A stretch of DNA of 63,602 nt, filler included, from Neolecta irregularis DAH-3 (lineage: Eukaryota): assembly GCA_001929475.1 (NCBI GenBank). It is 6 parts of 6 records of this genome, joined end to end, with 100 filler letters (N's around TTAATTAATTAA, not from the genome) between each part and the next. Parts side by side here need not be neighbours in the genome. Positions count along the whole stretch, not along the records: positions 1 to 23,315 come from LXFE01000156.1; 5 more parts are not named here. One strand, given 5' to 3'. Both the position numbers and the translations under genes were made by a program. Below the pieces are notes generated by a model, which did not search any database, was not told where the DNA came from, and was given only the letters and a program-made list of their open reading frames with translations. Below, piece after piece: positions 1-63,602 of the stretch (positions are counted from its first letter, which is position 1; each line of letters begins with the position of its first letter).

Positions 1-647
1 GGCCCATTGCCAACACTGGCCGGGAGCTAGTCTTTTGCAGCAGCGAAAATACAACCTTTTATTCTCTCTTTACCTTATCATCCCCTATCACTCAATCTTC
101 AACACACCCTCCCTCTTCTCTCTCTACCTCATATCACTCAAACTATCACCGTTTTTCCAAAACAAAGTTATCTAAATATTCCCTGAACCTCCCTCCCTGA
201 CTTGCAACCTTCCTGTTACATGTTCCGAGATGCATTTGGCACGTCAAGTGTCATTCTGCAAGCATACATCTCTTATTAGTTTGTCACATGCCTGCGCAAA
301 CAAGTATACTTTTAAATAAAAGCAAATCTTGAGCAAGTTGGAAGGACAAGGACCAAAGGTATATCTTGAATACAATATAAATAGGAAAGAAGATCAATCC
401 GGTCAACGATGGAGATATCTGAAGGTGCGAGAACAAGAGTAATTCCGAATAAAAGTAAATCCAGCGCCGAGTGAAATGCCAAGGACCGAAAATAATCTCA
501 TAAACGAGGTAAGCCAATAATCTCAAACAATCCTTTAAAGTGCGCGTAAATTAGGCCCAAGGTATATAAATAGCAAACAAGACAACCCGGTCAATCGATA
601 TAAATAATGGGAGAATCAACAATATAGAATCTGCCAATAGATAGAAA

Positions 648-895
648 TTGATAAAACAAGTTTCATACAAATCACAAATTCAATTACTCGGCAACATCCT
701 CGACGGTTAAACTACAAACTTGATAAACAAGTGTTATACAAATCACAAACCCAATAAATCGGCAACATCCTCAACGGATAAACTTCAACATGATAAAACA
801 AGTTTCAAACAAATCACAAACTCGATTATACTCGAATCACTCGGTCGACACATCAAAAAATAACTTGATAAAGCAAGTCTCGTAATAGTAATCAA
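648..895. repeat. Degenerate tandem repeat, about 71-bp unit, 3.5 copies
   Basis: Units begin (T)TGATAAA(A)CAAG at about 648, 720, 791 and 865; ACAAATCACAAA and TCGGCAACATCCTC recur. Confidence 0.8.
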
Positions 896-1185
896 GTCAA
901 AAGACCTGCTTTGAATGATATATACAAAAAGACCAAGAACTAGTGAAAAAAGAAGGAAAAGCATATCTAGGATATACGAAAAGCTCGGTCAAGAACGGAA
1001 AAAGGGGTATAAATGAATACACCGAGACTCGTTTAAGAGGACGAAACAATAAGATGACGGTGGCGGGAGTAATACAAAAATAAAAGAAGGGTATCGATAG
1101 CCAAATAAAAAAATATTTCCGGACCGGAAATAAGATATGAATCGAAAAAGAAGATGGTCGGGCTGTGGATTGCAGGATGGAGGAT

Positions 1186-2377
1186 TTAGTTGGATAGAAC
1201 GATGTGGGCTTTACCAGCTGTAAGACTGGCAGTACAACCGCTATTTCCATTTGTATTCCCACCGAACTGGCCGTTTGAAATAGAGCATGCACCATTGACG
1301 GTAGATCCGGGTGCAGCCACTATTTGTGCATTGAAATTTATTTTTGAAGAGGTTAGTGGATTAGCAATCAGCGAGACGTATGTGATTCCGTCTGAAGTGC
1401 CTGCGCCTACATTCAACGGGGCCCAATTTCCTAGATTCTGAGAAGAGGAGCCCCAGACACAGCCTTCAGTGATGGCGATGCCGGCAGAGTTCACATAGTA
1501 TTGTGTTGAAGTGGGTTTGCCGTTCCACTTGAAGTAGCTGCTTTGGTCTGGGACAGAGAGCGGTTGAGTTTCGCCAGGGGCGATGCTTACTGGACGGACC
1601 ATGTTTTCTGTGCCGGGGTAGTCTGTGGCGCAGAAGACGACCTGTTGGGAGAGGTTGTTTACAACGTAGACGGTATCCGTGCCCCATTCGCAGAGGTAGG
1701 GGGACCTGTCAGGGGAGGTGAGGGTGAGAACCCCGTTTTTGCAGAGCAGGCCGCCGACGGAGGCGCCGTTTGCAGGCTGCGATGCCGGCCATTGTGTTTT
1801 GAGCATTCCGGCCTGGCAAGCATAGGAGCAGTAGACGCCTTCCGAACAGGCGGAGGCTGGGGAGTGAGCGGGGCAGGACAGGGAGAGGGGAGATACGGTT
1901 GAGGCCGCCCGGGTTCTGGAGGCCGGCCCAGCCGCCGAGATTGAGCCAGGCGAGGTTGAGGACGCCGGGCTGGTCGCCGGGAAAGGACGAGCAGGGGATG
2001 GAGTTGTCGGGGAAGGGTGTGGCGGGCGGGGCGAAGAGGCCGAGGAGGGCCTGGGCGAGGGCACTGACGACGGGGTCTGAGGAGCCGACGGGGGAGGTGG
2101 CGGCGGAGGATGGATGGGGCGTGTGGGCGGCCGGCGGGGTGGTGCCGGAGGCCTGAGGGGCGGCGCGGGAGGAATAAACAGCGGACGAGGACAAAGCAGC
2201 AGCAGCAGCCTCAGGAGCGGGTGCCGGGGTGTGCGAGGGCCGCGCAGTCTCGGTGACATAGACGACGACGGTCTCGATTTTGACGCCGTCGTGGTTGCGC
2301 GGGTGCAGGTGATGGCGGTGCCGGGCGAGCGGCGAGGCGGAGGCGGCGAGAGCAAGAGCGAGCAAGGAGAGCAGCAT
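1186..2377 (-). CDS. SUN-family secreted beta-glucanase/cell-wall protein (Sun4/Uth1/Psu1-like), 2 exons
   Basis: Signal peptide [14 protein letters not shown] and an Ala/Ser/Pro-rich linker; intron 1857-1896 (GT..CAG) joins to the SUN domain [41 protein letters not shown]. Confidence 0.93.
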
Positions 2378-2560
2378 TGAAGGAGTGGGCAGAGCAGGCA
2401 GGCTGAGACTGGGTCTGGGTGAGTGGGAGAGAGCGCGGCAGGGGCGGCAGTGTTTTTTTTGCAGCGGCCAGGAATGCCCCGCCCTTTTCTACCCGCCGCG
2501 GAACGGAGGGGCCTGTGCGTGTCTTGCTGCGGCACGCTGATCTCCATACATAACTCTGGG

Positions 2561-2678
2561 TGTCTGTCTGTCTATCTGTCTATCTCTCTCTCTCTCTAGC
2601 TATCTCTCTGTATCCATCTATCTCTCTGTACCATCGTATGCCCCGTATCCATCATATCCATCGTATCCATCCATCTAC
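2561..2678. repeat. Low-complexity (TC)n/ATCT/ATCC microsatellite
   Basis: Directly visible TCTA/TC/ATCC runs. Confidence 0.7.
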
Positions 2679-3171
2679 ATGTCCCGCTCCCCCTATTTCC
2701 ACCCCTCCCCCGATCAATCCATCTCCTCCTATTGCAATACTGTCCTCCTTCTCTGCTGCCAGATCCCGCCCGGCCACGTCGCCTCCTACAAGGCCATCGC
2801 CCTCGCCCTCCATTCCTCTCCCCGCGCTGGTCTGCCCTTTCTCTCCCCCCTGACCTTGCAGTAGGAAACGCTCTCAAGCACAACCCCTTCTCCCCAACTG
2901 TCCCCTGCCACAGAGTAATCGCCACAGACGGCTACATCGGCGGTACCCCGCCCTTTAATTCCTTCAATTAATTCGCTCAGGCTTCAAGGGCGGATGGGGC
3001 ATCCACTCCCACTCCTGCAAATCAAAACTCCTTCTCCTCGAAAATGAAAACGTCCATTTCGACAACAAAGGTCGCATCATCAATCCTAAATTCTTTACCG
3101 CCTTTGACACTGCTGCTTTGTCCACGCGTGTCCTTCCTGTACACAAAGCGTCGCGCCCCTCCGATAATTAA
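2679..3171 (+). CDS. O6-alkylguanine-DNA alkyltransferase (MGMT/Ogt DNA-binding domain), 3 exons
   Basis: QIPPGHVASYKAIA..SPRA|VGNALKHNP..VPCHRVIATDGYIGG|FKGGWG; two introns of about 30-40 nt (near 2830-2860 and 2943-2980). Confidence 0.85.
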
Positions 3172-3421
3172 CATTATCCTACATACATACATACATTCAA
3201 TGAATTAAAACATTACCATGACTATAAATATATAAATATATAATTTGATCCATGTTTTGTTGATCCTACCTATTGTTATACTGCCATGGTTGGAATCTGA
3301 CCCGTTGGACATGATTCTCTCCACCAGGCAATGTCGCCTTGAATTTTTTATGAATAGATATTCCATATGAAATTAAAATATTAGTCGTGGCTATGAATAC
3401 AATGTAACTCTTTATTATTAA

Positions 3422-3517
3422 TTATCCGATACGATGGTTGATAGTCTTTATCTGAGGGTTGGATAATCTTTATCACGTTGTTGGAGAAACTTTATCAGAC
3501 AGTTGGTTATATCAGAC
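3422..3517. promoter_or_regulatory. Cluster of GATA elements upstream of NFS1
   Basis: TTATCCGAT, TGATAG, TTATCTGAG, GGATAA, TTATCA, TTATCAGAC and ATATCAGAC within 96 bp. Confidence 0.45.
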
Positions 3518-3656
3518 GATCGCTATTTATAAGTAATAGACTCGCTGTAAAAATAAAGTCAAAACATTACACATTACATAATATGGTGGTGGAGATTATT
3601 CTTCAACTTCATATCTGATTTCTGCCCTCCAATATTCATTCAGTCGCCACCTCGCA

Positions 3657-5292
3657 ATGTTCCCTTGTCGAATGCTCTCCCGCCGTCTCCGTCCTCTAAT
3701 GAGGACAATGGTGACTGTCTCCCGGACAAGTGAAGCAACAGTCCAAATAGGCAAGGGCGTCTCCTTGTCTCCTATAAACGCAGCAATCTCCCAATCTACC
3801 ATTTCTCAATCTGGAAATCGTCCAATATATCTCGATATGCAAGCGACGACACCAACAGATCCCAGAGTCCTCGATGCCATGCTCCCGTTTTATTCAGGTT
3901 TATATGGAAACCCACATTCGCGCACACACGCTTATGGCTGGGAATCTGAAAAAAGTGTGGAAAAGGCCCGAGAACATGTTTCTGCGTTAATCGGCGCCGA
4001 CCCCAAAGAGATTATATTCACATCAGGAGCAACTGAATCAAACAACGCATCAATAAAAGGTGTCGCTCGATTCTATGAATCTAAAAAGAAACATATAATC
4101 ACTACAAACACCGAACACAAATGTGTCCTTGACTCTTGCCGAGTCCTTCAAGACCAAGGTTTCGACGTGACCTTTCTTCCCGTGCAATCCAACGGCCTCG
4201 TTTCACTAAGCGATTTGGAAGCTGCTATTCGTCCAGATACAAGTCTAGTCTCGATAATGACTGTCAACAATGAAATCGGGGTAATTCAACCAATTCAGGA
4301 AATCGGTTCAATCTGTCGAAAACATAAAGTATTCTTTCATACAGACGCTGCCCAAGCCGTAGGGAAAATACCGGTTGACGTGAATAAATTCAACATTGAT
4401 TTAATGAGTATCTCAAGTCATAAGATTTATGGACCAAAAGGTATTGGGGCAGTTTACGTTCGCAGAAGACCTCGAGTTAGAATTGAACCACTTATTAGTG
4501 GCGGCGGTCAAGAACGTGGATTAAGAAGTGGAACATTGGCGCCTGCTCTAGTCGTTGGTTTTGGCGAAGCTTGCAAGATTGCAAAAGAGGAACTCGAGGT
4601 ATTTTCTTTTTCTTCTTTTTTTCTGGCAAAAGAGCTTGATGATGATAATGGGTGCCAACCTTTGTGCTAATAAACCTCTTTTTTCCCGTGTGGACTTTAG
4701 GTTTATCATGCGCTTTTGTGCAGGGGTTCCGAGAGACTTTTCGTTTGCTCTCTTTTACTTTTCACTTTGTTTTATCTACTGACGCAGTAGTATGACCATC
4801 AACATGTTTCCCGATTATCCAAACATCTTTTAGAGGGTCTCACATCAATTCCACACGTCGTTTTAAACGGAGACAAAGACAGCCATTATCCTGGCTGCGT
4901 AAACGTATCATTTGCTTATATCGAAGGAGAATCACTCCTCATGGCTCTCAAGGTATATCTTGTCTTGATCTCCCGTTTGTAACGTATGCAGGATGTAGCG
5001 CTGAGTTCAGGCTCCGCTTGTACATCTGCATCCCTTGAACCTTCCTACGTCCTCAGAGCACTCGGCGCAGACGACGATATGGCTCATTCATCCATCCGTT
5101 TCGGCATTGGTCGTTTCACTACTGAAGCCGAAGTACTTGTCCTCTTTTCTATTCACGAGCTAATCAGTTTAGATTGACCACGTCGTAAATTTGGTAAAGA
5201 GTAAAGTCGACTTTTTAAGAGAATTGTCTCCGCTTTGGGAAATGGTGCAGGAAGGTATAGATCTCAAATCAATTCAGTGGAGTCAGCATTAA
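3657..5292 (+). CDS. NFS1: Mitochondrial cysteine desulfurase, 4 exons (introns 4599-4790, 4953-4991, 5133-5172)
   Basis: [12 protein letters not shown]-lysine motif [28 protein letters not shown]-terminal IQWSQH; Arg-rich presequence. Confidence 0.97.
4627..4741 (+). ncRNA. Candidate intronic box C/D snoRNA, predicted U6 2'-O-methylation guide
   Basis: C box ATGATGA 4639-4645, D-like CCGA 4729-4732, closing stem AAAAG..CTT / GAG..CTTTT; guide TTTTGTGCAGGGGTT 4714-4728 is antisense to U6 GGCCCCUGCACAAGG. Confidence 0.6.
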
Positions 5293-6011
5293 TTGATTCT
5301 TTTCAACTATGTTTTTCTTTGTATAGTCTTGTTTCTGCTTTTTCGGGTGGGTATGAAAAAATGTGTATCGTATTATTCTCGGGATAGCATTTGTGATATC
5401 TTCACGAAAAGATTGACGGAAGGAAAATTCTCGTCTGTATACGACATATCAACATCTCATCTTGAATTGTAATATTAAATATCATTTTATATTCGAGCGA
5501 TAGCCATATTTCTTGTATCGGAAACTAAAGATGGATTGGAATTCATGGTTTAAAGGTGGTTGTGATATGACGTTTTGATAATATGTGTGCACTTAATACA
5601 TACATTCACAAGTCAAGTATCACGAATTACAACAGAACCGCTAACCCTAATCACTTTGTTATATGCAGTTCAAACAGACATAGATGTCGAGTTACCGATA
5701 CATGGTGCTTTGGTGCTCGCTGTTTACGACACTTAGTATGGGAAGGAAGCATGTAAAACGTCATCGACAACCGTGAGTATGTATACATTCAACACCAACT
5801 ATGTACCCATTTTCACTCGATGCCTCGGTCTCGAGGTTCTTCGTCCATCTCATCTGTTTCGATGCCTACATCAGAGTTTAGCTTTGAAGAGATACTTATT
5901 CGTAAAACGGTTTATCGAGAGCTGGCGCTTTGTTGATTTATTTAGGATATCGAGGCTATATCTCAAGCTGACGAACCATCGAGCGATGATGATTCTGTTG
6001 AAATCGGTTCT

Positions 6012-6680
6012 GTGGAGAAATTACTCGAGTCTTTAAAGATTACTTTGTTGCGTGAAGATGACGAACCGGAATACGTTGATTCTTTTGTGATGGCGACAGA
6101 TACGTCTTTTGCAAACGATTTATCAGTAGAAAATATCTCTCAAATTGATAAAGCATCGATCGGTAGCCTTCGAACATTAATTCAAGTCCTCTACAACGAC
6201 ATTCAGAAATCCAGAAATCGAGAGAAAGAACTTGAAGAGAATCTCAAAGGTACAACAACAGTAATTGAAAAGCTTCAAATCGGAAAAACTAAACTTGCGG
6301 AGAAATGCGTGGATTTAGGGCACCAAGTCTTCCAACTCGAGAGGCTAGTCGCACATTTCAGTAACACACGGGCCGTTATGAAAGGATACCGCAATTTGAT
6401 GATTGGTCAATATGACAACGCGCGGATAATTAAAGCGTTGCAAGATCGAGTCCAGGAGTGGACGGTTGAAGTATACCAATTTCGTGAAGCAAGTGAGGCC
6501 ACCATTCGGTACCTTGAACAAAGATGTCGAAATCTCTCGGTTTATGGCGATGAAATGAAAAAGCGGCTAGACCAAGCGCTTTTGTACGCCTTTAGGACCC
6601 CATTGGAGCAGAGGCAGGGAGCTCATTATCTCGAGGAGAAACCTCGGTTCATCAAAGATTCTGCCGGATCGCTGTTGTAA
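6012..6680 (+). CDS. Hypothetical coiled-coil protein (last exon; upstream exons probably from about 5684)
   Basis: 222-aa open frame with heptad-like composition; splice-like signals upstream. Confidence 0.55.
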   Translation: MEKLLESLKITLLREDDEPEYVDSFVMATDTSFANDLSVENISQIDKASIGSLRTLIQVLYNDIQKSRNREKELEENLKGTTTVIEKLQIGKTKLAEKCVDLGHQVFQLERLVAHFSNTRAVMKGYRNLMIGQYDNARIIKALQDRVQEWTVEVYQFREASEATIRYLEQRCRNLSVYGDEMKKRLDQALLYAFRTPLEQRQGAHYLEEKPRFIKDSAGSLL

Positions 6681-7074
6681 GAAACCATTGTGTTGGATGG
6701 ATGGCCCGTATTTGAAGAGCGTTATAGATAAAGTACCTCTCATAGCGATATTGTGTGATACCTATTTGAGAGTCGTAGTTGAAGTAGGTGATTAATTTGT
6801 CTGATTACCGAAGTTGGGCTTATTATTAGGCCAAGAAGCACTTTTTGAAGGTGTTTTTTTCCTGTTTAAAGACCAGCCAATAAACACATTCCAGTATTCC
6901 GAACAAGAAATAGTTTCAGAATTTATCCATGGCTGAGCAAATCATGACGTTACCAGGAACACCGAAAAAAACGCACGTGTAACGAATAAGGCAAAACGCT
7001 TACATAATGTACTCCCATTGCGCCCAGCTTGCATTTCCTGATTTGCGGCCTCTTATTTCGCATTCGCCACAAAA

Positions 7075-7997
7075 ATGTCTAATACCTGTTGCCCGACCAC
7101 AATTCCTCCGGTCGTTGGAAGCAACTACCAGACAAAGGGAACTCATTTGACTGCAGATAACGTAACATACTATTCAGTAGGGAAGAAAAACTCTGAAACG
7201 GCATTAATTTGCTTTTATGACATTTTTGGTCTTCAGATTGTAGGCCACATCTCTCTGCGGATCCAAGCCTGACCTGGACAGCCTACATTACAGGGAGCTG
7301 ACATACTCTCTGCAGCTCTTGGATGTAGGTATGTCAGTCATAGCATGAATTTTATTGATAGGTAGAGTTATCATGCCCGATTTTTTCAAGGGAAATGCTT
7401 GGCCCTTGTCCAACTTTCCTCCTAGCGATCAAGGCGAGTTCAAGAAATGGCTTGAACCTTTTTATTATCCCGGAATCCAAAGTATAATCTCGCAATTCGT
7501 TGACATGGCGAGGAATGACGGTGCCAAGAAGATTGGTAAATTTCTTTTCTTTGAGATAAGCTAATTGGACAGGTGCATACGGATTCTGCTGGGGTGGAAA
7601 GATGGTTGTAAAGACGGGGAAGACGTTTGCTGCTATTGCCCTGTGTCATCCTGCCTTTATCACCGGCGAAGACGCAGCAGGGGTCGAGGTTCCTCTTGCC
7701 CTCTTTCCCAGGTACACAATGACTCTTGGTCGTCCAACTAATTACCAGCGATAATGAAAACAAAGCAGATATGGATTTATTCTGGAGCAAACTTGAATCT
7801 AAATCGTTTTACGATAAATGTGTGCGAAAGGATTACAAGGCTGAAGGAGCACATCATGGATTCATGGCTGCTCGTGCAGACTGGTATATTCAACAGATGG
7901 AGTCACGACTAATATTACTAGGGACAACCCAGAGAACAAAAAGAAGGCTACAGACGCTTACGGTGTTCTGGTTACATTTTTCAAAAATGCGCTTTGA
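7075..7997 (+). CDS. Dienelactone hydrolase family protein, multi-exon
   Basis: CCPT..YQTKG, YDIFG, MPDFF, nucleophile motif GFCWGG, HHGFMAARA. Confidence 0.88.
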
Positions 7998-8426
7998 AAT
8001 AGGATTTTGTATAAAGATTTGAATCGTTATCACCTTTGAACAAAATTCTTAATTTTTACCAAACTGGCCCCAGGCATCACTATTGTCTACTTGGTCATAC
8101 ATGTAAGTTGCTGGAGAAAGAAATGGGGTTCAGTCCGGAGCGTTATGCCGGAAGCAAAGATACAGTGCAATTTGTCTCTGACAGTACTGGTCGCCTCAGA
8201 GCTGAATCCATCTAATTTGATTGACATGGAGCCTTGCTATGAACAATGGCGTTAAAAAAGGAGTCTGGAAATCTTCCAGCATGTGACGAAGATGATGCAA
8301 GTCAACAAATATATGAGCAATTCATTTTGGAGATTCCATTTCATTCCATCTTTGGATACGTAATTATTCTTGGAAAACTGCGTGTCACTCTATATAACTG
8401 AATTCGACCTCTTACCCAATTATGTT

Positions 8427-9221
8427 TTATAGCTCATGCTTTGCTTCGAAGTCCGTTGGTTCAACTTTATTTCCAGTAAGGAGATTCTCGACATCTTTGG
8501 CAATTGACTCTGGTTTCGCAGTCGAAGCATAACGATTGACTACCTACCACTGTTAATCGCTGATTATCTGATGTGTCATGAACATTGCCATTTTTGTCAA
8601 CCAAGAACTTTTCTTATCGCATTAGAACAATGTGAAAGATTCAGGGTTTACCAAAGTTCCATTTAATTCTCTTTAATCCAAGTAATCCAGCTCTTTAAAG
8701 TCAACATCAAGGGGGATAACAGAAGGCCGCACTTTTTATCCTTCAACCAGCCAAATACGGCGTCCTCTTTATCTCCATTGACGTCAATTTTTCCTAAAAC
8801 TGGAAACGAAACACCATAGTTCACTTGGCAGAACTGTTGGATTTCGTTGTTGGTCCCAGGTTCTTGGGATCCAAATTGGTTTGAAGGAAACCCAATTATC
8901 GTCTATCGTCTAAACTTCCAACCTTTACCCAAGACGACATACAAATCCTTGGTCTTTATATTTTTTGTATATCTCTTCAAGACCTTTGTATTGCTACATG
9001 GTCAGTCATTCAAGTAAGAGGAACGGCAAAGATACAGAGGTAAATCCACATTTGGAAGCAACATTGACGATAAGAACTACATGGTCCTTTAATTGAGCGA
9101 AGCTGAACTGTTCGCCTTTCGCATCGGCAGGCGCAAAATCGTAAAATGAAGCAGCAGAGGCCATTTGGAGGAGGAGCAATAATATGGCTAGAATGAGAAA
9201 AAAGGCGGCGTTTGCGGGCAT
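8427..9221 (-). CDS. Cys-type glutathione peroxidase (Gpx1/Hyr1-like); alternative start at 9164
   Basis: VLIVNVASKCGFT, GFPSNQFGSQEPG, FCQVNYGVSFP, IKWNF|EKFLVD; ends AKHEL*. Confidence 0.93.
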
Positions 9222-9484
9222 TTTGTACCCGACCTGTCCTACTTGATAAATGACGTAGATTTAATGAGGGATCCCGAGAATCCGGCCCTTGCTTCTTTGT
9301 TCTTACCGATTACTGTAGATACATAGAACATGGCGCAACTTTGCAATCTGCAGGTTGATACTAGTTTAGCAGTAGACTCTATGATGACGCAACAAGCAAT
9401 ATTCTACTCTATGCATGTCGACGATGAACGGGTATTAAATAGTTAGACAAAAATATAATTCTCCAAGTGGGAAACCGCAGCCAG

Positions 9485-11943
9485 CTACTCTGCTTCCAGA
9501 CTCACATACCCTGAATCCTCTCCGAATCCATTAATCCGTTTACAAAACCCAATACATTCTCTCACAACATCTCGCCTCTTCTTTAGCTCCACCAGACCCG
9601 CGTGTTCCTCATGGCCAATCCAAACTCGCAAAGCGGCAGCGACATTCTCCAGGACACTCTCAGTCTTCTCATCGATTTGAATCCGCTCTTGCACAACGAT
9701 AAAATGAAACACGCGCCATAAACCAATCATTCCCAATGGTCCAAGACGATCCAGTAGAAATGGCGTATCGTCGTGTCGAAGAGCACTAGTCACCCATCCC
9801 GAGGAAAGCAGTAGATTTCGAATAGAACAAACCATTCCTTCCGAGATTTCAGTCTTTGTTAATAAGCCAAGAAGAATGGCGCAACGCATGGCCACACAGA
9901 TGTCGTCGTTGATCCGAACCACGTCACCATCCTTCGAAATAGCAGGTACCGAATTCGTTTCAATCACTTGTAAAACGCTCTTCAAGCCGTCTTTCCAGAG
10001 ATTCATAACAGGGAGTAAAGTTACTTCACCGGGACGCAACAAAGCCGTTAAAAGGACCAACCAATGCTGGAAATCGGGATGAGGTGGGGGTACGACGTCG
10101 ATATAGTCTTCAAATTTGAAGCTGGAGGGGCTTGCATTTCCAAAAGATCCATTTATCGCGGCGACAGCATACTTGTGAACAAAAATGATCGAGAGCGCAT
10201 CAAGTGGGTACCGAACAGTTGAATCATCAAGAACAACTTCTTCAAAGAAAGAAATGGAATGCATTCGTGCAACGATTTCTTCACAGAACAATTCATCCGG
10301 ATCAACCTCTAACAGTCGTTGTAAATGAGCAGGAATTGGATCTGATGATCTTTTTACTTGCAAATACTTGGCCCTGTTCCAGAAATACGATGAAACCCAG
10401 GCTCCTGTTTTCTCCGGAAGAAAATCAAAAGAAAGAACACGGAAATGAAGGGCGTTGGTCATAAGACGCAAAGTGGTCACTGGCATTGTCAGACTCGCCA
10501 AAAACGTCAACACAAGTCTCGCTCGATTTATCAATTTATCGCCCCCGAGAAGTTGAGCATCGATTGCGAGTTCCCAAGCTGCTTGTCTAGCGAGATCGTC
10601 CGCTGCTGAGGTATTCGTAAGTAATCGATATCCATCAATGCCAATCAATATTCGCATCCCCATACGGAGAGCTCTCATTGTCAATGCGATAGTCAAGCAA
10701 AAGTACGAGGAATAAGGCACCCATACTGACTGCATTGCTGTTTCGAATGCCATTCGATGATCTGTATGGGTTGACGAAGAATTCTGACTAGATGGATGGG
10801 CATCAGGTGTACTCATTGATCGATGGAGACCGGTTACGGGACAAGTTTGATCTGATTCTGATTTTTTCCTTGATGAAATGAAAAATCGAGGTAAGCCAAT
10901 AAAAATCAATACAGAGAGCAGTAGCATAAGTTTCAATAGAAACGCTATCTGTGGGTTAACCATCGGCGTAACCATATTCGCTGCTTTGCCCAGAAATATT
11001 TTAGTGATTCCCGGGATCGCCGCAAGTCCCTGTGTTCCCGAATTTTCATCAGCGGTACTCCCCAGAAACATCAATCCGGCAGCACTGGCCAGTATCGCCT
11101 TTGGCACCAGACTTTTTTGGAAAGGAGTGCTCTGTCCATCTCGTTTTTGCATGCTCTCCAGACACCGTTTCAATATGGTGACTTCTTCGGTCAATTGCCG
11201 ATTCCGACCTTCCAGATGATGGATATATTCAGTTGCCTTTTCCAAAACCGTACCCTTTTTAATTTTATCGGATTGCTCGGATTCTATGCTAAAAGCCGGA
11301 ATGCAATCACGGAGCGCACCGAGTTTGTCGTTTATCCTATTTCTATAGCGCTTTTCGATCACATTGTGCGATGTTTTTACTTTTCCAGGTTTACTTACCC
11401 TACCGTTCGCAACTTGTGCAGATGTCCACGATGTGGATTTTAAGGATTTGTGTTTTTGAGATGGAGAGGAAGATGAGCAATCCGAAGCCAGAGATCTCTG
11501 AGATTGATCTTCTGATCTAATTGAAATGCCTGGTGAATTAGTACCACTCTCAAGTAAAGCGACGTGCTTGACGGAGAAGTAGACAGTATTACAAACTCGT
11601 CATTTTGTGAAAACTGTTCCTTCCTAACCGTCGGTTCATAAAGATTTCTACTGTCGACCATATTCGCATCCATCGTTCCAAACCAATCGGAGTATGTAAA
11701 ATGCGCAGGTGGAAGAGTATTTCCCCACATCTCTGAACTAAACTGTGTATCTTGTGCGTGCATTGGCGTGAGGAATGTACTTTCCGTTGACGAGACAGAA
11801 ACCGGCTGCTGATGTTGGCGCTGATTAACAGTATCGAGGCCCTGTAGGATCGCAGAGTAATCTAGCGATTGATCCACCTGTTGCTGGAGGTAAGAATTTA
11901 TATCATCCGTAGCAATAGAAGGGGGCATGTAGACACTGTCCAT
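9485..11943 (-). CDS. SREBP-family bHLH transcription factor (Sre1/SrbA-like) with TM segments and C-terminal regulatory domain
   Basis: HNVIEKRYRNRINDKL has the SREBP-diagnostic Tyr; KGTVLEKATEYI; two hydrophobic segments; AW..A.DAQL.GGD..I...RL.LT region typical of SrbA/DUF2014; one intron near 11530-11570; start codon tentative. Confidence 0.88.
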
Positions 11944-13921
11944 GGCAAGAGTGACTGTTGGAATATATTTAGTACAATGGGTTGTCCGAGCGTAGTCTGA
12001 ATGCAGAGACAGAAAGTGGTCTGATTGACGATATGCCACGTGAGGTCATATTGTTAATCGAAAACCAAGATGTCTGGAAGATTCATCGATATAGTGAACC
12101 TCGACAACTACCCGAGTACCAAAATTGGGCGGGCAGGCACTCTTCATATCCAAACACCACAGGGTCAATGCCCTTCCGCCATCGATGCTCTGTAGCCTTA
12201 TCTTGATGCTCATCCAGTTATTCATGTGGACCAGCCACCTTTTACCATTCTGGTCAAACCCTTGAAATTCGCACATCTTCATGAGATTTTCCGATTCATT
12301 CCATCTTCTTTCCCCGTTCGAAACGTGTTTCAAGTTACAGCGACCCCTTTAAGGGATTGTGATATTCGAAGATCAGAATAAATCTTAACGATCAGTGGGA
12401 GTAGGCCGAAGTAGAAATGCCCTCCACGTCTGAGAACAACAACGGTCCAGAGGGGATGCACAGCATACACAGACATCTTGTCGATCAATTGCTTTGGAAT
12501 TACGCGGATGTCTTGGACTTACATCCGGGATTCCAGCTCCTGTGTTGAGCCAATCAAGGATATTCAAGATCGACATGTTATGATTGCCTTACAAGCCTTT
12601 GATATTGAGTAACATTCGTATGACTCTCTCGCCCTTCCAGCAGACTTGCAAATATAAACCCTGGCATGAATGGGGGCTTTCGCTTACGGTCCACCTAGGC
12701 CAAATGCTACTCAGAGGCGATTTTTCTGGCCATTTCGCTCGATCTCTGCGGATAGAAGGGTTGATTGCAAATGATTCGTTCAGTCAATAGCATTTAATGT
12801 TCATAAACAAAGAGCATCAGCGCTGCCTGAAAATCTTTGCGATCTTATAGGGGTCAGTCTCTTCTAAACAATGCTAACGGCAAGGATTCGAAGTGTTGGG
12901 TACTGCCTTCGAGATATCAGTACTGGATTTCATTATGAACTTTTAGTTTCACTTCTTCGATTTCTTCACTTTCTGGTCAAGGTTATTGTGCATGTTTTGT
13001 TCATTTGAAATCTGACCGTGAGATAGTATTTCTCTTTGCTTTTTGAGATTTCCGTTACAACGGGTGGCACCAACATTAGACAAAATAAAATCAATAGGGA
13101 TTCCCCTACTTTTGAGCGTTCATTCATTAATGCTGTCACTCTTGCAACTTCTCCCTATGCGCTGCATCAAGTTAGCTTTGGAAAGACCCAGCCCGTTAGT
13201 GATTGGTGACACATGTCACACGCATCACCGGCTCTGCAACTCACACTTGTCTCGCATGAGCAGCGGGTTAGGAAATACATCAAACACTCATGATGAACAA
13301 AGTATTACTTGTTTCAAGTATTTATTGTTTTTAAACTTGCAACCTGATTTGCAAGCACGAATTTTCAGTAGACGAACTTGTTTTCAGGGGCCTAACCAGG
13401 AACAAATACCTCATTTAAAATAAGTACCCACATAGTTTAAATAATTAATCGAATGTAGTCTCGACATTAACAAATTCCAGCTCCTGTGATAACTAGATAT
13501 TTCATATTATCGACGATAATCGCATTTTAAAATCTTTCAGAAAGAGAATATATTCATGATTAGGAGCGACTGATCTTATGAAAGTGATTGGATACCAGAT
13601 GACTAAGATATTAAGCCATCCGTGTTTGTAACTGGATCAGGTGATTCTATTCAGCCAAAAAGCAAATGATATCCGTTATCCAAAGGGGCCCGTGCGGAGT
13701 CTACTCGGAGTGATGTGTGACGACATGTAACACCAAATAGTGGCTAAATCTGATGGTTGCCGAGTTTAGTCTCTTGGTTTCTACAGATCAAAGCGTAGAG
13801 ATTGGTGTGGGAAGAAGCCGTTTTTGTACCACATGACACCTCGGATTAGATCTTGATCTGTCCAAAGAAAAACCTGTCCGTAGCATCTGACACAGGCTAC
13901 CCAATTCGTCACCAAAACATC

Positions 13922-14236
13922 ATGTCAAGCCCACGCGCACGGTTTACTACTCCTTCCAGATCACATCCTCTCAGTATCAACACGTCTTCCCGAATACAAG
14001 TAGCCAGTGCCAATCAAACGAGTTCAAGTTCGGATAAAAGGATGTTTGCATCATCGGGATGTCGGCCAGCAAGTCCAATAAAGCGAATGCCGGCAACACC
14101 ATTACCCGCAAAGCAATGGGCTCAGTCGCCGAAAATGCCTCCGGGTCCTCGACTGAAGCCGGTGGAGAGTCCGGGGCTGCCTATTACTCCGCTCGCCCTT
14201 GATGGAGAAGATGGATATTTTTCGGGATATTCTTAA
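13922..14236 (+). CDS. Small Pro/Ser-rich hypothetical protein
   Basis: ATG-initiated ORF with SP/TP sites, ending VESPGLPITPLALDGEDGYF. Confidence 0.5.
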   Translation: MSSPRARFTTPSRSHPLSINTSSRIQVASANQTSSSSDKRMFASSGCRPASPIKRMPATPLPAKQWAQSPKMPPGPRLKPVESPGLPITPLALDGEDGYFSGYS

Positions 14237-14509
14237 GGACAACGTGGTATTACTTGGGGAGCAGGTCATGCAGAGTATTGGGGACTAGTGTACTGGGATA
14301 TCATTGATTCTTTGTAATGCGGTTGTTGCATGCGGGCATGAATACATGTTCATATAGTCTCGAAGAGAAATTATACTTTAAATATGCCATATCTTCACAA
14401 GACTCTGGTTTATTAGAACAGAGTTTAATGGTCAGCGTGTCTAGAGACTTGAGGTGTAGGGAATGTCTAGGGTAGCGCCACACTCCTGAAAGTCCTCACC
14501 TCTCCTGCA

Positions 14510-14989
14510 ATGTTACGCAAGCTGGCTGGTACACTAGCTGACCCTCTGTTTTCGGCCCCAACGGAATCATCTCGACAGACACAGACAGTACGGACGCCTG
14601 AGATGTCGCGACTTGATACCGCGTGGGCGCACGTCGCTGCAGAAGAAGAATACAGCGCAGCATGGGCACCACAGACACTGCCGTTGAGCACCGCTCTGTC
14701 CGAGACGGCTTATCCAACTTTCTCATCGAGCGGAGCGTGCGTGTCGATGTCGCCCGAGCCGTTTGGGGAATGCTGGTGGGCGGTGGAGTATGAGCAGGAC
14801 GAGCGGGCGACTACGCGGCGAGCAGATTCGCGGGATGGGGCCGAGTGGGAGAATGTGGGAGGCAGGCGGTGGGGGCAGGATCGACTTGCAGCAGAGGGGC
14901 AGGCAGAGAGACAGAGGCAGGCGGTGGAGCGGCTGCGAGGAGTGTTGGGCCATGTCGGCGCCACGATGCGGTCTCCGCGCCTGCACTAA
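14510..14989 (+). CDS. Hypothetical protein (GC-rich)
   Basis: 159-aa ATG ORF, no recognisable motif. Confidence 0.3.
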   Translation: MLRKLAGTLADPLFSAPTESSRQTQTVRTPEMSRLDTAWAHVAAEEEYSAAWAPQTLPLSTALSETAYPTFSSSGACVSMSPEPFGECWWAVEYEQDERATTRRADSRDGAEWENVGGRRWGQDRLAAEGQAERQRQAVERLRGVLGHVGATMRSPRLH

Positions 14990-15144
14990 CCCCGCCGCCG
15001 CCGCCGCCGCTGCCCGTGCTTTGGCTCTGCCGCCATTCGAGGGCTAGGCCTCTGCGCGCCTACGTCATCCTGCAGTCATCAGCACCCTCGGTTCATCCTC
15101 CAGCCTACACCGCCTGCCCTCCCTCCCAGGAGAAGGAGCGATTT

Positions 15145-15957
15145 CTATTTCTTCCAAGTAAATACATATCCATGCACGGTTGCCCTGACATCCCAATCGC
15201 CCCTGTCCTCTTCAAACATCGGCGTCATTTTCGACTCGTAAATCTTTTCAACCTCAAACCCGCCTTCCTCCGCCAGCACAAGAAACCGGAGATCTTCAGC
15301 TTGCTTGTAAGGCCGGTGGTGTATAAACGACACCAGTATCTTGCCCTCGCGACAAAGCGTCTTCTTGCACGTTGAAATCAGTTTAGCATGTTCAGAGTGA
15401 TTGAAAACCAAGTCTGATAATATCAAAACGTCAAATTTCTCACCTGGGAGGAAAGACTCCGGCGAATTACCCCACAAATATCCCTTTGCAAATCAGCTCA
15501 ACTACCAAGGATACAATACCTCAACGATCACTTTACCGCGTGGATCATCAATGTTCTTTTCCACATTATACCGGATATTCTCAACTAATTCTATATCAGG
15601 ATAATCAGTAATCACTGTCTTTCCTGTCAGTCGTACTGCACATGGTTAATTCAATACTAACTGAGCCCCGTTCAACGCCGCAATAATTCCAGGCAACGCC
15701 GCACCAGCGCCTAATTCCAACACTCTCTTCCCGCGACACCAATCTTCGCGGTTCTCCTCAAGAAAATCCGCCACATGTTTCCCGGAATTCGACAAACGAT
15801 GGCCCCATAGTGGATGAGAGTTTAGCAAGCGGAGAGAAAGAGTGCGGTTGGAGCGAGTGGTGAAAGATTCGAAACTAGGAGGACCTGGGGGTTGGAAATA
15901 GTCATCCGGATCGCCAAAGAGCAAGGAGAGACCAGAGATGTCTGGAGTACCAGGCAT
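15145..15957 (-). CDS. EFM7: Protein N-terminal/lysine methyltransferase Efm7/Nnt1 (METTL21-like)
   Basis: HPLWGH, VLELGAGAALP, TDYPD, WG, DVLILSDLVFNHSEH, FIHHRP, MFEEDRGD; introns. Confidence 0.9.
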
Positions 15958-16546
15958 GTTGGTTACTGTGCGAATATTTTTTATTTCTCAGGTGAACATT
16001 GGGCTGCATTTGACGCGCGCCAAATTTGACAAATTTCATGAAATTTGACGCCGTCAAACGCAGCCGTGATATCAAATCAATTGAAATCAATTTTGCAGGC
16101 AAACTTGCAAGGAACGCTTTAGAGTACTACCTTTCCGAGCGCCACTCTCGCACGTCATAACAAGTTCCTTTGGGTTTCAATATATGTGGGGCCTGGTGAA
16201 AGCAATCCCTGCAATGATATTTGGTATTGCTCTTGGACTGCTTTGTGCAATACCGGGGAGAACCGCTGCAACTAGTAGTGTAATGTTTTCCCAAGTTATG
16301 AATTGATCGACGTTGTAAATCCAGTGAATTGAACGGATTGCGTCTTTCAGGGGTATAATGTTTTCTCGGCTATAATGAATGGGACTGTTGAGACCTTCAG
16401 ACTAATGCAAAAAAAGCTTGACGGGCTTCAACCGAATCCTATGTAGTTTGCCAGGAACACCTGGCGCGAACAATGTTAAAAACTCTTGAAATTATTTGAT
16501 CCACAAGCCTGCAATGATCCGCAAACACCAAGCAAATGAGCAAACT

Positions 16547-18425
16547 CTACCCAGTGATTCTCTTCCACACTAATTCTAACGCTGACTTTGCGTCTTCAAA
16601 ACTATCGTGACCCTTTGCCCCTGCATCTTGTATCTTCTTATTCAGATGCTGAGCCGCGAGATCACGTAGTTTGAGTCGATAAGGCCGGCCTCGAGGCGAT
16701 GGATACAATATCGAAGTGTCTATAATCCGATGGTGAACGAGACGCAGTGACAAGAGATCGTTTTCTAGACCATGTCCAATGAAAATCGTTCGTGAATCAG
16801 TAAACTTGAAAAGTTGTCCACGAGCTTCACTGAAAGACACAGCTGGAACGTCTTTTAACGAAGTAATACCGCTGAATCGAGTATTATAATCGAGAATAGT
16901 GTTTTCTGGTCGAACGAAAATATCAACAAGTTTTTCGCCGTCCCAGTCGACTATCGTCACTCGTGAAAGTTCCATTCCCGAGGTTGTATAGACCATCTCG
17001 CAATCCAATGCAATAGCAGGTAAACCACCCTCATCGGTTGGTGATTTGATGAATGGTATCTGAGAAGCAAGTCTACTATGACTTGAAATTTTGAAAACAT
17101 GAACTCCTTGACAACAACCAGTTGATTCTGCAGCAGGTAAAGCACAACACGTATACTGCCGTCCTGAAAAGTCATTTTTTTGTATCTTAAAAGGGAGAGT
17201 AACACACCTCCTGTAGTAGTAGTCAGACGCCCCCAATGAAAACAGCATTCGTTTTCGACAGGGTTATCAGTAACTGTATAACGCTGAGAACACCGATCAC
17301 ATTCTCTCCTTTCTCCAACTTCGTCCTTGGGAGCGTTGACTTCAGGCTCTGGAAGATCAATAGGAAAGCCCCACTTCTCCAATTCAGGAACAGGATGGAC
17401 ATACTTTTCCGCCTCGACAACAGCTGGCGCAGCAGATTCGTTGGCAAAAGTTTCCATTATCGCTCGTTTCTTGAGTGCTAGTAAAGAAGATCTCGACTGC
17501 GGTTTATAAGTATATTTTAAATTCTCGGATTTCAACAGCTTTTCTTCATTTATAATAGCATCTTTACGCGCTTGATTGTCACGATCCGGATGATTAGTAT
17601 AAATACGAAGATATTCATTATGAAATAGTCTAAGCATTTGATTTCGTGTTGATTCGGAAATAGGACAGATTTTGACTTGGACAGGGGCGAGAGCTTCGGG
17701 TGCAAAAGGAGATACTGCTGGGTTCGCCTTGACGCGAGGGCCAAGAGCTGCGAATCTTTCAGCCGCAGTCTTTGCTTCCTGCGTGATAGGTGCGAGAACA
17801 GACTTTGATCGTACAGGTCTGATCAGTTTTGTCGAGGCATCTACAGGGATTACAGGAACTGAAAGAACTCGAGTTGACGCGACTGGATGAGTGCCTGTCT
17901 GCACGGACTGCAGAGAATTTGTCGGAATGAGACAGTTATCGTTTCCATTATCGTTGCAAGACATCACAATTTTGGAGTTGCAAACATTGGAATCGTTCTT
18001 GAGGATTGGGGCTTCCTTGATCGTCTCTTTATGAAGGAGTTCTTTTTCTTCATCGGTAAATTTGCCGTGCGCTCCTTCAAGGGTCCTTTGTTTCTTGGAT
18101 GGGTGTTCTAAGGGTCCTCAATTACAATTGCAAGTAGGATAATAGTACGAGTTTCAACATGCACCTCCTTTTCCAAATTGCCATTCAAGAGATCTCGAAC
18201 CCTCGCTTCTTGTTCAGCTGTGAAGATTTTACTTCTCTGAGTCGATGGGATCGTGGCTTCAAGTTCGATCGGAGGATCTTCCACGTCGACGACTTGGGTG
18301 CAGCCCACAGGATCCGCAAGCGCTGCTAAATTTCGCATGATTTGAGCTAATCGGCGATTGTTGGCGCATTTTGGTTCTTTACATTGAGGATTCTTGCCGT
18401 GAGGACATTTTGGTGATTGGTTCAT
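16547..18425 (-). CDS. REX3: RNA exonuclease 3 (DEDDh, Rex3/REXO1-like), multi-exon
   Basis: CDRC..C.FHWG, TCC..GC..H, ALDCEMVYT, IGHGLENDL, GHDSFEDA. Confidence 0.88.
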
Positions 18426-20010
18426 CGGTGTACTCCCATCTGTCTAAAAAGTCTGCTTGTGAAGCCAACGCCACAAAAATGGGGTAAAGTTGTACATATC
18501 TATAGGACGACATGTATTCATTACTGATGCTGTCTCTGCGTTCTGCAATATGTCGGCCAGCTTAGAATAGAAATAAAAGTTGTACTTTTCCATCCGCGAT
18601 TACAGGTCGTAACGAAACATAGGACAATTCTCATCCATTAATTAAACTTTTGCTTTTTTGTTTCTAATGTTTCATCTTTTCATCGCCATTGTATCATTAG
18701 GAGCAACCTCATGATCTGCAAACATTAAATCATGGTCTTGATTTAGAGAATAAGTTGTTCGAATAGTGTGAGCATTAGGTCGCTGGACTTGCTGCTTGGG
18801 AGACTTAGGTTAAAGTATAATATCGCGATCATTTGGATAAAGGCAACTACGTATATTATTCCTCGGGTTCAAGCCTCGCTTGATAACCAAGCTAGGCGTT
18901 AGTTATAGAAGAATGGCATATGCGCTTCCTTATTTCTGTTTGCCTCGCCTCAGATGCCTTGGGTGGCAATGCTTGTTACAGTCCTTACTTGGCTTGGTGG
19001 TACTGCTTGTCCAGGATGTACTCTTGGTTCTGTTTCCACATCAGTGGGTCCTAAACCTTTGGGGGAGCATTGGTGTCTTTGGATGTGGGATACTGGTGCC
19101 TCCTGATCGGGGGCATGATCAAATCTCCACAAATAGCTTAGTGGATATGTGCTTAAGTTTAGGCAGATAGTTCAATACGTGCAAAGGAGCTGAAAGATAT
19201 AATAGAGCGCTTGACACTGAAGCGCACGTGTGTACTTGAAAAAGAAATAGGGTCTCTACGTTGTGGGGTGTAAGAACATAGGTTCTTCCAGATCACGTGG
19301 ATATGTTATCAGTTTAACGGTCATTTGAGGAGCTATATAATAAAGAGGGGCTACGTGCTAACCAAGTTCACTTACCTTGGTTAGAATATATACCGGGTCT
19401 TATTCGTACTTCAGGCGATCGCTTACATGGGGGCTCGACAAAAATTCGGAAAATCCTTAATTTGTTTACCTTATAAGAAGAGTGTCGGATACATCGAGTG
19501 AGACATACATACCCACGGATTAAGGCAAAAAGAAAAAGACTCTTTAGGCGGGTGTACCAACTCCTTAGGTCTTTGAAGAGATTGAGTAAGATTGCGACTC
19601 CAAAGCTCGTTACCGAAGCCCACTGAATCCCGAGCAGTCCTTGCTCAACCTCCTTCCGCCACCCTAAAAGGACTATCCGCGATTTCAGTGTGTCAATAAT
19701 AAGAATTTCTATGTGTTTCTCTGTCCTATTATTCTGTTTCTGTGCCTCTGGAATATCTTAGATCCGGATATGAAGAAATCTTTTATTCAGCGAGTCCTAT
19801 TGAAATGCTCTTGAGCATTGCTGGGTATTTGCCAGATGACCCGATGATTAATATGAAAAACATCATCCTTGCGAGAGGTAATTTTGAGGGATCTCATGTA
19901 GTCTTCACACCCTGAAGGCATCAGGTATTTAAGTATATAGACTGCTACAGTTTGAGACATGCTCTCGCATTATAAAAGGACGAAGGATTCAGAGTCACTG
20001 CAAAAGAGCC

Positions 20011-20522
20011 ATGAATTTCCTTCTTATATCATTCCTTGCGATTCTTGTATCTTCAACAAAGCTCCAGCAATGTATCGACAACGGAAAAAACTCGTTACAT
20101 ATCGTTAATACATATCTTTCGAATCCTCGGGTCACGGATGAACAGCTCAGGAACGTTGTGTGTGATCAGTTGAAGCTTGATATGCTCACGTAATTCTACT
20201 CTTTAAACTGCAAGCTTATGAAAATAGTTGTGCTAAGGGCCTTAGGGAGAATCCAAATACGGTAGCGGCGCAGTATCTCGGAAAATTGGCCATAACGGGC
20301 CCAGAAGCATTGCCATCCTATGTTTCTGCAGCATGCAACCTCCCCATGCTATTTGTTAGAGAGTTTCTAAAAATTAATGAGATCGTCAAGACTGCTCGCG
20401 AGACAAAGGAAAAGGTCTGTGGAGATGATATTATCAAGGAGCAAATTTCCAGGTCCTTGATCGGAACCGAGATTGCTCAAGATAAACTGAGCGAAATCAT
20501 TGAACATTTCTGTAATAGCTAG
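20011..20522 (+). CDS. Small secreted Cys-containing orphan protein, 2 exons (intron about 20190-20227)
   Basis: Signal peptide MNFLLISFLAILVSS; TATAAAA at 19971; about 157 aa with 6 Cys after splicing. Confidence 0.7.
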
Positions 20523-20620
20523 TAAGATTCGAATGGAAGCTATGTGATATCAATTTGGTAAAAAGATTTGGAAATTTGTTTAGGGCGCGTTCTGTGCTAT
20601 ACTCCCTAGGAACACCTTTA

Positions 20621-21998
20621 TTAAACTTCAACAAAAGCTCTATAGATAACACATTTCTCAGTTTCCGATCGAATTTCTAATTCAGCATCTGCACCCACAA
20701 AGACTACTTTTCCGGTAGTCATTTTTTCTTCCTTGCCTCCAACGATAATCTTCCCTCCTCCCTGTGTACAAATCATTATACTTGGCCCAGATAATCCTTC
20801 AATAATCTGCTTTTCTCCAGAATTCAGGACAGTCAATAGCACACTGAATTCCGCAATCGGCGGGTCGAATAACACCGTCTTCCCATCTCCGGTTGCACGA
20901 GAAAAAGGCCATGGTTCAATCTTTTGAGATTCCGCAGGCCCACAGTCGTATGTTAACATGGATACCAAGTTTTTGACATCTTTAAATTTGGGCGTAAATC
21001 CTGCACGAACAACGTTATCGCTCGTTGCCATACATTCAATCGCATCTTGAATTTATTGACAAGTAATCAAGTTGGTTACCTCCAGATAAATAAGCGTGAA
21101 TGTCCTTTGCTTTAAGAAACATTGCTTCTCCTGGCCGAAGTTTGATATAATTCATCATAAACACACAAAACAATCCTATATCTCCAGGATACTGTTCATT
21201 GAGCCGAAGAAGTAAATCTCCCAACTCTGGATCCTCTTTGAACCCATACTTCCTAATTCGAGAAACAAGTTGATTGGATAATTCCTTGATTTTAGTCTCG
21301 CTGGATTCCATCAACTCTGTAAATAGGGACCTCAAAGCCTCCTTTGAGTCAGAGTTTATAGATGAAGAGAACTCGTGATTTTCACCGACTAGTTCGGAAA
21401 ACTCGGGAACTGAAGAGAGAAACGATTTGATTTGATCAATTGGTCGAAAGCCACAGAGACCTGCAAATGGAGTAATTGCAATAACCATCTCCGGTTTGTG
21501 ATTGCTATCTATATCTTAAATTCAATCCGCCTGATGAGAGACCTTTGTAATTTTTGGGATCATCGGCATGTAAACGTTTCGCAAGGTCTTTGTCTGGATG
21601 GGCTTGGATTGATAGTGCCTTGTCTATCGAGAGTACCTTAAATAAGAACGGGAGATCGCCATCGAAGCGAGAAAACACTTTATCGCCGAGAAGTGAACGA
21701 TTTTCAGAGAGTAGGGTTTTCAGATCACAGTTGTCGTGAAAAGAGGTCGATGGACCGGAAGGATGAGTCCCCATCCATAGCTAGATATGAGAACATGGCA
21801 TAAGTTGAACAGTACTTCAGCATACCGCTTTGAAGGATCTATATCGCTGTCCGAGGTTGCCTGGGCGAAACGTGCGACTGCGGATGTTGATCCTGGCTTT
21901 CCTAGACAGTTTGAGGAAGAGTTACTCAAGAAAAGCAAGACACCCCATTCATAACACTGCAATTTACAGGATAATTGGATAAGCGGTGGTGGGAGCAT
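20621..21998 (-). CDS. PMI40: Mannose-6-phosphate isomerase, multi-exon
   Basis: [63 protein letters not shown]. Confidence 0.96.
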
Positions 21999-22202
21999 AC
22001 TATTGGTTAGTAGGGCAGTTGGGTCGCAATCAACTACCCAAACGGTGATGGCAAGGCGCTATTTCACATAAGGGCATGTATATTCTTCACGTATAAATAA
22101 TAAAACAATAATACAGTGAGAACGGATAACCACGTTCCCAGTCGAGCATTCATATCTAAAACCAGACAAACGATGTCGTTTATAATTGACGGGAAAGGCC
22201 CA

Positions 22203-22867
22203 CTAGTCTTTCTTACATGAAGTTCCCCATCGTTTAAGTTTCCTCGAAATTTCCCCAGTGGTATTTTGGTTAGGATTCAAACGTCGATCACGAGCCATCT
22301 CATGTACATCGTCCCCATGCTTCGCTACCAGCTGTTCCAACCAGCTGGCTTCATTCTCTGATGTAGTCCTTGGGTTGCTATAGTCTATGTTTGCTTGTTT
22401 CTCAAGTTCTGAGTTCGTCAGCATCATCATGAACTAAATCATATATACCTCTAACGACCTCTGTTTTTGCTTCTTCAGGTTCTATCTCTTCATCTGAACC
22501 AATCTCCTTTCCGTAAATAATATTGATTACGTTTCCCTGATCGTCTCGTTGAATGATAGCTTCATTATGCCCTATTCTTTTGGCTATGTCCTTGAGTTCT
22601 TCAGCAGTTGGTTCTTTCGGAGGATATAGCATTTCCTTTCCCCCAGTTACAGGGTTTGGATTTGAAACCAATCCTAATCGTTGATAACTAAATTACTCAA
22701 CGTTGCTCTTAAGATTCATACTTTTGCAATAATGTCTGCTTTTTGTTCCAGTTTGCTTTGATGATGTCATTCCCATAGATAGCAACATTACGCCTGCGTT
22801 TAGAGGGTTTTTTGCTCAGAGTTGGACGCGAGGATCTTTGCTTTTGGCGGGCTCTGGGACGAGCCAT
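22203..22867 (-). CDS. NOP16: Ribosome biogenesis protein Nop16
   Basis: MARPRARQK..RSS, NW..K.TL.Q|NY.RLGL, LVAKHGDDVHEMARDRRLNPNQNT. Confidence 0.9.
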
Positions 22868-23099
22868 GTCTCAGTGGAGGAGGAAAATTCAACAGGTTTG
22901 TTTCGTCAAAGGTTTACTTTTGCACGTGAAAATAAAAACTCTGAGTGGGTGACAAAATTTGATACTCTCAATAGCCACTAACATGCGACCGAGTCACTGC
23001 ATCTATGGTGCAAAAAGCAATTCAAATTTTCCTAAATCCGCTAATAAGTTATTGAATCTGCCAGTCTCTCCGGACCGCATCGAGCTTGATATCGGCATT

Positions 23100-23288
23100 T
23101 GGCTAAGGTTCCTGCTAGTAGGTCGAGAGCTAACTGTCCGCTGCATGGACCTCTGTGGCGGTGCGTCAGCACTGCTAACCAGTGGTGAGCGAGAGCACCG
23201 CAGGGAACTTTATATTCCCAATCTCTGGCTGTTCACGTTGGTATTCCTTACGGTAGGACTAGCTTGGGCATACTCCCACCTTACAATT
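23100..23288 (+). ncRNA. Candidate H/ACA-like structured RNA
   Basis: GC-rich hairpins, AGAGCA (H box) at 23192-23197, 3' hairpin, ACA at 23283-23285 followed by ATT. Confidence 0.35.
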
Positions 23289-23315
23289 TGCTATTTTCGT
23301 TTGCCACATACATAT

Positions 23316-23415
23316 NNNNNNNNNNNNNNNNNNNNNNNNNNNNNNNNNNNNNNNNNNNNTTAATTAATTAANNNNNNNNNNNNNNNNNNNNNNNNNNNNN
23401 NNNNNNNNNNNNNNN
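23316..23415. other. Contig-join spacer (N..TTAATTAATTAA..N); also at 48651-48750, 51831-51930, 56947-57046, 60010-60109
   Basis: Identical 100-nt spacer containing a six-frame stop linker. Confidence 0.97.
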
Positions 23416-24872
<1,457 letters not shown>

Positions 24873-26931
24873 CTGAATATTGCTAATCAAGTTGAGAAAA
24901 AGTATTAGTAATCGGTCGTTATTGTATATATGTTTCCGTTTTCGTAAAAGTCCCGGATTATATCACCTATGTTACTTACATTGATCAACCCTGCTCGTTT
25001 CTTGTAGCGTATCAATCGATCAGTACATGGTATATTTAATATTTCCCCTAATGATAGATTATACATTTATTTGTATAATAATAGAAACCCATCAGATAAC
25101 CAATGATACTACGTGCTTCGTATGACAAATCCCAGGGGTGGTGTGGATTCGGACGGTTGTCCTCTAGATCATGTCACATTGACTTTCACTATTTCTCTCG
25201 ATTTCCTGTCTTGATCTTCAAGCTCGTCTACCGATACCTGGACTATCAAATATACCTTGGCTCAAAGCCTTATTCAGACCAATATGCTGGTATTAAGCTC
25301 TAACGTCCCGCTTCCACCGATATTAATCTGCCCCGCTATGTTGCGCAGTTTAGACGGTACCCTGTCCGAATATAATTAGATTTAACTGGATATTTAAGTT
25401 TAGTGCGGCGTAATTAGATTGTGTCCTGAAAATGACTTGAACAGAACGATGATTTTAATTACGTGACCGTTAAAGGAATACGTATTCGAGCAGAGTACCC
25501 TCTTTCAGAAACGAGGTACGCGTCCAATGATAACATTTCACATGTAACTATTAATATTCCTTTTAATAATTAGACGTGTTCACTAGTCGGTATGCCTATG
25601 TAATACTTTGAACATACATCTAACGATGATTCCAGTTAATGGTCAAAGAACATAGTCTTTCAGTTGTAGGAGGTGCTATGTCCGATGATAATATCTCACA
25701 TGTAATTAGGCTTTATTTCACATGAAATTAGGCTTTAAAGGGACAGAAAATTAATTTGGTGGAAATTTGACGCCTGATTGTGTCCAGAGCGACGATACGT
25801 ACTTGAAGTTGTTGCAGACGATGGATAGAATATTTAACTTTACAGAATAAAAACAATCCTGAAGAGAAAACTTGTAGTGGACAAGGATCGCCGATGGTTT
25901 GTCAAATTTTTATTTCAGTTTGATTTGTGAAACTTGATGTCAGCGATTTCTAATGTTCCAGGATAAATCAACTAGCTTGTCTGATACACAAACAAAATAA
26001 TCATCTATATTAGGGCGCGTGAGGGGAACTTGAATTTAGCTCGTGTATTTCAAACCGATATATACTGCTAATTAAGACAAATAACTAAACCTCCAAGACT
26101 TTGGCGAGGCAGCTCTGCAAGGCATAATTGGTTTGATTCTAGATGGTTGTTAAATAGAGCGGCATCGCACGGTCCCTGGAACTTTTATATCCGGCAGTGT
26201 CTATGCACATGTCAGAAAGACAATGTCAAACACTTAAACTCGACTAAACTTGTTTCCCATGATAAGATCTTTTGCTAGACAAGTCTGAGAAGGAATCCTA
26301 GATTTTCCGACCCCGAGATAAACCATCGGATGGTCAAACAGAGTCTCGAAGGGATCTCCACTGGTTGGTTTGCATGACTGACTTTGGTAGCAACTATATT
26401 TGCGCCAATGTGTGTAAACATACAAATCACCCTGTTGAAGATGCTGCCTAGAGACTAATCTAGAACGACCAAAACAGGGGACAGACTTAGTAGACAAGAT
26501 AATAACAATGCTATGCAAACAGACGATCATATCCAATTGTATTCATGAGTTACTATAGGCACAGCTTTACAGTAGGTGAACGAAACACAAGAAATCTAAA
26601 AACAAAACATGTGAACAACAAAACTTTTTGAAAAATGTCCGATAAAGATACAGCTTTGGGGATTGAAAGGGTTTTTTAGCACGGTGAAGACGGCCAAGAT
26701 GAATTAGAAAAGTGTAGAAGCCGTTTTCAAGGCAAATATCGATATAGACTGTAGGGTCCCTGTGTACAACATCGTCCATGGAACAACTGAAACCAAAAAT
26801 TTTTGGGCGCGGTAATTGGATATAACGAAGAACTCCAACAACTCGAAAGCATACTCGCTCCAGAACACCAAAAGAAACCGAGACGAGGAACGCCGAAACA
26901 AACGCTTTAAGAAACAAAAGGATGCATCCGA

Positions 26932-28365
26932 TTAACAGATGCCAACCCGTTCAACACTCGGCGTCGATTGTCTAGATATCGACCGGTGGGCGTGTGTTTT
27001 GTGATACTTGAGACCATTGAGATTTTTGTACTTCTTGCAGCATACATCACAGCCATAAGGACGTTCTGTATCAACGATTGGTTCTGGATGAGGAAGTGGC
27101 GAAGGACTTGACTTGCCTGAAGCCACAGGGCAGTCAGATGGTGAGGCTGCGGGCGCATTTGCAGCAGCAGCCTGCTGTGTCATGGCGTTCTGGTTGCAAG
27201 CACCATGCTAAAAGGTCAGGACATTAAGACAAGTGTCAACATACTACTCTATGGTATTTGAGTCCATTCATGTTCTTGTACGACTTGTCGCAGCCCGGAG
27301 CACCACATTTATAGGGTTTAGTCGCCGGAACATGTTGTTCTCTAGGCTGTTCCTCGGAACCATTGACGGTTAGAACGATTCCGGGGGATTGGATAACGGC
27401 CATTGAAGAACGGCGAACTCGCTTTGCGAGCCGACTCTCACCTCGGGTTTCGTTTGCAGACATCCAGTCTTCAGCTGAAGTCGGAGGACCATGTTGCATC
27501 ACGCTGCCCATCATGACATCTTCACCATCATCGGATAAAGAGCGAAGGTGGGGCGTAGGAGGAACAGAGGAGGTGGGGGTGGAACACGGCGTAGAGAAGG
27601 AGAAGACGTCCCGAGTAGCGGCGATGGGTGAGTTGTATACAGAACTGGAAGCAGAGTTGTATGAGCGTTTTCGGGAAGCAGAGGTTCTAACAACATTTGT
27701 ATCAAATGCGGTGAGTGTATCGTCATCGTCAAATGTGTCGGAAGCATATATATCGCCCATTGAGAGTAGAGCACGCCGCTTCATAGCAGCAAAGTCGATG
27801 GGCTGTTTCTCGGCATCCCAGTCAGGGGCTGTGTTGATAGGGTCTTCTTCACAGCAGACATGCTGTTCTTCATAGTGCTGAAGGAGGTCATGAAGGTCTT
27901 CAAGTGTCTTTCCGCAACAGGAGAAGTCTCGACAGAAGGAAGCCTCCAGTTTTGGCAAGTATGCGGTAGGATCGGTTTCATTGAAGTAAGAGACATATTC
28001 CGCGTGTCTAGACAGGTCAGTAAGCATCTTGGCAAACAATAGAAGATGTCGCGTGGCGCAATAAAAAGCTCAAAGTTCGGTAACAGACACGTCAGGCGGC
28101 CAGAGGAGAGAGAAATAACTCAAAGGAGAGAGTAATGTGATCTGAAGTACAACTAGGAACGATATCCCAACTTGCAAGCTCTTGAGGAAACCACCCGACC
28201 GAGAAAAAGCAGGCATCTAAAGCCGCTTGCTATACCAAACGACTGTTGAGAAAGAGAAAACAAGACTTACTCGGAGAGATATTCCTTGTGAAATGTTATG
28301 CCGAAGGAATCCTTGACAAAAGATTCGCGGCGGATCGAGGTTTCAATGGCGAGAGGGCCGGGCAT
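26932..28365 (-). CDS. SFP1: Split C2H2 zinc-finger transcription factor Sfp1 (exon 1 28271-28365; 263-nt intron 28008-28270)
   Basis: RRES motif, YLPKLEASFCRDFSCCG..LHDLLQHYEEQH, KPYKCGAPGCDKSYKNMNGLKYH, RPYGCDVCCKKYKNLNGLKYHKTH. Confidence 0.93.
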
Positions 28366-29938
28366 AGTACGCTATACGGGATATGGTACAACTGGGGCGA
28401 CGTGGGCAAGGAGAAGGCAGGCTCGGATGGGGGGCAGGTGTTTAGGGGGTGGGCAGGGTTATAGGAAGAGTCGCAGATATGGTGGGGTGCCCAGTGGGGC
28501 AGTTGGGTATTTATTATCCAAAGTTCTGGTTGAGGGTTTTGGGATGGATGATCGGGCGCCAAATGAGAGTCGGAAGTGTGCCGCAGCAAAAGTTCCAGCT
28601 TGATTGCCAAAACACCGTCAGCGCCACGCCCGGCCAATAGCTGCTCGCGAACTAAGACATCCTGTTTGTTGCGGCCTAAGAGCGTCCAAACGATTACAAG
28701 CATACATCCACGGCGCGCGCGGCAACAGGAGCGCGCCTGCGGACAGCGGCAGACCGCGGCAGACGGCAGCAGACCGCGCGGATCGCGGAGGACGGCCGGT
28801 GGAATATAAAGCGGAGGGGCATATAGGGCATGGGCAGGGGAGGGGGCTCTGTAGTTTTCTCGGGGCAGCCCCGCCTGGCTGCCCCCTTCCTGGCCTTGCT
28901 CGTTCAGCAAACACGGCCCCGGCTGCTGCTGCTGCCCCGGCTGCTGGAGAGAGGCCTCGCCCGCGACCAGCCCGGCGCTCGCGCCCCAGTAAGAGCCCGG
29001 GTCTCACACCGAGACACCGCCCACGCCACCCTTACGCGCAGTCGCATTAACTGCATGTTCCGCCGGCCGCCCCATCCGTGCGGCCGCCCAGCTGCAAATG
29101 CCTTTAAGACCGTCTGCAAGTGCCCTGGTGGCTGCCACTCGGCGGCCCGTTAATCATCAGTCTCGCAGCATCAGTGTGCCTGTCCCCCGCAGCCAGCCAG
29201 ACCCAGATCGCCCTCCCCCTTCCCCCCCCCACGTGTGTATTATCGGCATGTATCGCAGCAGGCAGCCCACTAGTCTGGAGTCCCCCCTGCTGCCTCACTG
29301 AGTCCTCCCGCCGTTCCTCGGGTCCGATTGGCCCACCCTCCAAGACAAGTACAATAAAGCTTGATATCTCAAACATTCGCCCGCTGACCTGCTGTTGGAG
29401 CACTCCTGCTGCCTGCTATCTCCAAAGCCGGTTTCCGTCCGCGGCATGTCTCGTCCCAGGTGTATATGCACCGCATATATGCATCTCCTTCTGCAGCCCA
29501 GCACAGCTTCTCATCCGCACGGTCGACTACTCCGATTTAGTCCAGCATCATGACATAAGCCCTTTCTCCAGGCTACCGCCGATAACACACCGTAAACCAC
29601 CGCCAATAGATATGACTGCATTGTTCCCCCTATCATTTTAGCCATCTTCCCCCGTTGAGACTGTATCATATTTTCACCCGTCTTTAGCTGGAGTAAACAA
29701 ATCTAATCAAGTATGAATGCTATATATCAAGTCTAGAAACACCCCTTCCCCAGAAGAATACGGGGCGGATAAATTTCCCCGTACCGATGTATCAGTCAGT
29801 TTAAGGCACAATGGAATTGTAAAGTTGTGATCAAGATCATGAACACCGAAACGCCACCACACCGCAAAAGGTCACTTGTTCCACATCTCCGTTACATCAC
29901 ACCCAACCTACACCTCCAACCACCCGCTAAATACAAAA

Positions 29939-30627
29939 ATGACTCTATACTACAGTCTTGTCTTTGTGCTTCTCATCTTCGAGATGGGAGTTTTCTGCGC
30001 ATTGATTCTCCCCATTCCTTTTACATGGAGACGAAAATTGTTCAAATTTATCTCCACATCCCCGTTAATTGCCAAACTCAAGCACGGTATGAAGGTACAA
30101 ACCCCCTACAGGTCATGATTCTGATCCTTTAGATCATGTTTATTTCTGTCTTGGTTCTATTCATCGATTCGGTCAACAGAGTGTTTAAAGTCACCGAAGA
30201 GGCTTCTCTGAATGTCGAAACTGGGGTGCGAGATTCCTATAGGACGGACATGCAAGCGCGAAAATTCTACAGCCAGAGAAACATGTACCTCTGCGGATTT
30301 ACCTTGTTCTTGAGCTTGTGAGTTGGTCTTTTTTACCAATGAGCTGATGACGGAAGAATCCTCAACAGACTCTACCTCCTCCTAAACGACGCCATTCGAT
30401 ACGAAGAGCAACTTGCCGAACTCAGAGCTCGATCCAGCGATGCTACGAAATACGCATCGATCTCTAAAGAAGTTGAAGCCTTGCGAAAAGAGCTCCATGC
30501 CAAAGATAAAGACTTTGAACGTCTTAAGCTACAAGCCGACCAAAACAACAAGAATTACGACGAACTTGTTGATAGATATGTCAAGGAAACAGGGAAGAGC
30601 ATTGCTGATATCAAAAAGGTATTGTAG
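29939..30627 (+). CDS. BAP29/BAP31 ER membrane protein (Yet3-like), 3 exons
   Basis: MTLYYSLVFVLLIFEM..LPIP, FIDSVNRV, ARKFYSQRNMYLCGFTLFLSL; C-terminal KKVL dilysine motif. Confidence 0.92.
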
Positions 30628-30690
30628 TAGGTGGCAGTATTCTGTATGAGGAATAAAGGCATAAAGATAGGCGATATATCACTGGCATTT

Positions 30691-31881
30691 CTAGAGCTTT
30701 GACTTTTCTCCCTTTGCAGGTACTTCCATGAACAGTCTCTCAGGTTCCAGGATGCACATAGGATATGGAATCCTGCCCATCAACTGAAGGCGGTGCCACG
30801 CTCCTCCGTCAACAACCTTATCATTATCAGATTGACAGAGACAAGGGCATTTACCAAGATATGTCCAGTGATAAAAGAAGCTGCTGGTGAGAATAAAAAC
30901 ACTGTCAAGTCTAAGAACCGCACATTCTAAATGAAGCAAACCCGTAGCATCCGCAATATCCTTGACCGCTCCTATTCGCTGGATAGGGATATCATTTACA
31001 AGAGATTCTCCACTCAAGCTCTTGGGCATTAAACGCATCATTCCTTCTGTTTCTCCAATAGGCCCAGGTGCAATGACATTCGATCTTAAACGTAAGCGAA
31101 TACAATGACAAGCGCTTGCCTAATTCCACGAGGTCCCAGTTCAACCGCAAGTACATTGGATAAAGCATCTAGGTTCGTCAATTGACATGCAATAACAGTA
31201 TATACCAACTCCAGCTTTTGCGGCCGAAGGATGCGCTTGGTACGGTATCTGCTTATCAGAGAGTAGGACGTCCCAAACGTACTCCGTTATAATGCAATGT
31301 AGCGGATACAAATATAATATCACCTTTCGATTCAATTAGGTAGGGCAAGGTTGCCTTGATGGTATTATATGAACCTAGTAAATCGATATCGATAACCTTT
31401 AGCATTAGTCTCTAGTTTGGATTTCTTTCAGAATACGCTCTTGAATGCGTTTGCGGACAAGTTTAGGACATCTGCCAAAAAGTTTCCCGCGGCTAGGGCA
31501 TAAATAGCGCTTACAAGAATTGATATATGCCTCCGCAAATAACGAAATCGATTCTTCCTAGTTCTTTCTTTGTTATTTGAGCGGCTTTTTCCAGTGCCTG
31601 GAAATTTCGGACGTCGGCTGAGATTCCCAAGACTCTTGAACCAGGCCTCGATTTCTGAATCTCTTTTGCGGCATCCTTGTGTGGGTATCAGAATCGGATC
31701 TCTAGAAGCTCGGATAAGATACGTCTAGAACAGTCTGTCTCCGCCCAACGATCACAGCATTAGCTCCGAGTTGAACCATAGCTTCAACTTGACCTCTACA
31801 TATTGTGCCCGCACCACCAGTGCAGAATAAAACTTTCCCTACAAAGATATCCTTTTGAAAAACGGAGTCTGTGTATTTCAT
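30691..31881 (-). CDS. SPS19: Peroxisomal 2,4-dienoyl-CoA reductase (SDR), multi-exon
   Basis: TGGAGTIC, GAAGNF, IDLLGSYNT, HPSAAKAG, SNVIAPGPI..EGM.RL; C-terminal SKL. Confidence 0.92.
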
Positions 31882-32061
31882 GGCGGAGTGTGATTTGGGG
31901 AGAATGGTCGGGAAAAAACCTCCACATGTGTTGCTCCACATGTGATGCGGGGAAATCACAGCCAAATCCTCGGCTCGTCGATACAAGAACTCAATACATC
32001 AATACAGTCTAGTACATCATGTTAAATAAAAAAGCATTCAGTATTTAAAGTAAAAGTAATA

Positions 32062-34260
32062 CTAGAGTTTACTGTTCCCAATCTTCTTATGGAACTCCAG
32101 CATTGGTTTGATATATTTCGTGAACTCCAGATTGACATCATCTTTTCTCTCGATGTTCGTAGGGTCTGCCTGAGCAGCTTTCCAGAGATTCTCATACGGA
32201 CTTTCAGATCGACTTCCCAATGCACTGTTCAACTCGTAATCCGTAAAATCGAAAGCATCTGTCAAGTGAAGAACATGCGGAGAAAGATCGTCGATACTTT
32301 TGCTAAATTGATCACGGAGTAATCGGATTTGTTCTGGGGAGACGAATTGTATTTCGAAAAGATCTGACGAGACTTCTGTCAAGTAGTGCATAGCCAGCTA
32401 ATAGGATTAGCAGTAGAAGAATATCGAAAATGTACAATTTGACTCAAGTGTTTGAGAATATTTGAGATCGCAACATCTTCGATGCTGTTTATTTTCCTGA
32501 TGAATGCATTGATAATGTAAAGTTCTGCGTGCGCTCTCGTTACACGTACACAATGCCAATTCAAGTCATTCCAATCGATGTTCTCCCGAAATTTCTCAAC
32601 AAGTTCGGCAACCAGTGATGCTGCTCTTCTTGATAGAGCTTCAATTTGAACATTGTGATCGAGCCAGTCTGTGGCTACCTTCACCTGACATCTAGCCTTG
32701 CAAAATTCCTGGGATCCCTCTTTCAGAAGGTTCAGATACGTAGAAGATCGAGGTAATAGGTAATCCTTGTTTTCGGATCCGCTTAAAACATGCTTCAGAA
32801 TTCCACGGGCTGTTTGTTGACATAGAAGATAGTTGTCACCTAAAATGCTCAAAAGTGGTCCACGATAAAGACAATTACCTTCATAAGTTTGGCTAGGCGC
32901 CGAGTTGGCAAATATATGACCGATTCCACTAAATGCACTGAAACCGTGTCCCCCCATACACTTTCTGGCTTCTTCCATGTCTCTGACACCGTCCCACGTT
33001 GAGACTGCTTTCAAGGCCGAACTCAAACTGTGAGTTTCTGCAAGCAACGAAATATCTTCTTCATTGACCAATCGATCAAGCATGGTATGATATAATTGCT
33101 TCATCTCACAGCCTGCAAATAAAATTGCATAGGCTTGAGCAAGAATGGGAAATAAACGTCGTTTTACCGAGTTGTACGTAATTACGGGTCGTTCCAGCCC
33201 ATGTTCATCGGGATTGAATTGCCTTCTGAACGAACAATACCGAATTGCAATCGTGGCAGCTCTTCCGACATCCCATCCAACGGTTTCCGGCATGATGGCT
33301 CGTAACGCGACCATACTTCCATAGCTCAATTTATCATGCTTTGCTGGCACAAACTTTCCATCAGATGTGACTTTTGAGTTTCGCGAAAGCATATACGACC
33401 GAGGGATTCGAACACGATCAAATCTCGCAAATCCGTTATCAATGCTGCCGAAGCCACCGTAAACTTTGGGGCCAATATCACCAAGTGTACATCCAGGAAG
33501 CGGTTTATGGTCATTCAATGAACGAAGAGGTACAATAAACAAATGAGGGCCAAATCCCTTGGGTTTACTATGGTCATCTGGCAGAATGAGGTTCGCCTGA
33601 ACAACTGCATGGGTGCACATATGTCCTAATCCTCCGATCCACCATTTCGAAGCCTGCAGATTCGGCGTATGAATCTCGAATTCATCTGTATGTTTCAAAT
33701 ATTTCGCTATAGTCTCAAGTCCTTGAACGTTACTTCCGTGTCCTAGCTCTGTTTGAGCGTAGCAGCCTTGATTGATTAGACTTGTACAAAATCATCGACC
33801 AAATACCCAAAATCTCATATCTCTCGCATCTAGGGATCCACTCTTTGATCTGTTCTTTTGTGCCCTGGTTCTTGATGACTGGGATAAACGCCCCTTCGTG
33901 AAGTGTGAAAGGCAGAGGATCATCCATCAATTGGCCAACATGGTGCCATTCGATTTCTGTCCAATTATGCTGATGAAGAAGCTCGAGAAGTCGTAATTGT
34001 ATTTTGAATGCTCGCTGAAGGAGCTGCTCTCTGCTTAGAAAGAATCTAAACGAGTCAAGAGCTTGGGACAGCCGAGCTATACTTGGATTGTTTGTTGAAC
34101 AGAGCCTCTGCCTCAATTATCTTGACGAGTCTATTTCGTCTCTCCCTTGCTCCATGCTGATACAAAATCTCCGAAAGCTTATCGACATCAAAGGCCAAGC
34201 AATTCATACTTTGATAGGATCAGAGAGAAGCAAAGTAAGATTAGAAGAGTCGGCAAACAT
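32062..34260 (-). CDS. POX1: Peroxisomal acyl-CoA oxidase, multi-exon
   Basis: YAQTELGHGSNV, KWWIGGLG, GDIGPK, DNGFARF, IAIRY..RRQF, GGHGFS, TYEG|DN; C-terminal SKL. Confidence 0.93.
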
Positions 34261-34546
34261 GTGGCGCAAAATAATGTTTAACCAAACAAACATAAGATGA
34301 TAATATATTATTCTGGTGACAACATTTTATTATATATGCGCCTCCCTGAACTATCTACAACGACGAAAACTTTATGTTACAATTTTCCATCTCACGACAT
34401 AAACCGCCTCCGTCTTAGGTGATGCAAAAGCAAAAAAGGAACCCCGCTTGGATAGAAAACAGCAGCGAATATAATGCAAAGAGAGGTGGGTGTGGGTACT
34501 TGAATACTCGTAAAAAGGACTGTATAGGGGGTATCGGATACAAGAC

Positions 34547-37500
34547 TCAACGGGAATATTCCTCAACTGATCGGGGCCTGAGGGTATATTGAAGGGTTGA
34601 AAACAATTTCTCGAGCTAAGTGTTAATTAAAAGGGTTATAGAGAGGATTACCTCTGGAGTAGATTTGGTGAAGGGAAGTTTCCAGAAGTTGTAGGATTCG
34701 TTTTTGAGAAGCTCGGTAAAGGTAATCAAAAGGCCCCATGGATGCGGTCGATTACAAATTAGTCGCTCAAGGAGGACACTAAGTTTAGGATAAGTTTATA
34801 ACAGAATACAAACCGAGTGATTTGCTCTCGAGCGTAGATGTCGTCTGTATTGCTGTTGGTGGTGGAGAAGAGAGTTAATAATATACAGACGGCGCAGTAA
34901 GTATGACTATTCGGGAATCGGAGTTGATCGGTGACAGCAGAGAGAAAGATGAACCGACCTAAAGAGTTAATGAGCAGGAATTGAATCGGGGGAATGCCTT
35001 CAGGATCAAGCTCGTTGTAAAATGTCTGCAGGAGAGTGAGGGGTGGGGATTGCCATTTTGGCCTTTTGAGGAAATTTCCTAATAAAAGATTCTCGTTCTT
35101 GGCGTGTTGTTCAATCTTCATAATGGAATAAAGAACCAAGGCATTAATGAGAGTGACATCGTGCTTGGGGCTTTGCCAGGGCTTTGAATGTTCAGGGATC
35201 GGTTCACGTGCCCTTTTCAGGAATTGTCTAGCAGTCTCAGTTGAGGAAGAGGCTGTCCCAGGCGCAGTAAGAAAATTCTCAAGATCCTTGATATCAATTC
35301 CGCGACTCTTAAAGATGGCTTCGAAATCGGCGGCGATCGGAGGAGCTTGTGAAATCTCTGGCAAGCGATCCACTTTAAAGCCAGGTTGAAACGGGTCCGG
35401 GAGATTCGAATTTCTCGCGTAAGAGCTCAGGATAATGTTTCGAAGTTGTACACATTTCATTGAAAGGGGTTCACACAGGGAGAAATGATTTGAGAACACA
35501 AAATCAGGGAAATCGTAAACCAGGACCATGAATAATCGAATCACTCCAGTGTAAAAGGCTTTAATCGCTTCGTCTAGAGGTGATCCGCTCTCTGCGATTT
35601 TTTCAGAAAGATATTGTAAAAGAATTTGCAAAAGCTTGAGGTACTCTTTTTGCCGCTATATATGTTATCTGCAGCTCTTGGATGGTAACTTACATTGGGA
35701 TGATTGCTGTCGAGCATCTTCGGCATGTAGCTTCTATGTGTAATTGCCTGTACCCAGCCAAATGAGTTGCCAGGCAAAAGGTGTGGTTCCATCCAGAGGA
35801 AGGCCTGGGTGATGGGTCCATAAACGTCAATGTTCCGTGCTTCAAGCTCCCTCTCGTGAACTGAAAAATCATGCAACAGAGTACTGAAGAACCGGAAGAT
35901 CGCGCGTTGATGAAACATATCATCCCGAGTCTCGTGAAAATTAATACTAACATAAACGGTAATTGCCAAAATTCTTTGAAGATAGGGCGGTTCGGATTCT
36001 GCTTCTTGGTTGTTGTCGGATTCGCCATGAAATCTTACCAAACAGGCGATCATCTTAGCGTAGTTGTCAATGAACACGAAGGATTGAGCTGTGAATGATT
36101 GTTTCACGAAAAATTCGAGACTATACTGGAAGGCATTTCGGAGAAACATCGTTGCCATATTGACATCTGTAATAATCTTGGTTTGTTGCAACTGATAGAC
36201 GAAAGCCAAAAGTGGAGTATCGTTGTGTTCACGGACGGAGCGTTGTACACACTTATTCCAATCTGTAACGAATAGGTGAAGGAGTTTGTCTTTATCGTCA
36301 TCTGGTTGTTCTTGCGAGAGAGAGTTTTCGCCATTATCGGATCGAAATGTTCCAACGACTTCGCTAACGAGAGGGTGTGTATCTTCTCGCTCGGTGACTC
36401 CTTCGAGAGCTTCAATAGTATTAGCAAACTGAATTCGTGTGACAATGGCCCGAGGCCCAAGGACGAGAATCTGAAGCAACTCAGCGGCAAACAAGACAAA
36501 ATGGCGGCTTCGAGTCTGGACAGCCCTTGCAAGACTGATATCGAGATCAGGCAGACTGATCAGGGTGGTATTGACTAACGTCGAAATAACTGGAGCATCA
36601 AGTTTTCGCTGAAATCAGCCTTTCGCTTGTAACGGATTAAACCTCATCACTCAAGTCCAAAAGCCAAATCTGAACTTCTCTGCCAACTCTTGGCGCAATT
36701 TCGCAAAATTTTGTCAAGAGATCCGCATAAGCCTCACGTGCTAGCGGAATTTCGCTACTTTTAAACAATTTCGTACAGGCTTGCTGACAGACAGTAAGCA
36801 TGTAATCATCTCTCTGTGTTCGTGCGACCAAATCCTTGGCGAATTGAACAATCTGCTGAACTTGCTGAGGCAATTCGTGCTCGAGAGGAAGGTGGAAGTA
36901 AGAACGACCAGTATCCGGGATTTCCTTCGCAAACTTCTGGAATTCAGCAACAACATTCTAGGTTATTAGAACCACAACAGGAAGTACACATACAGTAAGA
37001 CGTTCGATGGAAGCTTCAATAGTCGCAGCGGGTAATCGTTGCTCATATGCGGAGGTTGTGGGTCCGCCGAAAGCAGCAACTTCATTAGCCATTTCCATTG
37101 AAGCATTCAAGCGAGCTTGTTCGTTAGTGATTTTAGCAGCAATCGCTGCATTGCCCATATCTGCAAATTTGTCGTACAAAGATAACTGGACAGCTGTTAA
37201 ACCTCCAGATGCAAGCCTCAATGGTAATGGCAAGCTCATGGCATACTGCGAAGCGGCTGAATCAAAGAACGGTTTACCGGTTTTTGCCTCTCGGTGTCTT
37301 CGTCTTCGGTGGTATGCAGAAGTAAGAGCGTCGTCGATATCTTTAACAGCTTTGCTTTGCGCAACCTTCCTGATCACATTGCAAATTAAATCGATATTGT
37401 CGTTAATGATTCTACTGACTGCATTCTCTGGGACTGTTTCCTCGTGGACCCCATCGTTTGAAAGAAGAAGTTTGAAATTATTTCCAAGATTGATCTTCAA

Positions 37501-40500
37501 GGCTTCCTTGCCAGTGACATCGCTGAGACTTCCGGAGAGTTGTTCGATCATTTGATGCGCAGCATGACGCATACGCTCTTCGCTTCCCTCCATCGCGAAA
37601 TCTTTAATCACAAGCTCGCGAGTCGTAATACTGGCAATGGTAACACTCTTTTCCACGATAGGCACGATCACCTCTCGAATTGTTCGATCAACTGCTTTTG
37701 AAATAACCGAGAGGATATCCGAATGTGGAATATAAGCCAACGCGCTTGAATCTAGAACAATTTGACTGACAATATCGAAGGTGGTCATATAATCCGGGGG
37801 GAGGTACACTTCTTGACTATGAATAGCGACATCAAGCCCATCCGGTAAATTCAAGCCGTAGATCCCAGGTCGAGCTTGGAGCAGCGTTGTAGGTATGATG
37901 TCATTTAATTCAAGTTCGAGAGCTTTACAGAGAAGTTCAATATCGAATTTTAGCATTAATTTGAGCTCCGCTTCTTGATAGAACTCGACCAAGGTTTTGA
38001 TCATGGCCATCGTCCAGGGATTCGGGGGCTTGAAGACCTTTGATTTAGTAACTTGTTCAAGTATTTTTGTAACGAAGGGAATGACGACGATGAGCCTGTC
38101 CGTCTCGAATCCTTCTAGTAGAAGATCTTTGATAGACAGGTTTCGGTGTTTAATTGGTTTATTACGCGCGAGGGTAAGTCCCCCAAGCCACGATCCTAAA
38201 TTCTTGAGCGCAAGCTTCTCTGTGGATTCTGTGAGAGTGGATGGACAGTTTAGGAGTCGGATTATGGTTGCATATGTTGCATCTAGGATAGCTGTATAGA
38301 GGTGTTTTTTATTCAAAGTCTCGAGAACTTGAAGATAAAGCGGGTGCTGATTTGGTTCGAGCCGGGCTCGGTCGACAAAGATATGGTCCGCCGCCCATCG
38401 CACATATTTATCATCCAACAGATTCTTAATTTCCTTAACTTTGGCATCAACGTTACTGACTGATGTGTTATTGATACAGAATATGACTTTGTCCTGGGCA
38501 GCTTCTGGAAGATCTTCTTGGGGTAATGGTAATGCATCACTTGCATCTCGAGCAATGGACTGAAAAGGCGGTTGCTGGGGGGTTTCCGGTTCTTGGGACT
38601 CTCCTCCTTGATGAAGGCTGGGAGGAGAAGCAACTCTTTGAAATGGAATACGATCGCCGGAAGGCTCAATCTTATCGATGATTTCGGGATAATTCTCCTG
38701 AAGGCTTTGAATGGCAAGGATGTTAGCCATATATTGGGGAAACTCGTGGACTCTATCAGCGAATTGGTGCAGAGCCTGTACTCCAAATTTATACATATTC
38801 GATTCAGGAGGTTGCTGAAGGGCTTTGTACACGCACCTGAGGGCGATGGCCTGAGGTATTTCAGGTAGAAGTCTAAAGTGGACAAGTGACCCAAACAAAA
38901 CGGCGGTAACTGCGAGTGCCGGGGTTGGATATTGATAGAAGAATCGGTATTCGTCAAACAAACCATGGAGCATATGAGCGAGGACATCATGGTCGGCAGG
39001 GTCATGTGATCTTTTATACCCCCTTAATTTCAGGATGATACGGTTTATGGCGGAGGTGTCATTAGTGTTGTTGTTATTGTACAATTCCTTGTAATCTTGG
39101 TCGACTTCAGCTTCGACATCGGGTGGGAGAAGGTTAGAATTGCTTGCGTTGACTGGACGAATGATCGAACCAGACTCGTCGAATTCGATATTGAACAATC
39201 GTGGATAAGTCTGGATACACAGGTTTTGGACCTCATCACAGTGTTCGTACAGGGGAAGAGGAATGTTCCTGAAAATGATCAGCTTTTGAGTGAAAAGAGA
39301 ATGCTCGCTTCTTGTTTAACGTCGGCCGCAATAGGATAGCAACGGTCTCAGTTTGCAATGCGATTGTCGTAGGCTCTTGATGAGGTCGTTCTCGCTGCTC
39401 CGTTTCTGCCATTGCCTTGACTCGAAGAAATTCAAGAACAGCTGTAACAAATTCCTCTTTATGAGGTCCCTTCATTTCGCCTCGGACATATTTCTCAAGA
39501 TTAAGATATTCTCTTCGAGATGCGAGGGAAGAAAGCTCTAACGAAAGCTCGTATGGTCGGATTTGAAGAATAGCCTCAAGAATGCGAAGCTCCTGAGCTA
39601 TGTCTAAAACTCGAGAAGCCTGCATACGGTCCTGCTCAAGGATGTTTCGAACCCGAGTGAAGAGAAAGTCCGGAGCAGTTTGGAAGAGTTTGTAGAAGAC
39701 CATGAGATTGATAGGTTGGCTGTGGAAGAAATGGAGGAAAAGTCTGCTGATGAGAGCCTCGTGGTGAGGAACCCAAGGTGCCTATATTGCTTAGTAGACA
39801 TACATGTGTGAAGAAAATCTAATACCGCAAGTTGAACGCCGCCCAATAAGACCAAGTCGGGTGCCGCATATGCAACGTCCGATAGAAAATCGTCTCCTTC
39901 TGGTAGTGTTTCGGGGTTTGTAAGCAAAAAGATACGCTCAACCAGATCAAGGGAATTGAAGGTGCCCGTTTCAAGGCTAGAAATCATCGCTTTAACCGGC
40001 GCCGGCGCATCAGAAGACTCTTCCATGGAGACGATTCGGCGGCCTGGATACTTGGACAAATCAAAGATTTCGGGAGGTAGCTTGGTAAATGCTCGAAGAA
40101 TAGATAGCTGGGCGCGTTGATGAGTCCATTGACCCCAGAACTCCAAAATAGGGAAAGCATCCTTATGTCGGAGAGCGGACCTCATAATCTCAAGGATTAT
40201 GGCAAGGCCTTGAGGTTCATAAATAATGAAATCCGATCGATCAAACCCGAGGACTACCGACGCCCAATTCAGATTTGGAAGCTTTCGAAGTAAGACAAAA
40301 CAAAGCGAAAGATGGACATACCAAACGAGCAATTTCAACCCCAATTTGTTCGGGATTGAATGCCATATTTCCCTGTTCCGCTTCTTTCACAAGTAGTATG
40401 AGTATAGCAACAATGGTCTTTTCGCTTGGACGGACATCGTCATCGATGCTATTAGAGAAAAGTCCATAGATTTTGGGCGATATTTCTGAAGTACCACTAC

Positions 40501-41404
40501 CAAGGCTTTTGAATAAAAGTTCGAGGAATTTCATCAAAGAAATCGAAAAACTAATATGGTCAATTGGTTTCAAATGCTGTTACTACCTTGCAGACTGTTG
40601 AACAATCTCAGGCATATTTCCATCTTCATATCGCTTAGGTATGGCATCGAGGACAAGAGTTTGCAGAGATTCCGGGAAGGACGAAGAGGAAAGAGAGCTG
40701 AGCTGTTGTACAAATAAAGCAAGTTCTTCAGCTGGAAGATCCACAAGTTCCGCAGGGGTTGAAAATGTCGAAATCAACCCATCTGCATGTGCTTTGAACA
40801 CTTCTGTAGCTAGACATGTCAGTGCGCCATCGGGGAGAAGGGAGTAACCTTTTTCGACAAGATCTTGTTGCGTCGAACGTAAGACACTCAAGGCTAATGT
40901 GCAAGTTTCGAAGGGAGACAAGTCCACGGCAGAAAACAGTCGATGCAAGTCGAAATTTTTGAAGACCTCACCTTCGTGCCCCAGTTGGATAGCATCACGA
41001 AAACACGCTGAAATACTTGGTTTACGAGCAACTAAGCGTAGTTCTTCAATGAGCTAGGAGATTAGATTCTAATGTGTCAACGAATAAAGTCCATACAAGC
41101 CTGAATCCAAGTTGAGAAAGTTCCACATCTTTGGGGATGATATTAAACAATTCCTTTGAGTTTCCATAGATCAACCGTCGGAGAAAGTAAGCATGGATCG
41201 TTGTTTGAGATTCCGTCAACTATAGATGTCATTGCTCTCCAGATATCAGGATAATACAGTATGGATTTGGTCGACTACCGCAGAATATTTCTGCTCTGAT
41301 AGAGTAGATAACAGGAAGTTAATCTGAGCTTTGGTTATAGTGATGTATCGGTTGGATGATGAGTTTGGAGACACCGGGCCAGGATCTGGGGGTTGAGCAG
41401 ACAT
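34547..41404 (-). CDS. NOT1: CCR4-NOT scaffold subunit Not1/Cdc39, multi-exon
   Basis: [73 protein letters not shown]. Confidence 0.96.
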
Positions 41405-41824
41405 GGCCGCAAATGAAGTCCGGCTAGGAGCCGAGTTTGAAAGGACTGCCCGTATTGGAAGGGCGTACGTTCAAGACTGGATGGTGTGGCCAGCGAGCGG
41501 AAGTAGAGCGACCGCAGTAATGGCGCTTCTCTCCACCGGCGCTTGCGATTGCAGCTACCCGCATCATATTTACAGAGCACGTTTAGCATTGTCCTGCCCT
41601 GTTTTTCTCGTATATTCTGGTGCATACAGTACATCTTCAGTGTAGAAATCAGAGGCTTACAGAACAGGCAAAACGCTGTGGACAACTGCCTATTTGGGCT
41701 AAGCGTATTATAATTTGTGTTTACCTCTCCACCTAGTCCGTTGTCTATCAGCACTTTCACCAATCCTGCTCATCCAGCTTATATCCGCAATTGAACCCCC
41801 CTCCTTGCAACATAGCTCCTTGTC

Positions 41825-44800
41825 ATGTGCGCGGATTTACCCCATGTCCCGAAATCTTTTGCGAATAACTTTTGGGTACTAAGCCCCTTTAACCTGACTT
41901 GCTGATCAGCGGTAGGGGAGAGATGATAGAGGCGTGGAAGTGCTTGCAGAACGCATGAGCGAAGCCAAGCTCACATGTGAGGAGTTGAGATATTTTTACA
42001 AGGAGAGGTTAGTTTAACTTCTCGGAAGATAGCATTTTCTGATAGGCCTCAAGAGCGGCTGCCGAGGAGGAGCATGCAAAGCGATTGCTCAAAATCTCGA
42101 AATTGCCTCTTGGAAGTCACGAAATTGGTACACTGAAAGCCAGTCTAGATAGCGTTAGAACGGAAACAGAAGCCATGGCTTCATCTCACTTGCACATTGC
42201 TGGGCAGTTTAAGGTTGAATTGGAAGAGCCATTAAATCAGTTCTCTGGCGGATTAAGAGAAAGACGTAAACTCGTATGTGCTGGACAGAAAAGATGAACT
42301 AAACAAGTGTAGTTACAATTGCCGATTGAAAAACTTCATAAATTGAAGCTCTCTCAATGTACAAACCTTGAAAAGGCCAAAGAGCGCTATGACGGCGATT
42401 GTATCAAGGTCAATGGATATATTGCACAACAAAATATGCTTATGGGGAGGGAACTGGAGAAAGTAGGCCGGCCTCCATTTCCTGGTGCTGACAGGGTAGA
42501 ATAATCAAAAGTTAGAACGGATGCAGGCTGCGGTTCAGGTCAGCCGTGCGAATTCCCTAAATGTACTATCCTGAAATTTAGATAAAGAATACTCGATAGT
42601 GATCAAAGCTTTGAATGAGACCACTGATCGATGGAATCGGGAATGGAAACAAGTCTGTGATGTATGTCATTCCATAGTAAGATTCGTACTAGCACCTTTA
42701 GAAATTTCAAGACCTCGAAGAGGAACGTATTGACTTCCTCAAATCCAATCTTTGGTCTTTTGCAAATATCTCGTCTACCGTTTGCGTTAACGATGATGAG
42801 GTAATAAGTTTGATCTTTTCCGTGTTGTTAAAAGTCAAGTCTTGTGAGAAGATTCGGAAAACTCTCGAGCAATGCGAAGTCGAGAAGGACATTCACATTT
42901 TCATTGATGAAAAGGCAACCGGTCAAGAGATTCCAGATGCGCCGAAGTACCGTAATTTCCACAAAGCACAGACTGGAGTTGAAGAAGACGACACCCCGTA
43001 TACCGTCGCCCAGTTCCAACGAGATCCCAACCCTCAGTTTCGATCGAATACTCCACATACGAACGGCAATTCTTTAAGCAGGCGAGGAGATGAGGACGAT
43101 GAGGATTTTTACACTAGGCAGTACGCTGACTCTCACACTCCTGCTCGAAAGAAGAGTTACACGGATGAAGAAACTGCCGAAATGTTTGTTCCAATGCGCG
43201 ATTCAAAATACGACTCCACGAATGGAGGATACGAACGAGGAAATACTCCACAACGAGTTAGTACACCTGGGTACCCAATTTCCTCCCAAAATCGAGCAAC
43301 GACTCCAGGTGGAAGTTATTCCAATGGAAACCATCGACCTACTACACCAGGCCCTGCGTTTTCAGATTCACATGGACAACAGCATGGCACTGGCCGAGGA
43401 GTCGCTAACCGATACTCTATGCAGAGGAGTCCGACTAAGGAAATTGAAGCTCTATCTCGACGTGATTCGCGGCAAGAAAACCCAATGAAATCTGTTGTTA
43501 ACGATTATCCTCTTGATGGTATTACACAATATTGTCGAACAACGAGTCCGGTCATGTCTTCATCCAGTGATCGTCGGGCTTCACCAGAAGCTCTGAGCCC
43601 TTATTCGCACACATCAATCTCGGACAATAACGCGAAAGTTGGTCATAGTTCTCCGCAGAAATCTTTGAGCATCGACACTAGACAAAAGCCCATAGAGAGG
43701 AAGGAAGGCAAATTTGCAAAGATTTTCGGTCGAAACAAAAACTCTTCGGAAACAAACCTGTCGTCGCCAAAGACCGAAGCTTCTCGTGGGAGTATTCGCA
43801 ATACTCCTTCGCCAATTAAAAACCACTTTATCACGTCGCCAGAAGCTCTAGAGAATGACCAGATGATGGATCCTCGTACACAAGAAATGTTACAAATTGG
43901 GAATAATGTACTTGGTGTTCAATCTCAGCAACGAAGGCAGCTCTCCCCAGATGAAGAACCAGAAGAAGAGCGGGTTGATCTTATTGCAGCTGCGTTGGCG
44001 GAGTTACAGAATGGGGCTAGGAGACCTTTGAATGCCACCTACAACCGAAGTTCAGATTTCCATAGTCGAAGTCCAGATCGGAGTCCGTCGGAACGCACTT
44101 TCCCCCCAATCGAAAGAGAAGGGAGTTATGCGAAATTTTCAAGGAAACCGGCACCACGATCACAAGATCCACCTGCACCTGAGGCAGCACCAATGTCGTC
44201 GTCTTACGATCAAAGGACTACAAATAATGTCAAACGACATACTCTTGGTGCTCCACCCCAGGCATTTACATCGGCAGAGATGAAACAGACCAGTGCGAAG
44301 TATGTTCAGCAGACTCAGGAAGCATTTGGAATGAAATCTCAACCCCGTAATCAAGCGTCTCGAGTTGATTTCCGAAGTACGACTCCTGCAGTAGTATCAC
44401 AATCATCGCGAGGAGATATGAGAAGTACCAGTCCTCGACCTGGTCAATTACAACAAAGACGGACTGGTCCACCTGATTCTTATGTTCCCCAGGAAGACTT
44501 TCCCGCCTACTCCTCTCAACAAGGACTCGATGATATTCGTCGCTCAGCTTCTCCAAATTCAATGCAAAATAGGCCGAGATCCCACACCAGTCCAATTGCA
44601 CGAGCGCCAAGTCCTCGACCTCAACTCCAGGATCCAGCATATTACGGCAGTAGACCGCCCTCAGCTCATCCTGACATGTATCGATCTGTTTCGCCGAATC
44701 CATATCAACGACATGCTTCTCCTTCACCAAGTATGCATCCTCATTCTATCAGCCCCGGCCCACAGCCAAGAGGAAGGGAAGGAGTTCTACCACCTGGATC

Positions 44801-45330
44801 TCGATCCCCTAACCGATTTGGCATAGCATTTGACGCAAATGGTAATCTGATTGACGAACATGCAATTCGACAAAATAGACGAAGCATATCACCATATCCT
44901 CAACAACATTTCGCGTCATATCCTTCGCAGAACGAATGGGGACCACAGGATGATCGCCAAGGTTACAGATCGACTTCCGGTCGACTACCACAAAACCATC
45001 AAAGAAGTCGAAGTGTTGGACCTGCCCGAGGGGTCCAGTATACTGATGATGGCAGACCGATTTTATTTTATGGTTATAGCTATAATTGTCAGAGATCACT
45101 GATCCGTTTTAGTTAAGGCGCTCTATGATTATCAAGCTGCTATTGACGAGGAAATCGGATTTTGTAAAGATGATGTTCTTATAGTCTTAAGGACTCAGGA
45201 TGATGGGTGGTGGGAAGGAGAAGTTATGGGACAAAGAAGGGCAAGGAGGGGCCTGTTCCCTTCAAATTTCACGGTACTTTCCCCTGTTTCTTTAGCAGAA
45301 TAATTGAAATTCCAGACTCCGATGCGGTAA
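41825..45330 (+). CDS. F-BAR + SH3 cytokinesis protein (Cdc15/Imp2/Hof1 family), multi-exon
   Basis: SFANNFWG, EIGTLK.SL, CIKVNGY.AQ, EEERI.FLKS.LW.FAN, TGQEIPD; SH3 ALYDYQA..DDGWW..GLFPSNF; exact end (45303 or 45330) uncertain. Confidence 0.92.
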
Positions 45331-46009
45331 TTATTCTTGCGGAAGGTCTGTATAGTTCGTTCTTTCGTCATATTTGGTCGAATTTTGGGTGGGAAGCAAT
45401 GCAGGGACATTGTTGACTGGATTTCTTCACATCAAGACAAAGTGTTAATTTCGAAAAGGTAGCACTCAATTTGAGCTTATCCTTGTTGTGTATAATATAT
45501 AAATAGACGGTAATATTTAGGGCAATTATGGTCCTCGAAGGGTTACACAATAAAGTACAATTCAAACCCTCCTTTGCCGCAAACCTTATTCAAGTACTGT
45601 AATGAGTGTATAACACGATTATCTGAATGCAAACTCAAGACACTGGACAAAGTTGCTTTCCTGCAAGTGAATTTCGAGAAATTCTGTGTTTTCGTTTCAG
45701 GCGCTTAATTTTGGGTTGGCGTATAGCGTCATAGCCTTCGAATAAAACTGAATCCGAAATTGTTCTCCATTTTTCGTCCTTCCGGGGATTCGGTGAAGAA
45801 CATTTCAGGCTAAAAGGGAGAGCAACAAGGTTCTACTATTGAGCGGTAATCCTAAATATTCGACATACGGCAGTTGACGGCAAAAAATTCTGATATATCT
45901 CTCTCCGAAAAGTCAATGTAGAGAGTAGGTATTTCACGAATTCTTGGCAATTCCAGATGGCATGTTGTTCTCCAAAGATTCGAATCAGCGCCAGTCCTAT
46001 TCATCAACA

Positions 46010-46489
46010 TTATAAGACACTCGACGAGTCGATCTTTTTACCAAAATCTCGTATCTCATCGACCCGTAGATCTGTATGCCCTACCAACGTTGGTCCACGA
46101 CAGACATATTGAGTCATTCGATCAAGCCAGTCATAATATACAATATTCAATCCATTGACAGACTCTGTATCTTCGTTGATGTTCATAATAAAACACATAA
46201 AATACCCGCTTTGTCCGCCTAGTCGAAGACCCCACAGCCCGCTTTTCCCAGAGAACAGAGCGATTTCAGGACTATATTTCGCAGGCAGTTCGTCATAATC
46301 TGGGAGAAGTCTGATAACTTCGATTGACTGAGGAATGATGTATTCTTTTTGGGCTCTACATATTGACAGTTGACGTTTAAATATTTCGGATCCTTCGGAC
46401 TTGATCTTCTCTAGACGTTCTCCATCGAGTCTATAATGATCCACAAGACGATCTATCGAATTCATTGAATGCAGAGTTTTGCGACACAA
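46010..46489 (-). CDS. Hypothetical protein (boundaries uncertain)
   Basis: 159-codon open frame with protein-like composition; no motif recognised. Confidence 0.4.
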   Translation of the reverse strand: MCRKTLHSMNSIDRLVDHYRLDGERLEKIKSEGSEIFKRQLSICRAQKEYIIPQSIEVIRLLPDYDELPAKYSPEIALFSGKSGLWGLRLGGQSGYFMCFIMNINEDTESVNGLNIVYYDWLDRMTQYVCRGPTLVGHTDLRVDEIRDFGKKIDSSSVL

Positions 46490-46812
46490 CGTTGAATTCT
46501 GGGGTTTGCGGTCATTTTATTTATGTCAGATCCTTGTCAATTAAGCAGGCTTGTCGGTATTCTATTTTGATAATGCTACTGAATATTAGTTAGAGGAACT
46601 GCTTTACTCCCTGTTCAAGAATTATGTTAAAAAACCAGCAAGGTAGATATTCTTGTCCGAAAGATTTGACACGGATACATGTATTTCTCTAAGCTATAAA
46701 GTTATATAAGACTAGAGAGAGACAATTAATCAATCGTATGTGAGAAAAATAGGGGATAATCTAAGACCTGCACGAATAGCAATGATCCAGAGCAGTTCCA
46801 CAATACTCTCAG

Positions 46813-48204
46813 TCAATCTCGGTCGTCTCTGCTGCGTCGCGTTCGAGATCTGGATCGGTCATCGCTTCCTCTGCGCCTACTATCCCGCTCAGGCGCTCTT
46901 CGGTAGTCGTCATGGTCTCTTCTGGAGGACTGTCGATCATCTCGTCGATCGTCTCGTCGGTCATCCCTTCGATCATCTCGTCTAAAATAACCAATATCTT
47001 CTGCTGGTCGATAGCAATCGCTTCTGCTATAGGAGGGATTATCGCGGCCGAAGCCTCCTCCGTAGCCTCCTCGTCGCGGTGGCGATCGTTCCCGGCTATA
47101 CCCAGGTCGAGATCCATATCGTTCTTCTTTACTGAGTCGCGAAGTGAAAGCTGGTTCATCATGTGGATTCTGTGATTAGTTTCGATGATGTACAAAATAA
47201 GATACCGGGTCTTCTGTGATTGTGATGACCTGGCCTTTGCACTCTTTGCCGTTCAATGTCTCAATCGCTTTGAGCATGTCTTCTCTCTGAGCATACTCAA
47301 TAACACTTGGGAGTCAGCTACGGCTGAGGAAACAACAAACCCTCGTCCGTCTCTCTCTCGTGGAACGTCAGCAAAACAAACTTGACCCGCTTCACGCATG
47401 AAATCCTTCAGATCCTAACGTTTTGTCAGCATCAACATAGGGGAGAATCTCGGAGAAAAGAACGATCGGCGAAGCGCATCAACGATCATGACAAGGAACG
47501 CAACATCGACGTAAACGAGCCAAGGTCCTTGGGCAATCGTTGCCCCATCACGGTAGGAGGGGCTCATCCGTAGAACACTACATGAAGGTGAATACAATAT
47601 TAGAGGCATCGACGAAGCGGTGACAGCGCCGAACGTGCAGAAATGAAGGGTGAAAAGCTAACCTGCCAGCTCGTTTCCGTCGATAATCCATCGATCAATA
47701 CTCGATTGCCACTTCGTGTAGGTCTATTGGACCTAATTGGCTCTCGGGTTGGAGGTCCACGGCGGTAAGGATCATGGTCATCATCGCGATATCTTCGACT
47801 GACTTGAGCAAATTCTACATTGATTCTCAAATTCAGTGACTTCGGGCGCAAAACAAGTCATACCGCTCTCCAAAAAATTTCTTTCCATCTGCAAATGATT
47901 AGCACAACCTTCTAAGGGGTTCCAGATAGAAAACAACTTACGAACATCTTACTATCAGCATTAAAGAACAGCCGCAGAGCATACCCTTGATCGCATTCTC
48001 GGCATCGCGAGATGAGGCAAATTCGACAAAAGCAAATCCGGACTTAAGTTGGACGTCCTTCAGTTCGCCATAATCTTCAAAGAGCTTTTCCAAGTCTCGT
48101 CTCTCGGCTAAAGGTCGTCAAAAACAAGGCTGTAGACAAGTGAGAATACTTTCACGAGGCAACTGAGGACCGACATAAACCCTGATATCCGATACAGACG
48201 TCAT
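46813..48204 (-). CDS. SR splicing factor with RRM, pseudo-RRM and RS/RD domain (Srp2/SRSF4-6-like)
   Basis: RVYVG, GFAFVEF, SWQ|DLKDFMREAG.VCFADV, RS/RD-rich tail; many short introns plus a 248-nt intron 47415-47662. Confidence 0.92.
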
Positions 48205-48526
48205 GGCGTAGATGGTGTATTTGGTCGACCGCAGACTCAAAAGGGGATGAACCTCGCTGAAACATCTAGCAACATATTTGTTACATAATATGACAAACAT
48301 TGGATACATTATTTCTGTGTATGAAACAGTCAAAAAGATATAAAACCATTTACAATAAATAATTTCTGTACCATGGACTTCAAGTCAAAAAAGAAATTTC
48401 AATACTATCACGTTTTGACGCTTCATCTAAAAGAGATTTGGCGCCAAAGGTACTCTAACTTCTATAGCTTTCCGGGAGGCAGAAATCGATTCTGGCTCTC
48501 TCCGGGAGTTGATGANNNNNNNNNNA

Positions 48527-48650
48527 CATTTACCAAGATATGTCCAGTGATAAAAGAAGCTGCTGGTGAGAATAAAAACACTGCCAAGTCTAAGAACCGC
48601 ACATTCTAAATGAAGCAAACCCGTAGCATCCGCAATATCCTTGACCGCTC
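48527..48650. repeat. Near-identical copy of about 30848-30971 (SPS19 3' part)
   Basis: Same sequence except ACTGCC vs ACTGTC; bounded by Ns. Confidence 0.9.
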
Positions 48651-49229
48651 NNNNNNNNNNNNNNNNNNNNNNNNNNNNNNNNNNNNNNNNNNNNTTAATT
48701 AATTAANNNNNNNNNNNNNNNNNNNNNNNNNNNNNNNNNNNNNNNNNNNNCAAGAGTCGCGACAAGAGTGGAGGAACTGCATTGGTATGATGGACTGTCT
48801 CGAGTATGGCGATGCCGAGGTACCCAGAATTCATCCTGAATACGAATTTCGCCAAAGTATCCGCTTGTGGAAACTGTTTGGCATGAAATGTGACTTGGTT
48901 TGCACCTTTAGGCTAGACCTGGATAAAAATTTGATATGTTGGACAAAGTTTCACGGGTAGGTGTTGTATATTATTTACAATAGCCATTCCTTAGTGCATT
49001 TGATCGCGGTAAGGGCCAGCGAATGATTGGTCCACATTTGTCGCAAGTTTTGATCGACGATCGCCAGGGAGAATAGCGCACCTCCAAACCTTGCCAATCC
49101 GAATTCCGGCAATATTAAAAGGCCAAAGAACCTCGGCAAGCTCCGATGACTGATTCTCAGACAGTTTGCATCTTTATTTCCTCGACACTTTTCATACCTC
49201 TCTTATATTATTGGTTTTATTCGCGCCCG

Positions 49230-50424
49230 ATGTCTGTTCCTCAAGAAAGATATAAGAATATTGTGGTCGTTGGCGGATCCAGTGGAGGTCTGTCTATTTG
49301 TGGCAAGTAATTGATCTCTGCAGGGGCTAATGTCGTTAAACATCTCAGAAAAAGTCTTCCAGCAGAGTATCGTATTATACTCATTGACAAGTCGCCCAAG
49401 GCATACTGGCCTATTGCGTCGTTGAGAGCCGCTGTTCAGGAAGGATGGCAGGAAAAGCTGTATACACCTTTTACGCAAATCTTCGCCAAAGGAGAACCGC
49501 ACATTGTTATTGCGGATACTACTGTTATGGATTTGGAACATGACTGGGTTACTATTGATCCTCCGCATCAAGAACTGGGTTCAGTAATCGAATTCGAGTA
49601 TGCAGTCGTAGCTACGGGAGCAATATATTCTACCCCGTGCCGTCCGCAAAAGTCTGTTGAAGAGACATTCGAGGTGCTCGAGAAATATCGAGATGGCGTC
49701 AAGGAAGCGGACAAGATTGTTATTGTTGGTGGTGGACCTGTGGGGATAGAGTTTGCTGGTATATTGATTTTGGAAGAGGAATAATGGATTAGGGGAGATC
49801 TTGCACCAGTACCCGGACAAAGCTGTGACTCTACTGCATTCTGGGGGCCAACTTGTGTCCAACTCTGCACCGCAAGCTTTCCACAAGAAGCTATTTCGGC
49901 AACTCGAGGCTGCTGGCGTCGAGGTAATTCTTAGAGTCAAGGCTGACGTACAAGGCCTCGAGTCCGGTCTTCAAGAGCTGCACCTTCATCTTAATAATGG
50001 GGAGACGATTAGTGGGGATTTTCTGTTTCTTGCAACAGGGAATAAGCAAGACTCTTCTCTTTTCAGCAAACTGGACGAGTCACTGGTGGAAGGAAATGGT
50101 GCTGTCAAGGTGACCTCGACGCTTCAACTGCCAGGGTATGACAATATATTTGCGGTGGGGGACGTTACGAATACCCAAGAAGCGAAAACCAGTGTCACAG
50201 CTTCTGCGCAAGCAGCAGTAGCTGCGAAGAATGTGGTTGCAAAGATAAAGGGAAGGGGTCTAGCAGATTACAAGGTGCAAACGAGTTTGCTGATGCTTGT
50301 CACATTTGGACCCAAGGGGGGAGCTGCGACTACTCCTGTTGGTGTGCTGGGACCATTGATTTGCAGTATATTGAAGAGTCGGAGTTTATTTATTGGCATG
50401 TTTGAGCGACTATACAAGGCGTGA
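49230..50424 (+). CDS. AIF/AMID (FSP1-like) FAD-dependent NAD(P)H oxidoreductase, 3 exons
   Basis: IVVVGGSSG|AG, VVATG, IVIVGGGPVGIEFAGEI, TLQLPG..NIFAVGD. Confidence 0.9.
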
Positions 50425-50450
50425 AATGGGTATGAAGCCGTAAAGCAGGG

Positions 50451-51508
50451 TTAACGAATAAAGCCAAACATCCTTGCGGAGTTGTTGAATGCTGCTTGTG
50501 ATAATTGATCGAGGGAGATGTTTTTTATTGCTGCGACTATATGTGCGATATGGCTTGTAGTCAGGATAGTGAATTGAAAGGGGGGATGCCATATTGCACA
50601 TGGCTCGTTCCTGGACCTGACCATGTAGTCTGTTGCGAACCTTTTTTTGTCTACTGCTTTTGGAAGCAGTGGTGCGTCTTTGAGGTATTTCCAGGAAGCG
50701 TGAGATTTCCGTACTTGGCACCAAGGGGAGTCTAGGGTGAATGGTAATTTTTCAACGAGATACCTGTTTCAAGCATGATTCGGTCCAGGGGGATCTGTTT
50801 GACCATGTCTATGTTTTCGACTGTCTTTAGGGAGCAAGCATTTACGCTGACGCAAAGTTTTGGATGGGATAGTATGCGATTGAGTTCTTGTGCCGTTCCA
50901 GTGAAAGAGTGGACGACGCCGCCTTTTAGGCGATGGAGTCTAGCAAAGAGAAGAGCTTCAAAGTCGTCCGCGGCGGCACGCGAGTGGAGGAAAAGAGGCA
51001 GGTCGAGTCTCTCTGCGGCGTCTAGCTGCATTTCAAAGTATCTGTGGATTAGACAGGATGGGGGGGGGCGGGAACTTTTTCTGTGTTTCTTTGTCGCACC
51101 AGTTCAAGCGGTCGTAGTCGAGGCCGAGTTCTCCCCAGGCACAGACGAGGCCTTGTTGTTTGCCTTGTGTTGCGAGGATTTCGAGTTGTTTGAGATATTG
51201 AAGCGGGCCGTGAGGGTAGTTGTCAAACTGGGAGCAACGAGTCGGATGGCAGCCGACGGTGGCCATGGCTGTTTGAGCTGGGAGATCAAGAGGGGAGCAA
51301 AGCGGGGCGCACGGTATTTTGCAGCCAAGAGCATTGCATTGCGGGAGTCTTGGAGGTCTCCGCCGGTCAGCATGAAATGTTTTACGCCGAATGTCTGAGC
51401 TCTTGAAATGACAGAATCGAGATCGGCAGGATGGTATTGTTTCCCCGAGTCTCTAGATTGACCGTTGAAGGCGGGATCCGTGGCATTGAATCCGATGTCG
51501 ATGAACAT
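50451..51508 (-). CDS. TatD-family DNase, multi-exon
   Basis: FIDIGFNATD, TVGCHP, GELGLDYDR, LPLFLHSR, GVVHSFTG, MLETD.PW, RNEP. Confidence 0.93.
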
Positions 51509-51617
51509 TAACGTTCAGATAACATAACGGTTCAGACTGAGAATCAATAATCAATAACCAATCAATAATTAATAATCATCAATAATCAACAACCAATAAT
51601 CAAATCTAGGATGTGTA

Positions 51618-51830
51618 TTAGGACACAGGTACATGTTTTAGAACAGCGTCTGTGACCAGGGCGATTTCAGCGCGCACAGCCTGGGCGACGGGCTGCTGCA
51701 GCTTTGCAAGCTCCGGCGGCGCGGCGAGGGCAGCGCGGACGAGGCGCGAGGCAGCGACCTGGGCGTGGATGCGGTGCAGCTGGCGGGCGGCGGCGTCCTC
51801 GTGCGGCGGCAGGAAGCAGCAGAAGTGCAC
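51618..51830 (-). CDS. 3' end of an unidentified GC-rich gene truncated by the gap
   Basis: Open frame with high GC3 ending VPVS* before an AT-rich 3' region. Confidence 0.4.
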   Translation of the reverse strand: MHFCCFLPPHEDAAARQLHRIHAQVAASRLVRAALAAPPELAKLQQPVAQAVRAEIALVTDAVLKHVPVS

Positions 51831-51930
51831 NNNNNNNNNNNNNNNNNNNNNNNNNNNNNNNNNNNNNNNNNNNNTTAATTAATTAANNNNNNNNNNNNNN
51901 NNNNNNNNNNNNNNNNNNNNNNNNNNNNNN

Positions 51931-52306
51931 CGATTCGCTCTCTTATTTGTTGTCATTCGCTCTACTGGAAATCAGACCCGATCAATTGCTCAGCCTCAAA
52001 TATGCAAGTCTTAATTAGAAGCTTCCCATTGATTTAGAGTAAATTGCTTTTTGGGACCAGGTATAGATAAGAACAGTGACCCAAAAAGTATAAACAATAT
52101 TATTGAGGTATCCAGACACCAGTCTAGTGTGCCGATAGGAATTATGAACCAAATTGCATTGAACCTAACAAGACAATTATAGTAACTGTAGTACGCAACG
52201 ACATATTGTGTAACACTCACTGCAGTTGTAGGGCTTTGCAGATTTAGATGACTTGAATAATACCGAGAAAAACGATGGTCAGATTCCTTGAATAGAGCAT
52301 TCACTG
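51931..52306. repeat. About 370-bp duplicate of 56581-56946
   Basis: Same sequence at both contig ends, with small indels. Confidence 0.9.
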
Positions 52307-53176
52307 GTCCTACAAGCAAACACCTACAGATCTACTTTTAGGAAACAGAAATAGCTGCCTCGGTTACAGAAACCTAGACACCGACCAAAGGAAAAGCCAA
52401 ACAAGAGAACCTTTTAAAATACCCTCCAAAATATTAATATATCCACAAGCGTGTGATGATTTCTATCACCATTTTGCTAAGAGCAGAAAAAGAACGATCC
52501 AGAGTGTGAACTAGCGACAATTTTNNNNNNNNNNCGCCCCTCTATCCAACCCCTGTCTCCCCGCCCATCCTGACTACGAGGTCTCCCCCAGAAACCCCGC
52601 CCCTCCCAGACATCCCCAAGAGAAAAGCCGTCTGCCTCAGAGACATTCTGTCTTGACCCCAACCTCACTCGCCTCCCTATCTGTCGTTGTTTATTTGTAA
52701 TTATTGTAGAATAACCATTAATCTAGTCAACCTGGGGTTATCGCATCTTGAGAATGGTTAGCATGGAATGGATGTCGTAATTATGTTGATATGCATATGA
52801 ATGATTCGTAATGGCAACCAGATGGATCAATCCAAATAAGGATTATCCAACGATCCCTAACTAGACATTGCAAACCATTCCTGCCAAACACGTAACTATC
52901 CCTATTCCGTATGAGAAAGTGTCAGACCGTGTCAACTGTCGGGACACTTCTATTGCAGAATGTTAAAGTGATCTGCAATATAATCAACTTGGCTCCTTTG
53001 TAACACTTGAGCAAACTACAATCCGATTCCTCCCCGGCATCGAAACAGGCATCAATGGTTTGGATCGGTTTGTATCCATCTAAAGAAAGATTTTGCACAC
53101 TGTCATAAATGACCCCTAAATAAAAAATATTGGCCATTTAACCTCCATCGACCTCGATATTAAACCTTCACCTGCC

Positions 53177-56100
53177 ATGGCTGTACCAGATTTCCATCCC
53201 ATAATGCTAATCGCCAGACCGAAATGCTCCTGGACCCCCAGATTGACGAGTCTCTGTATTCAAGACAACTCTATGTTCTCGGACACGATGCAATGAAGAA
53301 AATGGGAACTAGCAATGTTCTTATCGTCGGAATGAGAGGGCTCGGAGTCGAGATTGGTATATGCCCGACAAAGATCTTTTGCTGAACACCGAAAGCTAAA
53401 AATTTATGCCTGGCCGGAGTTAAAAGTGTTACCCTATATGACCCAACACCGGTCGCAATTGCCGATTTGTCTTCCCAGGTATCCTTGATATATGCCTTCG
53501 CTAAGAATCAGTTCTTCCTAAAAGAATCAGATATCGGACAGCCACGAGATGCAACAACTCTCCCTCGGCTAGCTGAGCTGAATAATTACGTACCCCTCAG
53601 CATTCTTCCTCATCCTCTCTCCGTAGATAAACTTTTACCCTACCAGGTCGTCGTGGTGACAGAAATGCCTCTTCAAACTCAAATCACAATCAACCAATTC
53701 TGTCACGGAAACAGTATTTCATATATTAGCACCAGTACCCATGGTCTCCTCGGTTCATTGTTTTGCGACCTTGGATTCCATACCATTGTTGATGAAACTG
53801 GCGAGAATCCAGTATCAGGAATTATCGCGGATATCGCAGCCGATGGAGTAGTGGCTGCGTTGGATGAGACGAGACATGGATTGGTAGATGGTGATTACGT
53901 CATTTTCGAAGAGGTAAAGGGAATGGATCTCAATAGAAAAGAGCCTCGAAAAATTGAAGTGAATGGTAATCTCCTAGCAAATCATTTTTCATGAAAAAGG
54001 CCCCTATACTTTCTCCATCGGATCTGTCGAGGGCCTCGGGACTTTTGAATCTGGCGGTATATTCACCCAAGTGAAAATGCCAACAGCAGTTCAATTTGTA
54101 TGTCCGTTTGTAAAGCTTATCTAACCCAAGAAATCCCTGTCCGAATCCCTTGCGAATCCAGAATTTCTTGTCTCGGATTTCGCAAAATTGGACCGTCCAA
54201 TGCAACTTCACATTGGATTTCAAGCACTTCATAAATACAGCGCAACACATGGCAACACCCTTCCCCGGCCGCGAAATGATGCCGACGCAGAGGAAATCCT
54301 CAAAATATCGCAAGAAATCGCCCAATCATATCCAGATATCGAAAAATTGGACAAAAGTTTGCTCCTCGAGCTCAGTTACCAAGCTCAAGGAGATCTCCCG
54401 CCAATGAATGCTGTATTCGGTGGTATGGCAGCTCAGGAAGTTCTTAAAGCTGTGAGCGGAAAATTCACGCCTGTAAAACAGTGGTTTTATTTCGATAGCC
54501 TGGAAAGTCTTCCACAGAGCTTTCCTCTTACTGAAGAAGACTGTCAACCTGTACCTTGGTTACTCTTTCCAGTGTCTAACATCTCAGACTGGCTCACGAT
54601 ACGATGGTCAAATTGCTGTTTTCGGAAAGAAATTTCAACATCGAATCGCGAGCATGAAGCAATTCTTGGTAGGTGCGGGAGCCATTGGTTGTGAAATGCT
54701 CAAAAATTGGGCACTAATGGGTCTCGGTTCTCAAGGTCAAATCTTTGTCACTGACATGGATTCGATCGAGAAATCGAATTTGAATAGACAGTTTCTATTT
54801 CGGTCATCAGACGTTGGAAAACTGAAAAGCGAATGTGCTTCAACGGCAGTTATGACTATGAATCCTGATCTCGCTGGTCATATCACTACATTCCGAGAAC
54901 GTGTTGGTCCCGAAACTGAAAAGGAGTTTGACAACACCTTTTTTGAAAATTTGGATGGAATTACAAATGCCCTTGACAATATCGAAGCGCGAGCCTATAT
55001 GGATCGTAGATGTGTATTTTTCCGCAAGCCATTACTGGAAAGCGGAACTTTGGGAACGAAGGGGAATGTTCAGGTCGTTATTCCGCGTTTGACAGAGAGT
55101 TACTCCTCGAGTTCGGATCCGCCCGAGAAGACATTCCCAATGTGCACTCTCAAAAACTTTCCAAACATCATTGAACATACGATTGCTGTATGTTCTCTTC
55201 GAACCTAATCTGACAATCTAGTGGGCTAGAGATATTTTTGAAGGTTATTTTCGACAACCTGCGGAGAGCATTAATTCGTATCTCTCACAACAAAACTTTC
55301 TCGAAACAACGCTCAAGACATCCGGAAACCAGTTTGACATTCTGAGCACAATCAAAGAATACCTCGTGACATCAAAACCGCTTTCGTTCGAAGAGTGTAT
55401 CATCTGGGCTCGTCTAGAATTTGAAAAAAGATTTAACAATGACATACACCAATTACTCTACAATTTCCCCAAGGATAGCACGACCTCTGGTGGTACACCA
55501 TTCTGGTCTGGCCCTAAACGAGCTCCAACGCCGTTGACCTTTGATACTCACAATGAAACACACTTGGCCTTTATCATGGCCGCCGCAAATCTACATGCTT
55601 TTAATTTCGGCATGAAAGGTGAGAGCGATCCCTCAGTTTACAAAAAGGTCCTGTCAAACCTTATCGTCCCCGAATTTTCTCCAAAGTCAAACATCAAAAT
55701 CCAGGCAGACGAGAAAGATGTTCCTGAGCCGTCGGGAGACGTGGATGCAAACGAAATGAATGAACTTGCGAAAAGCCTTCCTCCACCAAGCTCATTAGCA
55801 GGTTATCGTCTGGTTCCTGTCGAATTTGAAAAGGATGACGATTCAAATCATCATATAGATTTCATAACTGCAGCGAGTAATCTGCGTGCACTGAATTATT
55901 CAATAAACCCAGCAGACCGTCACAAAACAAAACTTATCGCTGGTAAAATTATTCCCGCCATAGCTACCACAACATCGCTGGTGACTGGCTTAGTCTGTCT
56001 TGAGATGTACAAGATTATCGACGGCAATAGGAAACTCGAAGATTTCAAGAATGGATTTATAAATCTTGCATTGCCATTTTTCGGATTTTCAGAACCGATT

Positions 56101-56473
56101 GCTAGTTCAAGGCAGAAATACAACGACAAGGAATTCGATTTTATCTGGGATCGGTTTGATATTGAGAGAGATATGACTTTAAGGGAGCTGATTGACTGGT
56201 TCGACGATGAACATGGCCTTAAAATTACAATGCTTTCATGCGACGCATCATTGCTATTTGCTTCATTTTTCCCCCAGAAAAAGCTGCAGGAAAGAATGGA
56301 ATTGCAGTATATTCCACAGTTTATTATAGACTAACTCTATCAGTATGAGTAAACTCGTTGAAACAGTTAGTAGAAAGCCTATTGCAAGCCACGTCAAGCA
56401 CCTGATTCTGGAGGTTTGTGCGGATGGAAGAGACGACGAAGAGGCCGAAGTTCCATATATCTGTATTCAGTAA
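53177..56473 (+). CDS. UBA1: Ubiquitin-activating enzyme E1, multi-exon
   Basis: [36 protein letters not shown], active site [30 protein letters not shown]. Confidence 0.97.
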
Positions 56474-57203
56474 GCCATTTGTTTTATTGCTATTGCTAAC
56501 TTGTAGACTTTCTTAGATATCAGACATCATTGGTCGCTTCGCCTAAATATTAGTACAAGTTATGTTATGGATAAAGCCATCGATTCGCTCTCTTATTTGT
56601 TGTCATTCGCTCTACTGGAAATCAGACCCGATCAATTGCTCAGCCTATGCAAGTCTTAATTAGAACTTCCCATTGATTTAGAGTAAATTGCTTTTTGGGA
56701 CCAGGTATGGACAGTGACGCAAAAAGTATAAACAATATTATTGAGGTATCCGGACACCAGGGTCTAGTGTGCCGATAGGAATTATGAACCAAATTGCATT
56801 GAACCAAACAAGACAATTTATAGTAACTGTAGTACGCTACGACATATTGTGTAACACGCACTGCAGTTGTAGGGCTTTGCGATTTAGATGACTTGAATAA
56901 TACCGAGAAAAACGATGGTCAGATTCCTTGAATAGAGCATTCACTGNNNNNNNNNNNNNNNNNNNNNNNNNNNNNNNNNNNNNNNNNNNNTTAATTAATT
57001 AANNNNNNNNNNNNNNNNNNNNNNNNNNNNNNNNNNNNNNNNNNNNAAGGTCAGTTTGTGATTGATGGAAATATACTGTATGTTAGGTTTGAAGGCACTC
57101 CCTTTGTATATTCGCTGTATATTATCCAAACGTCACGAAGCGCGCCACAACTAATACAAAAGGGCGGCCCCAGTCCTCCACCCTCCACCCTCCACGTATC
57201 ATC

Positions 57204-58586
<1,383 letters not shown>

Positions 58587-58589
<3 letters not shown>

Positions 58590-58705
58590 GTGGAGTGCCT
58601 TGCGCGTTGAGCGTGAGTGGAGTGAAGAGTGAGTGAAGAGTGAGTGGAGAGTGAGTGGAGTGAGTGGAGTGCGTTGCGCGTGAGTGCAGTGCGTTGCGCG
58701 TGAGG
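58587..58705. repeat. GAGT/GAGTG low-complexity microsatellite between convergent genes
   Basis: Repeated GAGTG(A/G) and TTGCGCGT units. Confidence 0.75.
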
Positions 58706-58765
58706 GATTTCATATATTATATTACAATTTATTCAATGATTCGACATTTAGATGCTAGATACGAT

Positions 58766-59891
58766 CTATTCGTGTCTATTTGGCATAAAAGGACTAGCCA
58801 ATTCGCCGAGGTGATGTTCGTCAAAGGCAGTATTTTTAGCTGTTAGCGGGGGAGTGAAGAAAGCAGCTTGCGGGTGGACAAAAGTGGGGCTTAGATATTG
58901 GGAGCCCATGGGGCTGAGCATTGGGGTGAGGGGCATTGAATTTGGGCCCCAATTCTGGGACATTGCAAAGGGCTGGACGCGGGTGTCTGAGGAAAAGTCT
59001 TCGTCTTCGACGTCTTCATCTGGGGATGCGTCCTCTGGGTCGGCGTCTGAGGGGGGGCAGCAGTCGAGGGGGACTTTTGCGCTGAGGGTGTGGTGGATGC
59101 CAAAGGTGATGTATTCGGCGGTGATTGCGAGGAGGGTTTCCGAGCCCTCTTCAGCGGGGGGCGGGACGCCGTGGAGGGATCTGGAGAGGGGGGACCAGGA
59201 GAGCCAGGGGGGGAGGGGTTCTGTGAAGGAGAAGGAGATGTCGAGGTCTGGGGGTTAGCGGAGCGGCGGGGGCGACGGACCTTCCCAGTAGATCTGGGGG
59301 TCCCAGATCATGGGCTTCCAGGCGAATTTGCGGCCGGTGAGGGCGGTCAGCCTGTCCTGGTTGTTGTGGAGCTTGATCTTGCGCTGCCACTCGCGGAACT
59401 CGCAGGCGTCGTTTACTCTGCGGGTTTCGACGCACCAGACGTGGGAGCCGCGGGACTTTGCCTTTCTGCCGGAGGGGTTGAAGCGGGCGATGAGGTTGCG
59501 GGTCCAGAGGAACTCGCGGATGCGCTTGAGGGTGACCTCGCTGATGGGGAAGTCGTGCAGGGGGGCGAGGTTCTTGACGACGTAGTCCTGGAAGGCGGAG
59601 GTGAAGGCCTGGATGCGCAGCTTGATCTGGCGCCAGGCGGCGGGGGGCAGGTTTGCGGCCTTGAGGGCCTTGCGGGGCGGCAGCGGGTGGTGGACGGCCT
59701 CGCCGCGGGGGTCGGTGATGTCCTTGTCCTGGACGACGATGGCGAGGTAGGCGAGGAAGAGGGCGTCGATGTGCGGGAGCACGGGGTGCGGGAACGGCGG
59801 CTCGGTGGTGCTTGCGGGCGCGGGCGGCGGCGGCGGCGGCGCGGGCTGCACGAGGATGTTTGGGTAGTCGTGCCACGAGTCGGGCACGAAC
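58766..59891 (-). CDS. Uncharacterised fungal protein (5'-truncated) with a conserved-looking basic domain and an Ig/CADG-like segment; intron about 59250-59281
   Basis: ARFNPSGRKAKSRGSHVWCVE..FREWQRKI..WKPMIWDPQ, then after splicing FSF..PLPPWLSW..LHGVP; GC-rich codon usage. Confidence 0.7.
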
Positions 59892-59901
59892 NNNNNNNNN
59901 N

Positions 59902-60009
59902 GAAACGTCACGAAGCGCGCCACACCTAATACAAAAGGGCGGCCCCCAGTCCTCCACCCTCCACCCTCCACGTATCATCATGAAAGTACTTGCAGGTCTT
60001 GCTATCGCT
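59902..60009. repeat. Duplicate of the PEP4 5' region (about 57128-57233)
   Basis: Same AAACGTCACGAAGCG..ATGAAAGTACTTGCAGG sequence between N gaps. Confidence 0.9.
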
Positions 60010-60109
60010 NNNNNNNNNNNNNNNNNNNNNNNNNNNNNNNNNNNNNNNNNNNNTTAATTAATTAANNNNNNNNNNNNNNNNNNNNNNNNNNNNNNNNNNN
60101 NNNNNNNNN

Positions 60110-60226
60110 TACTCCTCTAAGCTATTTATACTAGTATAATATGATTACATAATAGTGGCTTGATCATATCAAGCCTCATCATCCTAACCTCCACTATCCA
60201 GCCATAAGGTAAGGCTATCTCATTAC
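60110..60226 (-). repeat. Probable start of a 3' LTR preceded by a polypurine tract
   Basis: Minus strand GAGGTGGAA then TGTAATGAG.., with TATAAATA; truncated by the gap. Confidence 0.55.
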
Positions 60227-63203
60227 ATTCCACCTCATACTGAGATGTTCACTTTTCTGTCGATATGATGTAAATTGAAGTTGAATTCACTCAGGAAGTC
60301 AAGCCAACATAACTGCAGGTTGGATAGGTGGTTCTGCATTGGCCAATGTTTCAACGGCTTGTGGTCTGTTAGGACCAAGAAAGGAAGTCCTAATAAATGG
60401 TGCCTCCATTTCTTTAATGCAAAAATAATTGCTAGCATCTCTTTCTCATGGGTTGGGTAATTCGTTTCTGCTGGGGTGTACTGCTGACTCTTGAATGAGG
60501 CGGGGACAGCCGAATGCCAGTTGTTTCCCAGAGTGAGAATACAACGGCTACCCTTGTCACCTGCATCGCAGATCACCTATATTGGTTCGTCCAATGTGTA
60601 GTTGATTGGTTTCAACCATGGTGTACTAACTGATAGATCTTTAATTTTTTGAAATGCTGTCTCCTGAGCAGTTTCCCATTTAAAAGGTGTGCCCTTCCTT
60701 GTCAATCTGGTAATTGCAGCTGAGTGAGTTGCCAGATTAGGCAGAAACTGACTCACCCAGTTGACAAAGCCCATGAATCACTGGACTTCTTTTATCATTT
60801 TTGGCTGGGCCTATTGTGTGATATTTTTGACCTTGTCTGGATCTATTTTGATCCCAGAAATCTATACGATTTTACCTAGGAATGGTAGCTCGTCAGCGAA
60901 GAGGATTGACTTCTTTGTTGAGGCTATTATATCGTTCACTTGTAGGATGTCCAGGATTGATCGGAGGTTCGTGAGGTGCTCCTCTCCCAAATTTGACCAG
61001 ATTATAATATCGTCAAAGTAAACTGCTCAAAATCGTCCAATGTATTCCCTTAGCAGATGGTTCATAAAATGTTGGAAAGTGGCTGGAGCATTGCAAAGGC
61101 CTTGGGGCATAACTGTCCACTCGAAGAGACCAAACAGAGTCTTGATAGCCGTCTTAGGTATGTCTTTCTCTTCTACCGGTAACTGATAATAAGCATTGTT
61201 TAAGTCTAGTTTCCCCCATATTTTCGCCTTTGTGGCCATTTCAACAATCTCTTCCTGGTGAGGTAGAGGCATATGATCTTTCATGGCATTCGTGTTCAAT
61301 GTCTGATAATCCTTTACTACACGTGGTACTGCATCCAGGTCTTTCTTTCTAACCATAAAGACTCCGGATGATATGTCACTTGAAGATGGTTGTAGACATC
61401 CTGCTCAGCGATGTTGTGCAAGAAATTGCTGCATGTGTGGCCAATATCTTGTCAGAATATGTAATAGTCACCCGTCAATCTTTACTAACTTGTCCACTAG
61501 CTTAATTATGTGTTTAGGTACACTTGAGAATGGTCGTCTATTTGGGAGAGACGTGGAAAACACATTGGAGTACTCTGTGAACAATTTATTACTAAATTGT
61601 ACATACGTTTCTGCCATTGGTCTTGCCTTCTCTCCCTCACATTGAACGTTTGAGATTTTCTCTGTGAAGACAATCTTTTGCCGCACTTGATCTGGATAGG
61701 CCTTATGTCTATGGAGGAATGGTATTCTGAGAATAACATCATATGTCCTGAGTGGCGAGACTTTAAAAAGTATAGGATCTGTTATTACTCCTACATCAAG
61801 CAATTGAATTGGTTCATGTATTGCATGAGTATTTTCGGTCATTGTACCTTGTAAGGCTTGTGTTAGCTTACTTGGTTGTTCTAACTTTTGTTGTGAAAAC
61901 TTGGCGGTATGTACTTTATTATGCATTTCCGCCAAAATAAAATTTGATGTTTCTCCTGAGTCAACTAATGCTCACATATGAACTTGGCCGATTTTGATTG
62001 CAATCATTAGTGGTTCAAACATGTTGTTCTCGGGGCTTTCTGATGTTGATATCAACATCATATTTGATATGTCTGAGTCAGATGAAGTTAATGATTCAAA
62101 CGTTTCTTGTAATGTTATCTGATGAATAGATTCCTGAATTTCCAATTCTACAGCATCTTGGCCTTGAATTTCGATGGTGGCATTGGCGCCTTCATGTCTA
62201 GGAACTGATAGTTGAAATGGATTTGTATTTGCCATATTCGTCATGCCTCTCTGGTCATTGTGAATTGCAGTAATTGGTTTATTTTCGTTTGAATCGGTGC
62301 TTCCACCTGTTATTCCGTTGGACTTTCCAGGGCAATTGTAAGCCCAATGACCCACATTTATCTTTCGACAACTCATGCATCCTTTATTATCAATCAAGTA
62401 TTGATGCTCCTGATATGATAATTTCGACAGTGCTAGTTGCCAACCTGGCCTTGTCTGGCTCATGTTCACCTCGGACTGAGATTTTCGAGTGCGTTTTATT
62501 TGTGTGAGAATGTTGTCAGCTCTTTCTGCTGCTTTAACAATTTCATTGAAGGTCATGTCATCTACTAAGCTAGGTTCGATTTGTAGTCTTAGATCAAAAT
62601 TCATGCCCATAATCAGAGTTTCGCATGCAAACTCTTCTGGCATTTTGTCTTGTCCGATTTCTGTCCATAGGCATCTGACATCTAGGGCATAATCTGTAAA
62701 AGATTTACCACCTTGTCTGAAAATCTTTCCACTCTTAGAGCTGTAATTTCCAGTAATTTGAAGGTAGAAAATTGTCTGTTAACTGAGATTTAAATTCATC
62801 ATATGATAGATCATCATGTCTGACGTTTTCGTACCACTGTGCTGTGTTACCTTCAAGGTAACTTGCTGCCACCTCTGTCTTGATGGAATCGGGAATACCT
62901 GTCAATCTCATGTAGGATGTGATTGACCCTAGCCATGACTGTACAACTGATGGTGTATGGTCCCCCTTATACTTAGGAGAGCGATCAATCTTGAATGTTG
63001 GTGAAATGAAAATTGCCTTTTCTTCTGTCATGTCTGGTTCTGGTTCTGGTCGTTGGTCTGTGTTCTTGTCCTGTGTCTTGGTTTGACTCCTGGTTTGCAT
63101 GTAATGAGATGACTTATTGAATTGTTGAAAAAAGTGTAAACAGCTAAGATCCGCGATGGTTACATGAACTTGATCAGGTTACACAAGGCGCACTAGCAGA
63201 TCT

Positions 63204-63453
63204 TGTGTGACACTCCAGGCTGTATTACTTAATAAGCAACAATGAACAAGTCTATTATCTCAGATGATACAAAGAGAGAATAGTAGGTATGGTGGTGGTG
63301 GCAATACTATTTACTAAAGAAAGGTCCTTAATTAATGTATGTTGTGTGACATTACACCAACGTCACACAACATTGTACAACATTACACAATGTAGTACCA
63401 CATAGGACAAAGTAAAGGAAATGTAGTAAGCAGATAGGAGTTATGTGCTTACA
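63204..63453 (-). repeat. Probable LTR (about 250 bp, TG..CA)
   Basis: Minus strand TGTAAG...TCACACA, TATA-like AGTAAATA, internal 12-bp inverted repeat at 63339-63373. Confidence 0.6.
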
Positions 63454-63602
63454 TTATGTCCAAAAAACTAGATATTCATCAAAGAAACTGGACCACACAT
63501 GATAAAGAACTATTTGCTAGCAAGAAAGCCTTAGAAAAATTCAGACCTTATCTTCATGGGACAAAATTCACAATAAGAACAGATCATCAAGCTCTACAAT
63601 AT
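63454..63602 (+). mobile_element. RNase H fragment of a second, oppositely oriented Ty3/Gypsy element
   Basis: MSKKLDIHQRNWTTHDKELFA..ALEKFRPYLHGTKFTIRTDHQALQY. Confidence 0.88.

What the first reader, a model, noticed from the sequence alone, without database searches (positions are those of the whole stretch)
4627..4741. NFS1 intron 1 carries a box C/D-like RNA predicted to guide methylation of the U6 snRNA ISL
Seen: the intron (4599-4790, 192 nt) is 4-5 times the local norm. It contains ATGATGA (C box) and TCCGA (variant D box) arranged as a kink-turn closed by CTT/GAG and AAAAG/CTTTT. The 15 nt before the D box read TTTTGTGCAGGGGTT. Known: the U6 ISL is GGCCCCUGCACAAGG in fission yeast, which pairs over all 15 nt (four G-U). 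The D+5 rule points to the third C of CCCC, equivalent to human U6 C62, the site guided by SNORD94, which carries a similar GCAGGGGU element. Inference: an unannotated fungal U6-guide snoRNA hosted by the Fe-S/tRNA-thiolation gene NFS1.
Basis: partly seen in the sequence, partly recalled or inferred. Interest (0 to 1): 0.85.

Follow-up and report, generated by a model that had tools for sequence, protein, structure and literature searches.

The report
Intronic snoRNA aimed at U6 snRNA
The long first intron of the fungus Neolecta's NFS1 gene very probably encodes a small nucleolar guide RNA whose guide sequence matches the catalytic stem-loop of the spliceosomal U6 RNA, which makes it a candidate for a fungal U6 guide that has not yet been found.

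Summary
The window is Neolecta irregularis. A transcript contig joins 4596 to 4789, so the 192-nt NFS1 intron 1 is spliced out. The next two introns are 39 and 40 nt.

The intron holds these parts:
- C box AUGAUGA
- D-like box CCGA
- a 3-nt bulge and a two-part closing stem
- a 15-nt element directly 5' of CCGA

That element pairs 15 of 15 (11 Watson-Crick) with the quoted U6 motif. It is the only such 15-mer in the window.

An orthologous NFS1 intron in a Dothideomycete-like metagenome contig (L012) has AUGAUUA ... GCAGGGGUU + AUGA at the same spacing. C-box position 6 and D-box position 1 change together, G/C to U/A. L012's other guide fits the published N. crassa CD4 row (18S-Cm49, 13/0, D', intronic).

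The same U6 core fits 8 of 62 read-through protein tails that reach far enough. It fits none of 31 Helotiales-centred ones. So the RNA family is widespread, but the U6 guide is restricted to some lineages.

Porat 2023 could not find the S. pombe guide for U6 C55-57.

Not shown: the stable RNA, Neolecta's own U6 sequence, and the methylation itself.

I rate it a probable new fungal member of a known kind.

The parts
3657..4598 (+). NFS1 (mitochondrial cysteine desulfurase) exon 1 coding part
   Evidence: Pfam Aminotran_5, E 3e-80. 100% identical to the protein named for Neolecta irregularis DAH-3. Covered by the spliced X2 contig from 3624.
4599..4790 (+). NFS1 intron 1, 192 nt, host of the candidate snoRNA
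   Evidence: GU...UAG in phase 0. The X2 contig joins 4596 to 4789, with a 2-nt ambiguity. The intron position after 'AKEE[LM]x' is shared by 229 unspliced read-through ORFs among 341 fungal NFS1 proteins.
4628..4632 (+). outer terminal stem, 5' arm (AAAAG)
   Evidence: Pairs with CUUUU 4737-4741.
4635..4637 (+). inner terminal stem (kink-turn stem I), 5' arm (CUU)
   Evidence: Pairs with GAG 4733-4735 (C-G, U-A, U.G). It is followed by the 3-nt bulge G4638 A4639 U4640.
4639..4645 (+). box C (AUGAUGA)
   Evidence: Matches the consensus RUGAUGA. The orthologous position in L012 reads AUGAUUA.
4673..4704 (+). internal hairpin (AAACCU ... AGGUUU) between degenerate D'-like and C'-like regions
   Evidence: Present in the minimum-energy and centroid folds. 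The fold as a whole is no more stable than shuffles (z = 0.15). No convincing C'/D' boxes were found.
4714..4728 (+). D-side antisense element UUUUGUGCAGGGGUU
   Evidence: Pairs 15 of 15 (11 Watson-Crick, 4 G.U) with the quoted U6 ISL motif, and is unique in the window. Duplex energy -24.5 kcal/mol. The core GCAGGGGUU is identical in L012.
4729..4732 (+). box D variant (CCGA)
   Evidence: The GA needed for sheared pairs is kept. C1 can pair with G6 of box C. Position 2 is C instead of U. L012 has AUGA at the same distance from GGGG.
4733..4741 (+). 3' arms of the terminal stems (GAG, A, CUUUU)
   Evidence: Complement of 4635-4637 and 4628-4632.
4779..4783 (+). likely branch site CUGAC, 37 nt after the end of the candidate RNA
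   Evidence: Read from the sequence. This is an inference from the usual fungal CURAY branch motif, which I recalled.
4791..4952 (+). NFS1 exon 2
   Evidence: ORF and protein match. X2 contig piece 4789-4950.
4953..4991 (+). NFS1 intron 2, 39 nt
   Evidence: Joint that skips 39 nt, GT..AG, in the X2 contig.
5133..5172 (+). NFS1 intron 3, 40 nt
   Evidence: Joint that skips 40 nt, GT..AG, in the X2 contig.

Best explanation
NFS1 intron 1 of Neolecta irregularis encodes a box C/D snoRNA of about 105-115 nt (4627-4741).

Proposed mechanism (all steps inferred):
1. After splicing, the lariat is debranched and trimmed back to the snoRNP.
2. The core of the snoRNP is a kink-turn formed by box C (AUGAUGA) and a variant box D (CCGA), closed by the CUU/GAG and AAAAG/CUUUU stems.
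3. The 15 nt directly 5' of box D pair with the 5' strand and loop of the U6 snRNA internal stem-loop.
4. Fibrillarin then 2'-O-methylates the U6 nucleotide opposite the fifth guide position. That is the third C of CCCC, equivalent to human C62 and S. pombe C56.

The RNA belongs to a family housed in the same NFS1 intron across Ascomycota. The Pezizomycotina members carry a D'-side guide for 18S rRNA C49 and fit N. crassa CD4. Only some of them keep the U6 guide.

Shown here: the splicing of the intron, the sequence anatomy, the complementarity, and the recurrence in other fungi.
Inferred: accumulation of the RNA, assembly of the snoRNP, and the methylation.
For: 1. The intron is spliced and is 4.8 times the size of its two neighbours.

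2. Kink-turn geometry is exact apart from U.C in place of U.U: stem I, a 3-nt bulge, tandem GA/AG, and a G6-C1 pair.

3. The guide pairs 15 of 15 with the U6 motif, is unique in the window, and gives -24.5 kcal/mol.

4. L012 is a contig whose NFS1 is closest to Dothideomycetes. Its orthologous intron has AUGAUUA ... GCAGGGGUU-AUGA with the same 2-nt spacer. Among 34 GCAGGGG sites in the window plus 80 loci, on both strands, only these two have a C-like box within about 100 nt upstream.

5. Box covariation. C-box position 6 / D-box position 1 reads:
- G/C in Neolecta
- U/A in L012
- non-G/A in 5 tails
- G/(C or U) in 1 tail
- undetermined in 2 tails

6. The core at the right distance fits 8 of 21 long tails. 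Permuted or random 7-mers fit at most 3 of 21. The spacing to box D is the same in all ten sequences, so the predicted target nucleotide is the same.

7. L012's D' guide has 13 Watson-Crick matches to the 18S 5' region. This fits the N. crassa CD4 table row: 81 nt, 18S-Cm49, 13/0, D', intron, detected by cDNA and northern. The family is therefore very likely an expressed snoRNA.

8. The site is plausible. Human U6 C62 is guided by SNORD94. S. pombe U6 is methylated at C55-57, and no guide for those sites was found.
Against: - No RNA evidence exists for the snoRNA itself.
- Neolecta's own U6 sequence could not be obtained, because no genome is held.
- Box D is CCGA, not CUGA, and its effect on snoRNP assembly is unknown.
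- No Rfam family matches.
- The predicted fold is no more stable than shuffled sequence (z = 0.15).
- The U6 core is absent from most relatives that could be assessed: 54 of 62 tails, including all 31 Helotiales-centred ones. Several Dothideomycete-like tails read GCAAG... where the core should be.
- In L012 the complementarity is only 9 nt (7 Watson-Crick plus 2 G.U), or 12 nt if box D bases are counted.
- Four other fungal contigs have introns of only 36-72 nt at this site, with no snoRNA.
- The tail evidence is indirect. It shows that degenerate back-translations are compatible with the motif. It is not nucleotide sequence.
Confidence: 0.6

Rival explanations
1. It is a genuine, stable box C/D snoRNA of the NFS1-intron (CD4-like) family, but the D-side element does not direct U6 methylation. 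It would be an orphan, act on another RNA, or bind U6 without modifying it.
For: - The D-side guide is evolutionarily labile in this family. Helotiales-like tails carry a different conserved sequence there ('LLACKLRLP*'). Other tails read GCAAG....
- The published function of the likely N. crassa member is 18S-Cm49 only.
- The variant D box might weaken catalysis at the D site.
Against: - Eleven consecutive Watson-Crick pairs to a site known to be methylated in two other eukaryotes are very unlikely by chance.
- The core and its exact distance from box D recur in at least two further lineages.
- Neolecta's copy has no 18S guide that could otherwise explain why it is retained.
Confidence: 0.22
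2. The Neolecta element is a decaying relic of the family's snoRNA. It has lost the 18S guide and the canonical D box, no longer accumulates, and the intron simply remains long.
For: - CCGA instead of CUGA.
- No recognisable C'/D' boxes and no 18S-C49 guide.
- Several fungi have lost the element from this intron altogether.
Against: - The C box is perfect and both terminal stems are intact.
- A 15-nt uninterrupted complementarity to U6 would not be expected to survive neutral decay.
- Non-canonical D boxes (AUGA) are the norm in the relatives, and there they covary with box C.
Confidence: 0.13
3. Chance: an unusually long intron that happens to contain box-like words and a U6-complementary stretch.
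For: - The box arrangement alone is no more frequent than expected (4 in the window).
- The first-stage scan covered very many windows, so rare coincidences will turn up.
Against: The orthologous intron of a distant fungus has the same boxes, the same 9-nt core and the same spacing. Controls with permuted motifs also fail to match.
Confidence: 0.03

Closest known systems
SNORD94 (U94), human box C/D RNA guiding U6 Cm62
   Same: Same class (box C/D, intron-encoded). Same predicted target nucleotide, the third C of the U6 ISL CCCC run (for the human function).
   Different: No detectable sequence or covariance-model similarity. Different host gene. Variant D box. Common descent is not shown.
Neurospora crassa snoRNA CD4 (Liu et al. 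2009, PMC2780460, Table 1)
   Same: The L012 relative matches the published description: intronic, about 80 nt, and a D'-side guide with 13 matches that places 18S C49 at the fifth position. The Neolecta element sits in the same intron of the same gene as L012's and shares its box architecture and D-side core.
   Different: Neolecta lacks the 18S guide. The paper lists no D-side target for CD4. I did not see the CD4 sequence or its host gene, because the supplements are closed. Equating CD4 with this family is an inference.
S. pombe snoZ30 (mgU6-47) and sno530
   Same: Fungal box C/D RNAs shown to guide U6 2'-O-methylation. sno530 is also non-canonical in its boxes.
   Different: They guide A41 and A64, not the C run. 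The guide for C55-57 was explicitly not found.
Predicted fungal U6 guides snR53/CD_11 and Nc_CD_54 (Canzler et al. 2018, PMC5824354)
   Same: Conserved, computationally predicted U6 targets on the 'second' guide of snoRNAs that also serve rRNA.
   Different: Different U6 positions (alignment positions 62 and 70). They use D'-side guides. Neolecta was not in that survey: 0 mentions in the main text.

Membership tests
Eukaryotic box C/D snoRNA | Box C (RUGAUGA) near the 5' end | tested here: met
   AUGAUGA at 4639-4645.
Eukaryotic box C/D snoRNA | Box D (CUGA) near the 3' end, able to form tandem sheared G.A pairs with box C | tested here: inconclusive
   CCGA at 4729-4732. The GA and the C1-G6 pair are kept, but position 2 is C. 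Relatives have AUGA with a compensating AUGAUUA box C.
Eukaryotic box C/D snoRNA | Terminal stem bringing C and D together, with a 3-nt bulge (kink-turn) | tested here: met
   CUU/GAG, bulge GAU, plus the outer stem AAAAG/CUUUU. This geometry is read from the sequence, not from an energy model.
Eukaryotic box C/D snoRNA | Antisense element of 10 nt or more ending next to box D, with a known or plausible modified nucleotide at the fifth position | tested here: met
   Pairs 15 of 15 with the U6 ISL motif. The fifth position lies opposite the third C, which is methylated in human and lies within the methylated C55-57 of S. pombe. Neolecta's own U6 was not available.
Eukaryotic box C/D snoRNA | Accumulates as a stable small RNA bound by Snu13, Nop56, Nop58 and fibrillarin | not testable with these tools
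   Only two runs were listed, both kept as contigs.
Eukaryotic box C/D snoRNA | Conservation of the boxes in orthologues, with compensatory change | tested here: met
   L012 at the nucleotide level, and 6 informative tails.
SNORD94 (U94) family | Sequence and structure similarity to the curated family model | tested here: not met
   No Rfam match at gathering score in the window, nor at E up to 10 in 4500-4900.
SNORD94 (U94) family | Guides 2'-O-methylation of the U6 C62-equivalent | not testable with these tools
   Predicted from base pairing only.
N. crassa CD4-type snoRNA | D'-side guide with about 13 matches that places 18S C49 at the fifth position | tested here: not met
   Absent from the Neolecta element. 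Present in L012 and compatible with 81 of 229 tails.
N. crassa CD4-type snoRNA | Same genomic home (orthologous NFS1 intron) | tested here: inconclusive
   Neolecta and L012 share the intron position. The host gene of N. crassa CD4 itself is given only as 'Intron'.

The most novel reading that the evidence does not exclude
The NFS1-intron box C/D RNA is the missing fungal guide for 2'-O-methylation of the C run in the U6 internal stem-loop. It was present in the ascomycete ancestor. It uses covarying non-canonical C/D boxes (AUGAUGA/CCGA or AUGAUUA/AUGA), which is why canonical searches, including the one in fission yeast, missed it. In Pezizomycotina one RNA serves both 18S C49 and U6. The two guides differ at only 3 of 11 positions, which suggests that one arose from the other by duplication and target switching.
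Probability: 0.35. Interest if true: 0.7.

Novelty: new member of a known kind. Interest (0 to 1): 0.6.

Why it matters
U6 is the catalytic RNA of the spliceosome, and its internal stem-loop binds the catalytic metals. In human cells its ribose methyl groups are placed by box C/D guides.

In fission yeast the C run of the stem-loop is methylated, but the authors who mapped this stated that they could not find the guide. They suggested it might be non-canonical (PMC10484740, passages read).

This finding offers a concrete candidate from a relative in the same subphylum. It has non-canonical boxes, a defined host intron and relatives in culturable fungi. That makes the question directly testable, by searching Taphrinomycotina genomes with a model of this family, deleting the element and mapping U6 methylation.

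It also suggests a second, unreported function for a published Neurospora snoRNA family.

Tried and rejected
- **Rfam:** no family at gathering score in the window. At E up to 10 there were only chance-level hits in 4500-4900 and in the L012 intron.
- **Own genome and U6:** no whole genome is held for this window, so the species' U6 could not be searched. The window itself holds no U6.
- **Sequencing runs:** no RNA holder was listed. Two runs were listed, both kept as contigs. The X2 contigs do not cover 4608-4741. I do not count this as evidence either way.
- **Metagenome scan with the NFS1 protein:** 80 loci were kept. Most are intron-less or bacterial. Only 5 have an intron at this site (L003, L006, L007, L008, L012), and only L012 has a long one.
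- **First regex for the guide in the loci:** it required TG[TC] before GCAGGGG and therefore missed L012. This was corrected.
- **MAFFT alignment of the two introns:** it paired Neolecta's D-side guide with L012's 18S guide. I rejected this as homology, because GCAGGGGUU plus the spacing to the box is identical on the D side.
- **Possible second guide on the D' side** (CUUUGUG + CUAA, which could place the U6 A64-equivalent at position 5): only 7-8 bp and no credible D'/C' boxes, so I did not adopt it.
- **Other C/D-like hit at 39107-39239 (-):** it lies inside a 785-aa ORF and was rejected as chance.
- **Literature:**
  - No paper in the top 10 joins nfs1 and snoRNA.
  - (RiboMeth-seq, pombe, U6 snRNA, snoRNA, from 2019) listed 3 papers, none reporting a guide for the C run.
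  - The claim 'not in print' rests and on main texts only. Supplements are closed.

Full report
**What is there**

The window comes from Neolecta irregularis or a near-identical strain. Exon 1 of the gene at 3657-4598 is 100% identical to the protein that NCBI names 'Cysteine desulfurase, mitochondrial [Neolecta irregularis DAH-3]', and it is a class-V aminotransferase by Pfam.

The reading frame breaks after ...AKEELE at 4598 and resumes with YDHQH... at 4791. A public run that the index labels 'DNA?' behaves as a transcriptome. One 1605-nt contig lies on 3624-4596, 4789-4950, 4990-5132 and 5173-5499 without a single differing letter. Intron 1 (4599-4790, 192 nt) is therefore spliced out in vivo. 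Introns 2 and 3 are 39 and 40 nt. I did not survey other genes.

**Anatomy**

Reading 5' to 3' inside the intron:
- a U-rich stretch
- AAAAG (4628-4632), then AG
- CUU (4635-4637)
- G, then AUGAUGA (4639-4645)
- 68 nt that include a 6-bp hairpin, AAACCU/AGGUUU
- UUUUGUGCAGGGGUU (4714-4728)
- CCGA (4729-4732)
- GAG (4733-4735), then A
- CUUUU (4737-4741)

CUU/GAG forms stem I. G4638-A4639-U4640 is the 3-nt bulge. G4641-A4642 can make sheared pairs with A4732 and G4731. U4643 faces C4730, where the consensus has U.U. G4644 pairs with C4729.

This is box C/D kink-turn geometry with one departure. The element starts 28 nt after the 5' splice site. It ends 49 nt before the 3' splice site and about 37 nt before a CUGAC that is the likely branch site.

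**Is it more than chance?**

The boxes alone are not. A loose scan found four such arrangements on both strands of the window, roughly what I estimate by hand. One of the others lies inside a 785-aa ORF.

The guide is. It is the only 15-mer on either strand that pairs at all 15 positions with the quoted U6 motif (11 Watson-Crick, 4 G.U), and the 11-nt core occurs once. The duplex is -24.5 kcal/mol. Only 0.03% of 6374 sampled window 15-mers reach -20.

I could not verify the motif for fission yeast or obtain Neolecta's U6, because no genome is held. The same 15 nt are the complement of a published mosquito U6 probe, so it is a genuine U6 ISL sequence in at least one eukaryote.

**Relatives**

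Many metagenome-derived NFS1 'proteins' are exon 1 read through into the intron. 229 of the 341 proteins returned by three searches continue with V(S/R/G)... right after AKEE[LM]x. The intron position is therefore shared widely in Ascomycota.

One metagenome locus gave nucleotides. L012's NFS1 is closest to Dothideomycetes. It has a 186-nt intron at this site containing:
- AAUGAUUA
- then ACAUGCAUGGCUU-G-CAGA
- then AAAGCAGGGGUU-AUGA

The 9-nt core GCAGGGGUU and its 2-nt distance from an xxGA box are identical to Neolecta's. Of 34 GCAGGGG sites in the window plus 80 loci, only these two have a C-like box upstream.

The boxes covary. Neolecta has G at C-box position 6 and C at D-box position 1. 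L012 has U and A. These two positions form the Watson-Crick pair of kink-turn stem II.

I back-translated the read-through tails into degenerate codons and tested motif compatibility. This test is weaker than nucleotide sequence.

| Tails | Count |
|---|---|
| Unspliced read-through tails | 229 |
| Compatible with a C box | 118 |
| Compatible with the 18S-type guide after the C box | 81 |
| Extend at least 66 nt past the C box | 62 |
| Of those 62, compatible with GCAGGGG-NNNN-GA at the right distance | 8 |

By search, the 8 split as follows:
- 2 of 11 in the Neolecta-centred search
- 6 of 20 in the Dothideomycete-centred search
- 0 of 31 in the Helotiales-centred search

In the stricter set of 21 long tails the real core fits 8, while permuted or random 7-mers fit at most 3.

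In the eight positives, D-box position 1 is A in five, always with a non-G at C-box position 6. It is C or U in the one with G. It is undetermined in two.

**Results against broad conservation**

- Helotiales-like tails carry a different, well-conserved D-side sequence, read as 'LLACKLRLP*'.
- Several Dothideomycete-like tails read GCAAG... where the core should be.
- Four fungal contigs have only 36-72-nt introns here.

The RNA family is therefore widespread, but the U6-type guide is confined to some lineages. These are Neolecta, a set of Dothideomycete-like fungi, and at least one more distant lineage (P0109, 64-72% identical to the others over 200 residues).

**Link to a published snoRNA**

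L012's first guide has 13 Watson-Crick matches to the 18S 5' region. I checked the motif only as a 15-mer that co-occurs with '18S' in 34 papers (search listing). With CAGA as box D' it places the first C of AAGCC at the fifth position.

Table 1 of Liu et al. 2009 (PMC2780460, section read) lists 'Nc CD4, 81 nt, cDNA and northern, 18S-Cm49, 13/0, D', no homologues in S. pombe, S. cerevisiae, Arabidopsis or human, Intron'. It gives no D-side target. The fit is close enough that I take the Pezizomycotina element to be the CD4 family. I did not see the CD4 sequence or its host gene, because the supplements are closed.

If this is right, the family is an experimentally detected snoRNA. The Neolecta copy lacks the 18S guide.

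**Mechanism**

The most likely reading is a standard intronic box C/D snoRNP whose D-side guide pairs with the U6 ISL and directs methylation of the third C.

The site is plausible:
- Passages of PMC6894857 state that SNORD94 guides human U6 C62, and that SNORD67 and SNORD10 guide the other two Cm.
- Porat et al. 2023 (PMC10484740, passages read) report methylation at S. pombe U6 C55, C56 and C57. They state that they could not identify a guide for these sites and suggest it may be non-canonical.
- The known or predicted fungal U6 guides address other positions.

The offset of 6 between human and S. pombe numbering follows from A47/A41 and A70/A64 in those papers. The human U6 numbering of the C run itself is recalled.

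**Confidence**

- About 0.85 that this is a real member of a box C/D family.
- About 0.6 that it guides U6 methylation in Neolecta.

Main rivals:
- A real snoRNA whose D-side element has no such function (0.22).
- A decaying relic (0.13).
- Chance (0.03).

**Novelty**

Guiding U6 Cm62 is a known function in vertebrates, and the RNA class is standard. This is therefore a new member of a known kind, not a new mechanism.

Three points are new as far as I could search (and the main texts of four snoRNA papers):
- a fungal candidate for the U6 C-run guide
- its covarying non-canonical boxes
- the possible second function of the CD4 family

Supplements of Liu 2009 and Canzler 2018 could hold a prior prediction that I could not see.

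Noticed in passing
window 36560-36650, minus strand: A canonical-looking box C/D arrangement: GUGAUGA ... CUGA ... UGAUGC ... CUGA with a 4-bp terminal stem. It lies between two minus-strand ORFs (35574-36614 and 36637-36957). Rfam gives only chance-level matches to archaeal sR32 and sR35 (E 0.68 and 5.7). It may be a second unannotated snoRNA.
   Followed up: partly
window 39107-39239, minus strand: C/D-like words with a 3-bp stem inside a 785-aa ORF (36958-39315). Most likely chance.
   Followed up: yes
L012 1942-1959 and 1988-2003: The 18S-type guide (AUGCAUGGCUU) and the U6-type guide (in Neolecta GUGCAGGGGUU) differ at 3 of 11 positions. MAFFT even aligned one to the other. This could reflect guide duplication and target switching, or only the likeness of the two targets.
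   Followed up: no
proteins P0240-P0263 and relatives (Helotiales-like), read-through tails: The D-side region of the NFS1-intron snoRNA is conserved as 'LLACKLRLP*' in one frame across many species. This implies a conserved guide for an unknown target that is not the U6 core.
   Followed up: no
proteins P0006, P0007, P0009, P0011, P0069 (83% identical to Neolecta exon 1): These tails show a canonical C box (read as DDD or VMM) but neither the 18S guide nor the U6 core within the roughly 78 nt that can be read. The taxon is unknown and the internal sequence differs from both Neolecta and L012.
   Followed up: partly
run X2 on window 3000-7000: The run is labelled 'DNA?', but its contigs are spliced (three NFS1 introns removed), so it is a transcriptome of the same organism. 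Its 65% share of sampled words is explained by the missing introns, not by divergence.
   Followed up: yes
window 4646-4670: The D'-side region contains CUUUGUG followed by CUAA. It could pair with U6 GCACAAGG and place the A64/A70-equivalent at position 5. With only 7-8 bp and no credible D'/C' boxes, this is speculative.
   Followed up: partly
L003, L006, L007, L008 (NFS1 intron at the same site): In these fungal contigs the orthologous intron is only 36-72 nt and holds no snoRNA, so the element has been lost from, or was never in, this intron in some lineages.
   Followed up: yes
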